A stretch of DNA of 62,210 nt, filler included, from Choristocarpus tenellus KU-1152 (lineage: Eukaryota > Protista > Phaeophyceae), in the NCBI GenBank assembly GCA_964200185.2. It is 8 parts of 8 records of this genome, joined end to end, with 100 filler letters (N's around TTAATTAATTAA, not from the genome) between each part and the next. Parts side by side here need not be neighbours in the genome. Positions count along the whole stretch, not along the records: positions 5,328 to 25,663 come from CAXNAD020000402.1; 7 more parts are not named here. One strand, given 5' to 3'. Numbering within the stretch: the first letter of the stretch is position 1; each line of letters starts with the position of its first letter. The translations under genes and the position numbers were made by a program. Below are positions 1 to 62,210 of the stretch, in pieces. Under the pieces are notes generated by a model. That model ran no database searches and was not told the origin of the DNA. It was given only the letters and a program-made list of their open reading frames with translations.

Positions 1-77
1 CAAAGGACACCAAAAAAGAGAAAAGCGAAAAAAGGGGGAAAAACGGACGCCGACACCCCCCCCAGATACTTTGACCC
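1..77. mobile_element. Terminal fragment of AAAGTATC-TIR MITE (same subfamily as 37053-37371 and 38059-38123)
   Basis: Ends ...aaaacggacgccgacaccccccccagatactttgaccc. Near-identical to 38059-38123 and the reverse complement of the left end of 37053-37371. Confidence 0.8.
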
Positions 78-1513
78 TTCTGACATCCGAGAAGGTCCAT
101 CTATTTCCCCATTTTGCTCTCGAGCATGTGATCGGTGATTTCCCGTTACCGGGCCTCTGAAACTTTGAACTTTTTTTCAAGTAGTAGCTTGTCACCCCCT
201 TCCGCTAATCCATGCGTCATGTAAATCTCTGCTACCTTCCACAACCGTTGCTTCCAACCTAGACACCTTAATATTGGTCGGAATAGAAAAAGGCTTCAGC
301 ACATTGTCTCGTCCATTTGTGTCCAGATCTAAGATCGACTAATTGAGTCAAACCAATCGAGAGGTAGACAGGGTTATATTTCAAGGATCCCGAGAAAAGG
401 CAAAACGTGCGTTGTTCTTTTCAATCGCAGAAAGAGCCTTTGCTTAACTGTAGTGTCACTTTGTGTGCGGAAAGGAGGAATATAAATCTGAATACACTAT
501 TGGGCACATAAAATAATGAAATAGAGAGTATTGGACAGGGCAAAAAGATGGCTCAATTTGCAAAAGGGTCCGAAACTGCTTACCTCTCAATTGGTTCGAA
601 TCATTGTGTAATACATGGATTTAGTACAACTAAGTTTGATCAAAACTGTCAAGCTGACCGGATATTATTTAATTTACTATTGATAACTGTGGTGGAAGCA
701 CTGAATAAATTACCAGTTATAGAGAACACTTCTGGATGATGTATTCTGGAAGATTGTTCCTTGGACAGCATTGTTTGCTGGATAAATGGGGATGGGCAGA
801 GGAGGCAGGCACACCATGGGGAAGGCTTCTCATTACCATACCTGGATATGGATAACTACCACGCTCAATGTCAAACAACGGAAATTGAAGTAATCTTTTT
901 TAGTAACAGGAATCGGAAAAAAAATTGCACGTGATTTCGTAGCTCGCACCTGCCATGTTTGCATTTCCTTTACAATAACCTTCCAGAAAAGTGCATGCAG
1001 TCTCCATCAGCTTTTTCTCTGGTACATTATCCGGAGGAGCATTGGCATTATTGCCATATATATGTAGCTATGATGGGTTTATGTCTTCCTTGCAAATGCC
1101 AATAAGATTCGTCATGATGAGGGAGGTGATTTGACTCAGAAAACCGTCCCGCCTGGCCTGATTGCAGGCAATGGTATCCATCTTTAGAGAGGCTCTGCAA
1201 TACTAAGTTTGTGGAGGATGACTCACTCATCACTGCTGACGTGCTTTTGACGTACTTTCTTTCGAAGTGGCAATTTTTACTGGGTTGAGGAACGAGAACC
1301 CAAGAATTCAGAACCTACACGCTTGCATTTTCACTGTTCGGCATGTACCTGATGTTGAAGATTTATCCAACTACATTGTGCATATATGTAAGGGTACATG
1401 TAGTAGTAGCCCTGAGATATGTCGACACGGTCACAATGACGGTCGTTGTCTTTGCCACTGTAAGAAACGGTTACGTAGGGAATTTCGAAGGTAGGGTTCG
1501 GTTTTGCAACATC

Positions 1514-1715
1514 TAACAGCCGATTTCAAAAATTGAGGATGGAGCTTTTTATTGAGATGGGCTTGACCCAAAATTGACCGGGATAAAGTGTCGATATGTT
1601 TAAAAAAAAAATGACAATACAACAAAAAATATATCGACACTTTATCCCAGTCAATTTTGGGTCAAGCCCATCCTCAATGAAAAGCTCTATCCTCAATTTT
1701 TGAAATCGACTGTTA
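1514..1715. mobile_element. ~200-bp foldback MITE with ~85-bp terminal inverted repeats, TA at both ends
   Basis: taacagccgatttcaaaaattgaggat...gataaagtgtcgatat (1514-1597) is the reverse complement of atatcgacactttatc...atcctcaatttttgaaatcgactgtta (1631-1715) with few mismatches. The spacer is A-rich. Confidence 0.8.
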
Positions 1716-1772
1716 TCTGTCTGTGGAAAGCATGTTTGTCTGTTGTTATATCGTTTTTGCCGTATGCCATAC

Positions 1773-2030
1773 GAGCGAAAGTATCTTAGAGGGTACGAGT
1801 TTTGCCCTGTTTGTTCATTTGGGCCTTGGTTTCCCTCGGGGTTCTTATGACATTTTCCTACTTCATAATATTTTGGAGTAGGTAAAATGTATACGTTATT
1901 AAAAGGTGTGTCCAGAACAAAGATATTGACATTTCTTAACAAACACGATAGCCAAAATTACATCGAAATCGCAACATTGGATTTTGGCCCCTAAATGGAC
2001 GCAGCTCTACCCTCTAAGATACTTTGGCTC
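1773..2030. mobile_element. 258-bp MITE, 23-bp TIR, 4-bp TSD ATAC (Sola-like termini GAG...CTC)
   Basis: TIRs gagcgaaagtatcttagagggta / taccctctaagatactttggctc (1 mismatch). ATAC is duplicated at 1769-1772 and 2031-2034. Confidence 0.85.
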
Positions 2031-2905
2031 ATACACAGTTACACCGTTGTACCGATTGAGGTTCCTTGTCAAGCGTCCATGNNNNNNNNNNGACCTTCCG
2101 TCAGAATGAAACCATGGAATCTCTGCACGAGACCAATCCCACAGACTTGGGACCAGAGTTGTCATCAACTCTGTTCTCATGTCTTGACTGGTAGTGATGA
2201 GGCCCTGCTTTGAAGATGCTCATGAATCCTCAATTTACACTTGTTCAACATTAACCTCGTACCCTCGGTTACGGTTCGTCTTTGTTCGTCTGGTCCGTCG
2301 ATTCTCTTCACCATCACCCTTGCCTGAGTGAACCACGCCGCCACAGAATCACACGATTCACACATCAAAAGAAAATATATTCACAGGATAAGTTGTACAG
2401 TTACGGTTGGTTGTAGTTTTCATTTTGACCTCTTTCAGTCTCTGGTTGGAGATTGTTTTTATCGGTACGGTTACCATTGTTGTTACAAGTTGACAGTGGT
2501 TACAATTTGGATTTTGGGAGTATGGTCATGGTCGTACGTATCTATTTTCTATTCTTCCCCACAACAATCAACAATGATGAAACAAATAAACTTGTATATT
2601 TTATCCACTTTGAACATCAACGTTAACGATATCCCTACAACAGTCACCACTGTACGTAGATTGTCCTCCACAGATAGCATCAGCCCTCATGCTGCACGAC
2701 TGGGTAGATCATACTGGTACATATCCGACATTAGTGCGTAGAGTCCAAATATCTTGGTGGAAGCGAGGAAATGAAAACTTGGAAAAGCAGAAAAGGGGAT
2801 ACTTGTGATACCCTCACCACTATTGTGTTGTACTATATTGTTGTACTGTATTAATACAACTATTAGAAGTGTCTTCCCCTTCTTTTAGCTGGGCGACGGT
2901 CCTAC

Positions 2906-5139
2906 ATGCAGCTGAACCCTGCACCAAGGGCGACGGAGTATGCCTTCCATACAGAAGGGGGATGCACTTTTGTGACCAAGGATGGAATCGCACTTCTTGG
3001 CACGCCTACTACAGCACAGCCACCTGGCAGGAAACGATCCCGAAGCATCGGCATCAATGCATCCAAGGAGGAAATTGGTCAAGGAAATGTAGAGGACGGC
3101 TACGAGGAGACAGTAGTGCGAGTCGTTGTTCATGAGGTGACCAAAGGTGTAATCTACGTTCTCAGCATATGTCGAGTGACCCTTTTTTTGCATCTGTGAA
3201 CATATTGAACCGTCATCCTCTATATTCGTTGCTGCTCCGCAAACAGGCTCTACAACACAACTCATTTTCCTAGTCCTCCTATCATCTGCAACTTCGAACC
3301 CGTTGCCCTTACTTACTACCTGACTTGACGCGGTCTTCTTTCAGGCCCTCGCAGAGGATTTCGGCCTCTTCATGTGGCCCTCAGGAGTTGTGCTCGCGTG
3401 CCTTGTGTGGGCCCAGCGTCAATCGTTACGAGGTGTAGGGGTCGTGGAGATCGGGGCAGGAACGTCTCTGCCGGGTCTGCTAGCCGCCAAGGTATCCATG
3501 TCTACTGGGTCTGTCATTCCCAAATCCTTGAGACTTTGGGAATCGAACAATGCATTTTCTGATCGAACAAGACAGCTGTATTATGCACGTGGGGAAAGAA
3601 ATGCTCCAGTTTCTCGTTGGTCGAGAAGTGTTCTAATGGTTAGACGTATTAAACAGTAGCAAGGTATGGGAGTACCTCAAGCCCTCTCCTGAAGGACCTG
3701 GTGGTGTTCGACATTCCTTACATAGACGTGCTCCTTCGCCATGTGCGTCAGTGACGGGTGCAGTCGGAGTCGGGAGAAAAGCTACTGGCAACGAGAAGCC
3801 TTATTTTGATGCTGCAGAAGAAAATATCAATATGTACAAGAGGAGAGTTTCGACCTAAACGTCAAAGTTTTTCTCTTCTCTGTTGCCACTCGTCCCAAAC
3901 ATCGTTCTGCCGAGTGGTTTAATGTACTACTTCAAATTAGTCGACAGAGGAGTACGACAATGTCAACTGAGAGCATGTGGCCATAGTGTATGAAAACGTT
4001 AAATAGCAGTGAGAGTCCTATTGGTCTGTCGTTTCTATTCATTACTTGAATAGTACAGGGGCATGGAGTGCAGCAGCACCTACAAGGACGAGTAACATTG
4101 GTTCACAACTTACTTCCTGTAGTAAGATGGAGGATATTTTTTTTGTGATTTATTATTGTTGCTGGTCAAGACATTTTGATAGGGTAGCTTAATGTCTCCT
4201 CAGGTTAGTCTGAAAATCATCTATGGCTGTGCCTATCACCTTTGATCCATGCATTTTACTTGATCAGTAGAAAAATTCAGTAAGTATCCAATACTTACTG
4301 GTGGATACACCCCTCCTCCCCGTGAACCCTTATCTCACCTATCCCCCTCAATCTCCATCAGTTGGGGGCAAATGTAGTGCTTACTGATCATGCAGATGCC
4401 CACCAGACCCTACGCAATATCCAGGGGGCAGTTGAAGCCAACAGGCTCCTTCCCCCCCCTCCTTCTGACGACCACCAAGGATGGGATGGGGTGACACACG
4501 TTTCTGAGATAGGGTTAAGGCTAGCGATAGGACCACAGATTGGAGGTAAGGGGATAGGACTGGTGAGGGATTCTGCAACCATCTCAAGGGGGAGGGCCTG
4601 TGGCCCTGAGTTGAGGCTTGAGATAAGATATGGGAGGGGCGGTAAATTTTCTACAGAGAATACACTATGTAATGGTGATCCCCAAAAATGTAATTCAAGA
4701 CGATTTTCTTCGTTGTTTTTTTTCCAATCCCTAGAGGCAGTGTGTGCTTGCACACCAGTGCTCTAACTGCCTGGCCTGGTCCTTCTTATGCTGTTATCAT
4801 TTCTCGTATGTACTTGTGTCACATGACCGTCACTTTGAAGGTCTCGAAATTCAAAATGTAAGTGCTGTAAATAGATAGGTGTGTCCACAACCTGGTCAAT
4901 AGTTGTCTAGTGAGCCAAATATATGAGGTAGGACTCCACAAGAATCTTATGTTTGCCTTAAAGGTGTAGTCTACATCGTACATACAATCTACCACTTGTG
5001 TGCAGGAGTCGTGAACAGAGATTGTGGGAGCTCTGGGCGCTCTGGGGAAGCTCATGGCTCCTGTCGTGTGATGGGCATGACGTGGGGCTGTGTGTCTCCA
5101 GAAGCAATGCAACTGGCGATGGAAGACCCACCACCGCAA
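2906..5139 (+). CDS. METTL23: METTL23-like (Methyltransf_16 family) protein methyltransferase, 5' partial; exons 2906-3136, 3345-3491, 4362-4545, 5006-5139
   Basis: All four exons have phase-compatible GT-AG junctions. Translation includes FGLFMWPSGVVLACLVW...VVEIGAGTSLPGLLAAK|LGANVVLTD...VMGMTWG, matching METTL23 motifs (WP, motif I EIGAGxSLPG, post-I V(I/V)L(S/T)D, GLTWG). The gene runs off the contig end at 5227. Confidence 0.85.
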
Positions 5140-5227
5140 GTGAGAGCTCAAATGAATTTCTGGTGCTGCCTCTTCTTTTCCTATGCATGTACTACATATT
5201 TTGATGTATTTTTTTTTTGGGGGGGGG

Positions 5228-5327
5228 NNNNNNNNNNNNNNNNNNNNNNNNNNNNNNNNNNNNNNNNNNNNTTAATTAATTAANNNNNNNNNNNNNNNNN
5301 NNNNNNNNNNNNNNNNNNNNNNNNNNN
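5228..5327. other. Artificial contig spacer (N44-TTAATTAATTAA-N44); also at 25664-25763, 32307-32406, 37959-38058, 41060-41159, 54288-54387, 57082-57181
   Basis: The identical 100-bp construct, with a six-frame stop linker, occurs seven times. Confidence 0.97.
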
Positions 5328-5352
5328 CCTCCCCCCCCAGATACTTTGAGCC
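5328..5352. mobile_element. Terminal fragment of AAAGTATC-TIR MITE at contig start
   Basis: ccccccccagatactttgagcc is the reverse complement of the end at 40999. Confidence 0.7.
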
Positions 5353-7402
5353 AGTAGTATGGGACGACTACTACTACTACTACTACCACTACTACTACTC
5401 TACTATGAATGCGTTTAGTAGTATGCATCACTCAGTATTTGTCGAGAACATTTGCAAATCATATACTTCAAGAGTAAGCGTGCTCTGTGATAGTTAGTTG
5501 GGTTCTATTGGATTCCTAGCATTACACATACAGCACTACATAAACATAACAGAACGTAAGGCAATGTCTTAGTGCTCATTACGCATGAGAAATGTTTTTT
5601 CCAGAGAAGGGCGCTAAAACATGTGTCAGACAGCAGCAGATTTTTTTTTTTTCAGAGCAAATGGGTTTGACTGTCTGCCGAACAACAGATGTTGCACTGT
5701 TTGTCCAGACCAAATGTAGCACACCGAATGATGGCCTGGACAATGAACTTCATCGAGCAAATAATTGGGCCCAAGTGTTCTTCAAGACGACTTATGTTAC
5801 TGAGAAAATAGACCCGAGGATTTTTTTATGGACATTGGCCATTTCAAGGAAAGAGACACTAGCGTGTATTCTTGAAGACAGACAGTACGACCAAGTGTTG
5901 TGGAAATATATTTCTCTTTTCACCTAATTTCTTCTTTCTTCTACCACACATCCTCTATTCATCGCTTTGTCTACTCGACAATTTCTGATCACAGGTTCGA
6001 GAAGATCGAACTAGTGTGTGAAGTATAAACAATAATAATATGTAGCAAATGTGCTGGCTATGTGGACTACAGACATATGGAGGAAGTGGTACCGAGTAGT
6101 ACCCTGACAAAGGATTTTGCTATGTGCAACAGCCTTCTTGCGCGAGACAAGAGAGATTTTAGAGGAAGTGGACTCAAGCGCCATAGAGGCAATGGGCGTT
6201 ATAGGGCAACTGACCCCCGAATATGGTTATTATGGTGGTAACAACATTACAGATCATATCAGCCTCAATGTTTTCCTGGATAACGGGCTTTGCTTATAGA
6301 CCGAATATGGCCAAATGCTGCTGGAGGGAAGCTTTGTTGTTGAGCATTACGTTTTGCTGAACGTGTATTACTGGTGTTGCTGCTACTCAGTAAAGAGTTG
6401 TTGAAAATATCATAATTATTTTTCTATTCGTTTTTTGTCTGGACTAAGAACCTAACCATGACCCATCCGTGGAGAGAGGTACTACTACAACATGCACCAT
6501 TGCTACCGGTAACACCATGATTCATATGTCTTGTTTTTCACAATATTGTGAGGGGTCCTAGACCTTCGATCAAAGAGGTAGCCACAGGAGAAGCAGTCCT
6601 AATATAATGCTTTATATGTACTGCATGATGATAATACAGAAGAAACAAAGAAGAGGATGAAATAGGAAAGAGAAAAACGCGATGTACCTGAACAGACAAC
6701 ACTCAGGGTCATATCCAGTCCACCCAATTGAATATAACACTGGGCATCAAAATTATCACAAAAACGAAGTACCACAGAATAACATACAACGACAAAACTG
6801 TGCTACTACTTCTCATTATCTACAAACTATTCCATCCAAAGTATCTTTCTAACATTTTTACAACATCATTGATTGCACTGCGTCATGCTTATCTCATTTT
6901 TTTCTTGCTCATCGGGTTCATCCATCCCACCTTCTCCCTCAAGTCTATTGGAATAGTTCTCCCCTAGACGCAATCAAGACTTCCCACCATGATTCAGGTT
7001 TCCCGATTTTTTGTGTTGAAGGACAGAGAGAAGGATTCTTGTGTACCTACTTGCCACAAGATACATCCCAAATCAGATCTTCAACGAAATTCGTTGGAGA
7101 TCGAATTTATTAAGATGCAAACTACGCGAGATCACTCCTCATACACACGCATGATGACAGCAAATCGAGTTTAGTCTTAATTTTGGGCAAGTAATTCCTT
7201 CCGTGTGCACTTGAGTTCAATAGAGGAGAAAAAACTGAGAAACAGGGGGGTCCACACTTTGGGGGGCGTTTAACCGTAAGGTACGTCAAAGTTTGTTCTA
7301 TCTTACACTGGCGTTCTTGCATCTTACTTTCGTACCTATAATACCTAATTTAAGACCTATGAACTCGAGAAATAAAACAAAAAGTGGGACTGTTGTTTTT
7401 GG

Positions 7403-9332
7403 TTCCTCTGTTCAGAATTAGGCTCACAGTATCTAGGGGGTTAGCGGCTGTTGATTTGGCGTCCATTTTTCCATGTCGCGATTTTTGTGTGATTTGGTTG
7501 CATGCATTGGATAGATAACGAAAGTGCACTTTTCCTGACCAGGGCCCGAATGGACACCCTGGTGTAGACTCCCCCCCTCCCCCTCAGGTACTTTCAGCCT
7601 TAAATGTAACACAACTTTAGCAGCCTCAATAAAGAAGCAAAATTCTTTTTCTCACATGTTCATATTTTATGGGTGTTTCGCGCAGTGAATAAAAAGGTTG
7701 CCCACCCAAATCTCAACCAAAATGGGTCAGCCTACACCTATATATGATTCCGCCCACAAAGCCCTCCAAAATTCCATTCCAGGACCGTTTTTCGCCACAC
7801 CCACCAGGGCATTCGAGGGGAGCTGGCCCGCCTTCTCGGGCATTTCCTTGCTACGATGGGGAATTTTGAACTCAGTGTCACCCTTCACCTCAGCATTTCA
7901 CCGTAGACTGCGAAGAGGCTCTGCCAGATGCACCTAGTGTCTCCTGAGGGTACACATCCAACACCTCCATTGTGGTCTCCACCACCTCCTGTGTTGGTAA
8001 CCCCCACATCTTCCTTCAGTTTTTGGATGCAATCAAAGAATCCCAGGTCGTTGACGTTGAGGTCAGGTGAGGTTTTTGCTGCATCTCTGTGAAAATGTTG
8101 TCCCCCACTGCCTCCTCCATTGTCTCTATCTCATCCCCCCCTTGGTATGTAGCTTTGCCCCACCCTGCTGCATGAAGATGGTGTGTCCTTCTGCGCTAGG
8201 CATGCAGGCTTTGATTGCCAGGATGGCATCCTCAATCATGATCTTCTTGCACCTCTCCTCATCTATCGTGGCTGGCACAAGCATCTTGGTGCCGTGTTTG
8301 CTGGAGCTCTGAGCACTGAGCAACCATATGTCCACGATTGACCAGATCTCGATTTTCCCATCAAACCGCACCCCATTGGGGAGCTCTGATAGGGTGGACC
8401 ACACTGCAAGGAACATCACCTCCATAATATAATGCTAATTCTGTGCCTGTTGGGGGTTGGGGGGGTCCTCAGTGGGGTGCAGGTACACACCTTGCCCATT
8501 TTGAGAATTTAAAAACACCTCTTGTCCACATGCACCCAGTCATGTAGATCATCCACTACTACCCCAGTTCCCTCCTCTGCATGTCGCTGATGACAAAACC
8601 CACCCTGTTGACTTTCTGCTGGTCTGAGAGGACTGGCTTAATCCGCTGCTTGACCTCCTTCAACTTCTCATGCTTGCAAATATCACACAACAAGCCAAGG
8701 GAGACAACCTCAGCTTTGGCCACTCATTTGTGGAAGGATGTGTGATGTACCGATAGGACATCCTAAACCTGGAGGATATTTGTATGGCAGTCACATTGCC
8801 CCTTGGAACATTGTACAAGTTCCATGCAATCACCCTGCACAATCTGGTTGTCATACTCCTTCCAATGACGGAACACAGTGATTCGGGAAATTCCTAAGTC
8901 CTCCGCAATGGTCGCCACCGTCCCCTGAGGCATCTGAGTCTCGCGTGCTCTAGGCTCAAGGCATTACACCATCACAATGTGCTTCATCAGGATGTTTGAT
9001 TCCTACCCTGGACAGACTTCTGGGCCAAAGAATTGGGACCGACAGGCAACAACAGGATGAGGGAGCTGTTAAAACGATGGGGGGCCTTCATCCTAGGCAT
9101 CCCAACAAACACGCACTTTGATAGCTTCACGAGGAATTTGAACCCTGTCAAATGCAAGTTCGTCGACTTTGGACTGGTGATCCTCCACAGTCATGACAGC
9201 CCCCATCTAAAACTTTGCACGCCTCCCAACCTATATGAGAAATAAGGCTCATCCAGATGGTTCATCGTATGGGTCGTTCCCATACGAGAGCAGAGAATGC
9301 AAAATTATGTTACATTTAATTCCGAACCGTAG
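7403..9332 (-). mobile_element. Decayed Tc1/mariner element of the DD39D (plant/oomycete mariner-like) type, with transposase pseudogene and TIRs
   Basis: Minus-strand remnants WVHVDKRCF (HIDEKWF), EVMFLAV...FDGKIEIW (KVMFL...FDGKIGIW), IFMQQGGAKLH (QQDNAxPH) and SPDLNVNDLGFF, with frameshifts and stops. TIRs are ctgttcagaa(tta)[MITE]ttaaatgtaacacaactttagca and tgcaaaattatgttacatttaattccgaaccg. Confidence 0.85.
7421..7599. mobile_element. 179-bp MITE nested in the left TIR of the mariner; 3-bp TSD TTA
   Basis: Ends ggctcacagtatctagggg / cccctcaggtactttcagcc, with TTA on both flanks. Removing it restores a TIR matching the right mariner TIR. Homologous over its length to 18109-18285 and to 40999-41059. 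Confidence 0.85.
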
Positions 9333-10932
9333 TAGAGAACTTGGTTTAACGTTCCTACTATGCAAAAGTGAACTACTCAAGTAGAATATTTTGCTTTGTG
9401 TGGTATGGATATGTTCATTAGCGGAGTGAGCACAGCCCTCAGTGGTGGGGGGTGCTCTCTCTTATTAACTTATCGTTTGGTACATATAACAGCTGACTCA
9501 TCAAAACGTGTCCTGCCGTTACATCGTACTATGTCACTTATCCTGTGTAGCTAGTACTATGTCAGAACTCCTCCATCAGTCCATTTATATCAAGTAGTAA
9601 GAAATCGATTATCTGAGATTCAACCTCATTATTTTACGCACACGAGCACAAGTCAATGACACTTGTTCCACTTAGCCAATGTTCCTGTTGTCTAGTAGTG
9701 TTCACTAAACACGTATAAACCATATAGACTATCAGCCTATATTGCACACCTATTACCTATTGCTGACCTATGTGGACATTGCTGATGATTGATTAGATTG
9801 CGTGAGTTCAATAAATTGGCCAAGGTAGTCAACACTGGATATCACACAAGGCACATAACCTCCATGCCACTAGACTCTGCCCTAAGCCATATGCACGTAC
9901 ATATCAAACTCGAGACATGTTCAATGACTAATGGGTATATTATGTGTATATCAGTTTCATTGACACAGCTATATGTACAAACATGGGAAGAAGTGAGCTT
10001 CATTGGTTATGTAAATATCTGCCCCACAGGTCTCCAAAAGATGGGCATATCTGATGCAACCTTGGCATTGGTTCTACTCGGAAAGATACCTAACCCTAAC
10101 CCTTTTCTCACACCTCAAAATGCTACTAAAGATGAAAGAAACCTTCCTTACTCTACCGTGCAAAAAATTCACCAACTTCCCTTGAACTAAAGAACGTAGG
10201 TGCCCTGATCATGCAGGCCAGGGCGTGTTTTCCATTGACATTTTCCCAAATTCTGCCATCACAACTAGATCATGTATGCACCATGTACTCTGACCGTGTG
10301 TTACAAGTAGTGCATCGTACTGCTTAAGGTGCAGGCAGTCCATCCAGCATCCCTAATTAAAATGAGGCAATTCAGCTCACTACATTTGCGCAGCAAGTAT
10401 CCCCAAAATGAAAGGAATGCTTGTTACGGTGAGAGCGCTTATGGTGCATACACTGCACACAGAATAGAAAGGTCTTGATTGATCACTTCGGACTAAACTA
10501 TTTAGGGCTAAATTCAATCTAAACTGCAAAAGTACAACATATTATGTGACCAGTTGATGGAAAGGGTAGCATTATTCTTGTAGGTAGGAATTGTCATCAA
10601 GAAGACATCAACCAGACAAAAAGTGCACCAAGGCAATAGCCTAGCTATCAAAATCAGTGAAGGGAACACACACACTCCACTACCATCTATCGCAAAAACC
10701 CTGGCACCACCCTCAAGGTAGAAGCTTTCCACACTTCCGAGTATTCACGATACACCATCACGCCTTCACTAATACAAAACATAGAACATCCTTATCAGAT
10801 TATCAGCATCTCAGCACAACAGATGCATCTCCTCACCAGTGCCAAACCTCTAAATAAGATACTACAGATGATAGACAAAACACATACAATGATGCAACCT
10901 AACCCCCAATGTAGAAGTTGACTAGGAATAGA

Positions 10933-13900
10933 TCAAAATCGCTCATTCATGCGCCTTGATACATTGCGCATTCGATTGTACACCTTTCCTGGAGGTGCCC
11001 CCAGAATCAGTGCACAGATAGCATTACGTGCAACCTGCCCCAAACAAGACACATTTGAGAAAGTTTCAATACACAGTTGCAGCTTAGAATGAGATTGGAA
11101 ACAAAGTGGTCACAACACAGAGGACGAGGTAAGTTGGTGCTGAAGGGGGATTAAGGGCAGGGCAACATGAAGCATGAAAAGAGGTCAGGAAAAGTTAGAA
11201 AAGCTGAACCTAACCTAACCTAACACAGGAATGTAAAAACAACACAATCCAAGGGACCAAAATCCTCCTAGGAGTCAAGAGTAGGCACACGTTTTAACAA
11301 TTACATAAACCGGCTACGAGATACAAATCTATACATTGGTACAGATATCAACCTCAATTCTGAAGAAAAAAATTGCCTATCTGCTGAATGACATGAGAAA
11401 CTCCACGAGGCATTTGTAACAGAATGCTGCCCGACCTTGATGTTACTGAAAGATCCCAAAATATGCACACGCTGATCTGCCACAACAATCCGTGTTCGAG
11501 TGGCGTTCTCAATTGCATGGCGAGTCTTGCCTCGCTGCCCTGCTATACGTCCAATGGCACGGCTGTGGATCAAAAACAACAGAGGGCCAATAAGATAGTT
11601 ACAACCAATGCCACAGGGAGGAATACTAGATGGGGTGGGAGCAAGGACAAGAGTCAACATGTGTTATACAACAATCCTATCAAGGTACTTCAAAACCTTG
11701 AAGAGTAGTTAATAATAAAACAGTAATTTACAACTTGCAATTCGTACTACCTATTTGTGAAATTTGATCTTGCTCTGAAATTCCACAAGTAAACAACAGC
11801 AGTGCTGTACACCTTCGAGCATGTATGTATACTATATGAACAATCACTACACAAAACATACAGAACAACCCTACCCCTTACGAGGCAAACACCAGCACAT
11901 CAAAAAAAAACACGAGAGAGGAAAGCCAACTATTTAGAAACAAACTATCACAAGGAGAGGTAAAATATCGACAACACAAAAGACAAAACGTTCTCTAGCA
12001 AGCATAATACATACTCATGGCGTTCACATCTAGAGGAAAGCAATATAGATTCATGTAATACTTCTAAATGATACTTCCCCTGATTGTTCCACAAACAGAA
12101 TGTCAGCACTTCTATGTTTGAGAACATATTGTTGATATAGAGTAAAAAAATGGTCAGAAGACATTCTGCCACAAAAATGCCCCAAGCAGTTCATTAAGAA
12201 CACACAACATACTAGGCCACTGTAGCAATAAAGCCTACCCATTCTGATTTACAAGTATTTTACGGCTACATAAGCAACACAGACACTTGTAGGCATGCAG
12301 CCTCAGAGCAGACAAGATCAACAGGAAAAGGGAAATGGTGGGAGAGCAGTACCCTCATAGGGAAGTCGACAAGGCTATTGTCAGCATTGATTTTGACTCA
12401 GGTAGTAGATAAGTATGACCTGATTGAATCACAGGGCGCTCCCCTTCGTCCAAAACTAAATCATTGTATTACACAAGTTCATCTCTCCCACCTACGCATG
12501 CATTGGTATCAGTATCAACTGTTGTTCACAATGGAGGTATCCTTATAACCCTTGCAATCAACCAGAGAGTGCACCATCTCCCACACAAACAATAAAAACA
12601 TCTCAGAAAAGGATTTCCAACGTAAGGTATACACACATATACCAGGAAATAATTCCATCACACTCGTGAGGGTTTCCAAAAATCTAGGTATGCCCTCAAA
12701 ATATTGTCAAAAGTAACACTATCTCACGGTGGCAGAGCAGAACCCTCATAGGGAAGTCGACAAGGCTATTGTCAGCATTGATTTTGACTCAGGTAGTAGA
12801 TATATGACCTGATTGAATCACAGGGCTCTCTCCTCTTCCTAAATACAAACCATTTCAAACATGAAAACAATGAGAGGTAAAAAAGGTTGATATTACCACA
12901 GCATAGCCACAAACACATTGTGCCAGCCATAGACAGTCTCTTTCAAGGCGAGAGGGATGCTGACAACTATTCTTAACAGAAGAGTGCACAACACAAATGA
13001 AAAACAGGAAATAGTTGGCCGGAATTTTCTGCAGTAAATCCTGAGGTAAGTGATTAGAGCGTTGGAGGAAAGTCACTGATCTATTGACACCATGTCAGAT
13101 CTCTTCTCTTATAACGACATGATCCAAACCACCTCACCTAATAAACTATTAGCCATCATCACCTGAAACAAATGTATCTCCTCCACAAGTTCTCACCCAA
13201 ATTAATGTGTATATGGGAAAATACCTGACTTGAGTGCATGTCAATCTCTATCCACACTTTAATGAAGGGGATAATGCACATGCCAATAGGACTCCTAGAA
13301 ACAGGAAAATGTACTTGAAAAAAATATGGGGCACACAAATTATTCTCCTACAGAAGCAGTCAAGGTCATGTGCCGGCACTGACAAACTCAGTGGACGACA
13401 TGGCCTGGATTAATCATTAGGAGTTCAGTATCGTACACAGGAGAGTAGGCAAACATTGCCCTCATAGGGAAGTCGACAAGGTTATTGTCAGCACTGATAT
13501 GACTCAGGCAGTAGATATGTAAGACCTAATTGAATCATGGGACTTCATGTTGCCCCCTTCCCTCCTATGTACGATCAACTGGCATCTGCCTGGCATCATT
13601 TCCACACCACAACTCCTATGTAGATTTTGGTACATAAGCAAAGAAACAGAAACTACTAAGAAACAATCCACTGATAACAAGAATATCAATGCATAAATAT
13701 GTAAAGATCTGAAACAATCTAAGGTAAGTACCCATACCTCTCGAATGTTGACATAAAAATACATCCCAACAGGCTAGGACTAGTTCTGATGATTATGTTG
13801 AGAAAAATAGGGTCACGATTGAATCGCATCCAAGATAATCAACGACAATGGATGATATATTTGATTGATTTTTGCCTCATCCATGAAAGTGTTCTCCTTC

Positions 13901-16900
13901 AATTACCCTATAGACCTCAAAGCATCTGGCAGCAAGAATGCTTCCGATCTACAGACGCAAATTAAAGAAATAAGTGAATCAACTTTCATGATCATCAAAC
14001 CTTCCTATTCACAACTAAGAACTACACCCCTTACCCAGGGGAGCACAAAATCTACCATGACTTCTCACAAATTGAGATTGCACTAGAATCAGTAGTAGGT
14101 TGACACAGAAGAAGACTATCAAAACCTTATGGAAACAAGTAATGTGTAAGTACAAAGACAACAAAATCATTTCAAAAAAAGATATTTCCTCGTATCTTCC
14201 TAAAAAATGCAAAAAATGCTTATCAAGCTTTTCTTGTGATCTCAATAACAAACATTTTTTGTCAGATGTTATCTAACATCAACCTTTCTCTTGCATTTAA
14301 AAAAATCTCTACTTGAAACAACAGCGCAGTCCAGCGAATCAAATCCATAGCACCCACAAAGAAGAGAACGGAAAGGGGTGGAACATTTCATTACTCAACA
14401 TTTCACGATCTTACCAGCAGGGAAACAAAAGTGTCGAAAATTCATTTACTTGATTTGGCACTACAACAATACAGTTATCAACTTTCAAGTTCATTTAATC
14501 ACTAGATAAAAGCAGATCTAGTGGTCACAAAAAAGCAGTACCTCCAAAGCCAAAAGACATAATACTTACCTCAAATGGTCACCGGAGAGAGTCTTCACGT
14601 CATGAACTTCAAATGAATCAACGTAGAGGTCATCCAAACGTAACAATGCCACTGCATCCTGCCAAAAAAAACACAAAAAACAAAAAGAATAAAACCATGA
14701 ACAGCAACACAAATGTAACAGAAACATAAAAAATACTGCGTGGTCAGGGGTGTCACCCAACAGTCAACAAAGTATACTAAAACATCTAAATCATATCACC
14801 TCTGTTTAGAACACCACAACACTCAATGAACTTCTACCCATGCCTTTCAGAGGTGAGGCTGGCAAGGCACAAGTCATGCTACTAAAAAAGAAAAATACTG
14901 GCATACAATAAGCAAAAAGAGTCCACTACGCTTCCCACAACTAGACGTACACATACCAGCAAGTACAAATATCAGAGAGCACCTTCCTTTCCTGCCTCTG
15001 CCTCTCACAAATTTATAAAATTTCACCTGGACCTCAAATCCCAGCATGAAGGCCTGGATGAAGTCAGCTGTTTTTTGCAGTGCGGATCCATCTTCAGTGT
15101 GGACAGACGACTTCAACTCTACATTCCTTGTTTTTCGGTTAAACCTTCAATTATGGTGGGCAAAACAACACGAGTGTGAGTTCTACCTGGATTAAGTATC
15201 ACAAGCTACATGAGAGGGTGGGAGGACTAACCACCTTTTATAGACAGTGTTCTACATAGTAATTAACCCTATTGAAATTACTCAAGAACATTCTAGCTAC
15301 ATTGAATCTTATACACACTGAACTAAATGCTGCAGTGCATGGGGAATATCCCATCTTTGAGAGCCTCCACTGCCCTTGGGGAACACTCTTCACACTTTTT
15401 GAGAATCTCACTCCAACCCTAACTAACCCTAACCTGTGCTTATTAATTGAAGCTAACAAGTGACAGTGAGGGTTCCCCAGGCACAATGAGATCTCCACTG
15501 TGCACTCCACCACTTTCTGACCAAAGTTGAGATTGGATCATACCATTGTTCAAATGTGTGTTACGTCAAACACCAATTTAGACAATAATATACTCCCCAT
15601 GAAAAAAGGTCATCCTCTCACCTCATCAGCAACCAGTAAATAACAAAAAATGACCACTCACCCAGGCATGGAGCAATAGCAGTGCAGCCAAAAGCATAGT
15701 AAGTCATACTGACACTTTGGGGCAACTGAATCACCAGTCAAAATTTTACCTAAAGATTCAAAAAAGACAAAAAAAAAAAGGTGATACAGGAACTACCCTA
15801 TCTCTTAGGGATACAGCATCAAAACAGAAATTATCAAAAAAGAAATCTCTACTGTGTAGCACATCAAGTCTTGTAATCAAAGAGATTATCTGGACCACAC
15901 ACGTTCAAAGGATACATTTTCAATTACAATTGTCCTTTCCAAAGACAAAGTTCACACTCAGAAACTACTATACCCTAGGACTCACACTCTACCTGATCTG
16001 CAGTTTCATGTGCTCTACAGTTGGGGTGACAAGGTTCTCCCAGTTAAGGCGAAGTGGTGTAAGGCGATGCGGTGGACATCGAATGCGCCGGAAATCGTCC
16101 TTGCCCCCCTGTCACAGTTCAATATAGAAGCATTCATGAGCGTTGGCGAGTAGACATGTGCTTCACAATCAGTTTTTAATCAACCACAATCTATTAATCC
16201 AAAACATCCATGTATGAACCATTGCCAGAATCTAAGAGGACCAAACCTAGCAAGGAATATTTCTGTAAAATCATTGATGTCGCTGCCACCCATTCAGTAA
16301 AAAATTGAACAGAAGACTTGGGTAGAACATTGAACTCAGCAATCAGCTACCAATTATAACCCTACCATACTCAATGATATAAAACAAGTACGCAATGGCA
16401 CAAAGACTATCACTTTCAACATTTTCTCATTAAGCTCCTTTCTTTCACTGCCACACCAGGAATCAACAAGTGCCTCGATACTCTAATATCACCAAGGACA
16501 TGTTCACCTTCAAAACCCTCCACGTTTTACTCTCCAACCAGCTAAAGTTCAGTAAAACTTCAAGCCCACAACCTCCATGAATTATCCCCTTTAAGTCAAC
16601 TTTTTTTCAATGCAAAACAAGCAATTAAGAAACACCATGAATACTGCTATACACCTGCATGATGCCATTTTTTTAGACAATGATGTAAATTTGGATAATA
16701 AATGTGAATCAATGCATGTCATGAGTTGAACACTTTGTACAAGAACACCGTATGTCAAGTCCTGTACAGCAATCTATGTTTAAAGACTCAAAGCACAGCA
16801 AATAAGGAATGAGGACACAGTTCACTCTCATTTAAAGTTTCAACTCTCAACAAGGGAAAACCATTACAGTCTTCAAGATAAACCCCCTACATGACTTCCA

Positions 16901-17230
16901 TAGAATAGACGATCGCAGCTACACATGGTTCAGTGGAATTACACTTCCTCCACTCTGAAGTGAAATATTTTTCACCTGCATCTCCCGTGCGCTCAATGCA
17001 GGAAAATTACGCCTAGCCTTGCCAGCTCGTGATCTCTTCCTCCCAGTTGAACGCCCCTTACCCTTAATCGAGGCTGCCGCTCCTGCTGCCTCAGAGTCAG
17101 ACCCCTCATCCATTGCTCTTGCAGCAGCAACAGCTGCCAAACCCTCTGCCTCACCCCCTGCTTCGGCATCTAGCTCCTGCTCCCCAACCTTCAAGACCTT
17201 TTTCAGTATAACAGTTAACCTAATTAGCAT
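10933..17230 (-). CDS. PNO1: Pre-rRNA-processing KH-domain protein PNO1/DIM2; exons ~17190/17230-16976, 16108-15993, 15144-15027, 14658-14570, 11562-11436, 11034-10933 (possible micro-exon 1 at 18354-18337, MAAEEG)
   Basis: Phase-consistent splicing gives ...[10 protein letters not shown]|[39 protein letters not shown]|[11 protein letters not shown]...[19 protein letters not shown]|[30 protein letters not shown]|[42 protein letters not shown]|[33 protein letters not shown], the hallmark PNO1 sequence. The start codon is uncertain. Confidence 0.95.
12351..12437 (-). ncRNA. Intronic box C/D snoRNA, copy 1 (predicted LSU rRNA 2'-O-methylation guide)
   Basis: Minus strand: gccc-u-GUGAUU...CUGA (D')...AUGCUGA (C')...UUGUCGACUUCCCU-AUGA (D)-gggu. 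It has a terminal stem and lies on the same strand as the host PNO1. The guide is complementary to the conserved LSU sequence AGGGAAGUCGGCAA. Confidence 0.8.
12742..12826 (-). ncRNA. Intronic box C/D snoRNA, copy 2
   Basis: Nearly identical to copy 1, with all boxes and the guide conserved. Confidence 0.8.
13458..13541 (-). ncRNA. Intronic box C/D snoRNA, copy 3 (more diverged)
   Basis: Box C AUGAUU, D' CUGA, C' GUGCUGA, D AUGA and the 14-nt guide are all conserved while spacers and flanks differ. Confidence 0.78.
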
Positions 17231-18108
17231 GAGTCTAAGTCATTCAACACCTTTACATGGTATTCGCCATCATGAACCTCAACAGGCATAGTCTTCTTCT
17301 AACAAAGGAGTGACATTATGGATTTAGAAAAAGCCCGTGAAGAGGACTACCCCCTTTACTCAACAATCTTGACTCATGCAACTATCATTCGGAATTTAGT
17401 TGGAGGCAGCAGAGCTGTACTTCTGTCATTTAAGGTGGATGTTTTCCTTCAGATAGGTAAAAAAAAGTATTCTTTATACAAAAATACAAGGGTTTCAGTT
17501 TCAAGCATAAAGGGAAAATGTGTGAGATTCACCCCCTCCTGTTCAGTACCATCCAGTTCATAATTCCATCAACAATGTACCATCAACATCATCTATATAC
17601 ATACAACTGCTGCTCAATATACACAAAATATAAGAAAAGGGCTGATTGGATAAAGCAGCACCATCTAATTGGTATTGTCTAGTGAAGCAGAATTTAGATA
17701 AAACAGCAGCAATCTAGAGAGGTAAAAAACAGGGTACAATTCTCAATGAGAAAAATTTCTGACAATGGTGATTCGGCTAGTGATTAAAAGCAATCAATTC
17801 ACCAAAAGAATCATGTCCTTAAGTCAGACTCTGCTGTTTACAGCATCCAAAAAGTACATAAATCAACAGTTACAACAGGATTAAATTCGCACATTCACAG
17901 AGGAAAAAAAAATCATGGATACCTCACATACAGACATGGAAGGCCTGGATTGTGCTTGGCTGAATTTAATTTAACATTAGCTAGCACAAGGTAGAAAATA
18001 ATAAATGCATGTTTGGGAATACAGAGACACTTTCTCACCCATCCACATATCTCATGCCCTCATATGCACCACTCGGTTAAGGTGGGAGCTTGAAAATATT
18101 ATTCTTAA

Positions 18109-18285
18109 GGTTCTAAGTGTCTGGGGGGGGATCTACACCAGGTTATTCAATCGGGCCCTAACCAGGAGAACCGCACTTACGTTATCCAGCCGACCCATCC
18201 AACCAATGTCACCCAAAAATCATCACATGGAAAAATGTACCCCGAATGGACAGTCACCACACACACACCCTAGACACTTTGGGTC
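18109..18285. mobile_element. 177-bp MITE (homolog of 7421-7599, opposite orientation); 3-bp TSD TAA
   Basis: Ends ggttctaagtgtctggggg / ccctagacactttgggtc, with TAA on both flanks. The internal sequence (tctacaccagg...tcgggccct...cgttatc...acatggaaaaatg) aligns to the reverse complement of 7421-7599. Confidence 0.75.
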
Positions 18286-19348
18286 TAAATGGACCACTGG
18301 AACAATCAAACGCACCTCTGAAGCCTTAAACACGACCCCCTCCTCGGCAGCCATTATTTTGTGTAGTTGTGAGATGTCGACTTTCCTGTCTGGATATCAG
18401 CGAGCCACAGATGTTACAGGCCGCTTACAGTACTGAGGGTGCACTGCTTGACACCCTTCGCAGGTTCCAAGCTGTTTTTTGCTATTGACTCGACCTTTTC
18501 CCATGAAAAATTTACAACAAGTGAAATGCATGCTGGTCAGCAGAGAGTGTGGGGCAAATGTATAGATGCGCCACTGAAGGGGCTGGTCACCTGAGGAGGA
18601 CATGGAGTCCATGCTTGCTAGATTTCGGAAAGGTGAGTCAACATATTAACAAGGAAAGACGTCTCAACATTGCTTGGGCAAAGTATAGAGTGTAAAGGAA
18701 AGAGTAAAGTTTAAGGTCTCACTGAGAACAATCATCATTGAGACAAAGGTAAGATCTTCAAATGGTTCGCCACCGAACAAGGGGGGGCATATACCAGGAT
18801 ACAAGGAATCTTGCGTCGCCATTTGGATAGAGAACCTTCTAACCTTGAACAACAGTGGAGTATCAAGGGAACATTTGGCAATACTTTTTGAACCAGTCTT
18901 GAAATCAGCAAGCATACGCTTTCCGCACGGAGACTACCTCAACTGCGTAAGGTGACACTGCACAATGTGGTTGATAGAGCATGTAAAGTAGAGAGATGGG
19001 TGAGTCAATGCTACAGATTGGAAGTAATCAGAGAAGTCGAAGTTGGTGCATTTGTGTCGTCGCTGGCAAACCAACACGTTCCCCCTCCCTCCCATTATGC
19101 TGATGATCTATCAATCTCGATGGAGAAAAATTGACCCCTTTCACATTGAACTCACACTGAAGAAGGGGTTGTTTGAGGTCTTGTGAGTCAGAGGTAAATA
19201 GTGTGAGCTCACAAGGAGTGGTAGGGTGGGTGATTTTTGAAAAATATTATGTGGGTGGTTGAGGTGGGAGTAGAGTTTAGGGTTAGGGCTACTGAGGAGA
19301 TGGTTCGAAAGAGGATGTTGAGGTTGAACAATCTGCGAAGAAGGCACC

Positions 19349-22300
19349 ATGTCAACCCATGGCTGGCGGCATCCTACCGTGGGCTGTGGGGGAGAGAGCA
19401 TGCGGAGCGCTTTCGTCCCTTCCCCAAATCTTCAAGGGGACTTGCGATATGTCTTGCGCAGTGAGAGGCGTCAGGTGGAATGTGAGGGCCGTGGTTACCG
19501 CACCAGTACTTCAATCTCTACACCAACAATACTAGAGGTGGAGCAAAGAGGGGAGACAAAACCGCGAGAAAGAAGAAGCCAAATAGCTTTACCTCGAGGT
19601 GGAGAAGGGGTACGTAATGCTTATGGCGAGGGAGGTCCGAATGATGATAAGGATAAAACTCTGTTGTTGTCATCCACAAGAACTCCCAAAGTCTCAAACA
19701 CAGAGCTCAACGATTTTGTGACATATGCACAGGGGTTAGGGGTGGAGCGGAACTGGCGAGGGGTGCTTATGGCTATGGATGCTAATCGGGCCAAGGGCTT
19801 GAAGATGAATATCTCAGTCTACAACACCTGCATATCAGTCGTTGGAAGTTGTGGGAGGTGGGAGGAATGCTTGAAACTACTCTGTGACATGAGAGCAGAA
19901 GGTATAGCCCCCACTATCGTCAGTTACAGCGCAGCGATCAAGGCCTGCCGCAGGGGAGGCGAATGGCGAAAAGCTGTGGAACTCATCGGTGATATGCGTG
20001 CTAACGGAGTGACCCCCAGAGTCTGTAACTATTCCTCTGTAATCGCAGCCTGTGCGGACGTGGGCCAGTGGGAGCGCGCATTGAGTCTCCTGGACGAGAT
20101 GCATCGGGCCCACTGTGCCCCCGATATTGACACGTACAATGCTGTCATAAGGGCCTGCGGAAGAGGGGGGCAACTAAATCAAGTTCACTCTTTGCTTGAT
20201 GACTTGTTGAGGGAAAAGCTGACTCCAACGACGACAACCTTCGCCGAGGCGATGAGAGCATGTTGTCCAGACGGGAAGTGGAAGGAGGCGCTGTCATTTC
20301 TTCAAGGAATGAAAGAGCATGGCCTTGAGGCAGATGTATACAACTACAGCTCTGTCATCAAGGCGTGCGGAAACGGGGGTCAGTGGAGGAATGCGTTATC
20401 CCTATTGGAGGAGATGAAGGCTGCAAAAATATGGCCAAACGTTATAGTGTATACAACAGCAATTGCTGCTTGTGGGGATGCGGGGGAGTGGGAAGCAGCC
20501 GTGTCCTTGCTAAAGGAAATGAAGGCTGCAGGCTTTGAAGCTACTGTCGTCACCTTCAATGCAGCAATCAAAGCCAAGGGTGAAGTTAGCCAGGTAATGC
20601 GCATCAAATCCCTGACAGAGCATATGCGTAACTCTGGTGTAGCCCTCAACTGCGCGGGGTATAAAACCTTGATCTCCGCTTGCTGCAAGGCCAGAGATTG
20701 GCAACAGGCCTTGGCTCTAATGGATGATATGCAAGGAGAGGGACGTTGCAGCCCAGATGCAGACACCTACAAAATGATCATGATAGCCAATAGCAAAGAG
20801 GGGCATTGGGAGCGTGCTCTTGCAATGTTTGGGGAGATGCGTGCTGTAGGCAATGGTATCCACCCCAGCTTATCATCCTATAATGTGGCCTTGAGGGTAT
20901 GTGCAAAGGCTGGACAATGGAGAGAAGCAGTATTGCTGTTGGGGGAGATGCAGAGGCAAGGTGGTAGGATAGACCCTGATACAGGCAGCTACAACTCAGC
21001 TATCTTGGCTTGCACAGCCGCAAGGAAGTGGAAGCAGGCCCTCTCTCTTCTGCATGAAATGAAGAAGGCGGGCATTACCCCAAGTGAGGGAACTTTGAAC
21101 TCAGTTTTGGGTGTAGCTGCAATGGCAGGTTGTCTAGGAGATGCCCTTCCCATACTCTTTGAAATGGCAGAGGTTTATCCTGAGCTAGGTGAGGTTGTCT
21201 ACACTGCAGCCATCACAGCTTCGTCCAAGTGGGGGCAGTGGGGGAGGGTGATTCCTCTACTGAAGGAAATGCAGGCCGCAGGGATAAAGCCCAACACTTT
21301 CATTTTTACAGTCGGCGTTAGGGCCTATGGCAAGCTGGGGCTCTGGACTGAGGCTGTGGGTCTCCTAACAAAGATGAAATCAGAGGGTGTGAAACCTGAC
21401 AGTTACACATACCAGGCAGCAATTACAGTGTGCACAATGAATGGCAAGGGGGTGCGTCAAAAGTGGGAGTGTGCCACTGCCTTGATGAAGGAGATGAAAG
21501 AGAGAGGGATAGTGCCAACACTTCTCTGCTACAACTCACTCATCAAGGCCTGTGGGAAGATGGGACAGTGGGCCCAGGCACTTTTGGTGCTGGACGAGAT
21601 GCGGACAGGGGGGGTCCCTCCAGAGGAATCCACGTATGTGCACGCTATCATGGCATGCAGTACTGCAAAACGTTGGAAAGAGGCACTTTCACTCCTTGAT
21701 AAAATGAAGGCCACCGGTGTCCCACCAGGATTGGCCAGTTTCAATGCTGGCATCATGGCATGCGCGAACACAGGGCAGTGGAAAATGGCCTTGTCTATGC
21801 TGGGAAAGATGGACAAGGAGGGTGTTTCACCAGATGTTGTGGTTTGCAATTCAGTCATATCCGCATGTGCCTCTGCAGGTGAATGGAGACAAGCGGTGTT
21901 GCTCTTGAAGAACATGCGGAGGCTGGGGGTGCCACCAAACACTGTTTCTTTCACCTCGGCAATTGTGGCTTGTGGCAACGAAGGCCAGTGGGAGAAAGCT
22001 TTGTCACTGCTGGAAAACATGCAGAGGGAGGGTATGGCCCCCAACATCACCCATTTTAATGCAGCCATCACAGCTTGCAACAGGTCTTGTACCTGGAACG
22101 GAGCTCTTCAGCTGATGGATGCAATGCGGGTGAGCAATGTCAAGCCCAATGAAATCAGCTACATGCAAGTGATCAAGGCATGCATAAAGGGAGGCTGGCC
22201 ATGTCAGGCGAAATCCTTTTTGATGGAGATGAAATTGCGTGGGATTGTTCCCAATGCTGTGGGGAAAATGATCATATCCAGTGCGCTCAATAGCAGTCAC

Positions 22301-22414
22301 TCTGGTAGGAATGTGAATCGCAGTGGGGCAGCAGGAGAGGAATGGGTCACCCTAATCAAGCTTATAGATGAGATATTCAAGGAATCAGTGAAGACAGAGG
22401 GGGGGCAGGGCTGA
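19349..22414 (+). CDS. P-class pentatricopeptide repeat protein, ~23-24 tandem PPR motifs, no E/DYW or SMR domain
   Basis: Uninterrupted 1021-aa ORF with repeated ~35-aa units of the type xxxYNxxIxACxxxGxWxxALxLLxEMxxxGxxP from about aa 152 to aa 975. Confidence 0.95.
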   Translation: MSTHGWRHPTVGCGGESMRSAFVPSPNLQGDLRYVLRSERRQVECEGRGYRTSTSISTPTILEVEQRGETKPRERRSQIALPRGGEGVRNAYGEGGPNDDKDKTLLLSSTRTPKVSNTELNDFVTYAQGLGVERNWRGVLMAMDANRAKGLKMNISVYNTCISVVGSCGRWEECLKLLCDMRAEGIAPTIVSYSAAIKACRRGGEWRKAVELIGDMRANGVTPRVCNYSSVIAACADVGQWERALSLLDEMHRAHCAPDIDTYNAVIRACGRGGQLNQVHSLLDDLLREKLTPTTTTFAEAMRACCPDGKWKEALSFLQGMKEHGLEADVYNYSSVIKACGNGGQWRNALSLLEEMKAAKIWPNVIVYTTAIAACGDAGEWEAAVSLLKEMKAAGFEATVVTFNAAIKAKGEVSQVMRIKSLTEHMRNSGVALNCAGYKTLISACCKARDWQQALALMDDMQGEGRCSPDADTYKMIMIANSKEGHWERALAMFGEMRAVGNGIHPSLSSYNVALRVCAKAGQWREAVLLLGEMQRQGGRIDPDTGSYNSAILACTAARKWKQALSLLHEMKKAGITPSEGTLNSVLGVAAMAGCLGDALPILFEMAEVYPELGEVVYTAAITASSKWGQWGRVIPLLKEMQAAGIKPNTFIFTVGVRAYGKLGLWTEAVGLLTKMKSEGVKPDSYTYQAAITVCTMNGKGVRQKWECATALMKEMKERGIVPTLLCYNSLIKACGKMGQWAQALLVLDEMRTGGVPPEESTYVHAIMACSTAKRWKEALSLLDKMKATGVPPGLASFNAGIMACANTGQWKMALSMLGKMDKEGVSPDVVVCNSVISACASAGEWRQAVLLLKNMRRLGVPPNTVSFTSAIVACGNEGQWEKALSLLENMQREGMAPNITHFNAAITACNRSCTWNGALQLMDAMRVSNVKPNEISYMQVIKACIKGGWPCQAKSFLMEMKLRGIVPNAVGKMIISSALNSSHSGRNVNRSGAAGEEWVTLIKLIDEIFKESVKTEGGQG

Positions 22415-25400
22415 TGGGGACCATGAGTGACTACTGATATTGATACTTTGGTCAGCACAAATTGGTTGGAGTTTTACAGTAGGAGAGATTAAGTTTATTC
22501 CACTTTAGAACCATAGCCGGGGAGGTTGGTGTCTGTTTGCTTTGAAACCTTTTTTTTTTCAAAATATTTTTGGTAAGACTGTTGCTTGGAGGAGGGATTT
22601 CGTGTGCCTTTAATTTGTTGCTGTGCATGGCAACATTGTAGAAATTGTCTTTGGATTGTGGATGTATGTGTATGTGTGTGTAGTGTCCCCTACGCTGTGA
22701 GTAGAGAGTATATAATACTGTAGTCCAGATTTTCAGTACATTCTGCATTAAAGAATAAGTATGCGCCTTTGCCTTTTTCATATCGAAAATACGACCAGAG
22801 TCGGTTTTTTCCGTCCTTCTCTGCTTTCACTTTCCTTCCCGATCCAGCTCTGTGCTAGAAGTGAGAAGAGAACTGAAGACTGGGGTGAACCATAATCCCA
22901 ACAAAACAATCCGTTACATTACAGCTATGACACCACTTCTTTTCTAATTCCATGTAATGCCCAGATTTTTTTTGTACCATCATATTAAAATGGCAGTATG
23001 AGGGTTTTGCAGTGCTCTGCTCCTACCTCTCTCTCTCCTGTCCCTAATAATACTCAAGTCACTTCTAATTATGGTCATGATGCAGACAACAGGTACCGTC
23101 CATGATCCCAAAAGGAGTCATGTTGCAAATGTCCAAGTACTTACAATGCTCAGTGGAGGTTGGCATGAAGCAGGGTCAGCAGGGATGAACTGCTGTTTTG
23201 AAAGCTGCAAGTCATGTCTTTTTTAATATCTTCACCTTTTTGTTGCAATTTCCTATTCCTTGGGATGTGCTTGGTACATTAGGATTGTTATCAGACAGTA
23301 TCGCTCCTTTTCAATCAATGCTTTAGGTTTATGGATCTAGGTGCAGTGTACTGGGTTGCACCTCATCACACCACTCACACACAGTATTTCAACATACGCA
23401 TTGTACTATGTGGTAGCATTTTGTCTACCTTGAACTGTCCCAAGGGTTGTTGCCCAGTCTTCAAAATATCTTGAGGGCATAGTAATGGCTGTTCGTGAAG
23501 ATATAACGTTTGGAAGCAGAAGATCTTACACTTGATTGACAGAGAGTGCAGAGCTAACTTACGCGTGTAGTGGGGGTTTTATACCTTTAGAAGTGAGCAT
23601 GAAATTTCAGTTGGTTTTATGGAGAGAAGACCATGTTAGAAAAAAATACATCTGAAGAGTTCTGTAGCAGGTGACTTCAAAGCAATTTGTCCACAGTGTG
23701 TAGGGTCCGGGGCCATTATGACTAATCATCTTCATGGAATCGAGTGGTGCTGTGGGGAAACATGTGTAGAGTACACAGGTATACAGGGAAGGCATGGATC
23801 TACCACCCTACGCTGTAGGTTCGGAGCAAGAGAAAGGAGCAAACATATTATTCTCCATTTGAATTCAGAAGGCTGGAAGGTGTTAGGACATAAAAAAGAG
23901 TGAGCGCATATTTGTTAGGCACGTGCCTAAAATTTCAAAGGGAACACCTCCATCTCAACCAATTTCTGTGCTTCAAATCACACTGTATCCTTGTGCTACT
24001 TCGGAATATTAAAAAAACACACGTTTACCTTTTGATGGCATAGAGCTTGGTATATAGTGCAAAAACTCGATATGATTGGTGGAGAGAGTATTGCATGATA
24101 CTTCGAGATCGTGTACAATAAAAGCTCGGTTGGTTGGAGGCACAGGAAAGCAGTGGTGCAGCATACCTGGTAGTAAAATAGTAAATAGATGAATGCCCTT
24201 CACATTTACGACAACTGTTACTTTTTTCGGGGTTCTCTTACAGGGTTCTTCTCTCCCTCCTAACATCTGGAAAATGACGCTCTCTATTTCAGTATCATTA
24301 GAAAAATTGGAATCTTTCAGCTTGTAGTGTCTGTTATCAATTACAACAATGTTAGGTCCTTTATTCATTCATGTCCGTTCCAGAATATTTTCAAGGATCA
24401 GTTCTTCTCTTCCAATATACGTTCTATACCCCAAAACTTACACAAAATCTTCATATAAAGAACAATGTTTGGCGCTCTTCCTTTCCGTACAACGTCCGTC
24501 GTCCAGACAGAACAATGGTTCTGTTTGCTCAATTATTACTCCACGAAGGGGTCAACTTGCCACTGATGTATTATTATTTGTTCACATCATTCATCTTACC
24601 TGAAACAAAAGACGAAAAAAAGGAAAAAAATGGCAAAAAAAAATTTATACAATAAAGGATGTAAGTGCTTTCCTGTTAAACCACTCTCATATCTTGTCCA
24701 TAACGTCCGTTGTCGGGCAAACGCACTAGCCGATTCGTGTTTGAAATGTCTGTTATTCTGGAGAACACTTGGGGCAATTCTAGAGCGGTCCATAATAACA
24801 GCAATTACTGTCATTCGGTCTGTAACTTCTATTTTCAGGGCAACGGCTTGTGACATGTAAGGATAAATGCTAAGATAGATGTGTCACGGAAATATTACGT
24901 TTTCCAAGTTACAAAAAATATGCACAGGAGGGGCGGGAAGGGTTGCACACAAGGCGATGCGATGTCTGTATGATTTTACTTTATAGAGCATATCCATGTT
25001 GGGGGGTGTGCCATCAGCCCGAACATACGTTGCCCAACAATAAGGTTAAAATCCTGGAGAATTATTTGCCCCAGAGTCAGAAAAAGAGACTATTGATATT
25101 GGAGGATATCAAACATTGAGATACCACTGTTCCGCTAATGCAAATAGTCCCGCGATTCTCCGCAAACGGCCATCTCAATCTTCGTGTTTTTCATTTCGTC
25201 CATTTCAGGATCACATTTCCATATGTTTATCCTCCCTTTGTATGGAGTAGGGAAAGCGACCCTGCTCCGATTGGATCCCACTACCTCTGATTTTGTCATT
25301 TTTTCTTAATTTTGGTTAGTATGTCCATCACACTTTATTTGTATCCCCACAACTTCCTCTTTTTCCCATATATTATTTCTTCCTATTCCTTGCTTGTACA

Positions 25401-25763
25401 TAATTTTCCCGTATGTACAACAACGTTATAAAACAAAGTGTCCAATAATACGAAACAAAAGTGATAGTTTATGAAGTAAACTGAGTTTTGTGGGCGGGAG
25501 AATTCTGGTTGGTTGGGGGACAGAAAAGAAGGAAAGAAGAAGAGAGTGAATAGTTAAGGAAGGAACGAGAGAGTTAATGAAATTGAGTGGGAGGCAGAAA
25601 CAGAGGATAGCAGTCAGGAGATTAAGGGGTATGAGATAAGGAGGGAAGGATAAGGCAACCTCCNNNNNNNNNNNNNNNNNNNNNNNNNNNNNNNNNNNNN
25701 NNNNNNNTTAATTAATTAANNNNNNNNNNNNNNNNNNNNNNNNNNNNNNNNNNNNNNNNNNNN

Positions 25764-27631
25764 CCCCCCGTCCTCTCCCCTCAGCCCCCCCCCCGGACTT
25801 CCCTCCTCTCCCCCAGAGGACAACAGCACATTCTCAGTACGTTCTTCTGTCATCCCTTCTGCACCACCTTCTCTGATTCCTGTCTCTGCCCCTAAGTTCG
25901 CATCCTGCTCTTTTCCTCCCCCTTCCCCTCCCCGATCTCCTTTCTTGTTTCCAACACCACCTTCCATTACCTGTTTCCCCGACAACGCCGATGCCCCCTC
26001 CACACCAGCACCATGTTGACCACGATCCTGCTCACCATCATTGTCTTCATCACCATCCCCATCGCCATAGGCATCCTCCTCCTCCTCCTCCTCCCTCAGG
26101 TGAAGCCGCATAGACGCCTCCAGGGCATGCAGAACCTCTCTGCCCACATCCACAACATGGAACCGATAGGAGTACTCAACCTCTGCAGAGGCATGATGAT
26201 GATCATAGCCCCCAATGCTATTTTCTCCTAATGGCTCGACCTCCCCCAGGCTATGTATTGTGGTGTCCCCCTGACAGAGATCAACCAAACATTCAAGGGC
26301 GAGTCGGAATGTAAAGGGATGGTGCAGCCAGGGGAGTTGTTACTTGTTCGTATCATGCCACAGACGTGTGTACCAATGTCATTCAAACTTCGACTCTCAC
26401 TTTCTGTAGTTCATCATGAGAGAACAGGCAGTTTTCACTCTACAGGTATCATCTCCATTGTTGTCAGCTAGGGTAGACTTTCATTATGTTCTCCTTACAG
26501 ATTAGGGTGTACCACTTACTGTGGAAAAGACAGATCAAAGACACCTGCCTGCCTAGCACATTGAAGCAAAAAGGTGCGTTGTGTCAGAGGTGATTAACCA
26601 CCAACAGCAGCCAAACTAGAGCACTACGATGTCAAAATCCAGATACAGAAGTGCAATGAACTCATGGAAGCGTTGCAATAACAATGCACCACAAAGAAAT
26701 TGAAGTGTGTTTCGATTTGTTGTTTGCATGAAGGAACAAAATAGTGCATCACACGTGAGGTGTGTGAATGAATGAATGAGTATGGAAGCGGTGGAGTATG
26801 TATTCTCATTTTCTGTAGAAGTATGTAAAAGGCTTGGAAAGCTGAAGGGTAAAGGTCCTACAAAGCTTGAAATATCGAACCCTGCGGAAACAAATTCAGA
26901 TTTCGCTGAAAGCAACGCTGTTGAGGAGAAGAAGGGTCGTTGCTGAAGAAAGAAAACTACACAAAAAAGATATTTGTTAACCCACAGAAAGTACGTCATG
27001 TCAACATTAGCCATGTCCAATTTACGCGATCAAGCTGGAAGTTCAAAGGGAGAATGTTGGGGGATCTTGGGTAGGGGGAAAACTGCTACCTACCGTACTT
27101 CCTGCACCACCTGGTGCCATGGTCACATGCTGCAAAACTCCTTTCAGGTGCTCCAACCACAGTTCGAGGGTGGCGTGTGGTATATTGAGCCAGCTCTTCT
27201 CCCCCTCCTGCGCAATACAAGGGGGTCGAGTGGGGGGAACAAGTAGGAGTGGTGTTGGACTTGCGGGCCCAAGAAAAGTAACCATGTACAGGATGACAAC
27301 GTCAACCCGTCTACGTGTATGTGCGAAGAATACATGTTGAGTTGAAAGAAATGTCCAGAATCCGTTGTAGAATCCACATATTGAACTCGTGAAAACAGTT
27401 TAGTAGATACCCCTTATTTTCTTCCTCATTGGGCCCTGTTAAACCTCGACCTAGCGACAACTGACCTCAAAGCCAATTAAGACGATATTAATCCTCATGT
27501 CGAGTTGCAGTGGACCCTTCTCAGTGTCCGAGTCCAGATCCAATGCAGATAATCCCGAGATATCCTCATCAGGCACAGCAGTTTGAAATAATCCATCTTC
27601 CTCTAGTGGATTTTGCTGCCTTGTCCTATCA
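25764..27631 (-). CDS. Partial gene resembling the uncharacterised plant At5g58100/At4g16180-type family; exons 27631-27466, 27207-27094, 26270-<25764
   Basis: Phase-consistent GT-AG exons translate to ...PLQLDMRINIVLIGFE|EGEKSWLNIPHATLELWLEHLKGVLQH...|...SAEVEYSYRFHVVDVGREVLHALEASMR, followed by an acidic/Gly-rich tract. The motif order matches my recollection of the plant family (VNFIFIGFEG...LERWF...VNYNFSVHAIQMG). The family call is from memory, not from a search. Confidence 0.6.
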
Positions 27632-28328
27632 CTGAGGGATTGCAGGATTGCAATAGGGGAGTGCGAAGGACATAGTAGACAACACGACGGTGAGACTTGT
27701 GGATATCGAGCGGAGAGGGACCGTACATGCTACGGAATGCCACATTACTAACGAGGGAGAGTAATCGCGATGGACTACCAATGGAAAGGAACGTAAAGGT
27801 ATAATATCCCCTCTAATAGATCCAGACCTCAATCTTCTCCGTGTCCTGAACCAGCGTTGCAAACGACAGAACCTCCACAACCTCGTTGATGCATACCTCA
27901 TCTACAACAAAAATACTTACCGAATATGGTCTGATTGTTTGTTTTGCAATTGTCCCTCTTGGTATTCTCGTAGGCTATGGAGGGACGAGTATATCTCATC
28001 AAATCCAGACGCCAAAGTCGTGGCTGCATGCCTTCTCCTTAGTAGGGGCAGCTCATCCTCCAGGTCCATCGGGTCTAACAGTGGCCTTCCAGACACGCCC
28101 CAAACCTTTATGCACAAGGTGCAATAAACCACAGATAACCTCAGGAGCCATGATGGACTTTGACCCCCTCGAGTAGATGCTGTCATAGTATAGATTTGGG
28201 AATTCAAACCATACAGAACACCCTGATCAGAAATGATATATCCCTAACCCTTCCTTCTTGATCTACCAAATATCTAACACCTGATTGATCAATAGAGGTT
28301 GAAAAGAGGGAAGGAGGAGTTGAACGAC

Positions 28329-31300
28329 ATGAACTCGCAAGGAGAGGTTGGTGTCACTGATATGCAGAGGGCTGTAGCCGAGGTTCGGGCGAAACGAGCA
28401 AAACTCAATACTGTAAGAGCACGAATGAGTATGCTTGACATCCTCTCAGCATCCTCACCATGTTGATGGTTGAGATTGTAGTAGAGTGGACTCTTCCTCT
28501 CTCTAGCCTGAAGTGCAACCCCCACCGCTCATTTTCCTTTGAAGGGCTGCAGATGTGTCGTCACAAATTTACTCTTTACTATTGAACCTCCAGTCATCCC
28601 GCTACGAGCGTGCACACCCACTTCTCACCATACAGGTAAAATTGCCACTCCACTTCACCCCCCCCTCGTACAGCAGACAGCACATCTAGGCTGAAGCTCA
28701 GCTTAATGCTCGTCCTTGTCTATTTTTTGGTCCTCCCCGTGCATTCCTTGATGTAAGTCAACCTTCACTGGGGAACGCGACTCCTGGGTGGGGAAAAGCG
28801 TCGTCTCAGTTGCTCAATTCACAGAGGAGAGCCTGACCCTGCTCTTTGAAGTGGCCGAAAAGATGCGCCCTCTCGGACCCGATGGTGGTGGCGATGTAGG
28901 AGAATGCAGGCAAGAGAAAATACTGTAACTACGAACAGGAAGCTAGGCGGGGATACTGGGATTTGCTATGTTGTTGAAGTTAGGGCTGTAGATATGGATC
29001 CCTTACAGTGTGCGAAAAAGGTGCTCTGAGCGTTGGTGTTAATAAAACGTGGATTGGAAATCAATTGGGCTTGTCACCTATGGTGTATGTCAGTGCTGTG
29101 GGGCTTCCTAGAAAGGTAATTTCTGCATAAAGTGTTTCCCTCTTGAGTGTTACTGCAACAATCGAGCCACTCTCACTCCTATCACGTACAAATGGTGGGT
29201 AGGGACCATGTTCTTCAGCTGTTGAGGTGTAGTCAATTGCGTTGGATGCTTCGCACTCCACCCTGACATCAGTTAAAGTATATGGTATCCTTTCAGTGCT
29301 TTGCTGCGTTCAAGCGTGCTTGATGTGTTTCACTGAGGACTTTCCAATGACTGGTTCTGCCGAAGTACAAACCAAACCATCAATATATCCGTCTATCAAT
29401 GCATCCCCTCCCGAGATAGCTTGAGTGTGTCTTTTAAGAAGAGGTTCTTGAATGGCAGAAGAATCCGCCTATTTCTGATGCTATGTGCCTCATGCCCATA
29501 TTGCCCTTGAAGCATCTGGTTCTGTCCTCCTACTATTATGTCATGAAACACCGATATATCCTTGAGTGTCAGTTAAAACTAGTGATGCGACTCAAGCATC
29601 ACAAGACTCCAATCCCCCTTAAACTATCCAAATCCTTCTTTTGCCGTTTTTTGCCCCCTCATACTATTCCTAATTTCTCACCACCCCCACAGCCTCCGTC
29701 TTCATTGCGTACTACTAACACATTAGTAATAGTATCGCCATTGTTGCGACATATTCCAGACCCAAACCGTGAAGCAAACAGTCTACCAAGAGGGGACCGT
29801 TTTACCTCAACCTATTCAAAGATGTTGCTGCTTTCCAACAGACTCCTTTTGATCTATTTTTTGTCTTTGTGACATTCCTTACTTAGTTACGTGTTCCTTA
29901 CATGAATGTTTGAGGTACAAACTTGGCAAATTGATATGGATGAGGTCAGAGGAGTTGTCCTGTGTAAGTAGCTAATTGAGATCACTGCATCAAAATCTGT
30001 TCTTTGAAATTCGTTCCCTGTCCAAAGTGATCAAGTGTTGGCAAAAGTGGCGATATCCTGAGATATACCTTGGCAAGGATGTTCAGGTAGCCATGAACAG
30101 TATTTTTCCGCCATACATGACTGTCCTGAGTACCAGTGTGTGACTGCAAGTAGAGGTAATAACATTGGGGGTGGGGAGCAGACGCATGGACTCCTGATTT
30201 GCTCTGAGCGGATGAAGAGGATCCATTTTTCTGTACAATTTCCTCTCTTGAGAGATGGAACCTATTGTGACCTATGTTGCGCAGTCTGATAGGTGTAGAA
30301 TGTCCTATGTGGTATCTTTTTGAGCACTTGAAAGAGGGATAGGGCCTGGGGAGACTTGAGCATCAAATTTTTGCTCATCCCTTTTCTAGTCCAACCTCAT
30401 GTGCTATTTTTTGAGGGCCTACACAGACTTCCACTGTTGGGTTGGTTTTTTCCCATAGAAGTTTACCTAACCCTAACAGCATGTAAGACTGTCGGATATG
30501 TTGATATGATTGCAATTGCTGCTGTTGTCTTTTGTGATGGTTATCAGATGTGGAGGTGATTTTGATGTCACTGTCTGGTTTTGTAAAAAATTGGGCGTGT
30601 GCAAGAAGATTTAGATGGTGATCAGTTATGCTTGGGGACCCGTTTGACCTCACAGTATGTCCTGATCTATGGATGGAGTTTTGATTTGACAGTTTGGTTA
30701 CGTTTGCTGTTGTGTCTTCATGATATAATTGCAGTCGGGATTTGATCGTATATTGTGGTTGTACCTATTTTCACTACAGTCTCCAAAAATATCAGGTTGT
30801 ACATGCTGGTACATTTTATGTGGTACATGCTAGTACATCGCATGTTGTACAGGTTAGTATTAATAGCATGATAAAAATATATTGTACATGCTGGTACATT
30901 GTATGTGGTACATGCTAGTACATCGCATGTTGTACAGGTTAGTATTAATAGCATGATACATGATAAATAATACATAAGACCTGAACTGAAATTCCTTATA
31001 ATTTTTTTATTTCTGGTGCTGGACACACACACATACACACAGAGTAATAGTCTGCAAAGAGTCAACAAGCGTAACAATTATAATATAGAGACCGATACTG
31101 TGCACTATATACGTTTCTTCTCATTAAGTCCGTCACTGTTGCTTGATGGTCAAGAGTCAAGGCATTAGAACAACCGCACGGCAGGCTAGAGGTAGAAAAC
31201 AAAAAACAGACCCGCCGGTCGCCACGATACCGTTACAGAATTATTTCAGTTTTGTACCGCCTTCCAATGTCTCCGTGGTTGCCAGCGTTCCGGTTGAAGA

Positions 31301-32171
31301 CTTTCAACGGCAGCGTTACGGTGTGAACCTTCCATGTATATTTTTCCCAGCCATAACTGTAAGAGTAAATGTAACTGTAACTGTAACTGTAACTGTAAAA
31401 CAACTGTGTTCGTTACCGTGATTTTTCTAATCTTGTAGCCCCTAGCCTTTTTGAAAGCGTCTTTCACGTCTGATCACGTGCTTGCCGGGTGGAGTGAGGT
31501 GCAGTGCATAGCCAAACGGTGTGTGACGTTTTGGTCCCTTAGGATGCTTTTTTGGGGGGTTGTTACCGCCGCCGGAGCAGGAGGAGGATGACCCCTTGCG
31601 AGGTCTCTCGCCGCCGGATTTCCAGGCTGCTTTCAAGCAAAGTGTATGGCTGTACAATTAACACTGTTCATGGGGACGTTCTAGTAGTAGGTGTACTCCC
31701 AGGCAGTGAAATGTTGTGTACTCTAAGCTCCGAAACCATTATGTAGTGGGTGGAGGATGTCTTTCGAGATGCGCATTTGAGTGCCCATATAGATGGCATG
31801 GCCTAGTGAGGCTTCGGCACCTACACCCCCGGTCCTCCCACCCCGAAACCTTATGGAGAGACAGACTTAAGGAACGTCCACCTCGCAAAACATCGATTGA
31901 AGAATGTCCTTTGCAGTAGACACTACACCGCATCATCCCATCTATTTTTTTCGTTCTTCCCCCTCCCCCGCTCATTTTTTTTTTTTTTTTTTTAACTCAA
32001 AAATTAATTAGGTTGGACGTACCCTTGAGGGGGTGCGTGTTGGGAACTCTGTTCTACGAGAGCTCAACCAGGACTGCCTGCTCCTTTCAGTCGGCAGTGC
32101 TCCGACTGGGAGGCACCTTCTTGAGCGTAGACGCCTCCTCCTCCAGCGTCAAGAAGGGCGAGACGCTAGAG
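28329..32171 (+). CDS. pyrB: Aspartate carbamoyltransferase, 5' partial; exons 28329(or 28296)-28412, 28758-28909, 32012-32171
   Basis: [29 protein letters not shown] and [30 protein letters not shown]...[11 protein letters not shown] contain the carbamoyl-phosphate binding STRT motif and the ATCase-specific SSVKKGE motif. Truncated by the contig end. Confidence 0.9.
30797..30958. repeat. Tandem duplication, period 85 bp, built of GTACAT sub-repeats (in ATCase intron)
   Basis: ttgtacatgctggtacatt(t/g)tatgtggtacatgctagtacatcgcatgttgtacaggttagtattaatagcatgata occurs at 30797 and 30882. Confidence 0.85.
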
Positions 32172-32859
32172 GTATTTTTTATTTTGTTAATTGTGCGTCA
32201 TGAATGTTTGAGGTCAGGATGAAGGGGAGGGGAGGGGGGGGGGGGGGGAAAGGGGGTGGGTGTGTTTGAAATGGGGTAGAGGGGGGTAGGGGGGGAGGTA
32301 AGGGGGNNNNNNNNNNNNNNNNNNNNNNNNNNNNNNNNNNNNNNNNNNNNTTAATTAATTAANNNNNNNNNNNNNNNNNNNNNNNNNNNNNNNNNNNNNN
32401 NNNNNNATATGGCATACGGCAATAACGGTATAATAAAAGGCAAACATGCTTTCCACATTACTCCCCATATGTCCATTGTCCAAGAGTTGGAATAGTCTTA
32501 CGCGACCGGTCACTGACCTACTTCATAACCATTCCAGACAACCATTCCCTTGTCGTTTCCTTTGCACCCGTCTCCCATCTCCGATATTTCCCGTCTACAT
32601 ACGCCCGTCGCTGCCTACAAGTCAGGTGCAGTGGTGAGGCCTGCTACCTCATGTGCTCCCGTAAGAGAGGCGAATGCGTATTTTCTGTGAAGAAGAAGCT
32701 GGGTCATAAGTCCCGCAAACTCGAAATCGATGTGAGGTGTCATTTGGCGGTGAGGCAATCTCTCCTTCCCTGAGGATCAATCTTCGTCCCACACGGGATC
32801 CAACTTCTTCCATGACATCGCATCAACTTTGTTCCCAACGGGGTCACCTTTGTCCTCGA

Positions 32860-33125
32860 CAAGATCGTCTCTTTGTCCCCGGCGGGATCATCTTAGTCGT
32901 TAATCTAATCTCACTGTACTCCTTCCGAGCACAGGGGTAAGCCCAACCACACTCCGCGAAAGAGGCAAATGCAGGTTAATGGAAAGGTGAGCAGGGCTGC
33001 AGTATCACAGTAGGTGCGAAATGGTTAGAAGGCTGTAGAAGGGGGTGGTGGTGGCGAAGACTGAAGATTGATCAATTGGGAGGGCAATGGTGGAGCGGGA
33101 ATGAGTAAGCTTCAGGCAAGCTTGT
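32860..33125 (+). repeat. Diverged dispersed repeat, homologous to the reverse complement of ~37450-37720 (probably TE-derived)
   Basis: gaaatggttagaag...gggggtg(g/a)tggcgaagactgaagattgat...ttggga(g/a)ggcaatg...tggag...ttcaggcaagctt is shared between the two sites. Confidence 0.7.
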
Positions 33126-36100
33126 GACTTTTCGAAGTCTATTATTGCTTCTCTAAAGTGTGGTGGAACGATTCAGGAATGACTAGTTGAGAGGTTCCCA
33201 ATATTCAAACCCAGAGCCTTCTCCCCCCACGATTAGAGCAGTAACAAGCGATGGTGATAGGATCCTTCTTGCATCACTTGAATAAGTATTGAGTAGAGTT
33301 AAAGAGGTCTGTTATTCAATCACTCCAACAAAGTTCTCTACCTGCTTGTTACCATTAATTGTGCTCTGAATCGTCTGTTTGTATTTGTTTATGTGTTTGT
33401 TTGGTGCTTACTTGTTATGTACCATTTTCCTTTTATTGATGTGATTCCTAGTCCATAGTCATCCAAGAATGAGAAATGTTTTCAAGAGGGGAGAGAGGGG
33501 TTGGTCCATGCTTTCAATTCGTCACCGAAATTTGATCAATTTGTGAAAAAAAAACTGTTTCTGACCTGCCTCTACTCCTCATTCTTCTTCCTCGATTGAT
33601 TGAACAATCACCACTCCAGTTGAACCCGCATTGTCCAGGAAAACGCCCCCGAGAATGTGTATACTCAAACCATATATATATTCAACCACGATGATACGAC
33701 AAACACTCTGACGACTTTCCTCTTCACAGCTGACAAATTGCTACCCCACTTTCCACGGACAAAACGATTTGCAGGAAAGAGACACAGGCCGTTTGACCTA
33801 TGGAATGCAGTGAAGCAAACACCTTTTACAGGTGAATCATCTCGATCAATGTAATCGTACAACTCGATGCTGAGGAGGATGGTAGAGACTGCAGATGTGG
33901 GGGTGAGTTTTCTTTATCGACTTCTTCTTTGCTGCCCTAATCTCCATTGGCAAAGAAGTCGGTGCTTTGTCAAGACCAGCATTTGCAGATGCATGAGTTT
34001 GATTCTCCCACCGGTTCTTCTCTCTCTGTGACTCAAGCGTCACTATTGAGTTCAGTGTCTTCTTCTGGTCATGACACTGCTCGTCAGGGCACAAAGAAGT
34101 GAAGAAGTGGAGTGTGGCAATTCAGCAGGTACGGAGTTTGCGCTAACGGCATACAAAGTGTTTGTGTGAGAGTGTGTCAGGGGGTTGTGTGAAGGAAAAT
34201 TGAAGAATCATATTCTTTGGATGTATATATGTGCATGAGTAATTTTTTTCTTGTCATGTGAATTTCAAATTGATCTGTAGGGGTGTTCTCCTTATGTTTA
34301 ACCACTGGTAGAGGAAAAAAGAGAAGTACTATTCTTGGTATTATATATTTATATTTTCGTATGACATTCTAAAAGAGATCTGCAGAGATATTTTCCTTAC
34401 CCTTGAACCGTTGAGGGAGGAAAAATTGATGTGTGTACATATATTATGTGAAATTGTATATATATATTTATATCTGCAGAGGGGTAGTCCTTGTCGTTAA
34501 CCACTGGGGAAGGAAGAAATTATATTCTAGGTATGCATAGATGTTTTGTTCATGTGGAATTCAAACGAGATCTGCAGAGGTGCTCTTCTTGGTGGTATAG
34601 ATATATACATGCAAGGCAAAGGGACAAAATGATGTGGACATACGGTAGAAGAGCAGTGATCCTGAAGAGAATGCAGCATTCATGACTGAGCAGCTCAGTA
34701 GTAACAGTTCTGAAGTGTGTGTTGGGGGAAACTCCTCTTTCTATGAGGGATAAGATCAGGCAACGATCGAAGACACTATGTGTAGTTGACACTCAATATG
34801 TTGATGAGCTGGTGAGATGGTGTAGCAACAAAATATTGCAAGAAAATAAACATTCTTATGTTGCTGTTTCAAGAAATATATATTGAGGCTTGCTTTTCAA
34901 TTTCTACCAGTTTTGTTGTGAATTGGTCCGGTTTGACTTAGCAAAAACATAATAGCTTTCAAGATATATATGCAATCAGAGTGTATGTGCAATAGATATT
35001 TGTCCGTGAGAACTACCTGATCTGTCACTATTATACATCCAAACTGCTACAAGGTTCTTGACACACACTGCACCAACTCAACAAGAAATCATCTATGTAC
35101 TCAAAAATGGTATTGGAATACAGTTTACTCTCTGCTTGCTTGAGTAGAGAAGGTCACCTCTTTCACTAGTACAGGACACTAACATCCCCAAAAATCACCA
35201 TGCAGGCAGAAAGTTTGACCCTTCCCCATAATTTTTAAATGTGGCTGAAATTTGCAATCTGATTTTACCTTTAGCATCAGGGAGGAAATCTACCTATACA
35301 AAGATAGAACCATTGCCATACTCAACAAGTTGTTCGATTAGCTCAACTTTCTCGGTCTTCGGATACACCAAAAACGGAATTCAAATGTAAGACAGGAACA
35401 CCCATTTGATTTTCAATACCACTTCCTTTCACCTTTTCAACACACATCACTTTGGCAGTTTCGAGATCTAAACGAGATGAAAACAGTGCTTTTCAGAACT
35501 ATTATTTTCAAGGACAAGAATGTATTTGTTTCAAAAGGTGGTGCCAATAAGAGGACAAAAACACGGCTCTGCTATACTGAACGTACTCACATCTTAACAA
35601 TATAACAAGAGTACAAAATGCACTTCACACTGCCGACAACCTGTACTGGTTGTGCCGAAAAACAAAACAAGAAATAGTTGCCAACAGAGAGTGAGAGGGA
35701 CCCGTTCTAGAAACTTGGCGACACACCTCTCTCAGAGACCTCGACTTAATGGCTCAATGCACTACTAAAGACCGGAAACTGAAGGGAGTCTTGCTTTGTA
35801 CTGCCCTCCTCAACACTGGATGTGATACAAGGTACTTTGTACAATGTGTTCTCATCACAAGTGCCTACTGTCCATAATGGAGTGGCCACAAAACGGCTTT
35901 AAGAAGAAAGGAAAGCATAGAATAGCGGAAAGATGGACCCTCAAATTTGAAATTGCTGTTCATTCGTTTGTTCATCAATTTCATGCTGTTTTTAATCATT
36001 GGGCATAACTGGTAGATTGTAGAGTAAGAATAATCAAGTACCTAGTAGTGTAACAAGCACAGATAGTTCATAATTGACATTACATCACAACCTCGCTCAT

Positions 36101-37052
36101 CCATCTGTAAATCCTAAGGAGTTGCACTCACACAAATACACGGACCTTACCCTATTCAACAAGTAGACAACAACATCGCGCGTATGTAGAGGTTCCAAGG
36201 CATGGAACCAATCCTAAGCGGCGTCTTAAAGACAATGAATTCATCACAGATCATGGTAGGATGCTTACAAACACAATAATGGTAGTTTCTCCTATGTCAC
36301 ATTGGAAACCACCATAATAGGCATAACTTTATTGATATTGATAGGTAATATGTATAGTATAGATTATTGATAGATAATACATACCCGTGAAGTATTGATA
36401 AATCAAATATAGTATATAGATACAGAAAATACAAAAGGTATTGACCTAGATTGATGATACCAATAGATATCAAGTACAAAAATGTTTACATTTCCGTTCA
36501 GAGAGACAAAGAGAACATCATCTACAGACAAAATATATATTTGCACGCAGTCCACACTTGTCATCATACACCAGTCACCTCATACCAAGCTTGGAAGGCA
36601 TTATTTTTCTAGTTGGCACAACGACAGTCGAATCAAAAGAAGTTAGGAAAGGGTGGCATCGTGGTAAATAATACCTTGTCAACAATAATACCATAAAAAC
36701 GAAAGAAAACAAAAAAGGGGGGGAACAAGAAGTAGATGATCCGCTTTTGATTGATGTAAATCAAACCTTCAATTCCTCAGTTACCACCGGAAATTTCATT
36801 ATGGTTAAAAAGACGTTGCATCCCAGCAAAGAAGAAATGCGATTGGATGCAAGGAGTAGTTCTAGAGGAAGAACAAAGAGAGCCCACTACAACATTTTCC
36901 ACCCTCAAGAAATCTAAGTTTTTCAACGCGATGGATTAGGTCAAAGGGAGAACTCATCTGCTCATCTACTTTTCATTTCACACAGAAAATAAATGTCTGC
37001 ATATATATATATCCATGTCAGGAAGAACACCTCTGAAGGTATCTTTTTAGAT

Positions 37053-37201
37053 CGGTGAAAGTATCTGGGGGGGTGTCGGCGTCCACTTTTCACCCTTTTC
37101 TCGATTTTCACTTTTTTGGTGTGATTCGGTCGCACGTTTTGGATTTGAAATGTCAGCAAAAAAGAGTTGTTTGACCGAAATGGACGCCCCCTCAAAAACC
37201 C

Positions 37202-37241
<40 letters not shown>

Positions 37242-37371
37242 ACCGCCCNNNNNNNNNNTTTTGGGCCCTTTTTTTTTTTTAAAAAACAAAAAAAAAAAGG
37301 TTTTTGTCCACAAAAGGCCCCCCCCCCCAAACCCCCCCCCCCCCCCCCCCCCCCCACCGATACTTTGACCG
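37053..37371. mobile_element. MITE with cggt(g/c)aaagtatc TIRs and 4-bp TSD AGAT (contains poly-C tracts and a 10-N gap)
   Basis: cggtgaaagtatctggggg ... cccaccgatactttgaccg. AGAT occurs at 37049-37052 and 37372-37375. Confidence 0.75.
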
Positions 37372-37449
37372 AGATTTTGTATGGACATCTTCCACCTTGT
37401 TGGGCAGCAACTATGTGCTTTCAATAGCCACAAGTTCCATCACTGAAGT

Positions 37450-37720
37450 AAGCTTGCCTGAAGTTTCCTCATGCCCACTCCAACATTGCCTTCCCAACGA
37501 ATCAATCTTCAGTCTTCGCCATCACCCCCCCCTTCTCTAGTCTTCTAACCATTTCTCACTTGCTTCAATACCACAGCCATGCTCCCCTGTCTATGCACCT
37601 TCGCCCACCTCTTTTCATGGAATGTCTTTGGGATTAGCCTTGGCCTCATATGGAGTACGCATGGATGGGATTGATGATAAAGATGGTCCCACCGGTGGGA
37701 GAGATGAACCCATTGGGGAC
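37450..37720 (-). repeat. Second copy of the diverged repeat at 32860-33125
   Basis: Manual alignment of the reverse complement to 32860-33125. Confidence 0.7.
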
Positions 37721-38058
37721 GATGATGATACCGTTGGAAATGAAAATAATCCTGGCATGGACAAAGATGCATCTACTCTGGAGGAGTAATGTGATGTTCA
37801 TCGCCCCCAAATGACTTGTTCATGTCCCTTCCTCGTTTCCGAGACTTAGGTCACGGTTTCTTCTTCAAAGAAAATATAAAATCGACTCCCTTATGGGAGC
37901 ACATGAAGCGGCAGGCCTGGCCATTGGCAGTGACGAGCACATGTGGCCCAAAGTATCGNNNNNNNNNNNNNNNNNNNNNNNNNNNNNNNNNNNNNNNNNN
38001 NNTTAATTAATTAANNNNNNNNNNNNNNNNNNNNNNNNNNNNNNNNNNNNNNNNNNNN

Positions 38059-38123
38059 AGAGTGAAAATCGAAAAAAGGTGAAAAACGGACGCCAACAAC
38101 CCCCCCCCCAGATACTTTGACCC
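38059..38123. mobile_element. Terminal fragment of AAAGTATC-TIR MITE at contig start (another 14-bp terminus at 37945-37958)
   Basis: gtgaaaatcgaaaaaaggtgaaaaacggacgccaacaacccccccccccagatactttgaccc matches 1-77 and the reverse complement of 37053-37112. Confidence 0.8.
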
Positions 38124-39619
38124 GTTGAAGATCCAACCACGTTTGTTCTTGAAACCTGAGCGAAGGGGAATCGTGTGAGGCTCATAACCTGTTGTGAAAC
38201 CTGATTTTGTATGAGTTGTGTATTGTTGTGATATATCTGGTTTGTGACGAAGGAGATCATAGCGCAACAAAGCGCTGATAAATTAGTTCTGGTAAGTCTG
38301 ATGACATGTAGTATTCAGTCAGACAGTGTTCGATGTGAAAATATGTTTGGTTGTGCTGTGATCAACATGGTTAGAGGCAAGTGTGTGTCATAGTGCAACA
38401 AGACACCTGCGGGTTCAGTTTGATGTGTCTGAAGGGATGTCTTACTCAATCAGACTTTGATTGAAGTGAGATGGGTACTGGTATGTCTGTGGCATATTTT
38501 TCTCAAGCAGACGGTGATAGACAGAAACTGTGTGGTCATTATTTGAGACATCCAAATGAAGAAATTCATCCTCTGTGAAGAGGGTTGTCACCTTGGCAGA
38601 GAAGAGTTTCGAAGGATGGTTTTAATTCTGTTTATATTACATCCCAGCGTGTTTCTTATACGTGTTGCAGGGTGATGGATGGCTTACGATGATGGGACAA
38701 TGTCAGACACGTAAAAATAATAACCAACACATCCTATGCAACTGATAAATTGCGCCATGCAGATGAACAAGTAAAAACAAAGAAGAAACAAGAAGACAAG
38801 CTTGAATCCATATTAAACATAACTAATGTCCTCATAGTATGTGTGTATAATGGACAGCGACAATTCATATGCTTTCTATCCACTGTGCCGTACTTACAGT
38901 GGTTGGGTAAAGTATGATGATGAACTAATGATGGGAATGGGAATAGCGACCAGTGCAATGGACGAATCAGCATTCAGTGTGAACTGACGATACTGTATCG
39001 TATCAAAACAAATCGAATGAGTAGCCTATGTTTTAACATTTTTGTGGTAATGCTTTCAATGCATCTTCTCTCAGCGTCAGTGTCGCGGCCCCGTGATCCA
39101 TTTCGCGATTTGATTATGCTGATGCGCCACACTACTCGCACTTTCTCATCACCTAACATCGTACTGGGTGTCACACAGTACTTGCTTCTCCGTTGCCTCT
39201 CGACAGAGAAGGTGCCGAGGGTAGATCCAGAGGGCAGAGTGGCCTTGGCGACTCTCCTTGTCTCACCTTCGTGGTTCATGTTGCTGTGTATGTCACGGGT
39301 ATGTGTGCTCACAGAAAGTCTGCAAAAGGCGAAAAAAATATTTCTGGAAATCTTGGGGTTTGCTAGGTATCACCACACCATCCAAACTTGAGCAGATACC
39401 TACCCCGAACCAGTTTTTCGCAATGAGTTTAGCCAACCACTTCATTTTTGTCCGTTTTGAAGTCGTGACTTTCAAAATTGCGCTGGAGGAGATGTTCCCC
39501 CGCGTTTTGCCATTATTTGATCGGGACATAGCTCCCGTTCCCCAAAGCCTGGATATTCATGGATACAAACCTTCAAAAGCTCTTGTGATACCGTTTCATT
39601 TTATGTATATATCGTTGTA

Positions 39620-40998
39620 TAACTGTTGTGGTGATATGGTGGGAAAACACGATTGCCACAGAGGACGAAGCTACTGGGACCAACCACTTTAGGCATTCTC
39701 CTTCTAGCCTTCAATGTGAAGAAATCTAAATTCTTTCCATGGGTTGATGAAAAAATAAGAGGAGGCCTACCTGCTGATAGACTCAACTTCAAAGAATTTT
39801 CCCCTCGCCAATGAAAATCTCCACCAGATTGATGTCCAGCTTGAACCATTGACAAGAGACTGAACTTTCACTCTGGAACCAGCAACACATTGCACAGAAC
39901 AAAATAATAAACCTTCTCACTCTGTATAGAACGTAGTGGTAAGTTTCCAACTATGGTAGCACGAATTTCTGCCCTGTACCAGCAGTCACGGACTTTCCAC
40001 TAACAGGTCGTTGGTCTATCAAGGCAATGGGGTTGTTGGTCATATGTGCGGAACACCCAGTATCAAAATATCACACATTATCCCACTGTTCAATGTTCTC
40101 ATCCTTCACCATCAAGAAACCTCCAAGCATCTCCGGCGGTCTATTATTTCCACCAATCACCTTCCCTCGACCACGCCTCTTCCTCTGTGTAATCACTGCA
40201 CCACTGTCTACAACTTGTTTGGCTGCCGCCATAGCCACTGCACGTCTTGGACAATTTCTAGCTTTGTGTCCCAATTCACTACAAATGTAGCTTGTTAAAG
40301 GTGGGGAAGAAACAGATGGACAAACAGACATGTAATGCGCTCCACTGCACTTGAAATATCTTACACCATGTTGTGCACCCAATAATGTAGAACGCAATCC
40401 ATGATTGAAAGTCGAGCTTCCACTAGGCATCAGCGCTCCATTGTGGTTCCCAAGACCACCGTTCACCAACCTCTTGTTCATCCTGTAAGTTTCGCAAACC
40501 CTCTTCTGAAGTTGCAACGTAGCCGTTCGACTTACATCGGAAATCTGACGTATCTCGACCATATACTCTGCAGCAACACAGTTGTGAATGACTGTCAGCT
40601 GCTCTTCCTCGTCTGGCTCAATACCAATACTCCACAACTCCTTCACCAGCTTTTCCATCTCTTGAATAATATCAGCAGGATCCGTCCGAACTGGTAGACA
40701 CAATTCATGTAAGCTTGGTCCTCAAAATCGCTCATTCGGTGCTACCATTTCTTTCAAAACGGTCTCTCAGTGCTGGAAAAGCTTCAGATGCGCTGTCATG
40801 ATTATCAACAATGTCGAGTGCAAGTCCACCTACACTCACAACCAGCCCAGCCAACGCCATGCTGGCTTCTTGTACTTCCCGGCATGTCCATCTTGACGTG
40901 TTGCTTCCTTCAAGGCCCACCCCGATGTGGTCTTGAGATAATAGTGCATTCATCCAACCACCCATGGAAGCACAAGTTAACAAGCGCTTCTTGTACAT
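39620..40998 (-). mobile_element. Ty1/Copia LTR retrotransposon remnant (gag, zinc knuckles, protease, start of GAG-pre-integrase), pseudogenised
   Basis: Gag-like SASEAFPALRDRFE and IIQEMEKLVKELWSIGIEPDEEEQL; knuckles FKCSGAHYMSVC and ICSELGHKARNC; protease motif FDTGCSAHM near 40045-40075; VLLVPE*KFSLLSM. Stops and frameshifts are present. No LTRs, RT or integrase core were recognised. Confidence 0.8.
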
Positions 40999-41059
40999 GG
41001 CTCAAAGTATCTGGGGGGAGGGGGGGGGGGGATACACCAAGGTGTCCATTCGGGCCCTG
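40999..41059. mobile_element. Terminal fragment of the 7421/18109-type MITE abutting the Copia gag
   Basis: ggctcaaagtatctgggggg...tacaccaaggtgtccattcgggccctg is the reverse complement of 7540-7599. Confidence 0.8.
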
Positions 41060-42306
41060 NNNNNNNNNNNNNNNNNNNNNNNNNNNNNNNNNNNNNNNNN
41101 NNNTTAATTAATTAANNNNNNNNNNNNNNNNNNNNNNNNNNNNNNNNNNNNNNNNNNNNCACTCACAACCCTCACACACCCCGCCAAAGGCCTTTCTCCC
41201 CCCCCCCCCCCCCCCCCCCTCCTTCCCCCAAACAGACTCCATTCCAAACCCCTTGTTGTCTTCATCCCTCACTCAATGAAAACTTTTTTGTGTGTCCGCC
41301 AACGCACTTCTTGGCCTAGAGCTGTACGACAAGTTGGGGGGGTGGGTGGGGTATACGCGCAACACACGCATGGAGAGGCGTATACATCGAGCATCCACAC
41401 AACTCAAACCATCCGTATCTTCAATGCACATCTTGCACACAAAATGCATGCAGCAGTTCTTCACATTTCCCCCACGTATCCAATTAGACGGACTGGCTCC
41501 CTCCACCCGCCCAATAGCAAACATTGCCTCATCGCGACGTTTTTGTTCCATTTGTTCTTTCCTCCTTTCTCATTGGTCCATCTTTTTTCTCCTCTTCACA
41601 TGACCCAGAAGACGTAAACAAGAAAGCCTCCGTTGGCTATGAAAGCCACAGCACAAAACACTATCACAATTGCATTTCTGCTGATGCCAGAAGAATCTCT
41701 TGGCTGGGCATCTTCACCACCTTCGTCTTCCAAGGTCTCTTCTTCCTGTGTACGCCACACACACACAGGACAAAATTAGGAGTAAGAAGTTAGGGACTTT
41801 TCTAACGGAAATATCCACGACTGAGAGAGTTGGTTGCATGCAGCATAAAATGGGGGTGCGGTGTTCAAATAGTTGACGGACATGAACAAAACCGTATTAC
41901 CTCAAAACATGCACCAAATTGTCCCAAATATGTATGGGAATAAACCTATGTCTTATATATTCCTTCAGCCACTCCTCCCTCCCTCATTTCCCACCAAAGT
42001 GATAAAATTAACTGGGATTACACTTGGTCTTTTTTTTCTTCATAAATCTACGCTTTTGAAGTGGGCTACCGACTACAACCCAGTCCGTAGACAATTCTGA
42101 TGACCCTAGTCCGGACATGCCACAACATACTTGAAACTGTATGACCCTGTGGGCTGGACAGGTGCAAATGCTTGGTGGAACTGGTCACAACATCTTACAA
42201 AATACTGGAAGCAGTCTAGCCTGCGGACTGGACTCTTTGCATACATACATACAACTGACCTGATGAAAAGCCCAATTAAAGGCCCGAGCATCTTTGTGGC
42301 ATACCA

Positions 42307-42346
<40 letters not shown>

Positions 42347-45300
42347 ATCTAGATCAAATATGCTTGTCCTATCTTGAGAAACACCTTAACAACCACACTC
42401 TTGTCTGTCCAGCAAATCTGGAGGTTTACTTCAAAGGTGGGAGGGGCAAATAAGCTGTTTTACATTTCTTTTTTTGCCATTTTGGTCACTCCTGCAAAAC
42501 CCATACCCCTTTTCGTCTATACCTTCCACCCAAAGAAGGTACAGATTCTTTGGCACCAACAAAAAAAGACACGTAAATACATCCTCAATACCTTTTCCAA
42601 GATGAAGGTACACCTTATCCACGACAAAGGACTCTCGAGTCCCCCACAACAACCACAACTGTACACATCAAGGGCTGTCCACGCCTCTCCCACAACCAGA
42701 TTGCACCGGCTATATTTTGAGGGCAATGAAGTAAATCTGGCATTACCTTTTGAGAATACACCTCTACGCTACATTGTATAGTCAACTTACACCACAGCAG
42801 AGGCATAAGGCCGGTTTGTTCCGTGAGGGTACCTCTCAAAACTTACCACAGTCCCGAAATAATCTAACCATGCCATGTAAGAGTCATTAGAGTTAGGGTT
42901 AAGTCATTCATCGCGGCGGAAAGGAACATTCTGCAGGGTTAGGGTTAGGGTTATCACAGAGCAAAACATGCGCTGATAACTACACGTTGGTCAAATCCTC
43001 TAGTCATACAACGACGCCACAGGGTCTGGGGCTCCTTTGGTTTGTTCGATGGGCCTTGACCTTTATTGTCTCTTGAATTTCCTTACACTAAAAGAGAGTA
43101 GGATCAACACATTGGGAATCATTTTTTCTTCTGAATGCATAATGCACAAAGTCAAAACGTTTGCGTGCATGCATGCATCTAAACATCTGCACTCGGGGGG
43201 GTATGTACCTGTTGAGAAAATACATAAAAAAAAGTTCTGTCCATGTGCGTAACTGTCGTATTCCAGAATGGTCTCATCGTCCAACAGCACCTTCAAAAGA
43301 CACCTTTTTTGGAAGAGTCAAAACAGACTACTCACTCCGTTTTAGGTATTCCTGACTGTTTAAAATTTGCGGGCCCAGGTGCACCCAAGCATCCCTCTGC
43401 AGAGGGCGAGAGGGACTACAGAGTGACCCCACGTCTCAACTTTCACAACATGTGACAGGGGTTGCTGACACCAAGAGACTGGCAGACCCCCCAAAATGGC
43501 ACCACCACGCACCCCTCTTCACACATCACCACCACACCAAACACAAAGGAGAACAACGAGAGATGAACAACCAACCCGCACATCGAGATGAACATCCATG
43601 GATTGCCCACTCGAGGAGTTATCTTGCATTCAAAAGTCATCGAGATGAACATGTAGGTTAGCAGAGACTATGCAGAAGACGGAACTTTGACACACAGAAA
43701 AGCATACGCCCTCAACTTACACCTCCTCTCACCTCTGCAAGCCCCCCACCAACTTCCCCCGATGAGGATCCATTCACCACCCCGTCAGACGCCCTGACAA
43801 CCACAGGACCCCCTTCCAGGCCACCACCAACTCCCACCTCTTTCAGTCCATCCATGGGGTCATCCTCCGTCCCCACCACCGAATCCTTCTCCATGCCAAC
43901 AACCTTGTCAATCCAGTTCGCTGACTTGAGTTTACCCCACACCCTGATGGTGGGGTCATCTCTTTGGTAATGTTCCGCCCCCATGCTCTTTACAATTTCA
44001 TCCTGTACAGGTGGGTCACCTGAGGGAACCTCCTGCTGCTCATGGGACCCATCCAAGTCCGAGGGTCTCGCACCGATCCCATCTCCTGCCACCTGGGACT
44101 CAGGCTCAGCTCTTGTCTGCGACCCACCATCTGTCTCTCCTGCCTCCTGACGTATTTCAGCACAGAGTGGAGGACATGAAGAGAGAACAGAAGTGCAGAA
44201 GGAAGAAAGACTTTCATGACCTCGTTATACAATGGGTATAACCTTGAACTTGAAACTACATCAGAGCGAGAGATGCAATAGACAGTCGGTTTTGAGGGAG
44301 AGACAAGGAAATCACACTCCTTTTGAGGGTAAGGGTTGGGTCCTTAGTCAGGAGGAGTATTCCACAAGAAGCTGTCTTTCACTTGCACTCATCTGTTTCA
44401 CATACAATAGCATCCTCCTCTCCCCTTTCTCCAGATAGAGGAAGATGCATAAAACACTCATCGTTTGAAGCCAATAAAATTACAGCAAATATCCCAGTAC
44501 ACCCCTATGGTTCAAGAAATATCCCAGTATATTCCTAAGTGATGGTTTAAGGCTGTGCCAGTTTGCAAGACTTTTTACCAATTCCTCGTAACAAGGTTCA
44601 CGAAGAAGGATCATCCCTCATAGAAGGCAGAGTAGGAGAGCAATGCAATGTTCAATGGGCTGACAGCATTGTAGATCATAGTGACCTCTGATTCTGACAC
44701 TAACCATATGCTATACTAGAGAAGAGCTACTTTACACGCCCATGAGCAACAATCTTTCTGTACCAAAAATGTGAGTGTGGGGATGGGGCTATGTAGGTGG
44801 ATGGGAAGGTGACAATGCCGAGAACTTGTAGTAGTTAGATGGAAGAGCACTGGGGCCATTTCAGCAAATAAGAAAAAGTGAGGAGAAAAGTCGGCCATTC
44901 TCCCCTACACACCGTTACCATTCGACGTCGCTCCTTGATCACATTGTCGCCAATCCATCCACTTTGCAGGTGGTTAGGGGAAGAAGACGAGTCGGCGCCA
45001 TACGAGCGGCCACGGATTCGAGAGGTTGATCGTCCAGACCGAACCTGCTGGGGGAAGTTCGAACGGAGGGTGGGCCTGAAAGCCAGTTCATTGGAAAGGC
45101 AAGGCTTGCCAAGTGTCAGCCCTACCACCTGGCATCTGTGAGGGACTCGCGAAGCCTACGACTGGGAACAAGACTAAACTCAAGTCCCACCAGAGTACAT
45201 GTTGACAGATCTTCATTGAGGGGTGTATTTCCTGCTCTTTATCCTACGTGGTCCCAAACGCATGAGATATTCATCCGATCGTCCCTACTTGATTTTTCCT

Positions 45301-45988
45301 CTCAGTACCCATGCAAGAAAACGAAAAGGGACTCCATACTTGAGGCCCCAACAAAAGGTTGACACCATATTTGACATTTCATCATATTAGGCGCAGGGTA
45401 TCAACAAAAAACCAAGGCTGGATGCCTAAACTTGGCAAGGCTTAGCCTATCGCAGGGGTCGAATCTTGGTTGGAAATGAAACTACCAACCCCAATACCAG
45501 GAGGCATCACTTGCCCTATGTTGACACAAGAGATCGAAAAGATTTCCCATCTTTCACAGTACTTGATCGACGCTTATGGTGAAACAATCAACTTTAGTCC
45601 TCTCCTCACCTCGAAAGTTTGTCCAGCTGCGACGAGTGCTGATCCCACCGTGACAAGCCGAAAACCGATCCTCATGTCGATATGGCGATGATGGGAGCAC
45701 CGCAAGCCTAACCCCTAGCTGTAGCAACGATCAAGATATAATTATGTCCAGCTATCTGTCTCCCCTATCTTCACCCACTTCGGGGGAAGGGTACGGCATG
45801 CGATATGGGATAAGGTATGCTTGACATCAGTGAGTTGCTTTAAAATCGTAAAATCAGCAATGAATTGTGGTATATATCTGATATCGCGCGAATCCGAAAG
45901 CTAACTTCGCGCGGAGTCAACATGAACTACAACAATAGTGTGTGGTTTTCATTTGTTTCCCCCTGACACATCTGGAAAATATTAGAGA

Positions 45989-46020
<32 letters not shown>

Positions 46021-47564
46021 TGTAGTTAAATAGCAATACGTCGTTGTTGCTTTCAAGGGGATCAAAAAAAAAAGGTGAGTGTATATGATATATTTCTTGA
46101 ACAGAAATGATAAATTGATATTTTAAATTCGTTCCATGAAGGCGTGAATGTTTAGGGTGGTGGTGAACAACTTCCTACTACTGACGTACAAACTACGACA
46201 CAACAATAGTACGTTGCAAATACTTCGACCATGCTGCGCGTAGCGAAACATCGCTGTCTCATTCCAACCGTAACGCACGGACCACCACATGTTACTGGGC
46301 ATTAAAGTCGGTGCTGAGACTACCTCCATGCAATTTGTGTCACTGTGGACACAGATAACGACGATGAGATGATCAGCAGTCTGTGCCGTTCAACTGCTTG
46401 CCAAATGTGATTATGCCTTACGTCTTGATCTAAGTTATTTTTGTAACTAATCGCTGACCGCTTTTCTATTATTGTTCGTGGAAAGGTGGATAGGATGGTC
46501 ACCGGCTTTTTTGGAGGAGGCCTGGAGAGGTGGTCTGCCAGTGACTCTAGACACCATCACATCATTTTGTCTTGAAGCCAAAACCGAACTTCTCCTGAAA
46601 GTGCCGGCTGATGTATATTATTGGGGGAAAGTGGGTGAGATTTTTTTTTCAGGAACTGAGTGTGAGCGTCTGACTAGGAGAGGAAGAGAGAGATTGTGAC
46701 ATCAACTTGGGGGAAACGTTGGAAGACATTGAGGTGAATGCTGGTGAACTCCCAACCAACAACAGGATCACTAGGACTCAGGGATGACTGCAACTAGAGG
46801 AGCTCGAGCATATATAGAGGAAGCTTCAGTGCAGGACCTCAAGGATGAGCTAGCTAGTGGAGCTAGTGTTTGAAGCACAGCAGATCAGACTGGTGAGTAT
46901 TTGGGTTGAATTGTCCGGAGACAGAGATTGATACAGGATGGTGATGGTGATCATGGTAATGACCATGGAGGAGCGTGTCTCGCTCCACATCCCTTTGTAG
47001 AATTGGCATTTTTTTTTCTCGAAGGCAAAATATAGTCTATTGGATAAGTCTGCACATTACTGCACAATGCAAAATTGTAGTTTAGTTGTTGAGTGTCTTG
47101 TGATGAGACCTTAGATGCAGACAGTTCTATGAATCATGGGTGCTGTAACGTGTGGTTCTGTTCTCTGCACTAATAACATGGACACAATGTCGTGATGGAG
47201 TGAATAATGAAGCCACAAGCATGTGGGTTTTTAAACTGCTGAAATTGTGATGTGTAAGGCTGACTTGTATAATGAATAGTGGATTGCATTTTTCTTCAGG
47301 AGTCCGTCTTATAAGGGGGGGTCTGGAGAAAACTGAAATGACGCTGAGATGCCAGAATGCCTTGGGGCATGTGCACAAAATTTTTGGTCTTACATATAGC
47401 AATGGTGAAGGTGACGAACTCTCAGGAGAAATGAAACGTTTACTATACTGTAAGATGATCCAACCAAAAGTAAACTGTTGAAAACGACTGGACAATTTTT
47501 GCTCGAGATTTTTTCTTTTCCAGAGTCCAGTTAAAAATAAATAAATATAAATGACGGGCATTTA

Positions 47565-48721
47565 CAACCATTTTTTGAACACAGCTCACTTTAAGGCTTG
47601 TCAGGACCCAAGAAAACAGCAAAACTCACCTTTTCCTTTAAGTGGACTTTCACCATTATTGTACACATAAATCAATGAATAGAGTGTATTGCACAGGGTG
47701 AGAAAGATGACTTGGATTGTAGAAGGGCCCAAACCTGTCCAACTCTTTACTATTTTGGCTCATACACGCCTAACAATAGTTAGCAAAACGTTAACACTCT
47801 CTTTAACATTGCGTCATGTAAGTGTAACAGCATCTGAAGGCATGTAAATCTTGGCAAAATCTTCCTATGAACGTGAGAGAAAAGTTCGTAAAGTCATCTC
47901 AGTACTTCAAACAACTCTAGTTCTACTACTTCATTATTCCGCAATAAATGTCAACAAAGTAGATGGTCCCCTTTAGGGCGACCTTGTGGGAACTCCATTT
48001 TGGGTCACCTTATTGAGATTTGCCAAGTACATTGGGGAGGTGCACCTGTTTGTTACTACCTGACAATAGACCACAAAAAGGGATACAGGACATTGGGATC
48101 GTGAGAGTGAAGATTCGTTTTGGATGTCACCCATCGGATCCAAGATTCGATTCAAGCTTCTCCTAAGATTTGATGATCAAGAGAGCTTTGGGTTTGCTGG
48201 AAGCACCCCACCATGGTACAACTGGTGATTCTGAACACCCTCCACGACTGATTGGACCCTGCCTCATGACAATAATAATAATAATAATAATAATAGTGCT
48301 ATGATGTTGGAGAAAATTTGGAGGCGTCTTTGGAATAACTTTGAACATTTGGAGAATCCATCAGATTCAAGGGGGCAGATGGAGAAGCGAATGGTGGGAT
48401 TGGTGAGTCAAATATATAAGAGAAGGTCAAGGGATGCATGGGTCAGTGCTTGTACTTGTAGGGCAACAGGATTTAGTTGACAGGGTAGAAATAATAGAGC
48501 TGTGTGCTCTACTGTCTGTCGTGTGAGGACAGGTCAAGACCAGGTGAGGTTGACAGGCAGTGGAGAAGTAAAAGTGAGTGAATCTAAAATGTATAAATAA
48601 CAATAATAATAATTGACTGACTGGCCTTAATGGTGAAAGTTCATTTGAAGGAAAAGGAGAGTTTTGCCAGTTTTTGAGTCCTGACAAGCCTTAAAGTGGA
48701 CTGTGTTCAAAAAATGACTTG
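47565..48721. mobile_element. 1.16-kb non-autonomous DNA transposon with ~95-bp TIRs and TA TSD (Tc1/mariner/pogo-type)
   Basis: TA|caaccattttttgaacacagctcactttaaggcttgtcaggac...ctttcaccatta pairs with taatggtgaaag...gtcctgacaagccttaaagtggactgtgttcaaaaaatgacttg|TA. No transposase ORF inside. Confidence 0.85.
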
Positions 48722-51533
48722 TATGAAAAAATAACAATAATAATTATCAATGTAATAAACTAACCTTACGTACATAAGTTTGATGTACCCCCTCACAACA
48801 CTCAAAGTGGTACCACAATTCAACAAAGGAACCTTTTACAATTCTAGAAAATTACCTTTTTCTGCCTTTCTCAGAACCCTTGAAATGCTACCTAGGCTAC
48901 CTCTCAATTGGCTCATACTCCGGAGTATGTGTTACATATATTTTGGTAGTCAGTATGAAGGTTTAACAGGTGTAACATGGTGTTGTATATGTTTGAGCTG
49001 GAGAGTCACAGGCATTACATAAATGATTGCATTTATTTCGTGGTCAGTGTTGCGGGCATAACATGTGTTTTACAATACAGCAAATTGTCCTGTAACATTA
49101 TGTTCTGCTGGAACACCTTGTGTTAAACAATCATTGAAGAAAACGTAATGGTGTGTGAACTTGATTGGATGTTTGAGGGGTGAATCTACCCTGCCACGAA
49201 TTGTCTTATGGGAAAGAAAGCATGCCATCTATGACTGCAAGTCTGCGCGATTCAGAAGAAAACGTGAATTGAGTGCTGGGTGTGCTTCCCACCAAGTGTT
49301 TCCTAACCACTAATTTGGTGATAGAACAAACCACCTTCCAGAGTATGTTTGAATAGCTTGGTGTTCTGTGTCTGCAGGTGTGCTAGAGCACGACTTCTTG
49401 TGTGTGGGTAACTAAGTATTGTCTTGCAAGAGGGCCTCAATGAACCTAGCAAACACTGAGATGGTCTTTTCCCAGCGGGAATATAATTCCACTCCAAGAG
49501 AAGTGCCACTGCTCTGAAGGGAGGAGCCTAGACTGGAAGTACCTGATCGCATTGAAAAGATTCAGAACAGCTATTATGGACTGTGTGAGGACTGTACAAC
49601 GACTGCCTGCAACCAATGAGTTCTTTGACACACCTGAGTTCGACTCCAGTACTTTGTTATGTGGAACAAGTAGTCTCGTTTCAGACATGCATGGCAACAC
49701 TAGCCCAGGAGAAGTAGTCATAGTAATAGTCATAGTAATAGAGATAAATAACTTGTCATGGGGGTGCTATTACATCACAGTACTTTGGAGCGCGTTCAGC
49801 CCTAACACTATGTTGTCCCTGAACACAATGTTATAACGTTACCTTTGTATTGGGGCATAACGTTATGTGAAAATTGCAACATACGTTGCGTATGTTGTGG
49901 ACGGGAGTGTTAGCATTTTACAACTAGAGTTATGGAGTATATATATGTTGTTGTGTGACAGGGATAACATGTTTCATACCTTTTTATTGGATAAGACTGT
50001 AGTACTGTGTGAAATATATGAAAATTTTAAATGGTGTAGGTGAAGTTGTTTAAGTACTGTGAATAGTTAATAAATGTTGGTTTATGGTATATACCTTCTA
50101 CTGTCTTGTAGTCTCAGCCCAAGGAAAGACCATTCCAGCGTGAAAAACAGGTACCTTCTGTGAACTTCTTGCAAACGAATCAGCTAACCTAACACGGGGA
50201 ATTCTTCCCCTACAAGATAAGGAAGGTATTGACACCACTTAAAGAGTCTAGAGGTCATCGTTTGACCTCACAGACGCTCCAACATCAGCCACCTCCCTTA
50301 CAGGAAATTCGTAGGTGTTGCAGAGTTAGTTCCACGATCCCGACGGTGTGGTATTTCTATCTGATAAGTAGGTTGTGTAAGCTATTGTATTTGTTGATGG
50401 TGAGATCCTGGTGGAGAAAGCAATACCAAGTGTCTGTCGAGACTGAAGCTTATGATAGGAAAGACTATTGTGTAGAGTTGTGAAGACTTCCGTTGGGTAC
50501 CTTGTTGCACAGCATGCTGCATCCTCCATGGTATGTGGTAAAAGCTGTCAAGTGGGTTGTTTAGATAATTTTTTTGTCGAATATGTTACATGTTGACGAG
50601 GGGTGGTAGATTTCTTTCATGGGTCCCACATCCCCAGTGTGCAACGTCGTCCAAAAAGGCGTTTGCTTAGATCCCGATATTCGATTCGACCTCCTGCAAT
50701 TGGCATAGTACGCCGCTGAAAGGCATGCCAACTTACACTCCTTTGGACTAGATTGCATGCGAAAGGTAGATGAGGCTATGGTTTATTGAAGCAATTGCAC
50801 GCTTTGCCAGTGCATTTCCCTTTTGTAGTATGGAACGTAATATTGAAGTCCCCAAGATCTCTACCTGCTACATACCGACGTTGTCTACAGTCCATGTAGA
50901 AATTCGTGTAATATATTAGCAAGCAAAACCTCATACTCGGTTGCTTATCCAATGAATGGAAGTTACAAACTAGCTTGATGCTATCACGAAGTTGTTGGTT
51001 TCCCCATGGTGAATTTTGTGCCTAGAGGCGTCGAACCGATTGTGCAACTTCAAGAACCATCAGTGATGAAGGGTGTACAGTTGCATTGGCAATTTGTCTG
51101 CTCTAAATGAGACGCCTCCAGGTACGGCTACACCAGAAGATGGTTTGGTGAAGGGTCTTTCAGAACTCAGGGATGACCTCTCTCATCACCCTTCAATTGA
51201 CCCTTGTCACCACTCTTTCATTCAACTATCAATAACAGCCTGCTGAGCTCAATGCCATCAGAATCCCACAAAGGACAGTGGAGTGCCTCCCACCGGCCAC
51301 CTCTAACCCTCACTGTAGATAAACACGTCAAGTTGGCATGTAGCGGAAATAGGGCTGTAAAAGCACCTTACTTCAAGGTCCTGTACAGAAGGTTTTGGTT
51401 TGTTTAATTGTCCTGAAAGACTGTTAAAGACTGCCGCCTCTCTTTCCCCCATGCTCCTGCCATTGTTTAATTTATCTCATGCTGTGTGCGTGCATGTGTT
51501 GGTTGTGAAGAGCAAAGTTAAATATACTGGAAC

Positions 51534-53707
51534 ATGGAGGGGGAGCACGATCATGGACCAGGACCTGAAGGGAATAGCGTGTTCAAGCAGATACACGAGA
51601 GGTGTGTCTATGCTCTTGTTATAGTGCCCCTTTGATCCCCCACGCATCCATCTGTGGAAATTGTTAAAAAAAACACATTGTTTTTCTACGTCCCTGATAT
51701 AGTTGCAGCGCTATTTTCCTTTAGCACCTGGATGACGTTAGTTGATAACGATAACTTTTGAAATAACTTTTTTTTTTTCTCCTTCAAAGAGGTAATGAAT
51801 ATTCAGCTTCCCATTCTGTTGCTGCAGTAGATAATGTGGTTTGCTCTTTTGTGCTTGTGTTACGCTCCTTGGGTGTTTGCTTCTAACGTATTTTATCACA
51901 AGGACACCATTAATACCCACTACAATTGAACCTCTATCCTTGGAGGTTTTCATATTACTTCCTATTATAGTGCTATCTCAAAAGCAAGCCCCAAGCAAGC
52001 GCTTGCAAGGGTGAATGCCCTTGATCAAGTGATTGACGTTGCTTCTGCCGCCGGGGCAAGCTTGTGTTTTACTGTCTATGTCCTTGGTAGTCAGCATGCA
52101 CTTGTGTGACCCTCCCTGTACCTCAAACTCATTCCACATTGTGGCCTACACTAGAAAAACATGAGTTTTTCACTGCAGCACATCCACCGCCCCAAAGTTG
52201 TGTGTAGGCAGACGCATTGGTATCCTCTATTAGCATGGGACGGAGCGCTGAGGATAGGTTGGCTGCAAAAAAACTTTGAATGGGAAAAAAAAGTGCTACA
52301 AGATGGATTGTTTTTTTTAAAAAAAAGGTTTGATTTAAAAAAAAAACTGTGTTTTGAGCATCTTGAACAAAGTTGAACCGGGTTCGACAGTCGCACCTTG
52401 CGATTACCCTTTTTTATTTTGCTCTTCGAGAGCTTAGGGTTAGGGTTAGGGTTAGGGTTAGGGTTAGGGTTAGTCTCATCACTCATTCTCATTGGAAGTA
52501 ATGTCTCTCTGGTCGATTAGAGTGATGCTTTCGATGGATATTTATTTTTATTTTTTTGCTTTGTTTTTTTGGGGTATTTTTTTAATTTTTGAACCGGTTC
52601 AATCTGCTACTGGTAGTCAGATTCATTGAGAGAGTGGGCTCAAGGTTTAGGTTTAGGGTTAGGGTTAGGGTTAGGGTTAGGCTTGTGTTCTCCGTCCCTC
52701 AGTTGTTGCCGTACCTGTAGTTCAGTACCTGGCGATGACGTATGCCTTTCTGTTCGTTGTTGGACGAAGGGATTTGGATGAGAGAAAGGATGGCGTTTGT
52801 TGCCCAAGGGTGCCTGTGAGCCGAACGATAGGGAATCATTTAACTTTTTTTTTGGCATTGATTTGGTGTGCTTCACTCTCTCTTGGTAGGTAAACAGTTT
52901 TTTTTTAGTGTGGAAGGCAAATAAAATCCATCAAATTCAATTCAGGGGATAGCTTGGCGCGCACTTTATCAGTCAGGCTCTGGGTGAAAGGGTTAGGGTT
53001 ATAGGGTTAGGGTTAGGGTTAGGGTGATGCAAAACCCCTCCGCAAATAATTTTATTTATTTCAAGGGTGCCGAATAAGAAATGGAAAGAGAGAAAATAAC
53101 ATCTCCTTTTTGATGGGTGTGGTTGCCTCTCCCTTCTTTTTCTTGTAAAGGAAGGAGAATTGCCCCCCCCCCCTTCTTTTTCTTTTTCTTTTTCTTGTAG
53201 CAGCAAGTGTATCTTAGGCTTAGACGCATCACATATACAAAGACTCCAAAGGCTGTTAAGGTATGTCACACAAGGTAAGGTAAGGTAAGGTATGTCACAC
53301 AAGGCAAGGTAACATGAGGTACTATCCTTGGTGCTGAAGGGGGGATAATCAGTAGGTAGAGACAGGTCATCGCTTCTTTTTTTTCGCTTTGGTGTGAGTG
53401 CTTTGGAAGCATGATCCTCACAGGTTGTGTTAGTTGTGTTAGTTGTGTTAGTGGTGACATATTTGTTTCTTTTTGAGGGGGGTTAGGGTTAGGGTTAAGT
53501 CTCTTTTCCCTGCAGCAGCATCCCCCCTCCCCCAGCTAGAAATGGTCAAGCCTGATACCTTTCTTCTCTCTTTTTTTTTTCAGGGATGTCCGACCATGGC
53601 TGGATCTGATTGATGAGCTAAGGTCGCACGGTATATCGCAGGATCTTCCCCTTCCACAGATAGCTGTAATGGGTGACCAGAGCTGTGGGAAGTCTAGCGT
53701 GCTAGAG
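51534..53707 (+). CDS. Mx-like dynamin-superfamily GTPase, 5' partial; exons 51534-51601, 51971-52055, 52208-52257, 53584-53707
   Basis: Exon 53584-53707 encodes [41 protein letters not shown], the G1 P-loop preceded by the Mx-type VRPxxDLIDxLR helix. Three upstream exons join in phase from a good-context ATG (aacATGG). The upstream exons are less certain than the P-loop exon. Confidence 0.85.
52434..53497 (+). repeat. Cluster of interstitial telomere-like (TTAGGG)n tracts within an Mx-like intron: 52434-52473, 52644-52681, 52989-53025, 53480-53497 (short tract also at 42935-42953)
   Basis: Read directly from the sequence; all tracts are in the same orientation. Confidence 0.9.
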
Positions 53708-54387
53708 GTGTGACATGTGCTTTTTATAGTCAGTTGTACTGATGTAGTTTATAGTCAGTTGTACTGATGTAGTGTGCTTTGTCGATTGTATGCCAGCTGG
53801 GAGTTTATTGTATGTAAGAGGGCGTTGTTGCTTGTGTAAGGGCAAATGTGACCCTGTTGTAACCGTTGATGTTGATGCAACTGCCAATATGCTGTGTTTT
53901 GTAGCACGCAAAGAGGCTGAAGAGAAGAGAAGAGCACTATTTTATTTTATAGTCATAGTAGTAGCGTGAGTACTACTTGATAACTAACCTTTTAATAATA
54001 GTAGTAGTAGTAGTAGCGAGGGGGTATGGGGCTGGTGCATGAAAGATCTGTTTTGTAGTCTTTTATCTGTGAGATGTTTGAAATATGTTCCTGTTTGTCT
54101 CACGCGTGCAGGAGATATTTAAATATATAATATCTATTATTTTATTTATCTATTGTTGTTACAGTTACATTTTTCTTTATTGCCTTACAAAATAATACGA
54201 TATAGTGCTCCTCCAGAGTTCTTGCAGTGAGAGCAGGTCCCCTCCCTTCCCCCTCCCCCCCCTCCCTCCCTCCCCAACAAATGACGTNNNNNNNNNNNNN
54301 NNNNNNNNNNNNNNNNNNNNNNNNNNNNNNNTTAATTAATTAANNNNNNNNNNNNNNNNNNNNNNNNNNNNNNNNNNNNNNNNNNNN

Positions 54388-56942
54388 CCCCCCAACTTCC
54401 TCATGCTTGCCATCCATGTGAGTAGTACTTCCCCCCACCAATGCCCTCCCCCTAGTAATGCGCTCTCTCTGACGAGCACTGCAGTTCCCTTCAATTTGCC
54501 TGTTTGCCGCGCCTCCGAAGGTGAAGGGACCAAACCTGCAATTGTCAGAACCACACGAACCCCCCAGTCCCCCTCGAAAGGACCAGGGTGTAAGTTCCTT
54601 CATCACTGCATTCTGATTCAGAAAGTCAATGTCCTGTGTTTTTGGGAGGGCCAGTGGGAGGCAGGGCAGGGGAGGCAAGTGAGGAGGGGGAAGCCTGCAT
54701 TGCTCCTGCGTTGCTACTTGTTCTTCCCCTGGGGGGCATTTTGATGTCACTCCCCACTGCACTACAACAGGACCTGATTTACAAATTATGGAACCTGAGG
54801 GTCTGCCGATGTGATATATGTACACTGTATTCCCCTTCTACTCATGAGTTGAATATCTACTTAACAGCAGCGACAATACCCAGTACTTCAGTACTGTAAC
54901 GTATTCTGTATCCCTTTCTCCTGTACCACAGGCATCCCCTCTGGTTCTATGGTGGTGCCACCAAAAAACACTGCCTTACCTTGTCAGTATCTAGGGGAAT
55001 AACTCTAAACACCAATTTTATGTTACAACATAGTGGAGACCCTCAAAGAATTTGAGAAAACAACCATGTCGATTATAGGACTTTAATTAATTTTGATCGC
55101 ATCACGTGCAATCAAATAACTCGAGCGCTCACCAGCAGGAGTCACCATTTGCTTCTAAAGTTGAGCACCCATGTCCACTCTTACAAGGATTCCCAGTACT
55201 TTGAGAGGCATGCCACTTTGTAAAAAAAAAAAACCGATTCAAGTGACTGCACATACATTGGAGCATACTTGAGCACATTAGACAGCATAGTCTGTAAGGT
55301 ATCCTCAGAAGTCCACCATTGTAAATGACAGAAGACAACAATTCCCATTCGAGGCAGGTATGTGTGAGCTTTCTGTCAACCCTAACCCAAAAAACAACCC
55401 CCCAAAGGTAGATAATGTTATGGGCTATGCACCCTTCAGAGAGAGGAGACCAAGAAAAATTCAATAGGGATGAAAGTAACAGACCAGTGATTCCCCTACA
55501 AGGTCTGTGGAGCCTCTAGGGGATTATACTTCATGATGCTGGAAAAATTTGTAACAAGCTGTGTTGGGGGCTTAGTACTCCTGCAATACATGGCACACAT
55601 GAAGTAGATCATTTTGGAAGAATCCTGAAATATCCTGTACTATCTATAAACTATTATTATTTCCACAGTTGTAGAACCCCTTTTTTCTATGGGTCCCAAT
55701 ATTAAAAAAAAGTATGCCTAAAAAAAAAAGTAATTTATTCAGGACACATCCACTACAAAGTATGGTATGGCATAGCGGTGGTGACTAAATGGTGTGATAC
55801 GGTAAACCAGGGGCGGTATGTTGTATGCTCAAGTCTTTACCTCCTCCTTGTGTATTTCAGACATGTGTGACTGAGACTTGAGGAGGTGCTAGACATCCTC
55901 CTTACACAATCCCCTATCCCCAGCTAAAATTTTACTGGAGTCTTAAAAAGAGTGGAGATGGGGGTGAATACACAACACCTCTTCTCTTCTCCTATAGGGC
56001 AGTCTTCTTTTTCTCGACAGTGGATCTTAGCTGCAAACCTTTTGATATCTTACTTCTTTTATGGCAATGTACTCACAATTAAGCCAATGTGGATGAACGT
56101 ACACAACGATACCTAATACAGCAGTGAATGATAGAACTAATTTCAATCTTTCATCTTGAAAACTGCTACATCTTACGCCCCCCACCCCCACCCTGGCTCC
56201 CCTCCAATGTCACCCAGCAAGAGTCTTGCATGCACCACACCATTCCTCATACTCTACAAATGCCCTACAGATATCAGCCATTGTACCAATTGAACACAAC
56301 AACTTGGGCACACCCCAAAACTCATTCCCACACTTTGCTCTGACCCAATACGACCAATACCAATTATCAAAACCCCCTCCATCCCCATCTTCTTGCAACC
56401 TCCACCACATATTTGTCTCATCAGCCACTGACAACTCACTCCCCGAACACGAAATCAGTTATCCACCAAAATCTCACCCTAACCCTACCTCACACCTGTT
56501 TCTGCTCGTGGTTTTTGTCTAGGAAAAAAGTTCCAGGAGAGTCCCTGACAACATCCCCACAGCCACCAGGCAAGCCCTTCTTGCCTCCCCTTCCCCCCCC
56601 CGTCACCATCTCTACCCCATAGGTGTACACCTGCATGGCCTCTGCAAAACCTCCCAGGGTAGTTGAAGTAACACCTCGATTCTCCTTGCCAGACAGGCGG
56701 CACCTCTGATGGGGGCGGTTCCTCAACCAGTCCATCAGCGGTTGCCTCACTGGGTCAAATACACCCTCCAGGATTGTGAACACCCGCTCTTTGCGGCACT
56801 CATCCACCTTCTCTAGCAACTCCTCAGGTCCCAGCTGCAGGCAGTCCTCTCGTGTGAAGCGTGCCAGTCTGAACCCTGACTCAGCGATGAGCTCCGGGAC
56901 TAAATATGGTTGCAGGGCTTCCGACGGTCTGCTGATATCAAG
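54388..56942 (-). CDS. Internal exons of an unknown protein, possibly JmjC-domain; exons 56942-56496 and 54633-<54388
   Basis: A 447-bp open exon with AG/GT ends joins in phase 0 to DIDFLNQNAVMKELTPWSF...GPFTFGGAAN...GGSTTHMDG. The spacing of FFLDK / P-F / FTFGG / HxD loosely follows JmjC. The exon calls are better supported than the domain call. Confidence 0.5.
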
Positions 56943-57010
56943 CTAAATGAGTGAGGCAAGGCAAGGGGATTTGAGAGGTGTGGGTGGGCGGTTTTACAGT
57001 TGTGGAGGGT

Positions 57011-57041
<31 letters not shown>

Positions 57042-57432
57042 AAAAGAGGAGGGGGGGGGGGGGGGGGGGGGAGGAAGAGGGNNNNNNNNNNNNNNNNNNN
57101 NNNNNNNNNNNNNNNNNNNNNNNNNTTAATTAATTAANNNNNNNNNNNNNNNNNNNNNNNNNNNNNNNNNNNNNNNNNNNNGCAGAATAGGGATGGCGAT
57201 GACAAAACAGCACAAGCACAGAAGTAGGAGGTGGATGTGAAGGGTGGGGAAAATTCAATGTTCTGGAGGAGAGACATGTGGGGGGGGAGGGTATTACAAC
57301 CCCCTGATCCCAAAATTTCTACAATGCCGGCATCCATACATCGTCTTTCAATGGATTTTAGCAGAGTAGGAAATTGTTGATCCTCACACACAAAATATTT
57401 GTCCCAACTCAACGTTTGATGTGTGACACAGG

Positions 57433-60400
57433 TCTTTTCCAATACCCTTGCCTCCATTGGCAGAGATAAAACAAAGTTGACTCAGAAAATAGAAATTCCT
57501 GTTGACATTATGAAGAAGATAGTAGGAAGAGAAGATGGTGATGGAAATGGGCAGCCTGAGAGAAAGGGGCACACAAAGCAGGAGTCCAAGGCGCATGGAT
57601 GCACTGCTGACTGTGTCACAGGCACTACCTCATCAGGTCACAATACGCTGAGGACGTTTCTGGAATCTCGGGGGCTTCCAGATTCAACGTCAAAGCTGTT
57701 GCAGTTTATTGCAGGGCAGGTAAGGGGTGATGGAAGGGAGATGAAGGCAGCTCAAGGGAATTATCAGGCAATAGATGCTGCTGGTTGTGGGCTAAATGCA
57801 CCGGGTGCAGGAACATCTGGAGCATTGTTTCTCGACATCTTGAAAATGACATCAGCACTGAACATATCAACTACAGGGACACCTTCGGCATTAGGCTATG
57901 GAAATGAGAACACAGCAGTCCCAGCAGGTGAGGAGAGCATGAAGAACTCCACAACCCTTGAACATCACAACCAGCCCAGATCTGTTGAGAGGTGTGAAAC
58001 CTCACCAGTATCAAAAGCAACTCACAGAAGGCCCTGGAAAACAGAACCCCCTCACAAAACAGTTGGGGGTGGTGTGAAAGGAGTCACAATTATGGAATCA
58101 TCAGGAACGTGGCAAGAAGCGGCATCACCGTCAAGACCTCACGATTCGTTAAGCACAGGGGCAGGGAGTTCAAAAATTTTGTCTTGTCCCCAAATGCCAT
58201 CTGAGGGTTGTGCTACTACTTTGGGATACTCCGTCCATAGAAGAAGTGGCAGCCTGCCAGCTCACATGAAGGACACTGAAGATCACAGGGAGATGTGCAA
58301 GCAGTCAGATATATCTAGCTCCAGTCAACTGGGGATTGGGCAGCAAGGGTCACAAAATAAGATACACACAAGGGCGTCATCACTGGGTTCCAGGGTGGTG
58401 CCCTATAAACCACTACACATTGACCAAAAGCAGGCAAGGCGGACACAAGAGTACACCAACTTGTTTTTTGCTACACTATCTTGTTCTTCTAGGAGATGCC
58501 ATCGCTACCACTCTAATGCATTTTGATCTTTCGTTTTGGGGCGTAAAAATATACCCCCAGAAGCGATATGAAGAGTTCAATGCAAGAAACAAAAGATACA
58601 GGAATCGGATACTCCACTCCATGCTCTTCTGTGCAATCCATGGTCACCACTGCCCTGTTCTCCATTTTGCCTCTTCTAGTGCCCCTGTTAACATATATAT
58701 ATATATATATATATATCTTACATACTCCAGGCTAAGGAGTTTATTCCTAGGAAGGGTCTTCCACCATGGCGAACAGGGGCACCAGGAGAGCCAGGCTGGC
58801 TTCCCATCCAAAACTACTGCTACATCTTCATGCATGATAAGAAAAACTATTTGAACGAGGTACAGTTTACCATAATAGGCTACTCACAATAAGCGCACGC
58901 AAGCGTCTTGGATCAATATGTTGATAACTCTCAACACCCCATCATAGAATCCAGATACTTTGGAGTACAAAACAAGACTAGAATCTCCTCATTACAGCAC
59001 GGTACCTACCACATCTCCTACACATATTGTGAGTATTATTTGTTTCTCCACACACTGCCGAGCAGATTGCAGCGAAATTTGCTGGGTATTATGACTATTA
59101 CCTGAAGTATGGTAAAAAAAAGATACTAAAGGTGTGTGTGCATGTGTGTGTACTTTCTAATAGTAGAGACTACTCAGAGTGCTTCATGTAGTGCTCCAGA
59201 GCACTTAAAGTTTGAAATGTGCAGTAAAGTCAATGGCAGTGAGTCCACTGCTGAGATTTAGTGCTGCACTACTGAATCACAACCGATCACCAAGGAAAAT
59301 CAACAGTACCCGTGCTATTCCCTGCATGTTAAATGCCTCTTCTCATTCACTATCCTCTGACCCAGGTGTGGAGACCTACAATTCCTGCATCATCCTTCAA
59401 CTTTCGCCTTCCATTATCATCTGCATTTGCTTGTATTGATCTCCCACCTGCCCCTCCTTGCCTTTAATGGCCTCTCATCCCCAGAAGTAAACAATAAACC
59501 TATCTATATCCCTAAGAAGAATGATATCACGCATACTAGCAATAGTGCAATGTTTTCGACATACCATGCATGTGTCAAAGAAAGTATATTTCAGGGTTGA
59601 GCTTTGTACAAGAATTAGCTCTTTCCACTAACTCAGAATTTCAGGTCCATCAGGATCAAGTGCCGTTCCTCCTTACTACCTCTTTCTAAGCTCTGTTTAA
59701 TAAACTGACGACCCGAGACTTTGCTGTGGCACCAATCAAATACTTCCATCCTCCTTCGGTCCTTACCTCTCACCCAAAACCATCAGGTATGCAGCAAGAC
59801 CGTCACCAACAATCGCACATCGATACAGAGGCCTACAGATACTCAGGACAATGCCCTATCCTCAACAACAGAGACAAAAGAGGGGAGAAGAATTAAAGCC
59901 TCACACATACAACCCTCACACACAGTGACCAGTAGAGAACGCCCAACAAGTGCTGCACCGCTGGACCGCCACATTAAAGAGGCCAGTATCTCTAGACCAA
60001 GTACAGTGGGAACTAAAGGAAACTCCTTACGGAAGAGGAGACAACTAGGTCGCTCAATTTCACTACCCGTAAAATCCAAGCAGTCCAAGGCATGGTATCC
60101 TCACACTGGCAGATCTACTAAGGATAGTGTCTTTCTTGAGAGAAGCAATGGCTTAGACCAAAGCAGCAACAAAAATAGTGTCGGCAACAGACTGTGCAGG
60201 CTGCAAGATCATTTCAACCACAACCACATGCAATGGGCACAGGACACTCACGGTCCACCTTTGTCACTGAAAGCAGCAGCAGCTGAAGGACAACTACAAT
60301 TGGCAAACCCTCAACTACAAAAGGCAAGGAGCACCACTTCGAGACAGTGCACAATCAATAAATACACTCTGTTCTTCCCCCCTCAGCATCACGCACCTAG

Positions 60401-60692
60401 GGTCAAATACATCCAGCAGACGAGCAGTGCCACACAATGCTCCACACAGTCTGCCTCACACTCGGTCTCACCACAGCACTACAGACACGCCAGCATCATT
60501 ATTGATGGCAACACCGTTGATTCTCAAAAGTGCCACTCTTCCTCCAACCTGGGATACTTCCGCAAAACACAGGCCCCTCTTAACCCCCCAGTGCGACATC
60601 CACGATTGTCCTCAGCAACAAGGACTGCAGGAGGGCGGAGGGGCAACCACCACGGCCAACTTGCAGCCATGATGCGTACTGTGCAGTGCTGA
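57433..60692 (+). CDS. 3' part of an unknown Ser/Thr/Gln-rich, probably disordered protein; candidate exons 57433-~58450, 58561-58642, 58731-58859, 59787-60692
   Basis: Two long ORFs (367 and 323 aa) each have a CAG acceptor near their start. They are bridged by small phase-compatible exons (e.g. AKEFIPRKGLPPWRTGAPGEPGWLPIQNYCYIFMHDKKNYLNE). No domain recognised. Confidence 0.55.
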
Positions 60693-62210
60693 GTGGAACG
60701 CTACCATCACTACAAACTGTGTCTTCATCACAGATGCAAATAGCTAGCTATCTTGGACTCTTAGTTAACAGCAGAGCAAGGGTAATGCTCTAGTTTGACC
60801 CATCAACTTTATGGCAAAGCATTGGCGATGTCTGCATAAACTAGTGGGGAGGAGGGGGGGATTGCCTCTAGCATTAGAAGAGTGCCTTGGTCTTCAATGA
60901 GCACCTCCCGGGTTCTACATTTTTGACACACATCTGCATGAAGTTAACACCACCCTACTGTGTAGCAGAGGCGGAGCCACAGGTTGTAGTCAAGGCCATC
61001 ATCAAAAAAGATTCATCTCCCATGGCATCTTCAAAAAACTCTGGACAAGATTTGCAGAAGCATATCCCCTGAGGTGTATCTTCCATATGTTTGTAACACT
61101 TCCAATTTTGATGTGTTGCATGCTGTATGCCTGATATATCTAGTTCTTATTTTATACCACATATTTACGCTTATCATGATGCCCACCTCAGCTGCATAGG
61201 GGAAGCACATAAACCTACTGTATTACACAAGTGTGTAGTTGATAAAATAATCCACTCCACTCACTATGATTGTACCAGCACTGCAAAATGGTGTTTCCCT
61301 GAGCTGTGAGGTGTAACAAATGCTCTCCAGAGCATCAAATACAGCCAGCACCTTTGCTTGTCGCTCCTCTAAAAATTCGCGACATCAAACGTCCACAAGG
61401 ACGCCAGTCCAAACAAATCCGTAATTGCTCATTGATTACAAAAAAGGCAAACTATTGATAGACAATCTGCATATCAATACCTTGAAATGGGGACAACAAT
61501 GCCATCAAAGAGGGGAAAAAAAATTGTCGCATGTAAGTACATCCAAAACAATATCATAGAGGCAACAGCAAGGCATCCTAAGGCGCCACCAACAACACCC
61601 CTTCAACCCCCACCACCTATTGTCCCTTTCAACTATACCGAATTAAATTTCCAACAAGCCCAGTCCATGTGCATCTACCTTTCCCCTGGCACCGGTGGCA
61701 TACAATATCAGCAGGTAGAGAAGGCTGAGACAGGGTCTGGCTATATTTTCTCAACTCTTTTTAATCCTCACATGTGCACTCCTTCCCCATACATCCGCCC
61801 TCCGGGAAATCAAAGACAAGCTTTAAAGCACAAGTTTTTCTTGGTGTATCCTACTCTTTTGTACCCCTAACATCATTTGCACTCCAGCACCTTGTCTGAA
61901 AGGACCGATGACATCATCACGTTTGACTCGCAGTGACCATACAGCCTGCTCTTTTGATTCCTAACATATGTAGACACCATCCCTCCCGTCTCACCAACCA
62001 ACAAAACTCCGTGCTTAATAGCAAACTGCACATCTTGTCACACCTCCCACTAGTGCATGATGCCGTCTTCAGCTCAAGGCATGGCGTATTTAACACATAG
62101 CATGGGAGTTTTTTCCTCCCCAGTAGCCAAAAGATTCCTGTGCTTGATGTGAACATCATACTATTGGTGTGGAACATGGAAGTCACACAGGGGAGGGGTG
62201 TGGAAGGGAG

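Follow-up and report, generated by a model that had tools for sequence, protein, structure and literature searches.

In the canonical C/D motif, a G-C pair between the sixth base of box C (RUGAUGA) and the first base of box D (CUGA) comes after the G-A, A-G and U-U pairs. The nucleomorph snoRNAs GtNM-R12 to R14 of Guillardia theta have AUGAUU and AUGA at these boxes, a double change that has been argued to be compensatory (PMC6461891). Binding of archaeal L7Ae is weakened by single substitutions at this C/D pair and recovers when a double change restores pairing (PMC6461891). Intronic and polycistronic clusters of snoRNA genes are known from rice, Arabidopsis, Chlamydomonas and Ostreococcus tauri (PMC7671301; for Chlamydomonas, Chen et al. 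2008, Genetics 179:21, as cited there), and ribosome-biogenesis genes are typical snoRNA hosts (PMC7671301). Accessory base pairing occurs in more than half of C/D snoRNAs and can overlap the guide duplex, and the accessory elements of snR13, U18 and U24 stimulate methylation (PMC5389607). The U34 site of LSU rRNA, which lies in the stretch that concerns us here, is Um1892 in Arabidopsis, Um1888 in yeast and Um2837 in human. The nuclear snoRNAs of algae with red-type plastids have barely been catalogued.

The window analysed here, a stretch of 62,210 nucleotides from Choristocarpus tenellus KU-1152, contains a direct-repeat family of three members (83-85 nt each) between positions 12337 and 13541 that is read on the minus strand. 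The three units are likely to be paralogous genes for one lineage-specific box C/D guide snoRNA of ~83-85 nt that is carried in the PNO1 pre-mRNA. The features of the locus are as follows.

11434..11562, minus strand: PNO1 exon downstream of the host intron, second KH domain, yeast Pno1 residues 199-249
11563..14569, minus strand: host intron of the PNO1 homologue, 3007 nt, GT..AG, from a spliced contig
14570..14661, minus strand: PNO1 exon upstream of the host intron, matches yeast Pno1 residues 163-198
12352..12436, minus strand: putative snoRNA unit 1, 85 nt
12426-12432, 12398-12401, 12381-12387 and 12355-12358: unit 1 boxes C (GUGAUUC), D' (CUGA), C' (AUGCUGA) and D (AUGA)
12359-12372, minus strand: unit 1 D guide, UUGUCGACUUCCCU
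12405-12411, minus strand: unit 1 D'-spacer core, UAUCUAC
12434-12436 with 12352-12354: unit 1 terminal CCC/GGG stem
12743..12825, minus strand: putative snoRNA unit 2, 83 nt
12815-12821, 12789-12792, 12772-12778 and 12746-12749: unit 2 boxes C, D', C' and D, with the guide at 12750-12763
13459..13541, minus strand: putative snoRNA unit 3, 83 nt
13532-13538, 13504-13507, 13488-13494 and 13462-13465: unit 3 boxes C (AUGAUUC), D', C' (GUGCUGA) and D, with the guide at 13466-13479

The sequence-only reading had placed all three units in sense orientation within one 3-kb intron of PNO1, and both splicing and protein matches bear this out. A spliced contig from a public run (X1) joins position 11562 to position 14570, and the ends of the intron read CT..AC on the plus strand. 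The minus-strand open frame matches the Pfam model KH_PNO1_2nd (E = 1.6e-16, above the curated cut-off), and Pno1 structures in the PDB match the exons on either side of the intron (residues 163-198 and 199-249), with a weaker match to residues 146-169 further upstream. These exon pieces were searched one by one and not as a joined model. Distances of ~1030 nt and ~790 nt separate the unit cluster from the 5' and the 3' splice site, respectively. In run X1, the three contigs over the host intron have depths of 56-62, those over two neighbouring introns ~21 and the exons 260-490; contig depth cannot rank the parts of a gene, and these values no more than hint that all or part of the host intron persists.

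The same genome has a fibrillarin gene. The sole rbcS match in the genome is on the plastid contig, which bears an inverted rRNA repeat. Since rbcS occurs only there, the plastid of this organism is of the red type, which excludes both a green alga and a plant.

All three units contain boxes C, D', C' and D, as had been read from the sequence alone. The unit consensus is 5'-CCC(U)-RUGAUUC-(22-24)-CUGA-(9-10)-RUGCUGA-(22, ending UUGUCGACUUCCCU)-AUGA-GGG-3', and spacers of 24 and 22 nt with a D'-C' loop of 10 nt fit a two-spacer C/D snoRNA. The C' box RUGCUGA has one mismatch to UGAUGA, which falls at a G-A position. A generic C/D scan over both strands of the 20-kb piece of the window that holds the cluster returned the three units and no others. 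Its criteria were a box C variant followed by a box D at a distance of 45-130 nt, a Watson-Crick 4b-4n pair (box C position 6 with box D position 1) and 4 bp or more of terminal stem. The stem that directly adjoins the boxes is CCC/GGG, with 3 bp, or 4 bp if a wobble pair is included. Longer stems between the two flanks appear in the predicted folds of units 1 and 2 and could serve processing. However, flank-flank stems are no better than those formed by shuffled flanks (P = 0.5, 0.12 and 0.14), and we rejected such external stems as covariation evidence.

The pair between box C base 6 and box D base 1 is U and A in every copy, replacing G-C, which agrees with the compensatory change proposed from the sequence. 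All three RUGAUUC/AUGA combinations retain the GA dinucleotides and the U-U position. This replacement is real, but it is already known from cryptophyte nucleomorph snoRNAs (PMC6461891). Because of this precedent and the L7Ae binding data from the same study, a U-A pair should be tolerated in the kink-turn.

The three copies have diverged to different degrees. Unit 2 differs from unit 1 solely by a 2-nt deletion in the C-D' spacer, and unit 3 is the older paralogue. Units 1 and 2 are identical at 83/85 positions inside the units versus 54/85 in the 40-nt flanks (Fisher 7e-9). The corresponding values for units 1 and 3 are 75/85 versus 41/85 (Fisher 2e-8), and this flank identity is about the random level for an optimised alignment. 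Overall, flank identity is ~50-60% compared with 88-98% within the units, and the drop coincides exactly with the CCC/GGG ends. All 10 positions at which unit 3 departs from unit 1 lie in the spacers, the D'-C' loop, the first stem position or the purine (R) of box C or C', and UGAUUC, CUGA, UGCUGA and AUGA are untouched. A 23-nt block (CCUUGUCGACUUCCCUAUGAGGG) that includes the D guide and box D is invariant across all three units. The earlier description of invariant boxes and an invariant 14-nt segment amid diverging spacers and flanks holds for the box cores and the guide, and the flanks are near-random.

The sequence-only reading had also set a high-copy repeat in random orientation against a snoRNA assignment. 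Searching the whole 164-Mb assembly with BLAST recovers no copies beyond these three, which share one intron and one orientation; this rules out a dispersed repeat or transposable element. A covariance model built from the three units likewise recovers just these three above threshold in the whole assembly. One extra match, on contig C4366, is sub-threshold (26.6 bits, E = 1.6) and has broken boxes.

No Rfam family matches the units, which accords with the sequence-only reading, in which they could be assigned to no named snoRNA family. Nothing overlaps them at E <= 10 in a search of the 20-kb piece, and a search of the 116-nt stretch around unit 1 with the laxest filters returns a miRNA as its sole row (10.5 bits, E = 9.3). 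The guide string is absent from the text supplements of an Ostreococcus, a plant-family, an Arabidopsis and a nucleomorph snoRNA paper, and a full-text literature search for it finds rDNA primers only and no snoRNA. Scanning metagenomes for the guide followed by box D gives 41 loci, which is about the estimated chance expectation. Many of these sit in long open reading frames of GC-rich contigs, and nearly all are chance matches. One hit with UGAUUA...AUGA and a 6-bp stem (L042/L058) was rejected as part of an open frame of a compact genome beside a thioredoxin-like gene, and L051/L063/L068 as lying inside a 1768-aa open reading frame. A further locus (L052), 70 nt long with a perfect guide and a 5-bp stem, has canonical boxes (CUGAUGA and CUGA) and is a possible homologue. 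The metagenome scan confirmed no orthologue.

If the units were non-functional, they could be an intronic repeat that was triplicated locally, or snoRNA pseudogenes in decay, with a similarity maintained by gene conversion and with coincidental motifs. The short terminal stem is compatible with this explanation, as are the results of the Rfam and orthologue searches. However, gene conversion leaves unexplained why the 10 differences in unit 3 spare the four boxes and the guide, and why conservation ends exactly at the stem. Four boxes, their spacing and an rRNA antisense element also co-occur here in the orientation of the host gene. We consider a non-functional origin very unlikely and regard the locus as a genuine, probably functional snoRNA triplet.

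The D guide UUGUCGACUUCCCU can form 14 bp with the LSU rRNA segment AGGGAAGUCGGCAA, of which 13 are Watson-Crick pairs and one is a G-U pair at guide position 11. The sequence AAGGGAAGUCGGCAAA is written in upper case, denoting conservation, in the Rfam RF02543 eukaryotic LSU consensus and is also present in an environmental LSU. The 14-nt LSU antisense element with one G-U pair that was first noticed by eye of a model reader is thus confirmed against both. An intact nuclear LSU of this alga was not found in the assembly with exact, 1-mismatch and 3-mismatch patterns or with the Rfam LSU model. These LSU searches returned only the plastid 23S and, on contig C3564, a decayed LSU-like fragment that reads AAUAGAUAAGGGAAUUCGGCAAAAC and keeps 13/14 target positions. 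On contig C10314, the SSU 3' end and 5.8S are followed by non-rDNA sequence. Other exact genomic AGGGAAGTCGACAA sites (L011-L013) were dismissed as chance matches with no NUGA box after them.

By the +5 rule, the predicted methylation target is the first A after GGG in AGGG[A]AGUCGG, and the snoRNA most likely directs methylation of this one LSU adenosine. We set the register of the site from the Rfam consensus and the published Arabidopsis table. The Arabidopsis sites Cm1847, Cm1850, Gm1855, Cm1860, Am1871 and Um1892 can be fitted to the consensus in one way only, with Um1892 as the U of AA[U]GUAG. By this register, the predicted A is A1904 of Arabidopsis 25S rRNA, 12 nt downstream of Um1892, and the same offset gives A1900 in yeast. 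Neither the Arabidopsis table nor the neighbouring columns of the cross-species table list a methylation between Um1892 and Um2114, and the predicted A is not a mapped site in Arabidopsis. These tables contain no yeast or human equivalent. The predicted site would therefore be lineage-specific.

A second contact with the same part of the LSU is suggested by the C-D' spacer. Its invariant core UAUCUAC (7-9 nt; CUUAUCUAC in unit 1) can pair with GUAGAUA(AG), which adjoins the 5' side of the target in the rRNA. The spacer core and the D guide jointly span 21 contiguous rRNA nucleotides, GUAGAUA+AGGGAAGUCGGCAA. Among shuffled spacers, 9.5% have a 7-nt match anywhere in a 140-nt window of rRNA and 1.5% have one that abuts the target (P ~0.015). 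The core may be an accessory pairing element, and we treat it as a lead and not as a result. The D'-spacer duplex has its first pair at position 4 from D', and its length is insufficient to call it a second methylation guide with confidence. The D' spacer was also rejected as a second guide to this genome's SSU or 5.8S rRNA, in which it has no complement of at least 10 nt with fewer than two G-U pairs.

In the Rfam structure line, GUAGgUA together with GGG makes up the 5' strand of a long-range helix, and AAGUCGGCAAAaUA, which comes next, is annotated as an unpaired junction. The 21 nt covered by the two elements would then comprise this 5' strand and the start of the adjoining single-stranded junction. 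A real C/D snoRNP that pairs with all 21 nt might act mainly as a transient folding chaperone of the pre-LSU and not as a methylation guide, in keeping with a predicted site that is unmethylated in Arabidopsis and has no yeast or human equivalent in the tables. However, the guide ends at box D in precisely the register that methylation requires, and the 7-nt extra pairing is barely above chance. A principal role as a chaperone is highly improbable. It is extremely unlikely that a real snoRNA has some other RNA (snRNA, tRNA, SSU rRNA or mRNA) as its true target and matches the LSU fortuitously, for although the guide places a U opposite a conserved G where a perfect match needs C, and the pairing was read on the eukaryotic consensus in place of the alga's own LSU, a 14-bp match ending at box D is expected by estimate only ~1e-4 times by chance in ~5 kb of rRNA, and the SSU fragments and 5.8S of this genome contain no stretch of 10 nt or more that could pair with the guide using fewer than two G-U pairs.

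Guided methylation of the LSU adenosine can also be combined with the accessory contact and the box variant into a single wider reading. The methylation site would be new to the model organisms and would be the first unpaired A past the 5' strand of the long-range LSU helix. The D guide and the D'-spacer accessory element would form a bipartite clamp on 21 contiguous rRNA nucleotides, and the UGAUU/AUGA kink-turn variant, shared with cryptophyte nucleomorph snoRNAs, could then be a heritable nuclear trait of the red lineage and not an isolated case. It is unlikely that all three parts hold together.

For the methylation guide that we favour, the units would be transcribed as part of the PNO1 pre-mRNA. 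Three units share one intron and lie far from its 3' splice site, so trimming of a single lariat would be insufficient and cleavage between the units would be required. Endonucleolytic processing had been suggested from the sequence, and it agrees with the polycistronic and intronic clusters of plants and algae (PMC7671301). Exonucleolytic trimming would follow this cleavage and would halt where Snu13, Nop56, Nop58 and fibrillarin protect the RNA. These core proteins would bind the kink-turn formed by RUGAUUC and AUGA, which retains the tandem G-A/A-G pairs and the U-U pair, and both the C/D and the C'/D' motifs would be loaded with them. Fibrillarin would then 2'-O-methylate the nucleotide opposite the fifth guide position. 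The triplication probably just raises dosage.

The PNO1-intron triplet leaves the understanding of how snoRNAs work unchanged. It does indicate that snoRNA finders that demand UGAUGA and CUGA will miss real genes that have co-varied to U-A at the C/D pair. The locus also extends the multi-copy intronic organisation of snoRNA genes past the green lineage, and it adds a candidate lineage-specific methylation site within a universally conserved LSU segment.

Among the described systems, U34 (snR62, AtU34) acts on the same LSU stretch, where it targets the U of AA[U]GUAGAUAAGGG. The D'-spacer core UAUCUAC is complementary to part of this U34 stretch. However, counting +5 from D' would give a U two positions downstream of the U34 site, with only 7-9 bp, and the 14-bp guide in the PNO1 intron points to an A that is targeted by no listed snoRNA. 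The possible accessory element resembles those of yeast snR13, U18 and U24 in being a short second complementarity beside the target, with overlap as in unit 1, but here it consists of 7-9 nt of sequence alone (P ~0.015). The nucleomorph snoRNAs GtNM-R12 to R14 have the identical box combination of AUGAUU and AUGA (PMC6461891). Their predicted targets are different, however (SSU-G1666, LSU-G2082, LSU-A1038 and LSU-G2150), and they are nucleomorph genes, whereas the PNO1 units are nuclear and intronic. The clusters of plants and green algae share with this locus the presence of several units, often isoforms, in one intron of a protein gene, as well as polycistronic release and hosts that are frequently ribosome-biogenesis genes (PMC7671301). 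The PNO1 triplet differs from them in that it comes from an organism with a red-type plastid and its guide lies outside the Rfam families. The genomic arrangement and the kind of box variation are thus already known, and the novel aspect of this snoRNA is its guide.

In contigs of run X1, the public run with a spliced PNO1 contig, the PNO1 intron that holds the three snoRNA units has a depth of 56-62 (window 11200-15200), the two adjacent PNO1 introns have a depth of about 21, and the PNO1 exons range from 260 to 490. These depths hint that the snoRNA host intron persists longer, contig depth being a poor measure of this. Comparison of the host intron among the three runs of one organism revealed single-base differences at window positions 11932, 12152, 12263, 13011, 13129 and 13911, and none within the snoRNA units.

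Two further features lie elsewhere in the window.

19349-22414 (+), pentatricopeptide-repeat protein gene
23827-23893 (-), match to TtnuCD13, a Tetrahymena C/D snoRNA family

The first is an uninterrupted open frame of 1021 aa with 18 PPR_2 stretches (E 7e-142). The second is a sub-threshold Rfam match (26.5 bits, E 2.1), and no clear box C or box D is present in this sequence.

Nuclear LSU rDNA appears to be absent from the assembly. One LSU-like piece (C3564:2700-3700; L027) is decayed: its score is 205 bits across 1 kb, and many of its helices are broken. Contig C10314 carries the SSU 3' end and 5.8S (L026, L028) followed by about 4 kb of non-rDNA sequence, and because the rDNA gives way in this manner, the contig is either a chimera or a truncated copy of the rDNA. 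Plastid genes occur on contig C1.

39392-44033 (-) and 114881-119522 (+), plastid rRNA, inverted repeat
103874-104170, rbcS

The 16S-23S spacer on this contig is only about 410 nt. The rbcS match is the only one in the genome, and its location on the plastid contig indicates a red-type plastid.

A covariance model built from the three units and run over the whole assembly gives a weak match (26.6 bits, genome-wide E 1.6) at C4366:1358-1445 (+) (L075). This sequence has UGCUGACAA...UUGU.GACUU in common with the snoRNA units, and its boxes C and D are broken. Either a fourth copy that has decayed or a fortuitous match may account for it. The metagenome scan for the guide and box D yielded another candidate (L052).

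Ga0308021_10079680, 1202-1295 (+), 70-nt candidate

Its contig has a GC content of 69%, and its status is ambiguous because the opposite strand carries an open frame. Its boxes are canonical (CUGAUGA and CUGA), its terminal stem spans 5 bp and its UUGCCGACUUCCCU guide is perfect. This candidate is possibly a homologue from a different eukaryote, directed at the LSU site predicted for the three units.
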